From Candidatus Eiseniibacteriota bacterium (lineage in GTDB: Bacteria; Eisenbacteria; RBG-16-71-46; DASYSL01), in assembly GCA_031431875.1 (NCBI GenBank), contig JANPEF010000145.1, positions 1-27,119 of the forward strand: a stretch of DNA of 27,119 nt, in the 5' to 3' direction. Below are positions 1-27,119 of the stretch, piece by piece (position 1 is the stretch's first letter; the number at the start of each line of letters is the position of its first letter). Both the position numbers and the translations under genes were made by a program. Under the pieces are notes generated by a model that searched no databases, had not been told where the DNA came from, and saw nothing but the letters and a program-made list of their open reading frames with translations.

Positions 1-1254
1 GCAGTGCGGGTACGAGTGGCGCATCGTGCCACGCGAGAGCAGGAGCCCGCGTTCGTCGAGCCAGCCGGTGATCGGCCCGTTGGCCTTGAACACGAACTGC
101 CCCGCGAAGGGTGCCGCCTCGTCGGTGAGCACGCCGCCGGCATCGACGGGGCAGAGCACCTCGAAGCCGTGCTTGCGGCCGACCTGGAAGTCCTCCTTGC
201 CGTGGCCCGGGGCGGAATGGACGAACCCCGTGCCCTCGTCGGCGCTCACGTACGGCCGGCCGTCGACGACGGGGGAGGGCCGGCCGAACGGATTCTCGAA
301 CGTGGCGCCGAGCAGCTCCGCGCCGGTCACGTGCGCGAGCTCGGGGAGGGCGCGGCCCGTGCGCTCGCGCAGCGCCTCGGCGCGGGCGGTGGCGACCAGC
401 AGCGTGCGCTCGCCGTCGTCGAGCACGGCGTACTCGAGCGTCGGGTCGGCCATGACGAACAAGTTGGCCGGCAGCGTCCACGGGGTCGTCGTCCAGATGA
501 CGACATGCAGCGCGCGAAAGCGCGCCGCGAGGCCGCTCGTCACGTCGCGATCGGCCACCGGTGGAGGCGACGACGGCCATTCCCCCCGCCACGCTGGGAA
601 CATCACGAACAGCGACGGTCCCTCGTCGTCCTGGTACTCGATCTCGGCCTCGGCCAGCGCGGTGCGGTCATTCGGGCACCAGTGGATCGAGCGCAGCCCG
701 CGGTAGATCGCGCCGCGTGCGGCCAGCTCGCCGAACACCTCGACCAGCGTGGCCTCGAACGCGCCGTCCATCGTCAGGTACGGGTGCTCCCAGTCGCCGA
801 GCACGCCCAGCCGCTTGAACTGCGCCTTCTGGGTCGCGACCCAGCGCGCTGCGTAGGTGCGACAGGCGGCGCGCAGCGTGGCGGCGTCGGGGCGCTCGCC
901 CCGCTTGCGGAACTCGGTCGACACGTTGTGCTCGATCGGCATGCCGTGGTTGTCCCAGCCCGGCACGTAGGGCACATACTTGCCCTGGAGCAGGTGGACC
1001 TTGCACAGCGCGTCCTTCCAGATCTTGTTCGCCGCGGTGCCCAGGTGGATGTCGCCGTTCGAGTACGGCGGGCCGTCGTGCAGCACGAACGAGCGCGCTG
1101 GATCACCCGCCAGCGGGCGCCGCTCGCGCTCGAGGCGGCCGTGGACGTCGCGCGCCTCCCAGAACGCGAGCCACTCGGGTTCGCGCTGCGGCAGGTTGGC
1201 CTTCATCGGGAAGGCGGTCTCGGGCAGGTGGAGCGTGTCGCGGTACGTGCTCAC
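1..1254 (-). CDS. ileS: Isoleucine--tRNA ligase (IleRS type 1), N-terminal 418 codons; continues beyond the window edge
   Basis: Manual translation from GTG at 1254 (GGAGG RBS just upstream) gives MSTYRDTLHLPETAFPMKANLPQREPEWL...FVLHDGPPYSNGDIHLGTAANKIWKD...YVPGWDNHGMPIE, which are IleRS1 hallmarks. An Ile T-box lies upstream. Confidence 0.97.
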   Translation of the reverse strand, partial: MSTYRDTLHLPETAFPMKANLPQREPEWLAFWEARDVHGRLERERRPLAGDPARSFVLHDGPPYSNGDIHLGTAANKIWKDALCKVHLLQGKYVPYVPGWDNHGMPIEHNVSTEFRKRGERPDAATLRAACRTYAARWVATQKAQFKRLGVLGDWEHPYLTMDGAFEATLVEVFGELAARGAIYRGLRSIHWCPNDRTALAEAEIEYQDDEGPSLFVMFPAWRGEWPSSPPPVADRDVTSGLAARFRALHVVIWTTTPWTLPANLFVMADPTLEYAVLDDGERTLLVATARAEALRERTGRALPELAHVTGAELLGATFENPFGRPSPVVDGRPYVSADEGTGFVHSAPGHGKEDFQVGRKHGFEVLCPVDAGGVLTDEAAPFAGQFVFKANGPITGWLDERGLLLSRGTMRHSYPHC

Positions 1255-1279
1255 GGCGGGCCTCCGCTGGGCGTGGATG

Positions 1280-1565
1280 CGACGACGCCCCGACGAGTTT
1301 GGGGACTCGTCGGGGCGAGATCGTGCGCTCGCGGTACCACCCGACTTCGCCGTCCCGTCGCCGGGGCCGGCCTCGTGCGCGCCTCCGGGGTGGAGATCGC
1401 GCGACCCTCTGTCGGGGGGCTGTCCGTCCGCGCCTACCAGACGCGCCGTGCGTCGTTCGGGCGGCAGCTCGGGGGTGATGTTCGGTCGGGGCTCCGCTCC
1501 GGGCTCACACCGTCCCCGGATCGCTCGTGCGGGCAGGCCGACGTACTCGTCCCCATCATCGCCTT
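1280..1565 (-). ncRNA. T-box riboswitch, Ile-specific
   Basis: Minus strand has stem I (GCGATGATGGGGACGAGTA...AGCGATCCGGGGACGGTGTGAGCCCGG...GAACATCACCCCCGAGC) with specifier ATC at 1479-1477. The T-box AAGTCGGGTGGTACCGCG is at ~1347-1330, with antiterminator GTCGGG/CCCGAC plus GCGAG/CTCGC and a competing 13-bp hairpin at 1286-1317. Confidence 0.93.
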
Positions 1566-1583
1566 GGCTCGTGTGTCGTTCCT

Positions 1584-1612
1584 AAAATGACCGAGCCGCC
1601 CCGGGCTGTCAA
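1584..1612 (-). promoter_or_regulatory. sigma70-type promoter for the T-box/ileS transcript
   Basis: TTGACA (1612-1607), 17 nt, CATTTT (1589-1584), directly upstream of T-box stem I. Confidence 0.6.
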
Positions 1613-1652
1613 CCCTGGGCGGCTCGTGGGGTCGCGGGTCGGATCGCTTGGG

Positions 1653-2888
1653 CTACAGCTCGCGCCAGGCGATCGTCTGGATGTTGCCGCCGTACTTGGA
1701 GATCTTCTGCTGGATCGCCTCGGTCGAGAACAGTACGATCGCCGATCCGTTCGCGATCTTCACCATCGTCTTCCCGTTGACGACCAGCCCGCCCAGCAGC
1801 CAGCAGTTGCCGTTGATCGTCACGTCGCCCTCGGCGTAGATCAGGCCACGCCAGGTGAAGTTGCCGTTGAGCCCCAGGTCGCCGTCGACGTAGAGGAAGC
1901 CCTCGCCGTCCCCGCCGTTGTACGAGAAGTCGCCGCTCTTGTTCTGCTTCACGTTGTCGTTGTCGAGATAGAAGATCCCCTGCGGAGTCGCCGGCTCGGT
2001 TGCATAGCGGGTGCCGACCCAGGGCCAGAACACGGCCTGTTCCATTCCCAGGACGTCCCATGGACCCGAGTAGAACCCGCTCTGGTGGGCCCGCTGGCCC
2101 GAGGGTTCCCCCTGCACGGTCGGTGAGCCCTGCTGGGTGATCGCGTTCGACGACCACGCGCCCGGCAGGCAGGTCGTGTGCGCCGTGGTGGCCCACCAGG
2201 CGCCGATGCCCGTGTCGCAGGCCGGCGGCCCGAGCATGGCCGGTGTGTCGATGCGATGGTCATGCCCGCAGATCTTGATGTTGCCCTTGAACGAGATGGC
2301 CACGTTGGCTGCGACCGCCGCGCGGGCCATGACGTTGACGCGGCTGCGCGTCACTTCGGCATAGATGCTGCGATAGGCACCGTTGTTGCGCCCGGTCGAG
2401 TTGACCACCCAGATCGGGTTGCCGGTCGACTCATTGATCTTGGGCGTCGCTAGGTCGTCGTAGCGCTGGATCGTGTTGCCGATCCGCTTGTACTTGATCG
2501 ACAGGACGGTCGGGTTCTTGGTCGCCGACGAGTACGGCAGATACGCGCCCGCCGGCTGCAGCGTCGGCAGCGACGTCGTATCCGTGCCCGACACCGGGAT
2601 CGAGCCCGACACCGTGTTGTAGATCAGGTGGACGTTGCGCGGGTTCCCGTCGTCGAGGATGTCCCCGTTGCGGATCCGCAGCATCGCCTCCTGCATGCCG
2701 GCCTCGGCCACGGTCAGCGACTGCGTGTCGCGGATCTTGTAGCCGGCCATCTTCGTCTCGGTGTTGACGTTCGTCATGAGCGCCGCGGCGATCACGGTGA
2801 GCACCAGGATCACCATCAGGGCGAGCACGAGCGCCATACCCCGCTCGTCCCCGGCCCCCGTCGCGCGCTGCTTGCGCTGGCCTTCCAT
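1653..2888 (-). CDS. pilX: PilX-like type IV minor pilin with C-terminal beta-solenoid repeats
   Basis: ERG|MALVLALMVILVLTVIAAA prepilin leader lacking E5 (typical of PilX) and the A-E-A-G motif (VAEAGMQEA). C-terminal LYVDGDL/IYAEGDV/VVNGKT repeats. AAGGAG RBS favours ATG 2888 over 2915. Confidence 0.8.
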   Translation of the reverse strand: MEGQRKQRATGAGDERGMALVLALMVILVLTVIAAALMTNVNTETKMAGYKIRDTQSLTVAEAGMQEAMLRIRNGDILDDGNPRNVHLIYNTVSGSIPVSGTDTTSLPTLQPAGAYLPYSSATKNPTVLSIKYKRIGNTIQRYDDLATPKINESTGNPIWVVNSTGRNNGAYRSIYAEVTRSRVNVMARAAVAANVAISFKGNIKICGHDHRIDTPAMLGPPACDTGIGAWWATTAHTTCLPGAWSSNAITQQGSPTVQGEPSGQRAHQSGFYSGPWDVLGMEQAVFWPWVGTRYATEPATPQGIFYLDNDNVKQNKSGDFSYNGGDGEGFLYVDGDLGLNGNFTWRGLIYAEGDVTINGNCWLLGGLVVNGKTMVKIANGSAIVLFSTEAIQQKISKYGGNIQTIAWREL

Positions 2889-2911
2889 CGTCGGCTCCTT
2901 CCCTCGCCCGT

Positions 2912-5896
2912 TCATCGGATGAACACCAGGAGCGCACCGGTCGTCGCGCTCGTCTTCGTGGCCACGGCCATGTCGGTAAGCAGCGAGCCGGCAGTCGTCG
3001 GGTTGAGGCGATAGTTGAAGTTGTTCACCGTGATCGCCGGCGCCATGAAGTCGTGGCCGCCGGCGGCCGGGTCGACGCCCGACAGGGGCAGCACGCCCAG
3101 GTCGAGGTAGAGGATCCGGACGCCGCCGGTGTAGACCGACTCGCTGGTGCGGAACCCGTAGACGATGTCGTCGCGCGCGGCGCCACCGAAGTCGCCCTTG
3201 TTCAGCGCGAGAACCGGGCCGCTGGTGTCATAGGTCTGGGCCAGAAGGAAGCTGCCGCCGCCGGCGCCCTTCCAGTACTGGATGTTCCCGGCCACCGAGC
3301 TCACGCGGGTGCCGATCACCAGGTCGACGATGGCGTCGAAGTCGACGTAGGTCCAGGTCATGGAGGTCACCTCGCCGACCACGTCGAAGGTGCGCACGTG
3401 CCGGTAGCGGTTTCCCGCGGCGCGCGAGTTGTACCCGAGCACGTGGACCCGGCCGAAGCCCGGCGCGATTTTCGTGCCGACGATCATGTCCTTGAGGCCG
3501 TCGCCCGTGACGTCGACGAACGAGATGGCCTTGACCTCGCCCAGCGCGCCCGAGGGCAGGTTGCCGTTCGGCGGGTAGGTCTCGTCGCGCAGGAACGTGC
3601 CGATGCCCGAGTTGATCCACGTCTCGAGCGTGCCCGTATTGGCGGTGCCGGTCGTGCCGACGATGAAGTCGTTCGTCGTCGAACCGCCGAAATCCTGGAT
3701 GACGATCACGTTGGCATCGCCGGTGTTCTGGGTCTGGTAGAGGACGGGCAAGTTCGTCGGCGGGGGCGCGAGCTGGCCCAGGTTGCCCGACGAGTTCTGG
3801 TTCATCCACACGGCGATGTTTCCCGAAGGCTTCCTGGCGAGGCCGGTGACCACGTCCTCACGCTGCGACGGCGCCGTGATGTCGAGCGGACCCACGGCCA
3901 CCGACAAGGCCGAGGACTGGGCGTTGCGCGTGTAGGTCGGCGCGGCCGCGAAGCAGGTCGAGACCGTCGGCGGGTTCCAGCCGTTGAACCACACCGCGAT
4001 GTTCGGGTTCGAGACGTACTCGGAGCCGAGAATCAGGTCGATGTCGAACGAGCCCTTGGTCGCCCACTGGCCGTCCGAGCCGGTCCAGTCTTTCTCCAGC
4101 AGGTTGCCGCTCGACAGCGACAGCACGCGATCCGCGTTGAGCGTGATCTGCGTGAAGTTCGACATGCCGAAGTTGTTGCCGGTGAGCACCTGCGACGTGG
4201 CAATCCAGATCGGCGAGAGCATCACCGCCGTCGTCGGATAGTAGCCGCCAGGCGGAATGACCAGGACCTCGTACGGGGTCGCCGCGTCGGGCATGTTGTT
4301 GGGCGCCTCGACCGAGTAGTGGCCGGTCGAGTCGGTGTTGCCGAACGCCAGCGTCACGCTGCCGTTGAGCTTGGTGACGCCGACCCAGACGCCGAGCATC
4401 CCGGGTTCGCCGGTGTCCTTGATCCCGTCGCGGTCGAGGTCCTTGTAGACGTAGCCCTCGACCGTTCCGCTCGTGCCGCGGACCAGCTCGACGTAGTTGA
4501 GCGTGCTCATGTTGTTCGTGATCGCGACGCTGGCCGGGTTGGTCGAGTAGACGACCATCGACTCGGGCGCGGTGTACGTGGCGCTATGGGTGCCCGGGGG
4601 CAGGAACGTCTCCATCGCACCGGCGCCGTTCGATCGGTTGGTCTCCCCGCCGACGCTCACCGTCACTCCATCGACCATCTCATCGCCGTAGTCGAGGACG
4701 TGGTTGCCGTTCTGGTCGACGAAACACGAGTCCATCAGCCAGCCGCCCGTCCGCGCCGTGTCGGCGAAGCTGTGCATGAAGTCGCCCGGGTTGGCCAGGA
4801 AGTCGACCGTGATCGAGTCGCTGGCAAACGCGGCAAAGCCGGCCGGGGCGATCTGCTTCACGCCGTATACCGCCGGCGGGCCGGTCAGCCGGTAGTAGCC
4901 GAGGGAATTCGAGGTGCTGACCGAGACCGTCCCCATGCGCACCATGGCGTCGGGGATCCCGGGCTCGCCCACGTCCTTGTCGCCGCTGCGATTGAGGTCG
5001 TTGAAGATCCAGCCCTCGACCGAGTATAGCGTCGAGCCGGCGTTGGGAACGTTGCGGATCGAGTTCACCTCGTTGGTCAGCGTGGTGCGCGTGTACTCAC
5101 CGTCGGGGTCGGGGCGGCGCGCCTCGGTCGTGACCTGGAGCTCGACGCGCGAAATCTCCTCGAGCCGATCCAGCGGCACCGGTCCGTCGGACCAGTCCCA
5201 GGGAGTGTCGCTCGAGCCCATGTAGACGGTGAACAGGTGCGGGATCCCGGCGCCAGGACCGCGAACGAGCCCGACCTTCTCCTTGGAACCGCCGTTGTTC
5301 CCCGCCAGGTTGCCTGAGCTGTCGCCGTAGACGGCGCGCGCGAGGACGAAGTCGTTGGGGTTGGCCGTGCGCTCGGCCTCCTCGGCCAGCGCGTCGGCCT
5401 GGTCGCCCGCGTCGATCGCGCCGTCGTCGTTGAGGTCGAGCGTGTAGCGGATCGTCTCGGCGCCGGTGGCATAGCGCACCGTGGGCTCGTAGGCCGTCCC
5501 GTCGAGGACCGGCGGAAGCGGTGTGCCCGTGGGGCTGAGCGCCAGCGGCGAGAGCAGCGTGTCCGCCATCGGCAGCAGGTTCGCATTGATCACGAGCTCG
5601 ACCGAGTCGACGTAGGCGAACGCCAGCTGGGCAGGAGAGGCATTCGTGTCGGTCTTGTAGCCCGCCGAGCGGATGTCGTTGGCCAGGATGTCCGAAATCG
5701 TGCGCGCGTTCTGCTGCGCCTCGAGGCGGGCCTCCGTGACGGACTTGGAACGCTGGCTTCCGATCATCACGGTCGCAAGGACGGCGACCACGATCGCGAG
5801 CAGCACGAGCGTGACCATCATCTCGACCAGGGAGAAGCCGGCGCGGGGCGGTCGCGTCGGAAGGGAACGGCTCGAGTCGGTGCGCATGACGATCAC
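2912..5896 (-). CDS. pilW: PilW-like prepilin (N-methylation site) fused to ~3 SdrD B-like domains and a C-terminal FG-GAP/VCBS-repeat region
   Basis: G|FSLVEMMV leader and PilW-type ANDIRSAGY. SdrD-B-like motifs VEGWIFNDLNRSGDKDVGEPGI, FVDQNGNHVLDYGDEMVDGVTV and VEGYVYKDLDRDGIKDTGEPGM. FG-GAP motifs DVTGDGLKDMIVG, DFGGSTTNDFIVG and GDFGGAARDDIVYG. GTGA overlap with the upstream gene. Confidence 0.8.
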   Translation of the reverse strand: MIVMRTDSSRSLPTRPPRAGFSLVEMMVTLVLLAIVVAVLATVMIGSQRSKSVTEARLEAQQNARTISDILANDIRSAGYKTDTNASPAQLAFAYVDSVELVINANLLPMADTLLSPLALSPTGTPLPPVLDGTAYEPTVRYATGAETIRYTLDLNDDGAIDAGDQADALAEEAERTANPNDFVLARAVYGDSSGNLAGNNGGSKEKVGLVRGPGAGIPHLFTVYMGSSDTPWDWSDGPVPLDRLEEISRVELQVTTEARRPDPDGEYTRTTLTNEVNSIRNVPNAGSTLYSVEGWIFNDLNRSGDKDVGEPGIPDAMVRMGTVSVSTSNSLGYYRLTGPPAVYGVKQIAPAGFAAFASDSITVDFLANPGDFMHSFADTARTGGWLMDSCFVDQNGNHVLDYGDEMVDGVTVSVGGETNRSNGAGAMETFLPPGTHSATYTAPESMVVYSTNPASVAITNNMSTLNYVELVRGTSGTVEGYVYKDLDRDGIKDTGEPGMLGVWVGVTKLNGSVTLAFGNTDSTGHYSVEAPNNMPDAATPYEVLVIPPGGYYPTTAVMLSPIWIATSQVLTGNNFGMSNFTQITLNADRVLSLSSGNLLEKDWTGSDGQWATKGSFDIDLILGSEYVSNPNIAVWFNGWNPPTVSTCFAAAPTYTRNAQSSALSVAVGPLDITAPSQREDVVTGLARKPSGNIAVWMNQNSSGNLGQLAPPPTNLPVLYQTQNTGDANVIVIQDFGGSTTNDFIVGTTGTANTGTLETWINSGIGTFLRDETYPPNGNLPSGALGEVKAISFVDVTGDGLKDMIVGTKIAPGFGRVHVLGYNSRAAGNRYRHVRTFDVVGEVTSMTWTYVDFDAIVDLVIGTRVSSVAGNIQYWKGAGGGSFLLAQTYDTSGPVLALNKGDFGGAARDDIVYGFRTSESVYTGGVRILYLDLGVLPLSGVDPAAGGHDFMAPAITVNNFNYRLNPTTAGSLLTDMAVATKTSATTGALLVFIR

Positions 5897-6351
5897 CTGC
5901 GGAAGTACGTGACGAGGTCGATGGTGTCGGGCGTCTGGTACGTCCAGACGACCCGGGTGGTCACCTTCTTCATGTCCGCGAAGGAGCCGCTCTGCGCTTC
6001 GACGACCCAGTAGCGAATGAACGTTCCTTCGTCGACGAGCGACAGCGTGTCGCCGTCCGAGTCGGGGTGCGTCCCGACGTCGAGGTCCGCGGCGGACCAG
6101 GTCTGCAGGCGCAACTGCTCCATCTTCTGCTGGGCCAGGTCCGCAGCCGAGGTCCGCATCCGATCCCTCATCTGCGTGCGCGAACCGAGCGGAAACATGT
6201 TCGCGATGGTGAGAATGCCGATGCCCAGGAGGACGAGTGCGACCATGAGCTCGATGAGGCTGAAGCCGGCCGAGGCATCGTTCCGCCCGGGGGAGGCGGG
6301 GCGACGCGGCGGCAGGGGGCGCGGCGTGCGCACGAACGAGCGCGGGCTCAC
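5893..6351 (-). CDS. pilV: PilV-like type IV minor pilin
   Basis: G|FSLIELMVALVLLGIGIL and AADLAQQKMEQLR (PilV-type helix), C-terminal KVTTRVVW. GTG start at 6351 overlaps the upstream stop (GTGA). Confidence 0.8.
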   Translation of the reverse strand: MSPRSFVRTPRPLPPRRPASPGRNDASAGFSLIELMVALVLLGIGILTIANMFPLGSRTQMRDRMRTSAADLAQQKMEQLRLQTWSAADLDVGTHPDSDGDTLSLVDEGTFIRYWVVEAQSGSFADMKKVTTRVVWTYQTPDTIDLVTYFRR

Positions 6352-6818
6352 TGCCACACCGATCCGGACATGTCGACGTTGATCTGGATCGTGTCGGGGT
6401 TCGCGGTCGTCGAGATCAGCGACATCGTGCCCGAGGCGCTGGGTCTGCCGTCGGGGCTGTAGATGAAGTAGTTGATCCCGCCGAAGTTCGGGTTCTTCAC
6501 CAGGACGGTCGACGGGAGGTAGAGCGGACCCCGCCACTGCGTCGATCCCCAGCCCGAGCCACCCTGCCAGCGCTGCTCGCCGATCCAGTAGTAGTTGACG
6601 TCGCCCCAGGTCCAGAACCACATCTTGCTGTTGTTCGACACGGCCTTCTGCCGCGCCAGGCGCATCTCGCCCGCGATCCGGCTCGCCGAGCTGCGCAGGC
6701 GCGCCTCCGTCAGGTAGCGATTGAGGGACGGCGTCGAGAACGCGAGGATCAGCCCCGCGAGCAGGACGACGACCGACAGTTCGACGAGCGAGAAGCCCTT
6801 TTGATTCCGCAACGACAT
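6348..6818 (-). CDS. fimT: FimT/FimU/GspH-family minor pilin
   Basis: MSLRNQKG|FSLVELSVVVLLAG, ASRIAGEMRLARQKAVS, YSPDGRP...SG; GGGAGG RBS before ATG 6818. Confidence 0.85.
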   Translation of the reverse strand: MSLRNQKGFSLVELSVVVLLAGLILAFSTPSLNRYLTEARLRSSASRIAGEMRLARQKAVSNNSKMWFWTWGDVNYYWIGEQRWQGGSGWGSTQWRGPLYLPSTVLVKNPNFGGINYFIYSPDGRPSASGTMSLISTTANPDTIQINVDMSGSVWQ

Positions 6819-6858
6819 CGCGTTCCTCCCGGGTGGAGACACTCCAGGAGGCAGATGA

Positions 6859-6874
6859 AGCATGTCGTGTGCCA
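6859..6874 (-). promoter_or_regulatory. sigma54 (RpoN) -24/-12 promoter of the pilin operon
   Basis: Minus strand TGGCAC-ACGAC-ATGCT has exact GG-N10-GC spacing and one mismatch to TGGCAC-N5-TTGCW, ~40 nt upstream of the fimT start. Confidence 0.7.
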
Positions 6875-7155
6875 TCGGGCGTGGATCCGGGCCCCGGGGC
6901 GCCAACTGCTTGCGGTTGCGCCTGCGGGTGGGGGGTGCAACGGGCGGATCGCGGGTGTGGAGAGGGGAATCAGGCGGATTTCATTGCATCGCGCACGATG
7001 CGGACGCGCCGGGACGCACGGCGGGATCGCGGATGGAAGTGACTGGCAAGGTGCGGCGGAGCAAAGCGCGGGAGGGCGGCCGGACGGGGATTGGCCGGGC
7101 GGCCAGCCCATGGCCAGCGTCGGGAAGGCCCCGGAAGCGCGGCAGAGGGCCGGCG

Positions 7156-7728
7156 TCAGCTCATCAGGGAGCCGCCGCTCGGCGTGTGGGTCGTGACCCA
7201 GACGATGACGGCAGGGATGTCCCCGCGATTGTAGACGGTGTGGGGGAGGTCGGAGCGCAGGTGGAAGCCGTCGCCGGCGCGCACCTCGAACGAGACGTCG
7301 CCGACGTGGATCTCGATCTCGCCGGAGACAAGGAAGCCGCCCTCCTCGCCGGAGAACGAAAACACATCGCTGTCGGTCGAGTGCGGCTGCAGCACCGTGC
7401 GCGTGGCCAGGATGCGATTGCCCGGGATGCCGTGGGTGAGCGCCTCGGACGTGCCGCGCGGCGCGCGCAGCTCGTGGACGCGACGCTCCTCTTTGGCGCG
7501 GATGAGCGAGATCTCGGGCAGGCGCTCGGTCTCGAGGAAGAAGTGCGGCTCCTTGCCGAGCGCATGCGCCACGCGCAGCAGCGCGCCGACGGTGGGCGTG
7601 GTGTGCCCGCGCTCGATCTCCGAGATGTGGGTCGCGGACAATCCGGCGGCGGCCGCGACCTGGCGGAGCGTCAGGCTGCGCTCGCGGCGCACGGCCCGAA
7701 TGCGGCGTCCGATCTCACCCTTGCGCAC
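7156..7728 (-). CDS. XRE-family HTH transcriptional regulator with C-terminal cupin domain (copy 2)
   Basis: IGRRIRAVRRERSLTLRQVAAAAGLSATHISEIERG HTH and cupin GEEGGFLVSG...GDGFHLRSDLPHTVYN. Start placed at GTG 7728 after GAGGT (the ORF track extends to 7764). Confidence 0.9.
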   Translation of the reverse strand: MRKGEIGRRIRAVRRERSLTLRQVAAAAGLSATHISEIERGHTTPTVGALLRVAHALGKEPHFFLETERLPEISLIRAKEERRVHELRAPRGTSEALTHGIPGNRILATRTVLQPHSTDSDVFSFSGEEGGFLVSGEIEIHVGDVSFEVRAGDGFHLRSDLPHTVYNRGDIPAVIVWVTTHTPSGGSLMS

Positions 7729-7735
7729 GTCGACC

Positions 7736-8317
7736 TCAGAGCCCGTACTTGGGGCAGGTGGCAAGGAAGACGACGCACTCGCCTTCGCCGCCGTTGCGGT
7801 AGGCGTGCGGGCGCGTCGACTTGAAGTGCAGCGAGTCGCCGGGATCGAGGAAGTAATCCTCCTCGGCGATACGGACGTGCAGCTTGCCCGTCACCACGTG
7901 CACGAACTCCTCGCCCTCGTGGGCGTGCTGCGGCCCGAGCGGGGCGACGCCCTGCGCGTAGGTCTTCAGGAGGATCGAGATCTCGGAGCCCGGGAACGAT
8001 TTCGACAGTGACTCGGTGCGCACCGTCACGTGCTCGTTGAAGACGACGCGGCGGTGGCCGGGCTTGGTGTGCGAGACCGGAAGCCCCACGGCGGCGTCGA
8101 TGAGCAGCGCCGAGCGCGTGCCCAGCGCGCGGGCGATCTTCTCGAGCACGCCGACGGTGGGCGAGCTCTTGCCGCGCTCGACTTCGGACAGGTGGGTGGC
8201 CGAGATCCCGACCTTGGCCTCGATGTCCTTGAGCGTGAGGCCGCGACGCAGGCGTTCCTGCTTGATGCGGCGCCCGAGCTCGAGGTGGCTGCCGGGGGCG
8301 GCGGTGGTTTTGCTCAT
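7736..8317 (-). CDS. XRE-family HTH transcriptional regulator with C-terminal cupin domain (copy 1)
   Basis: LGRRIKQERLRRGLTLKDIEAKVGISATHLSEVERGKSSP and cupin HAHEGEEFVHVVTG...GDSLHFKSTRPHAYRN. Confidence 0.93.
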   Translation of the reverse strand: MSKTTAAPGSHLELGRRIKQERLRRGLTLKDIEAKVGISATHLSEVERGKSSPTVGVLEKIARALGTRSALLIDAAVGLPVSHTKPGHRRVVFNEHVTVRTESLSKSFPGSEISILLKTYAQGVAPLGPQHAHEGEEFVHVVTGKLHVRIAEEDYFLDPGDSLHFKSTRPHAYRNGGEGECVVFLATCPKYGL

Positions 8318-8321
8318 CGGC

Positions 8322-9551
8322 TCAGGGGCGTCCCGCTGCCGCGGCCGAGCCGGGCTCGGGCGTGCGCCCGTTCTCGAGGTACGACCACAGCAGCGAGGCC
8401 TGGCGGCGGCTGACCGCGGGCGGACCGATCACGCGCGCGGCGACCAGCGGCACGTCGCCGACCGAGTCGGGGTGTTCGAGTGCCTCGAGACCATGGGCGA
8501 ACTGATCCTCGAGCGCGCGGCGATCGGTCGCGGTGGGCACCATGGCCGCGCCCGCGGGCACGGCCTTCCCGGCGCGCTCGAGCGCACTCATGACGGCAAC
8601 GGTCTCGCGGAGGCCGGCCGGGGCCTGTGCCTCGGCCTCGCGGCGAGGCAGGCGATCGGCCGCGAACGACGGGCGCGACGAGGCCGGGAGCTTCGCGGCA
8701 AAGCCGAGCAGCCGGCCGCGCAGCGTGGTCCAACGCGCCGGCGGCGGGCCGCCCGGGGCCAGAGCGGTATAGGCAATGCGGTAGAGCTCGGCGCGGCTGA
8801 GCGGATCGTCGCCCTGCTCGACGCTGCGACGGGGAAGGGCACCGCGCTGGACGAGCGCCAGCAGCGGATCGACGGTGCTCGGCGCAGCCGATGCGGCCAG
8901 TGCGCCGGGGAGGAAGGGTGACGCGCTGTGCGGCATCATGGCGGCGAGCACGCGCAGCGGATCGACGATCGAGGCCTTCATCCACGCCTCGCCGAGCGGG
9001 AGGTCGGCGTGCTGGAGCACGTCCTTCATCTCCCGGAACTCGAGGTGGAGGTGCGGACCGCTCGAGTGGCCGGTCGAGCCGATGCGGCCCAGCGGCTGGC
9101 CGAGTGCCACCACCTCGCCCTCGTGGACTGCGATGCTGCCGGGCAACAGGTGCGCGAACAGGGTGAAGAGGAGGTCGCCGCCGGGCAGGCGGTGCGCGAG
9201 GACGACCATGTTGCCCCAGCCGCCGGCCCAACCGGTGCGGGTGGTGACGACGAGGCCGGAGGCGACAGCCCGCACCTCGCCGCCCGAGGCGCGATTGGAC
9301 AGGTCGAGGCCCTCGTGGCGATCGCCACGGGAGCGGAGTCCGCGCGACAGCGCGAAACCCGACGTCTCACCGGGTGCAGGGCGCTGGAAATCGAGGGGAT
9401 CGCCCACCGGGGAGACCATGGTGGTCGCCCACGGGGTACGCTCGAGCTCGCCCTGGGCGTGCACGATCTCCGCCGGCGCAAGCAGAAGCGCGAGGGCGGT
9501 GACGAGCAGGCTGTGCGACAGGTGTGGGATCGAGAGGAGTCGGTACGTCAC
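8322..9551 (-). CDS. Secreted M23-family metallopeptidase with C-terminal extension
   Basis: HEGLD (HxxxD), GWGNMVVLAH, FAHL, IGSTGHSSGPHLHLE (HxH). Signal peptide ending VHA. GTG 9551 follows AAAGGA, and the ORF-track start at 9650 coincides with the -35 element. Confidence 0.88.
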   Translation of the reverse strand: MTYRLLSIPHLSHSLLVTALALLLAPAEIVHAQGELERTPWATTMVSPVGDPLDFQRPAPGETSGFALSRGLRSRGDRHEGLDLSNRASGGEVRAVASGLVVTTRTGWAGGWGNMVVLAHRLPGGDLLFTLFAHLLPGSIAVHEGEVVALGQPLGRIGSTGHSSGPHLHLEFREMKDVLQHADLPLGEAWMKASIVDPLRVLAAMMPHSASPFLPGALAASAAPSTVDPLLALVQRGALPRRSVEQGDDPLSRAELYRIAYTALAPGGPPPARWTTLRGRLLGFAAKLPASSRPSFAADRLPRREAEAQAPAGLRETVAVMSALERAGKAVPAGAAMVPTATDRRALEDQFAHGLEALEHPDSVGDVPLVAARVIGPPAVSRRQASLLWSYLENGRTPEPGSAAAAGRP

Positions 9552-9621
9552 GGGCCGGGTCCTTTCGGTCGGGTCAGGCGGCGGCGGCGGGGGCCACCGA
9601 TCGAAAACTCCGGGCCCCGAC

Positions 9622-9650
9622 ACCCTATCCACCGGGCCGGGAACGGTCAA
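9622..9650 (-). promoter_or_regulatory. sigma70-type promoter for the M23-XRE-XRE operon
   Basis: TTGACC (9650-9645), 17 nt, TAGGGT (9627-9622), with AT-rich DNA upstream. Confidence 0.65.
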
Positions 9651-9829
9651 TGCTTTATCGGACGAAAATGCGCGGCCTTTTGCCTAAAGTGAGCTCTGAT
9701 TCGAGAACCGAAGGATCGAGAGTCATTAAATGAATGTGTAGCAATCGATTAGGATACTGGCTTGGATTGGGTATGTCCTGAACATTTCTTGACATCCGTG
9801 CGTAGGGGCGGACAGCCCTGCTCCGCAGG

Positions 9830-11158
9830 CTATCCGCGGTAGCGCACCTTGAGCCGTCCCCAGGTGGACGCCCGGGCAGGGGTCGGACCGCAATCGCCGC
9901 AGGTCACGCCCGTCGAGCCCCAGAACGCATCGCCGCACCCGGGGGCCACCAGCGGCGAGTTGGCGCACAAGCCCACGTCCCCGGCGGGCAGGTTGCACAG
10001 GTACGGATCGACCGCGAGGTTCGAAGCGTCGCCGGCGGGCGCACAGTTGCCGGAGAGGTCGGCGCCATGGTTGCCGAACAGCGCCGAGCACCCGGCCTCG
10101 AGCGTCGCGCGCGAGTCGGTGCAGGCCAGGCCCGATGCGTTGCCGGCGACGATCGACGCGTGCAGGCGCAGCGCGCCCGCGTCGGTGACCTCGCCGGCGG
10201 CGGGAGCCGGGCCCGTCGACGACAGGACGTCGCACTGGGCGAGCGACAGGAGCGCGCAGTCGGCCGCCCCCAGGTGCGGGGCGGGCGCGATCGCGTCGCC
10301 GGGTCGATCGGGGGCGCCGGCCTCACAGCTCACGTAGACGCCGCCGCCGCCCTGGCTCGAGCCGTTGCGCAGGAACGTGCAGAACGTGGCGAGCACCTGC
10401 CCGCCCGCCGCAACGGCGATACCGCCGCCGCGTCCGGATGCGACGTTGTCCTCGAAGCGCACATGGCCGAGCGTCGCGATGCAGGTGTCGAAGTGCATGC
10501 CGCCGCCATTGCCGCCACTCGTCGCGCCGCGCACCAGAGTGTCCGTCACGTTGACTCGCGCGCCGTTGGTGGCGAAGAGAGCGCCGCCCGTCGTCGCCTG
10601 TGGTGCCTCGAAGCGCCCGTCCTCGATCGTGACCTGGCCCCCCGCCTGGAAGTGCCCGCCGCCGAACGCCGCACTGCCACCGCTCCACGTGCAGCGCACC
10701 AGCGTGAGGGTCGTCGCGACGCCGGAGGTGCCGCCGCCGAATGTCGCCTGGCCGCCGTCGAAGGTGCAGTCGACGACGCGAACGACGCCGCCGACCACGC
10801 GCAGCGCGCCGCCGACGGTGCTGCCGCTCTCGGGTTCGCCGCGGCCTCGTTCGAGGCGGAAGCCCTCGAGCCGCGTGCCCTGGGTGCAGGCGATCGCCGA
10901 GACACACGAGCCACCGAGCGCCGCGTCGATCGTCGCCGTCCCCGGTGCGCCGTCGACGCGCAACACCACGCCCGGGGTGAGCGAGACGCGCTCGACGTAC
11001 GTGCCCGGCGCGACCAGGACGGTGTCGCCGGCGGAGGCGACGCCGAGCGCCGCGCCGATCGTCACCCAGTCGGCGGGGACGCGCCGCGTCGTCGCCTCGC
11101 CGGGCGTGCCGAGCGTGAGGAGGCAGAGCGGGACGAGAAGCGCCGTTCCGCGCGTCAC
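9830..11158 (-). CDS. Secreted right-handed parallel beta-helix repeat protein with C-terminal TWGRLK motif
   Basis: GTGA overlap with the upstream stop. Signal peptide, then RRVPADWVTIGAAL...GDTVLVAPGTYVE and repeated GGA(L/I)/GGG(M/I/V) with FxxN. Ends TPARASTWGRLKVRYRG. Confidence 0.85.
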   Translation of the reverse strand: MTRGTALLVPLCLLTLGTPGEATTRRVPADWVTIGAALGVASAGDTVLVAPGTYVERVSLTPGVVLRVDGAPGTATIDAALGGSCVSAIACTQGTRLEGFRLERGRGEPESGSTVGGALRVVGGVVRVVDCTFDGGQATFGGGTSGVATTLTLVRCTWSGGSAAFGGGHFQAGGQVTIEDGRFEAPQATTGGALFATNGARVNVTDTLVRGATSGGNGGGMHFDTCIATLGHVRFEDNVASGRGGGIAVAAGGQVLATFCTFLRNGSSQGGGGVYVSCEAGAPDRPGDAIAPAPHLGAADCALLSLAQCDVLSSTGPAPAAGEVTDAGALRLHASIVAGNASGLACTDSRATLEAGCSALFGNHGADLSGNCAPAGDASNLAVDPYLCNLPAGDVGLCANSPLVAPGCGDAFWGSTGVTCGDCGPTPARASTWGRLKVRYRG

Positions 11159-14127
11159 GGCAGCCACACGAAGCGCCCGCGGGCGACCGAGGCCCCGGCG
11201 CGGTCGGCGACGTGCACCAGCACGACGCCCGGCGGCACGCTTCGGCCGGTGTCGTCGCGCCCGTCCCACGCGGTGCGGCCTTCGCCTTCGCCGCGGACGG
11301 GCAGCGTGGCGAGTCGGCGCCCCGCGACCGAGTACAGCGTGGCGGTCAGCCCATCGCCGCTGCGGCCGCCCAGGGCGACGTGCACCTCGGCCCGGCCGTG
11401 CGCGGGATTGGGCCACGCCCAGGCGAGCCCGGCGCTCGCGGGTACCGCGGGCGGCGGGTCGACCGCGACCGGCGCGGCGGCCGCTGCGGCGCGCACGATC
11501 GTGCGCAGGCGGCGCGCGCCCGCACTCGAACTGAGCCACGCCAGGTGCGTGCGCCCGAACGAGTCGAGGGCGAAGCCGGTGCCGAGCAGTTGCTCGGCTC
11601 CGAAGGACAGGAGGCGCGACGGTCCCGCGTCCCACAGTCCGAGGTCGCGGTGCCAGGTCGCCTCGACCAATTCCAGTCCGTCCGATGTCGAGCGCCGGAA
11701 GTTGAGCTTGATGTTCCCGCGCGCGTCGACGACCGGGCGGGGCAGGTCGAGGTTGACCGCGCTGCGATAGACGTCGAAGCCCAGGTTCCAGCCCGCCAGG
11801 AGGGACCAGCGGGCCTGGCGGATCTCGCTCTCGGACGCCCGGTTCTCGCGCCAGAACAGCCACACCGAGGTATCACTCTCGGTCACCAGCACCGGCTGGT
11901 TGCTGGTGAAGCCGTCGCGGGCGGAAAGAAAGCGCGTCTCGGTGAAGCCCCCGGCGCTGTCGACGCAGACCTTGATCTCGTCGACCCCGTCGATGCGCTC
12001 CTGGTAGGCGAGCACGATGCGGCTGCCGGCGGTCGCGACCGTGGGCAGCGCGGCGTTGCCGAACTCGGCGAACTCCTCGGGGAACGAAGCTCGCACGTCG
12101 GTCGCCGCGGACTCTTCTCCCGGGAAGAAGCGGCGCGTGTAGATCGCGGTGCCGCCATCGCGCCCGTCCATCCAGGCGAGCACGATGCGCCCGGCGCTGG
12201 TCCATGCGACGGCGGGCAACTGCGACGCCGCAGGCTGGTTGGTGGCGCGCCGCGCTGCCCCGAAGTCGGCGCCCGGCTCGGCCCACGCGTAGTAGATTTC
12301 GGAGTTGCCGTCGCGCGTGTCCCACCACGCGACCGCCTTCCGTCCTGCCGCGCCGATCGCCAGCGCGGGCGACAGCGACAGGCCCGGCTCGTTGGTGAGC
12401 GCCAGCGGCGGGCTCCATTCGACACCGAAGCGCTTGCGCCGGATCCGGATCTCGTTGCCGCCCGGCGCGTCGTCCTCGTAGGCGAGCCACAGGTCACCGA
12501 GGGCGTCGGCGACCAGCGGTGAACGCCCGGTGGCGACCAGCGCCGCGGTCGGGCCGGTCACGCCGATCGTCTGCGGCGCGCTCCAGCCGCTCGGCGAGAG
12601 CTGCACGTAGGCGGAGATGTCGGCGCCCTTGGTGCGGATCGCCTCGAGCGACGTGTTGAGGGGCCGGCCCTGGAGCGTGCGCGTCGAGGGGACCGTGTCG
12701 TCGGCGAAGCGCGTCCGGTTCTGGGCACCGGGGAACGGGTCGCGCCCATCGCCGCGATTGCCCGCACGCGTCAGGTCGTAGCGGCCGTCGGCCTCTTCGA
12801 GCCGCAGCCCGGGAATCAATCCGGAGTTGATGTTGTTGGCGTAGCGGCGCTGGGCGATCACGTCGGAGCGGATGCGATAGGCGAGGAGGCCTTCGCCGGG
12901 CAGGCTCGAGTCGAAACCCGTGCGCCGGCGGTTCTCGAGCAGGAAGAACTCGGGCGAGTCCTCGCCCTGGAACCACAGGCGGTAGGCGCGGTGCGCGGTC
13001 GCCATGGGCTGGAACGTGGCGTCGCCGTCGGTCGCGAGGTTCTCGACCTGGGCCCAGCCCGCGTCGACCTTGGCCCAGGCGGAGGGATGCGTCGGCCGCG
13101 CCGGCGAACGGTTGTCGCCGCCGTAGGCGCCGGTCGACATGAGGCACCAATTGCCCGGCCCGAGATTGGTGCCGCCGCCGAGCACCGTCGCGTCGTACAG
13201 ATCCGGCCAGCCGAGGATGTGTCCGAACTCGTGGGCGTAGACGCCGATCTCGGTGAGCGACGTCCCGTCGAGCGGCGAGTTCTCGGGGAGGATGGCGAAC
13301 TGGTCGACCTTCATGAACTGGCCCGGGAAGCCCGGCCGCGGATCATCCGTGACGTACGAGCTGACGAAGCCCCAGTTGTTGTTGAGGCCCGAGGTCACCG
13401 ACCAGAACTGCGTGCGATCGCCGGCTGCTGCCTCGGCGCCGACGCCGGCGTGGACGACGAGGACGCCGTCGACGTAGCCGTCGGCATTGCGGTCGTGCTG
13501 GGTGAAGTCGATGTCGGCATCGTTGGCCCGCAGCGCCGCGTACAACAGGCCCGCGTCGTTCTGCGGGTAGGTCGTGCGGGCCAGTCCGTACGAGTCGTTG
13601 GCGTAGAAGTTCGCGGTGTCCGCAAGCGTGCGCCAGCCGAGGACGCGGCCGCGCACCTTGAGCAGTCCGCCCGAGACCTCATCGTAGTAGTTCGCCAGCG
13701 ATCCCGTGGGCACGGTCCCGGTCGTGTCGAAGAGCAGCGGCTGGAATAGCGCTGCGGCGTGCGTGGCGCGACGATCCGGAAAGTCGACGAGCAGCACGGG
13801 CAGGTTCCAGTGGCCGATCGTGGCGGGCATCGCCGCGTGCACGGTGGGGCGCGCCAGGCGTGGGTCGAGCGGCGTCGTCCACGGCGCCTCGTCCGGGACG
13901 AGGGGCGGCGGCGCGGGTCGGATGAGGCCCGAGGCGATTGCCTCGACGACCATGGCCGGAAGGGGACCACCAAGGATGGGAGGGAGCACGGCGCAGGCGT
14001 CGCGGGAGAGGAGCATCGCGAACCCGACCATGCTCGCAAGGGCGAGCCCGGCAGTGGAAGCAGGATGCGGGGTCCGGCGCACGCGCAGTGGAACGGCGCG
14101 GCCCGGGCCCGATGGGATCATCGGCAC
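11155..14127 (-). CDS. M6-family (immune inhibitor A-like) zinc metalloprotease with propeller-like repeats and C-terminal FlgD-Ig/T9SS-like domain
   Basis: LLVDFPD, GSLANYYDEVSGG, VHAGVGAE, HEFGHILGWPDLY, WCLMSTG, FFLLENR. WWDTRDGNSEIY-type repeats. C-terminal AWPNP...LYSVAGRRLATL...WDGRDDTGRSVPPGV. AGGAG RBS precedes GTG 14127/ATG 14121; the exact start is uncertain. Confidence 0.88.
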   Translation of the reverse strand: MPMIPSGPGRAVPLRVRRTPHPASTAGLALASMVGFAMLLSRDACAVLPPILGGPLPAMVVEAIASGLIRPAPPPLVPDEAPWTTPLDPRLARPTVHAAMPATIGHWNLPVLLVDFPDRRATHAAALFQPLLFDTTGTVPTGSLANYYDEVSGGLLKVRGRVLGWRTLADTANFYANDSYGLARTTYPQNDAGLLYAALRANDADIDFTQHDRNADGYVDGVLVVHAGVGAEAAAGDRTQFWSVTSGLNNNWGFVSSYVTDDPRPGFPGQFMKVDQFAILPENSPLDGTSLTEIGVYAHEFGHILGWPDLYDATVLGGGTNLGPGNWCLMSTGAYGGDNRSPARPTHPSAWAKVDAGWAQVENLATDGDATFQPMATAHRAYRLWFQGEDSPEFFLLENRRRTGFDSSLPGEGLLAYRIRSDVIAQRRYANNINSGLIPGLRLEEADGRYDLTRAGNRGDGRDPFPGAQNRTRFADDTVPSTRTLQGRPLNTSLEAIRTKGADISAYVQLSPSGWSAPQTIGVTGPTAALVATGRSPLVADALGDLWLAYEDDAPGGNEIRIRRKRFGVEWSPPLALTNEPGLSLSPALAIGAAGRKAVAWWDTRDGNSEIYYAWAEPGADFGAARRATNQPAASQLPAVAWTSAGRIVLAWMDGRDGGTAIYTRRFFPGEESAATDVRASFPEEFAEFGNAALPTVATAGSRIVLAYQERIDGVDEIKVCVDSAGGFTETRFLSARDGFTSNQPVLVTESDTSVWLFWRENRASESEIRQARWSLLAGWNLGFDVYRSAVNLDLPRPVVDARGNIKLNFRRSTSDGLELVEATWHRDLGLWDAGPSRLLSFGAEQLLGTGFALDSFGRTHLAWLSSSAGARRLRTIVRAAAAAAPVAVDPPPAVPASAGLAWAWPNPAHGRAEVHVALGGRSGDGLTATLYSVAGRRLATLPVRGEGEGRTAWDGRDDTGRSVPPGVVLVHVADRAGASVARGRFVWLP

Positions 14128-14165
14128 GCAGACTCCTGACGCGAATCGCCCGGTCGGGCCCGTGC

Positions 14166-14194
14166 ATGATCGCAAGCCGCGCATCGGGGGTCAA
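14166..14194 (-). promoter_or_regulatory. sigma70-type promoter for the M6 protease operon
   Basis: TTGACC (14194-14189), 17 nt ending TGC, GATCAT (14171-14166). Confidence 0.55.
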
Positions 14195-14196
14195 GG

Positions 14197-14250
14197 GGGG
14201 CGACGCGGCGGGGCGACGCGGCGGGGCGACGGGCGTGGGGGCGACGCGGC
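14197..14250 (+). repeat. Four near-tandem 13-bp direct repeats GGGGCGACGCGGC
   Basis: Exact copies at 14197-14209, 14210-14222 and 14238-14250; variant GGGGCGACGGGC at 14223-14234. Confidence 0.9.
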
Positions 14251-14268
14251 ACCAGGCGAATCGGCCGC

Positions 14269-14297
14269 TTGCCCGCGCGGGCGCGGCGACTTAGCGT
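14269..14297 (+). promoter_or_regulatory. sigma70-type promoter for the GWxTD operon (probably leaderless)
   Basis: TTGCCC (14269-14274), 17 nt, TAGCGT (14292-14297); predicted +1 near GTG 14304. Confidence 0.55.
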
Positions 14298-14303
14298 AGG
14301 TTC

Positions 14304-15599
14304 GTGAGCCCCGACGCGTCGTCCTCGACCCTGTTCAAGCGCTGCGTCCTCCCGGCCGCCCTGTGGCTGGCGCTCGCCGCACCGGACGCCCGCGCGGCCG
14401 ACAGGGGCGAGACCCGCGCCATCGCTCCGCTGATCAGCGAGACCTCGCCGCGCTTCGGCGCCGACCTGCGCGCCTCGCTCACCGCGCGCGGAACGGCGGT
14501 CGGCCTTGATCTCGAGATCCCGTACTCCGAGCTGCAGTTCATCCGCGTCCCGGGCGGCTATGGCGCCGTGCTCCAGGTGACGGTCGTGTTTCGCACCGCG
14601 AAGAAGAACGAGCAGGCCGGCGGCGACGTGTGGGAGGACCGCATCGCCGTGCCCACGATCGGGGCCTCGCGCGACCCGGCCGCGCGGGCGCGCTTCCGCC
14701 GCAGCTTCGCGCTCGAGCCCGGGGAGTACCGGGTCGAGCTCAGCGTCGAGGACCAGAACGGCGGCCGCGTCTCGCGTGCGCGCGGCACGCTCGCCGTGCC
14801 CGTGTTCGCCTCCGGCGGCCTCGGGCTCGGGGACCTCGAGTTCGGGTTGTGCGGCGCGGACGGCCGCTTCGTGTCGGTGCCGAGCCGCCGCTACGAGGCC
14901 GATCTGGCGATGCTGTGCGTCCGCGGGGCGGTCTACGATCGCAGCGTCGTGGCCGCCGAGCGCACCGTGGCGCTCAACTACGAAGTCCGCAGCGAGACGG
15001 GCGAGTCGGTCGCACATGGCGACACCGCGCTCGAAGTGAACGCGACGACGACGTTCGAACTCCGGCCGCGCGTGGGCAACCTGTTCCTCGGCCAGTACAC
15101 GCTGGCCGTCGAGGCGAAGGAGGGCAGCCGGCGCTGGAAGACCGAGCGCACCTTCGAGGTCGAGACGATGTCGCTGCCGCGCGGGCAGAGCTACGCCACG
15201 GTGATCGAGATCCTGTCCTACATCGCGACCGACGCCGAGTACGAACAGCTGCGCCGCGCCACCACCGATTCGACACAGCAGGTGGCGTGGGAGATGTTCT
15301 GGGGGCGGCGCGATCCATCCCCCGAGACGCCGCGCAACGAGGCGCTCATCGACTTCTTCCGCCGCGTGCGCTACGCCAACCGCACGTTCGCCATCCAGGG
15401 AGTGGCCGGCTGGCGCTGCGACCAGGGGCGCATCTGGATCCGCTACGGGCAACCCGACCAGGTCGAGGAGCGGCCGGCCACCTTCTACGAGCCGCCGATG
15501 CAGGTGTGGCAGTACTTCACGCTCAATCGTCGGTATGTGTTCGCCGATCGCGAGGGCTTCGGCCGCTACGAGCTGGTCTATCCGAGCGGGGAGCGATGA
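14304..15599 (+). CDS. GWxTD domain-containing protein
   Basis: LSYIATDAEY, FWGRRDPSPETPRNE, FRRVRYANRTF, GWRCDQGRIWIRYGQPD, VWQY, YVFADREGFGRYEL; signal peptide ending ARA. Confidence 0.9.
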   Translation: MSPDASSSTLFKRCVLPAALWLALAAPDARAADRGETRAIAPLISETSPRFGADLRASLTARGTAVGLDLEIPYSELQFIRVPGGYGAVLQVTVVFRTAKKNEQAGGDVWEDRIAVPTIGASRDPAARARFRRSFALEPGEYRVELSVEDQNGGRVSRARGTLAVPVFASGGLGLGDLEFGLCGADGRFVSVPSRRYEADLAMLCVRGAVYDRSVVAAERTVALNYEVRSETGESVAHGDTALEVNATTTFELRPRVGNLFLGQYTLAVEAKEGSRRWKTERTFEVETMSLPRGQSYATVIEILSYIATDAEYEQLRRATTDSTQQVAWEMFWGRRDPSPETPRNEALIDFFRRVRYANRTFAIQGVAGWRCDQGRIWIRYGQPDQVEERPATFYEPPMQVWQYFTLNRRYVFADREGFGRYELVYPSGER

Positions 15600-16540
15600 G
15601 TCTCGAGTTCGGGTCGTCCCCGATCATGAACGCGCTCACGGCACCGACCCCGCGCCACGCGACCGCACCCGCAGCCGCCGTCGTCGCCACCGGCGTGGTC
15701 GACCTGCGCCGCGCGCCGGACGCGGCGTCGGAACTCGTCTCGCAGTTGCTGTTCGGCGAGCCGCTGGCGGTGCTCGGCCGCTCGGACGACGGTCGCTTCC
15801 TCGACGTGCGCGGGCCCGACGGCTATCGTGGCTGGGCCCGCACGCTCGGCCTGGCGACCGGCGACGCGCCTGCGGTCGAGGCGTGGGCTGAGAGCGCGTC
15901 GCTGCGCGTGCGCCGGCCATGGGTGTGGCGCAGCGAGGGCGGGGGACCGCTGCCGGCGCAGGCATGGCTCGCTCCTGTCGCGGCCGATGCTGTACTCGGC
16001 CCGCTGGGTCCGGTCGCGCTCAAGCCTGCCGATCGCCGCGCCCTTGCTCCGGCAATCGTCGCCGGCTCCACCGTGCGGCGGCCGACGGCGCGCGCATGGA
16101 CGGCCGCACTCGCGCCCTATCTCGGCGTGTCCTACCTGTGGGGCGGGCGCACGGCGGCCGGCCTCGATTGCAGCGGTCTCATCCAACTGGTCGCCCTCGC
16201 GCTGGGGCTCGATCTGCCGCGCGATGCGCGCGACCAGTGCGCGCGGGTCGGCGGCGTCGACGCGCTGCGGGCGATTCCGGATGGGCCGGTCGTGCGCGCC
16301 GCCGCCGGCGCGCACCGGCCCCGCGCCGCGCTGCCGCGCGTGGGGGACTTGCTGTTCTTCGGCCCGCGCGTCGACAGCGTGACGCACATTGCCCTGTCGT
16401 CCGGAGGATTGCGGCTGTGGCACGCCTACGGCTGGGTCCGGGCGGCCTCGCTCGACCGCACGGACCTCTCCTACGAGCCCGAGCTGGGTGAGAACTTCCT
16501 CGGTTGGGGCCGGCTGCCGGGGGACCCCACAAGGGTTTGA
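15596..16540 (+). CDS. SH3 + NlpC/P60 (C40) cell-wall peptidase, YkfC-like
   Basis: ATGA overlap with the GWxTD gene. DLRRAPDAASELVSQLLFGE...DGYRGW (SH3b), YLWGGRTAAGLDCSGL, LPRDARDQ, GDLLFFG, THIAL. Confidence 0.9.
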   Translation: MSLEFGSSPIMNALTAPTPRHATAPAAAVVATGVVDLRRAPDAASELVSQLLFGEPLAVLGRSDDGRFLDVRGPDGYRGWARTLGLATGDAPAVEAWAESASLRVRRPWVWRSEGGGPLPAQAWLAPVAADAVLGPLGPVALKPADRRALAPAIVAGSTVRRPTARAWTAALAPYLGVSYLWGGRTAAGLDCSGLIQLVALALGLDLPRDARDQCARVGGVDALRAIPDGPVVRAAAGAHRPRAALPRVGDLLFFGPRVDSVTHIALSSGGLRLWHAYGWVRAASLDRTDLSYEPELGENFLGWGRLPGDPTRV

Positions 16541-16638
16541 CATTGACTCGAACTGCCCGCCGATGGACCATCCGCGGGTCGGCGCCAGGTCCGTCTCCGC
16601 GCTCCCATCCATTGGAGCGCGGTCCGGGCGTCCGCATA

Positions 16639-16673
16639 CCTTGTTCCGCTCGCCCGGAGCAGGGTTTTTGTTT
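16639..16673 (+). terminator. Intrinsic terminator (possibly part of an attenuator)
   Basis: CCTTGTTCCG-CTCGCC-CGGAGCAGGG stem (10 bp, including G-U pairs) followed by TTTTTGTTT. Confidence 0.8.
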
Positions 16674-16752
16674 CCCCCTTCCGTGAAGGCGGAGGGCTCC
16701 ATGGATCGGCTCGAGTGTGTCGATCCCAACTTTCCTCGTGGAGGTCCCATCC

Positions 16753-18090
16753 ATGCGGCATTTCCGTTCGCTCGTCCTCGCCGGCGTGGTCCTCGCGGGC
16801 CTGGTGCCGGCCGTGGCCCACGCCTCGCAGGCCCGCGTCGACGGCCTGGGCCTGCAGCCCGACTTCGTGCAGGACTACGTCAACGTCATCCATTACCCCT
16901 CGACCATCGTCAAGTACCAGAACCTCGTCTACGGTGACCTCGGCCTCAAGGACACCGACGGCGGGGACCTCAACGAGTTCGAGGACAATGTCGGCAGCGT
17001 GCCGGCGCTCGACAACAGCGCCCGCGCGATGGGCGCCCACCTCAAGCTGTGGAAGAGCATGCCTGGCGTGCTCGGCATCCAGCTCAACGAAAACGCCACG
17101 CCGCTGTCGCCCGCGTACGGCGCCGGCTACTGGAACCGCAACCGCAACGAGGGCGTGACGCTCTTGTGGGGCCAGGATTTCGGCGGGGTCACGGCGGGCT
17201 TCCAGTTCAACCGCACGTCGTCCGAGTATGAAACCTCGACCCTCACGATCGAGCCGTATCCCGTGGCGCCCGTCGGGATCGGCCCGCTGCCGACGAACAC
17301 CCGGCAGGCCATGAACACGATCAATGCGGCCCTCGGCGCCCGGCCGTGGAACACGACCGGCTTTGGTGGCGGCGTCTCGTTCGACTTCGATGCCGGGGGT
17401 CGCAGCCACACGGCGGACGTCGCCGTCCAGTACCGCAGCATGAGCTACGAGGTGGTGAACACGCAGCCCGCAGGGACCATCACCGAGGAGAGCGACGGCA
17501 GCTACGGCCTGGCGATCAACGCGCGCAGCCAGTATGCGACCTCGGACAACACGTACCTCGTGCCGGTGATCAACTACTGGACCCTGAGCCTCGACAACCG
17601 GGTCGTCGACGGCATCACGCCGGCGAATGACTTCGCGGCCGAGAACTCGGTCAACGGGTGGAGCTTCGGGCTGGCGGAGTCGTGGGTGCTGCGCGATGCC
17701 GACCTGCTCACGCTCGGAATCCAGCTGGGCCAGCAGGAGATCGAGTACGGCGACCTGCGGGTCGCCGGCGTCCCCTTCTCGGCCACGTACTCGACCACGC
17801 CGCTCCTGTTCGGCTCGGCCGAGGTGCACCCGATGAGCTGGTTCCACGTGCGCTTCGGCGCGAGCAAGGCCTTCACCAGCAAGCTCGAGGCCACCAACCC
17901 CGGCACGGGCGAGCCGGAGGAGGCGAAGGATTCCCCGCTCGGTTACTCGCTCGGCGCAGGCTTCCGCATCGGCGGCCGTCTCGACCTCGACGCGGTCCTC
18001 AACCAGGACTATGCGTTCACCGGCGGCTGGGCGGCTTCGGGCAACGAAGAGACGCCGTTCTCGCGGCTTTCGGCGACCTATCGCTGGTAA
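16753..18090 (+). CDS. Outer-membrane beta-barrel / porin-like protein (PopA-like)
   Basis: GGAGGT RBS, signal peptide ending AHA, amphipathic beta strands, C-terminal BAM signal SRLSATYRW, strongly biased codon usage. Confidence 0.82.
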   Translation: MRHFRSLVLAGVVLAGLVPAVAHASQARVDGLGLQPDFVQDYVNVIHYPSTIVKYQNLVYGDLGLKDTDGGDLNEFEDNVGSVPALDNSARAMGAHLKLWKSMPGVLGIQLNENATPLSPAYGAGYWNRNRNEGVTLLWGQDFGGVTAGFQFNRTSSEYETSTLTIEPYPVAPVGIGPLPTNTRQAMNTINAALGARPWNTTGFGGGVSFDFDAGGRSHTADVAVQYRSMSYEVVNTQPAGTITEESDGSYGLAINARSQYATSDNTYLVPVINYWTLSLDNRVVDGITPANDFAAENSVNGWSFGLAESWVLRDADLLTLGIQLGQQEIEYGDLRVAGVPFSATYSTTPLLFGSAEVHPMSWFHVRFGASKAFTSKLEATNPGTGEPEEAKDSPLGYSLGAGFRIGGRLDLDAVLNQDYAFTGGWAASGNEETPFSRLSATYRW

Positions 18091-18133
18091 TACAGTTGCG
18101 CCGGAACCGCGCAACAGGGTGTTGTCTTGATGC

Positions 18134-18159
18134 CGGGGCGCCTCGCAAGAGGCGCCCCG
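18134..18159 (+). terminator. GC-rich hairpin, likely terminator of the porin gene
   Basis: CGGGGCGCCTC-GCAA-GAGGCGCCCCG, 11 bp with GNRA loop and weak U-tail; preceded by hairpin GTTGCGC/GCGCAAC (18095-18115). Confidence 0.65.
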
Positions 18160-18237
18160 TCCGTCATTCCGCAATCCGATCCGGTCTAGAAGATTGCCCG
18201 CCAAGGACATCCCGATTCGGGGCTGCAACATTCGTCG

Positions 18238-18267
18238 TTGACAGGGGCTTCACGCGGATCATAGTTT
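18238..18267 (+). promoter_or_regulatory. sigma70-type promoter for the TBDT operon
   Basis: TTGACA (18238-18243) followed by CATAGT (16-nt spacer) or TAGTTT (18-nt spacer). Confidence 0.6.
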
Positions 18268-18502
18268 TCTACGCCAATCCGTCGCCGACTGCCTCAGGTC
18301 GTCCCGGAACGGAACAAGGAAGTCGCGACGCCTCGCAATTCGAGCCCCGGCCGAACAGGAGGTGGCACCAGGGAACGGTCCCTGTCGAACTCTTTCCCCC
18401 GTACAGCACGAGTCGTTCCCGGCAACTGATCCTGTCGGTGTTCGTCCGGCGCATCCGCGCGACGGGGCGTGACCCCGCCCACGGCGAAAGGAGTCGTCTC
18501 CC

Positions 18503-21334
18503 ATGATTCGAGCCAACCACTTCCGGAGTCTGCGTGCGATCGCGCTCGCGGTCCTGGTGGCAGTTGCCGCCGGCCCGGCGCTCGCCGGCACGACCGGAAA
18601 GATCAGCGGTACCGTACGCGAACGCGGCAAGTCGATCCTGCCCGGCGTCACGGTGCTGGTCGAAGGAACCCGCCTCGGCGCCATCGCCGACGACACCGGG
18701 CATTTCACCATTCTCAACGTGCCGGCCGGCGCCTACACCGTTCGCGGCAAGCTGATCGGCTACGCCGACTACGTGCTCAACAAGGTCGAGGTTCGCCCGG
18801 ACTTCACGAGCGAGGTGACCCTCGAGATGGCGACCGATGCCATCCAGCAGGAACCCGTGATCGTCGAGTCGACGCGTCCGCTGATCCAGAAGGACGCGAC
18901 CGGGACGACCCGTTTCCTCAGCGGCGAGGACATCCAGAACCTGCCGACGCGTGGCTACAAGGACGCGGCGTCGCTGCAGAGCGGCGTCGTCAGCTACTCG
19001 CGCTCGTACGATCCGCGTGGCGTCGAGCGCGAATCGCAGAACTCGGCGCAGCTCATCGTGCGTGGCGGTCGTGCCAACGAGGTCGCCTACTACGTGGACG
19101 GGTTCTCGCAGCAGGATCCGCTCACGGGCGCGAGCACGACGAATATCTCGGGCAACTCGATCGACGAGGTCGCGGTCATGACCGGCGGCTTCAACGCCGA
19201 GTACGGAAAGATCTCCTCGGGCGTCATCAACGTCGTCACGCGCGAGGGCTCTGCCAGGTACTTCGGCTCGTTCGAGGCCGTGTCGGACATGTTGAGCGGA
19301 TCGTGGGTCGGCTCCGAGCGCTACGACTGGAACGTCTACGACGGCTCGTTCGGCGGCCCGGTGATCAAGGGCAACGACGTCGCCACGTTCTTCGTCTCGG
19401 GTGAGCGTCGCTGGCAGGCTGACCGCCAGACGCGCTTCGTGCCCTCGGCGCTGCAGGACGAGCAGGCGAACCTGTTCGGTACCCCCACGGGGCGATTGCA
19501 GAACAACTCGCTGGGCGGCTGGACCTGGTCGGGCAAGCTGTCGATCCGCCCGTCGGATCGCATGAACCTCAAGTTCGGGACCACCGGTTCGTCCGACGAC
19601 TGGCGCGAGTTCCTGCAGACCTACCTGTACAATCCGTCGCACATGCCGCGCTACGAGGACCGCAACAAGTCGGTCTTCGGGCAGGTCAATTACACGTTCA
19701 CGCCGAGCACCTTCGCCACGTTCGCGACCAGCTGGTTCGAGACCGAGCGCAAGCGCGGCGACGGCGTCTATTTCGACGACGTGCGCGCCTACAGCCAGTA
19801 CCCGGTCGGCAACCCGACATTCGACACCGACCTGCCCTACTTCTGGCCTGAAGGCCATGTGTTCGACGACTACCTGCACCGCAAGTCGTCGTACCTCGGC
19901 TTCCGCGGCGACGTGACGAGCCAGGTGAACCGCGATCACCAGTTCAAGGGCGGGTTCGACGCGCAGTTTCATACGCTCAAGTACTACAACGCGTACTTCC
20001 CGGCCGGCATCGGCTACGACTCGTTGGGCGCGCCGACGCTGGGCGCCTACCGGGACATCGACCGCTACGGGTTCGATGAGTTCGGCGAGGAAGTCGACTT
20101 TGCCGACGACGACCGGGACAGCCCGAAGCACCCGAAGACGATGGGGCTGTTCGTGCAGGACAAGTACGAACGCGAGGGCCTGATCGTCAACGGCGGGTTG
20201 CGCCTCGACTACATCGACACCGCGACCGAGGCGCTGGCCAGCGAGAGCGCGCCGCTCGGGGGCGACGACGTCCTGACCGACGACGACCTGCAGGCGAGCA
20301 AGACCTACACGCGGATTTCTCCGCGTCTGGGCGTGGCCTTCCCGGTCGACGAGAAGACGAAGCTGCGCGTCAACTACGGACAGTTCTTCCAGCAGGTCAA
20401 CCTGCAGGACCTGTACGTGTCGTACCGCTACCTCGAGCACAAGATTCGCACCGGCGGCTACTTCGTCGGATTCGGCAACCCGAACCTGAAGCCAGAGCGC
20501 ACCACCGCCTACGAGGTGGGCGTCGAGCACCAGATCGGCGAGCGCATGCGTATCGATGCGACCGCGTACTACAAGGACGTCAAGGACCTGGTCGAGATCG
20601 TCAACATCCCATCCAGCCCGAACGCGTTCTCGAGCTACAGGAACCGCGACTTCGCGACGATCAAGGGCATCGACGTCGGGTTCGTGATGCGGCCGGTGAA
20701 CAACATCTCAGCGGGGATCAACTACTCGCTCTCCTATGCCCAGGGCACCGGGTCGGTGTCGAACTCGCAGCGCAACGTGGCGTGGACGGCGTCGCAGCCG
20801 CCCAAGATGACGGCGCCGCTCGACTTCGACCAGCGCCACAAGCTGTCGATGAACGCCGACTACCGCCTGGGCAAGGGTCAGGGTCCCAAGGTCAGCGGGT
20901 CGCCGATCTTCGAGAACGCCGGAATCAACCTGCTGGTCAACATCGGCAGCGGCACGCCGTACACGCCGGTCGTGGTCTACGACGAGGTCTCGCTCGCCGC
21001 CGTGGCGACCACGCCGACGGGCTCGCTCAACTCGCGCTACGGGCCGTGGACGAGCTCGGTGGACATGAAGATCAACAAGGGCTTCACGCTCGGCGGGCTC
21101 GGGATGGACGCCTACGTGTGGGTGCTCAACGTGCTCGACACCAACAACCAGTACGGCGTCTACGAATCGTCGGGATCGGCGTTCACGACCAACTACCTGA
21201 ACACGCCGGCCGGGCAGCAGTTCCTGGCCGACCAGGGTCAGGCCGGTCAGGACACGTACGAACTCGCCGAAAGCAACCCCGACCTGTTCGGTAACCCGCG
21301 TCTCGTCCGCTTCGGACTGCGCGCCAACTTCTGA
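18503..21334 (+). CDS. TonB-dependent receptor with N-terminal carboxypeptidase-regulatory-like domain
   Basis: ALA|GTTGKISGTV, LPGVTVLVEGT, plug VRGGRANEVAYYVDG...TGGFNAEYG...SGVINVVT, GNPNLKPERTTAYEVG, C-terminal PRLVRFGLRANF; AAGGAG RBS. Confidence 0.95.
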   Translation: MIRANHFRSLRAIALAVLVAVAAGPALAGTTGKISGTVRERGKSILPGVTVLVEGTRLGAIADDTGHFTILNVPAGAYTVRGKLIGYADYVLNKVEVRPDFTSEVTLEMATDAIQQEPVIVESTRPLIQKDATGTTRFLSGEDIQNLPTRGYKDAASLQSGVVSYSRSYDPRGVERESQNSAQLIVRGGRANEVAYYVDGFSQQDPLTGASTTNISGNSIDEVAVMTGGFNAEYGKISSGVINVVTREGSARYFGSFEAVSDMLSGSWVGSERYDWNVYDGSFGGPVIKGNDVATFFVSGERRWQADRQTRFVPSALQDEQANLFGTPTGRLQNNSLGGWTWSGKLSIRPSDRMNLKFGTTGSSDDWREFLQTYLYNPSHMPRYEDRNKSVFGQVNYTFTPSTFATFATSWFETERKRGDGVYFDDVRAYSQYPVGNPTFDTDLPYFWPEGHVFDDYLHRKSSYLGFRGDVTSQVNRDHQFKGGFDAQFHTLKYYNAYFPAGIGYDSLGAPTLGAYRDIDRYGFDEFGEEVDFADDDRDSPKHPKTMGLFVQDKYEREGLIVNGGLRLDYIDTATEALASESAPLGGDDVLTDDDLQASKTYTRISPRLGVAFPVDEKTKLRVNYGQFFQQVNLQDLYVSYRYLEHKIRTGGYFVGFGNPNLKPERTTAYEVGVEHQIGERMRIDATAYYKDVKDLVEIVNIPSSPNAFSSYRNRDFATIKGIDVGFVMRPVNNISAGINYSLSYAQGTGSVSNSQRNVAWTASQPPKMTAPLDFDQRHKLSMNADYRLGKGQGPKVSGSPIFENAGINLLVNIGSGTPYTPVVVYDEVSLAAVATTPTGSLNSRYGPWTSSVDMKINKGFTLGGLGMDAYVWVLNVLDTNNQYGVYESSGSAFTTNYLNTPAGQQFLADQGQAGQDTYELAESNPDLFGNPRLVRFGLRANF

Positions 21335-21366
21335 GGCCCTCGACCGTTCGAGGCAGGAGGCTTCGC

Positions 21367-24300
21367 ATGCATCGGATTCTCGGAGGCACGGCGGCGGTCC
21401 TGGGGCTCGCTGTCGCACTCGTGGCGCCCGCCGCCGCGCACGTGCGACTCGGGACGCAGGGGAGCACCCGACCGCCTATCATCCACAATGTCGACACGGG
21501 GACGCAGGTTTCGGCGAACCGGATCTCGATGTTCGTCACCAACATCGGATCCTTCGCCTTCGACCTGGGGACCGGCAACTCGGGGCTCGAGTTCCCCAAG
21601 GGCACCGGCAACACCGCGGTGTTCGCGGCCGGACTGTGGATGGGCGCCAAGGTGGGAGCGGAGCGGCGCGTCACGGTCGCCGAGTACTCACAGGAGTTCG
21701 TCCCCGGCCCGATGTCGGGCGGGACGTTTCTGCCCGACACGCCGGAATTCAAGGTCTACAAGGTCACGCGCGAACCCACGGGATCGACGGCGGCCGACTC
21801 GGCAGACTGGCAGGCGGCGTGGGCCGACTGGGTCACCAACGCGGGCCCGCTGGGCGCCCCGGTGGAAGACGTGGGCAACGGCCCGCAGCCGGCGATCCTC
21901 GGCGACGAGACGCTGTGGTCGGTCTTCAATGACGCGGACCCCGGCGCGCACTCGAACGATGCCGGCGCCTCGGCTCCATTGGGCGTCGAGGTGCAGCTCA
22001 CTTCCTTCGCGTTCAACCGCACGGGCGCCCTGGGGAACACGGTGTTCCTCAAGTACGTGATCATCAACAAGGGCAGCGACACGCTCGACTCGACGTATGC
22101 GTCGATCTGGTCCGATCCCGACCTCGGCGGCGCCAGCGACGACCTGGTCGGCGTCGACGTCGACAAGTCGCTGGGCTACTGCTACAACGCGACCAACAAC
22201 GACAACCAGTACGGATCGACGCCGCCGGCCGTGGGCTTCGACTTCTTCAAGGGACCGGTCGTCGGCGGCGACACGCTGGGCCTGGCGTCGTTCAACAAGT
22301 ACATCAACGGCACGGACCCGAACTCGAACGGCCAGTCGTACAACTACATGAAGGGCCTCGATCCGGACGGCAACGCCGTCATCGACCCGACGACGGGCCA
22401 GCCGACGACGTTCTTCAACAGTGGCGATCCGGTCTCGCGCACGGGCTGGCTCGACTCGAACCCGGCCGACCGCCGGCTCATGCTCTCGACCGGGCCGTTC
22501 ACCATGGCGCCGGGCGATACGCAGGAAATCGTGGCCGCCGTGATCATCGGCGACGGCGCCGACCGACTCTCGTCGGTGCGCGCGCTGCGCTTCTACGACC
22601 AGTTCGCCCAGGACGCGTTCGACAAGAACTTCGACCTGCCGAATCCGCCGCCGACGCCGCAGGTGACGGCGGAAGGCCTCAACGGGGCGGTCGTCCTGAC
22701 GTGGGACGGCGGCTCACAGGTCAACGACTCGACGTCCGCGTACGAGTTCCAGGGCTACAACATCTGGCAGGGCGAGTCGCGCGCCGGCCCCTGGAAGCGG
22801 ATCAAGACCGTCGACATCGATGACGGCACCGGCATCATCCAGGATCAGGTGTTCGACGCGAACTACGGCGATATCGTCACCGTTCCCGTGCAGTTCGGCG
22901 AGGACGGCGGCGTGACGCACTCGATCGAGTTGACCCAGGACGAGATCCGCAGCGTGCCGCTGCGCAATGGGACGCGCTACTACTACTCCGTTACCGCGTA
23001 CTCGTACGACCCTGCCGCCGTGCCCGGGCTGCTGACGCTGGAGAACGCGCAGGGGACCACGGACTACGAGAACGACACGGATCGGGATCCGAACGCCATC
23101 AGCGCCATTCCGCAGAAACCGACGGCGGGCTCGGACTACAGCGTCGTCTCGAGCGGCAACGTCACCCAGACGCGGGACGACACGAACATCCCCGGCACGA
23201 CCGACGTCGTGACGGTCGACATCATCGATCCCAGCAAGGTGCGCGACTGCACGTACGAGGTCTACTACACCGACTTGGCGACCCCGTACCCGACCTATGC
23301 GGGGGAGGAAGTGCGGGTGGCGTGGAACCTGCGGCGGATCTGCGCGGGCGCGGATACCACGGTCCTGCTCACCGACCAGCTCAACAAGACCGGGGATGCC
23401 GACTACGCGATCTTCGACGGGATCCAGGTGAAGATCATCGGCGCGTACGCGCAGAAGATCCAGGACGTCGTCTACGTGAAGACGGATCCGGACGAGCCGC
23501 GCGACCTCCAGCCGGCCGACTTCGGGCTGGCGTTCTACGGGGGCGGCGCGGACGCGGTGAACAACTTCCGCAACTCGACAATCGATCCGGTCGCCAATCC
23601 GGATGCGTTCACCTCGGTCGAGGTGCGCTTCTCGTCGACGGCCACGCAGAAGGCGTATCGCTACTATCGCGACGTCGTCGCTGACTGTGTCGGGGCGCCC
23701 GCAACCACTCGTGGCTACCACTATGGTGGCCAGGTTGACTGCAACTTCCAGCTCTGGGATACCGTGGCCGATCGCCAGCTCGACGCGCTGGTCGTCGAGA
23801 AGCGGCAGGTCGATGCGGTGACCGGTGTGCCGACCGGCGTCCTCTGCCCGACCAACGACGGAACGTGGGCGCCGAGTCTCGAAGGCGACGGGGATCGCGA
23901 GTACCTCTTCATCTCGAATACGACCTACAGCGATGCGGAGAAGCCCGAGTATGTGATCTCCGACCCGGCTGGTGAGATCAGCGGGGTCGCGGTCCTGCCG
24001 CTGCTCTATGTCTTCCTCTCTCATGGTCTGGATGCCGCGAACCCGTACCCCGACGATGGCGAAAAGGTCGTCTACACCTGGGCGAACCCGGGCCGGCCGA
24101 ACGATCACTTCGCGTTCACGCCGACGCCTCCGGTGCTCGACGACCTGGCCCTGGCCGGTAGCGCGCTCGAGCAGATCCGCGTGGTGCCGAACCCGTACTA
24201 CGGACGCTCGAACTACGAGCGCGACCAGTTCAACCGGCTGATCCGCTTCATGAACCTGCCGGCGAGCTGCACGATAAGGATCTTCAACCTGTCGGGGGAC

Positions 24301-24483
24301 CTGGTGCGCACGCTGACGAAGAGCGATGCCTCGACGTCGGTGCTGAACTGGGACATCCTGACCGAGAACCAGCTGCCGGTCGGCTCGGGCGTCTACATCT
24401 ACCAGGTCGACGCGCCGGGTGCGGGCAAGACGTTCGGTCGCATGGTCGTGTTCACCGAGAAGGAACGCCTCAACAACTTCTAG
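21367..24483 (+). CDS. Large secreted protein with FN3-like domain and T9SS type A-like C-terminal sorting domain
   Basis: AGGAGG RBS and signal peptide. GLEFPKG...VFAAGLWMG, PLGVEV, WSDPDLG...DDLVG, STGPFTMAPGDTQ, FN3-like VVLTWD...FQGYNIW...YYYSVTAY, and CTD IRVVPNPY...IRIFNLSGDLVRTL...WD...VGSGVYIY. Confidence 0.88.
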   Translation: MHRILGGTAAVLGLAVALVAPAAAHVRLGTQGSTRPPIIHNVDTGTQVSANRISMFVTNIGSFAFDLGTGNSGLEFPKGTGNTAVFAAGLWMGAKVGAERRVTVAEYSQEFVPGPMSGGTFLPDTPEFKVYKVTREPTGSTAADSADWQAAWADWVTNAGPLGAPVEDVGNGPQPAILGDETLWSVFNDADPGAHSNDAGASAPLGVEVQLTSFAFNRTGALGNTVFLKYVIINKGSDTLDSTYASIWSDPDLGGASDDLVGVDVDKSLGYCYNATNNDNQYGSTPPAVGFDFFKGPVVGGDTLGLASFNKYINGTDPNSNGQSYNYMKGLDPDGNAVIDPTTGQPTTFFNSGDPVSRTGWLDSNPADRRLMLSTGPFTMAPGDTQEIVAAVIIGDGADRLSSVRALRFYDQFAQDAFDKNFDLPNPPPTPQVTAEGLNGAVVLTWDGGSQVNDSTSAYEFQGYNIWQGESRAGPWKRIKTVDIDDGTGIIQDQVFDANYGDIVTVPVQFGEDGGVTHSIELTQDEIRSVPLRNGTRYYYSVTAYSYDPAAVPGLLTLENAQGTTDYENDTDRDPNAISAIPQKPTAGSDYSVVSSGNVTQTRDDTNIPGTTDVVTVDIIDPSKVRDCTYEVYYTDLATPYPTYAGEEVRVAWNLRRICAGADTTVLLTDQLNKTGDADYAIFDGIQVKIIGAYAQKIQDVVYVKTDPDEPRDLQPADFGLAFYGGGADAVNNFRNSTIDPVANPDAFTSVEVRFSSTATQKAYRYYRDVVADCVGAPATTRGYHYGGQVDCNFQLWDTVADRQLDALVVEKRQVDAVTGVPTGVLCPTNDGTWAPSLEGDGDREYLFISNTTYSDAEKPEYVISDPAGEISGVAVLPLLYVFLSHGLDAANPYPDDGEKVVYTWANPGRPNDHFAFTPTPPVLDDLALAGSALEQIRVVPNPYYGRSNYERDQFNRLIRFMNLPASCTIRIFNLSGDLVRTLTKSDASTSVLNWDILTENQLPVGSGVYIYQVDAPGAGKTFGRMVVFTEKERLNNF

Positions 24484-24495
24484 AAGGGGGAGACG

Positions 24496-25581
24496 ATGTC
24501 CGGATCCAAGAGCAACATGCTGGATCGCTCGTCCACCTGGGCGATCCTCGACTGCGGCGCGGCGATCGCCTGCGCCCTGGTGCTCGTCGTCCTGGCCGCC
24601 GCGCCCGCATGGGCCGGCTCGGACGAACGCCAGGGTTCGGCGGGCGCCGGCGAACTGAAGATTCCCGTGGGGCCGCGCAGCACGGCGCTCGGCGGGACGA
24701 CGGTGGCCGACGTGACCGGGGCGGAGGCCATCTACTGGAATCCCGCCGGGCTGGCCAGCCAGACGGGCACGGCGGCGTACTTCAGCCACCTGAGCTACAT
24801 CGCCGACATGGACGTGAATTACTTCGCGCTGGTCACCAAGGCCGGGAACTTCGGCAGCATCGGGTTCTCCGCGAAGGTGCTCAACGTGGGCGACGTCATC
24901 GTCACCACCGAGGAAGCGCCGGACGGCACGGGAGACATCCTGTCGCCGACCTTCAGCGTGCTCGGCCTGACGTATGCGCGCCAGTTCACGGACAAGGTCC
25001 GCTTCGGAGCGAACGCGCAGTTCGTCAACGAGACGGTGGCCAACGCGCGGGCGAAGGGGGTCGCCTTCGACTTCGGGTTCCAGTACGACACCGGGTACAA
25101 CGGGCTGGTCTTCGGGTTCGTGATGAAGAACTTCGGGAGCAGCATGTCGTTCTCGGGGTCGGACTTCGAGGTCAACGTCCCGATTCCGGATGCCGAGCCC
25201 GGCTCGTCGCAGCGGACGCTGTCGTCCACGGCGGCGGCGTTCGAGATGCCCTCGTACTTCCAGATGGGCGTCTCCTACGACCTGATGCGCCAGGAACAGA
25301 GTCAGCTCAAGGTCCTGGGCACGTTCATGTCGAACAACTTCACGCCCGACGAATTCCGCGGCGGCGCGGAGTACACGTACAAGAACCAGTTCGCACTCCG
25401 CGCCGGCTACGGCCGGCGGGTGAGCACCGCGGATGGGGACGTGTACAACGGCTTCTCGTGGGGCGCCGGCGTGAACGTCGGCCTGGGGCACGCCAGCCGG
25501 CTGCGCTTCGACTACGCGAATCGAATGGTGCACGACTACTTCGACGACACGCACGAGTTCTCGGTGGGGTTGAGCTTCTAG
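24496..25581 (+). CDS. porV: PorV/PorQ family outer-membrane barrel
   Basis: LKIPVGPRSTALG, AIYWNPAGLA, LTYARQFTD, AFDFG, GAEY...FALRAGY, FDYA, C-terminal HEFSVGLSF. Confidence 0.9.
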   Translation: MSGSKSNMLDRSSTWAILDCGAAIACALVLVVLAAAPAWAGSDERQGSAGAGELKIPVGPRSTALGGTTVADVTGAEAIYWNPAGLASQTGTAAYFSHLSYIADMDVNYFALVTKAGNFGSIGFSAKVLNVGDVIVTTEEAPDGTGDILSPTFSVLGLTYARQFTDKVRFGANAQFVNETVANARAKGVAFDFGFQYDTGYNGLVFGFVMKNFGSSMSFSGSDFEVNVPIPDAEPGSSQRTLSSTAAAFEMPSYFQMGVSYDLMRQEQSQLKVLGTFMSNNFTPDEFRGGAEYTYKNQFALRAGYGRRVSTADGDVYNGFSWGAGVNVGLGHASRLRFDYANRMVHDYFDDTHEFSVGLSF

Positions 25582-25602
25582 AGAACTCGCGAAGCGAAAA
25601 CG

Positions 25603-25636
25603 CGACGCCCCCGGGGAGCGATCTCCGGGGGCGTCG
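25603..25636. terminator. Probable bidirectional terminator between porV and gdhA
   Basis: 15-bp stem CGACGCCCCCGGGGA-GCGA-TCTCCGGGGGCGTCG flanked by GAAAA and GTGTTTG; second hairpin GGATCTCGC/GCGAGATCC at 25680-25700. Confidence 0.75.
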
Positions 25637-25700
25637 GTGTTTGTGGGGCCGTGGTGGTGGTGCGAATGGCCCGCCTATCGGATCTCGCCTTGCGAGATCC

Positions 25701-26969
25701 TCAGGCGTATACCCCACGCAGCTTGACCACCTCGATGACGCGGCGAATGGCCAGCATGAACGCCGCGACGCGCATCGACACCTTCGACTCGAGCGAGACC
25801 TCGAGGACGTCGTGGAACGCCTTGACCATGTACTGCTCGAGGCGTTCGTTGACTTCCTTCTCGGTCCAGTAGAAGCCCATGTTGTTCTGCACCCACTCGA
25901 AGTACGACACGGTCACGCCGCCCGAGTTGGCGAGGATGTCCGGGATGACGAACTTCCCGTAGACGTCGAGGATCGCGTCGGCCTCGTGCATGGTGGGGCC
26001 GTTGGCGCCCTCGGCGATGATCTTCGCCTTGACCTTGCTCGCGTTCTCGACCGTGATCTGGTTCTCGAGCGCGGCGGGGATCAGGATGTCGCAGTCGTAC
26101 TCGATGATCGACGACATCAGCGGCTGGGAGCCGGGGAAGCCGACGACGGAGCCCGACTTCTTCACGTGCTCCAGCAGCGCCGGCATGTCGAAGCCCTGCG
26201 GGTTGTGGATCGCGCCCTTGACGTCGGCGACGGCCACGATCCTGGCACCATCCTGGGCGATCAGCTCGGCGCCGATCGAGCCCACGTTGCCGAAGCCCTG
26301 GACCGCGACGCGGCAGGTCGTGAGGTCCATCTTCAGGTGCTTGACCGCCTCGCGGACGCAGAACTGGATGCCGCGCCCGGTCGCCTCGCGCCGGCCGCGC
26401 GAGCCGCCGAGGCGGACCGGCTTGCCGGTGATCACGCCCGGGACCGTGCGCTTGGCGTGCATGGAGTAGGTGTCCATGAACCACGCCATGGTCTGCTCGT
26501 TGGTGTTCACGTCGGGGGCGGGAACGTCGGAGTCGGGGCCGAACAGGTCGGACAGGTCGGCCGCGTAGCGGCGGGTGAGCCGCTCGAGCTCACCCTTCGA
26601 CATCTTGCTCGGGTCGCAGGTGATGCCACCCTTGCCGCCGCCGAAGGGGATGTTGACCACGGCGCACTTCCAGGTCATCCAGGCGGCGAGGGCCTGCACC
26701 TCGTCGAGCGAGACGTCCGGATGGTAGCGGATGCCGCCCTTGGCCGGACCGCGCACGATCGAGTGCTGCACGCGATAGCCGGTGAAGATGCGGAACGTGC
26801 CATCGTCCATCTGGATCGGCAGCGACACGATCGTCGAGCGACGGGGTTGCTTGATGATTTCGATCAGCCCCGGGTCGATGGCGAGGCGCTTGGCGGCCTC
26901 GTCGAATTGCGCACGAGCATTCTCGAGCGGGTTCAGCTCCTTCTGGATATCCGCACCTTCGGCAGGCAT
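25701..26969 (-). CDS. gdhA: Glu/Leu/Phe/Val dehydrogenase (glutamate dehydrogenase)
   Basis: GYRVQHS, GPAKGGIRYHP, MTWKCA, PFGGGKGG, DVPAPDVNT, ATGRG, VQGFGNVG, IAEGANGP, PDILANSGGVTVSYFEW. Confidence 0.97.
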   Translation of the reverse strand: MPAEGADIQKELNPLENARAQFDEAAKRLAIDPGLIEIIKQPRRSTIVSLPIQMDDGTFRIFTGYRVQHSIVRGPAKGGIRYHPDVSLDEVQALAAWMTWKCAVVNIPFGGGKGGITCDPSKMSKGELERLTRRYAADLSDLFGPDSDVPAPDVNTNEQTMAWFMDTYSMHAKRTVPGVITGKPVRLGGSRGRREATGRGIQFCVREAVKHLKMDLTTCRVAVQGFGNVGSIGAELIAQDGARIVAVADVKGAIHNPQGFDMPALLEHVKKSGSVVGFPGSQPLMSSIIEYDCDILIPAALENQITVENASKVKAKIIAEGANGPTMHEADAILDVYGKFVIPDILANSGGVTVSYFEWVQNNMGFYWTEKEVNERLEQYMVKAFHDVLEVSLESKVSMRVAAFMLAIRRVIEVVKLRGVYA

Positions 26970-27047
26970 CTGGTTCTCCGGAGTTGGAGGGATGGGGAAA
27001 ATCGGTCGGGGCGCGGGCGAGCCGGTCGGCGGCCCCGAGGCGGCGGC

Positions 27048-27077
27048 AGCTTAGCAGGGGGTGGGGGCGGGCGGCAA
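27048..27077 (-). promoter_or_regulatory. sigma70-type promoter of gdhA
   Basis: TTGCCG (27077-27072), 18 nt, extended -10 TGC-TAAGCT (27053-27048). Confidence 0.6.
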
Positions 27078-27119
27078 CCTACTGGAGATACGTTGCCTTG
27101 AGGCGGCCCGGGGTCGTGA

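What the first reader, a model, noticed from the sequence alone, without database searches (positions are those of the whole stretch)
16543..16755. Candidate novel riboswitch/attenuator upstream of the porin gene
Seen: a possible promoter TTGACT-17-GACCAT (16543-16571), then nested stems P1 GGCGCCAGG (16581-16589)/CCGGGCGTC (16624-16632) and P2 CCGCGCTCC/GGAGCGCGG (16597-16622), then a U-tailed terminator (16639-16673). The P1 3' strand TCCGGGCG (16623-16630) is perfectly complementary to CGCCCGGA (16651-16658) in the terminator loop and 3' arm, forming a mutually exclusive antiterminator. No clear promoter lies in the 80 nt between terminator and ATG, which hold two more hairpins. I do not recognise a known riboswitch class. 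Inference: an OFF-switch in which stabilised P1 permits termination.
Basis: partly seen in the sequence, partly recalled or inferred. Interest (0 to 1): 0.72.

Follow-up and report, generated by a model that had tools for sequence, protein, structure and literature searches.

The report
Conserved terminator leader of membrane-protein gene
The RNA leader in front of a large outer-membrane protein gene of an uncultured bacterium holds a real, conserved pair of hairpins ending in a transcription stop signal; it does not look like a metabolite-sensing riboswitch, but like a remodelled form of a wider, undescribed leader that in related bacteria carries binding sites for the regulator CsrA.

Summary
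All described elements are at the stated coordinates. The gene encodes a 16-strand barrel whose model best matches Bdellovibrio PopA; close relatives are Ca. Eisenbacteria. A promoter lies upstream of P1 in 69 of 71 orthologous leaders, so transcripts must pass the hairpins. In the 10 closest leaders, P1 and the U-tailed terminator are conserved with compensatory changes (94.5% of cells paired, 0/500 shuffles). Loops vary freely and Rfam finds nothing, so a metabolite aptamer is unlikely. In 57 leaders of the sister family the terminator's slot holds a hairpin with a CsrA-type CANGGANG loop (47 of 57), followed by a start-less SD-like element. Best reading: a 5'-terminal insulating hairpin plus a leaky intrinsic terminator (GraL-like), derived from a CsrA-target leader. 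Main rival: a factor-triggered switch through a P1-5'-strand/terminator-5'-arm helix (60/60 cells paired, nearly invariant). No RNA data cover the leader. New variant of a known kind; interest 0.45.

The parts
15596..16540 (+). Upstream SH3-NlpC/P60 gene; stop codon overlaps the -35 region, no terminator between it and P1
   Evidence: Pfam NLPC_P60 and SH3; start from my gene model; upstream of the barrel gene in 67 of 71 loci
16543..16571 (+). Sigma70-type promoter TTGACT-17-GACCAT; start site inferred near 16577-16579
   Evidence: Same pattern at the same distance from P1 in 69 of 71 leaders; first base of the -10 is G or C in 9 of 9 close leaders and T in 55 of 56 sister-family leaders; start site not measured
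16581..16632 (+). P1: long irregular 5'-terminal hairpin; conserved 5' strand GCCAGG (16584-16589), freely varying apical stem-loop (16597-16622)
   Evidence: 89.9% of cells paired, 3 of 10 pairs with two-sided change; GCCAGG in 10 of 10 close and 45 of 57 sister-family leaders
16638..16673 (+). Intrinsic-terminator-like hairpin (11 bp) with U5GU3 tail; occupies the slot of the CsrA-site hairpin of the sister family
   Evidence: 99% of cells paired, 3 of 10 pairs with two-sided change; run of 5 U in 6 of 10, 4 U in 3 of 10, broken in 1 of 10; positional homology read by eye
16584..16644 (+). Candidate alternative helix 1:3 (GCCAGGU 16584-16590 with ACCUUGU 16638-16644, one C-U mismatch), exclusive with both P1 and the terminator
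   Evidence: 60 of 60 cells paired but 4 of 6 pairs never vary, 194/500 shuffles; 3.4 kcal/mol above P1 in the nascent RNA here, 1.0-11.3 across 10 leaders
16623..16658 (+).
   Evidence: 70.1% of cells paired, no better than shuffles; 3.3 kcal/mol above the terminator with P1 opened
16677..16696 (+). Hairpin 3, burying a purine-rich stretch that looks like the vestige of the sister family's start-less SD-like element
   Evidence: Fold; likeness clearest in L028; inference by eye
16703..16726 (+). Hairpin 4; its 5' base overlaps the only ANGGA in this leader (16700-16707), lost at that place in the two closest relatives
16740..16745 (+). Shine-Dalgarno GGAGGT in a weak hairpin
   Evidence: predicted unpaired probability 0.19
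16753..18090 (+). 445-aa outer-membrane beta-barrel, PopA-like
   Evidence: No Pfam hit; model pLDDT 78, pTM 0.77, about 16 long strands by my count; best Foldseek match PopA 9gf0/9ga1, E 1e-12, TM 0.56/0.73, 12-14% identity; homologues in 90 of 121 genomes

Best explanation
The stretch is the 5' leader of a PopA-like outer-membrane barrel gene. Transcription starts a few bases before P1. P1 folds first as a 5'-terminal hairpin, which likely protects the RNA end and ties up upstream sequence so that the next hairpin folds unhindered. That hairpin and its U-tract form an intrinsic terminator that releases a roughly 95-nt RNA from a share of transcripts; the mRNA is the read-through fraction. 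The default is termination with leak, as in the E. coli greA leader (GraL); any modulation would come from general elongation factors or RNA chaperones, not from a metabolite-binding pocket. The terminator arose in this family by remodelling an older hairpin that, in the sister family, displays a CsrA site, so control appears to have moved from CsrA binding to transcription dosage. Shown by comparison: promoter position, both helices, the CsrA-type hairpin of the sister family, failure of the named antiterminator. Inferred: start site, actual termination and its efficiency, stabilising role of P1, homology and direction of the remodelling, protein abundance.
For: Promoter upstream of P1 in 69 of 71 leaders. 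P1 plus terminator: 94.5% of 199 cells paired, 14 two-sided changes, 0/500 shuffles, all slid controls at or below 62.5%. Terminator core probability 0.99-1.00 by default and 0.85-1.00 with the P1 5' strand blocked, 10 of 10. In the nascent RNA the terminator 5' arm is less sequestered (0.07-0.94, median 0.24 by my count) than in 116 genome controls (median 0.66). The genome uses U-tailed terminators and this tail is among the 12 U-richest of 116. Loops vary in length and sequence. Sister family: CANGGANG in 47 of 57 (52 with a one-base longer loop), start-less SD-like element in 55 of 57, CANGGAGG at the SD in 45 of 57; hairpin formed in 46 of 53 and GGA unpaired in 50 of 53; two-sided changes in that stem. 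CsrA in 110 of 121 genomes, two copies here. L033 keeps the SD-like element behind the terminator and the same TTTTGGC tail as the sister family. Precedent: GraL, 11-bp stem, AU7GCU2 tail, two thirds terminate, unaffected by growth phase (PMC2836576 abstract).
Against: No transcript data: the single RNA run found did not cover the leader. The U-run is partly inherited (a U3-4 run follows the CsrA hairpin in the sister family, mean 4.4 U in 9 nt), so it need not have been selected for termination; the tail is broken in L068 and only U4 in 3 of 10. The stem is weak for this genome. Both GCCAGG and CCTTG are invariant in 10 of 10, more than plain hairpins need, and they are complementary, which a purely constitutive terminator does not explain. 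Only 10 close leaders, in about 6 independent lineages by my grouping. CsrA binding is not shown; CANGGANG is not strand-enriched in this genome's leaders (105 sense, 113 antisense), and a model predicts few Eisenbacteria CsrAs repress B. subtilis hag (PMC13443453 passages).
Confidence: 0.45

Rival explanations
1. A true two-state attenuator switched by a trans-acting protein or small RNA. Default 1:2 plus 3:4 terminates; a factor that binds or melts the P1 3' strand or inner stem lets the P1 5' strand (GCCAGGU) capture the terminator 5' arm (RCCUUGY) before the 3' arm is made, giving read-through.
For: Helix 1:3 pairs in 60 of 60 cells, with one two-sided change; slid controls at or below 66.7%. 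It pairs two otherwise odd invariant bases: the A that is mismatched or bulged in P1 in 6 of 10 leaders (by eye) and the U that is a wobble in the terminator in 9 of 10. It uses the arm that is transcribed first. It lies only 1.0-5.6 kcal/mol above P1 in the window's three-genome clade. A local 2:3 hairpin pairs in 81.4% of cells.
Against: 4 of 6 pairs never vary and 194/500 shuffles do as well; the extended helix is no better than shuffles (84.1%, 255/500); it is 6.0-11.3 kcal/mol above P1 in the other 7 leaders; 2:3 has no two-sided change; no factor identified; GCCAGG is equally conserved in the sister family, where I found no such partner by eye.
Confidence: 0.22
2. The second hairpin and U-run are not an efficient terminator but a pause, processing or protein-loading site in a stabilising 5' UTR of an abundant envelope protein, like the ompA or start-less-SD leaders.
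For: The U-run is ancestral and short in the sister family; P1 itself is followed by a U-rich stretch there (mean 5.2 of 9 against 2.0 expected, 24 of 54 with 6 or more); broken tail in L068; PopA is the major OMP of Bdellovibrio (PMC12228718 passages); 5' occlusion or a strong SD without a start codon stabilises mRNA (PMC3997798 passage).
Against: In this family the stem is longer, 99% paired and the tail here is U5GU3, as good as the best tails in the genome.
Confidence: 0.17
3. One reading: a metabolite-binding OFF-switch in which ligand stabilises P1 and frees the terminator from the 16623-16630/16651-16658 helix.
For: The complement is exact here and kept (one G-U) in the two closest relatives; duplex p = 0.028; with upstream read-through sequence the minimum-energy fold contains it; leader terminators with conserved P1 are typical of riboswitches (general knowledge).
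Against: Not conserved beyond 3 of 10; less stable than the terminator even when P1 is open; it needs the loop and upper 3' arm, which leave the polymerase only at the termination point, so it cannot pre-form (inference from standard elongation-complex geometry); no conserved unpaired core; no Rfam match; the sister family has a protein-binding motif in that slot.
Confidence: 0.06
4. The terminated ~95-nt RNA is itself the selected product: a trans-acting small RNA using pyrimidine-rich loops on G-rich ribosome-binding sites, like Xanthomonas sX13.
For: Best sub-threshold Rfam match is sX13 over 16581-16671 (23.7 bits, E 0.013 for 321 nt); terminator loops are C/U-rich, ATTCCTC in 4 of 10; GraL's conservation suggested a role for the short RNA.
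Against: Far below the gathering score of 50; no such match in four other close loci at E 0.5 or better; loop sequences are not conserved across the 10.
Confidence: 0.06
5. The terminator only ends the NlpC/P60 operon and the barrel gene starts downstream.
For: No other terminator lies between the NlpC stop and P1; the gene order is conserved in 67 of 71 loci. It probably does also stop NlpC read-through.
Against: The conserved promoter lies upstream of P1; none of the pattern lies downstream; in L067 only about 30 nt separate stem and ATG.
Confidence: 0.04

Closest known systems
E. coli greA leader terminator / GraL (PMC2836576; abstract and outline seen)
   Same: Promoter, short leader, 11-bp stem with imperfect U tail inside the leader of a gene that must still be expressed; conserved stem
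   Different: Here a long conserved 5' hairpin precedes the terminator, the gene is an outer-membrane barrel, and termination has not been measured
CsrA/RsmA-target leaders: E. coli glgC, B. subtilis hag (PMC7652899 and PMC13443453; passages seen)
   Same: The sister-family version has an ANGGAN hexaloop hairpin plus a second site on the SD, the canonical two-site design
   Different: The window's family has lost the loop site (none of 10 has it in that hairpin) and has a U-tailed stem in its place; the target is an envelope barrel; a third, start-less SD-like element lies between the sites
Protein-dependent and leader-peptide transcription attenuators (1:2/2:3/3:4 design; recalled)
   Same: Upstream hairpin, terminator, possible alternative pairings
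   Different: No conserved leader peptide seen by eye; the best-kept alternative is 1:3, not 2:3; no covariation support
Transcriptional OFF riboswitches (purine, SAM-I, c-di-AMP and others; recalled)
   Same: P1-like domain directly before a terminator
   Different: No conserved junction or loop bases, no Rfam family, no conserved antiterminator
Stabilising 5' UTRs (ompA 5'-terminal stem-loop, cryIIIA start-less SD; PMC3997798 passage and reference titles seen)
   Same: 5'-terminal hairpin; strong SD-like sequence without a start codon about 100 nt upstream of the ATG in the sister family and in 4 of 4 loci of other families
   Different: The SD-like element is mostly lost or buried in the window's family (1 of 10); stability not tested
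PopA (Bd0427) lipid-trapping porin-like superfamily (PMC12228718; passages and a supplement search seen)
   Same: Best structural match; 16-strand barrel with N-terminal plug region
   Different: 12-14% identity; oligomer state and abundance untested; its leader regulation is not discussed in the passages seen

Membership tests
Known Rfam riboswitch or cis-regulatory family | Covariance-model match at the gathering score | tested here: not met
   0 matches in the window; best E-value hit sX13 at 23.7 of 50 bits; none in 15 orthologous barrel loci
Metabolite-binding riboswitch (new class) | Conserved unpaired or non-canonical core | tested here: not met
   Invariant columns lie in helix strands; loops vary in length and sequence
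Metabolite-binding riboswitch (new class) | Conserved mutually exclusive antiterminator | tested here: inconclusive
   Named helix fails; 2:3 has no covariation; 1:3 always pairs but is nearly invariant
Metabolite-binding riboswitch (new class) | Ligand-dependent structural change | not testable with these tools
   Needs in-line probing
Intrinsic terminator | GC-rich hairpin directly followed by a U-tract | tested here: met
   run of at least 4 U in 9 of 10 close leaders
Intrinsic terminator | Transcript release at the U-tract | not testable with these tools
   The only RNA run held is contigs and does not cover the leader
CsrA-target leader (window's own leader) | ANGGA in a hairpin loop and on the SD | tested here: not met
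   One ANGGA at 16701-16705, in a stem base and not kept in L027/L028; SD lacks it
CsrA-target leader (sister-family version) | ANGGA in a hairpin loop and on the SD | tested here: met
   47 of 57 strict, loop unpaired in 50 of 53, SD site in 45 of 57; CsrA in 83 of 89 genomes of that family
CsrA-target leader (sister-family version) | Binding and regulation by CsrA | not testable with these tools
   Needs gel shift and reporter assays
Leader-peptide attenuator | Conserved short ORF before the terminator | tested here: not met
   No conserved start codon with SD in the 10 aligned leaders, judged by eye
sX13 sRNA (RF02232) | Three stable stems with conserved C-rich loops; gathering score | tested here: not met
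   23.7 of 50 bits, third stem missing; loops not conserved
PopA superfamily (downstream protein) | 16-strand barrel with plug | tested here: met
   About 16 long strands by my count in the model; top four Foldseek rows are PopA
PopA superfamily (downstream protein) | Radial oligomer with lipid chamber | not tested
   No oligomer prediction run

The most novel reading that the evidence does not exclude
An undescribed leader family controls the PopA-like major outer-membrane protein across an Eisenbacteria order, and the window's family has swapped its input: the CsrA-binding hairpin became a terminator that is switched by an unusual 1:3 helix. The trigger would be a protein that recognises the GCCAG stem base, which also opens U-tailed hairpins in 13 of 31 cold-shock-gene leaders examined but only 3 of 116 intergenic U-tailed hairpins of this genome, 2 of them before csp genes; cold-shock-domain proteins, known to weaken intrinsic terminators (PMC9765468 passages), are the obvious candidates. 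That would tie envelope-barrel output to the Csp antitermination circuit through a shared RNA element.
Probability: 0.1. Interest if true: 0.78.

Novelty: new variant of a known kind. Interest (0 to 1): 0.45.

Why it matters
It defines a conserved, apparently undescribed RNA leader for a phylum without cultured members, with a textbook-looking CsrA target in one family and a terminator in its place in another. That is a natural case of one RNA hairpin changing regulatory input, and it points to a CsrA target in bacteria where flagellin was mostly not found. It is directly testable in E. coli or B. subtilis reporters. It is not evidence for a new riboswitch class. Not found in print in four searches of the held library (Eisenbacteria + riboswitch: 0 papers; Eisenbacteria + CsrA: 2 papers, passages of one read and not about this leader, the other seen as a listing only; Eisenbacteria/leader/RNA motif: none of the 10 listed names the phylum; CsrA/terminator/leader/porin listing); subscription journals are not covered.

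Tried and rejected
Rfam at gathering score and by E-value: nothing credible. Second copies in the genome: none by BLAST or by a covariance model of the 10 close leaders, which found one copy in each of 8 of 41 genomes plus 3 weak hits (E 0.007-0.04) not examined. RNA evidence: one run with 0.06 of the words; it leaves 16332-16851 uncovered, so it says nothing. The 'no-terminator' rows were mis-constrained and are replaced. In the sister family, an alternative pairing of the CsrA-hairpin 5' strand with the SD-like element was predicted in only 2 of 53, and a U-run/SD-like helix in few: rejected as general features. A small ORF behind the SD-like element and a second promoter overlapping the terminator: not seen by eye. 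Genome-wide CsrA-site enrichment: none over the antisense strand. Earlier scan findings: none on this locus or its relatives; four unrelated notes in the genome. Rows dropped before counting: L066 (46 nt upstream only), L069/L070 (same identities as G002/G001), L110 (contig ends inside the gene); 22 of the 90 genomes with a protein match were not fetched; 3 of 57 sister-family loci were left out of alignment A5 (near-duplicate L038, shortened L083, truncated L076).

Full report
Observation. The segment folds better than shuffles (z -3.15; terminator alone -3.56; P1 alone -1.66). No Rfam family reaches its gathering score in the window.

The gene. The ORF 16753-18090 (445 aa) has no Pfam match. 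An alignment-based model (36 sequences, pLDDT 78) shows about 16 long strands by my count, and its four best structural matches are Bdellovibrio PopA (E 1e-12, 12-14% identity), described as the major OMP of that predator and the type member of an oligomeric porin-like superfamily (PMC12228718, passages). A supplement search of that paper found one Eisenbacteria entry, a 253-aa protein; I did not establish which table it belongs to, and one supplement file could not be searched. Abundance here is inferred. The two closest named relatives are Ca. Eisenbacteria. Homologues were found in 90 of 121 related genomes.

Orthologous leaders. I extracted 71 leaders: 69 from 68 of those 90 genomes and 2 from metagenome contigs. 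Ten are 'close' (8 genomes of the window's family including itself, plus L067 and L068, which I placed there by 63-71% protein identity and leader likeness), 57 belong to the sister family and 4 to other families of the class. One of the ten (L029) is from unpublished genome G007; it enters all ten-row counts, and no conclusion rests on it alone. A TTGAC-17/18-NANNNT promoter pattern occurs once in 69 of 71, upstream of P1; the misses are L033 (19-nt spacer by eye) and L076 (truncated). An NlpC/P60 gene lies upstream in 67 of 71. So the terminator lies inside this gene's leader, although it probably also stops NlpC read-through.

What is conserved in the ten. P1 and the terminator pair in 94.5% of 199 cells with 14 two-sided changes; 0 of 500 shuffles reach this and slid controls stay at or below 62.5%. 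The structure was taken from these sequences and kin are not independent, so this is support, not proof. Loops and the apical stem vary freely. The tail has 5 U in a row in 6, 4 in 3, and is broken in L068. A covariance model of the ten finds one copy in each of 8 of 41 genomes, at the training loci, and three weak hits that I did not examine.

The proposed switch. With P1's 5' strand forced open the terminator core still forms (0.85-1.00 in 10 of 10), and the named helix lies 3.3 kcal/mol above it. It also uses the loop and upper 3' arm, which emerge only at the termination point (inference). In its favour: duplex p = 0.028 here (3 of 10 below 0.05), and it appears in the minimum-energy fold, not the centroid, when 37 upstream bases are included. 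A local 2:3 hairpin pairs in 81.4% of cells without two-sided change. The best-kept alternative is 1:3, GCCAGGU with RCCUUGY: 60 of 60 cells, one two-sided change, but 4 of 6 pairs invariant and 194/500 shuffles as good; extended, it is no better than shuffles. It lies 1.0-5.6 kcal/mol above P1 in the window's clade and 6.0-11.3 elsewhere. In the nascent RNA the terminator arm is less sequestered (median 0.24) than in 116 genome controls (0.66): P1 insulates the terminator.

Is it a terminator? With a home-made gene model (3052 genes) I found 116 intergenic U-tailed hairpins; this one is among the 12 with at least 8 U in 9, while its stem (-16.3 kcal/mol) is weaker than most listed. Other leaders in the genome carry such hairpins, including two csp genes and the infC operon (gene names by eye from the translations). 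No RNA data cover the locus.

The wider leader. In the sister family the same promoter and GCCAGG hairpin (45 of 57 exact) are followed by a U-rich stretch (mean 5.2 of 9 against 2.0), then a hairpin whose loop holds CANGGANG (47 of 57 strict, 52 relaxed), a short U-run, a start-less SD-like element (55 of 57; also 4 of 4 in other families; 1 of 10 close) and an SD reading CANGGAGG (45 of 57). The hairpin is predicted in 46 of 53 with GGA unpaired in 50 of 53 and shows two-sided changes. This matches the CsrA site described as RUACARGGAUGU in an ANGGAN hexaloop, with a second site on the SD (PMC7652899, passages). CsrA is in 110 of 121 genomes, twice in this one. The window's terminator sits in the slot of that hairpin; L033 bridges the two forms, keeping the SD-like element and the same TTTTGGC tail (homology by eye). 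Against: CANGGANG is not strand-enriched in this genome's leaders (105 against 113), though the fliW-csrA leader has two loop sites; and a model predicts that few Eisenbacteria CsrAs repress B. subtilis hag, which its authors say does not mean inactivity (PMC13443453, passages).

Mechanism. Most likely (0.45): 5'-terminal insulating hairpin plus leaky intrinsic terminator, like the greA leader, where an 11-bp stem with an AU7GCU2 tail stops two thirds of transcripts regardless of growth phase (PMC2836576, abstract and outline), here derived from a CsrA-site hairpin. Rivals: factor-triggered 1:3 attenuator (0.22), pause or stabilising structure (0.17), metabolite riboswitch (0.06), sX13-like small RNA (0.06; sub-threshold Rfam hit; PMC3771888 abstract and outline), NlpC terminator only (0.04). 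The direction of the remodelling is assumed from the wider spread of the sister form; I built no tree.

Novel reading. The GCC(G)CAG stem base also opens U-tailed hairpins in 13 of 31 csp leaders examined (these are kin and paralogues, not independent) but only 3 of 116 such hairpins in this genome. A G(C/T)CAG follows 4 of 138 intergenic promoter-like sites, so a chance match is possible. Csp proteins can weaken intrinsic terminators (PMC9765468, passages). A shared Csp-responsive element is open but unproven (0.1).

Verdict. Real, selected RNA structure; the riboswitch and the named antiterminator are not supported; an undescribed leader family with a lineage-specific terminator. Not found in print in the searches; papers not named above were seen as listings only, and PMC3997798 as passages. 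New variant of a known kind, interest 0.45.

Noticed in passing
G000:C91, about 27100-27330, minus strand, upstream of an NAD-synthetase-like gene: Four or five CANGGA(A/G)G-type sites in short hairpins ending in a U-tailed terminator, with a possible sigma54-type promoter upstream (by eye): candidate CsrB/RsmZ-like sponge RNA.
   Followed up: partly
G000:C115:16875-17650: fliW-csrA operon outside any flagellar cluster, with two CsrA-type loop sites in its leader. FliW found in this genome and 7 of 9 of its family but 0 of 18 of the sister family; Flagellin_N not found in this genome and only a 44-residue piece in 1 of 9 family members. What FliW partners with here is open.
   Followed up: partly
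G000:C45:3400-3546 and C139:4120-4266 (L124, L125) and relatives: Cold-shock gene leaders with a conserved GCC(G)CAG hairpin and long U-tract, plus further conserved blocks: a candidate csp attenuator motif (13 of 31 loci); only sub-threshold match to the Rfam cspA family.
   Followed up: partly
window 18238-18503: Promoter TTGACA-16-CATAGT and a 235-nt leader of the TonB-dependent receptor with CAAGGAAG (CsrA-type) and an AGGAGGTGG element without a start codon.
   Followed up: no
window 18133-18159: Strong hairpin after the barrel gene's stop codon has no U-tail, unlike the leader hairpin.
   Followed up: no
G032:C93, G038:C6, G041:C14, G098:C340, G033:C446: Tandem arrays of 6-10 paralogues of the PopA-like barrel in one sister-family genus.
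   Followed up: no
G000:C50:907-1512 minus strand (L126): Leader of a 201-aa secreted protein carries the same start-less SD-like element (GAAAGGGGGTG) 88 nt before its start region.
   Followed up: no
G000:C140, about 21085-21205: Strong U-tailed hairpin in the leader of an infC-like gene; resembles ribosomal-protein L20 leader attenuation (recalled).
   Followed up: no
window 1653-6621, minus strand: Cluster of pilin-type genes (N-methyl motifs, PilX_N, SdrD-B domains).
   Followed up: no
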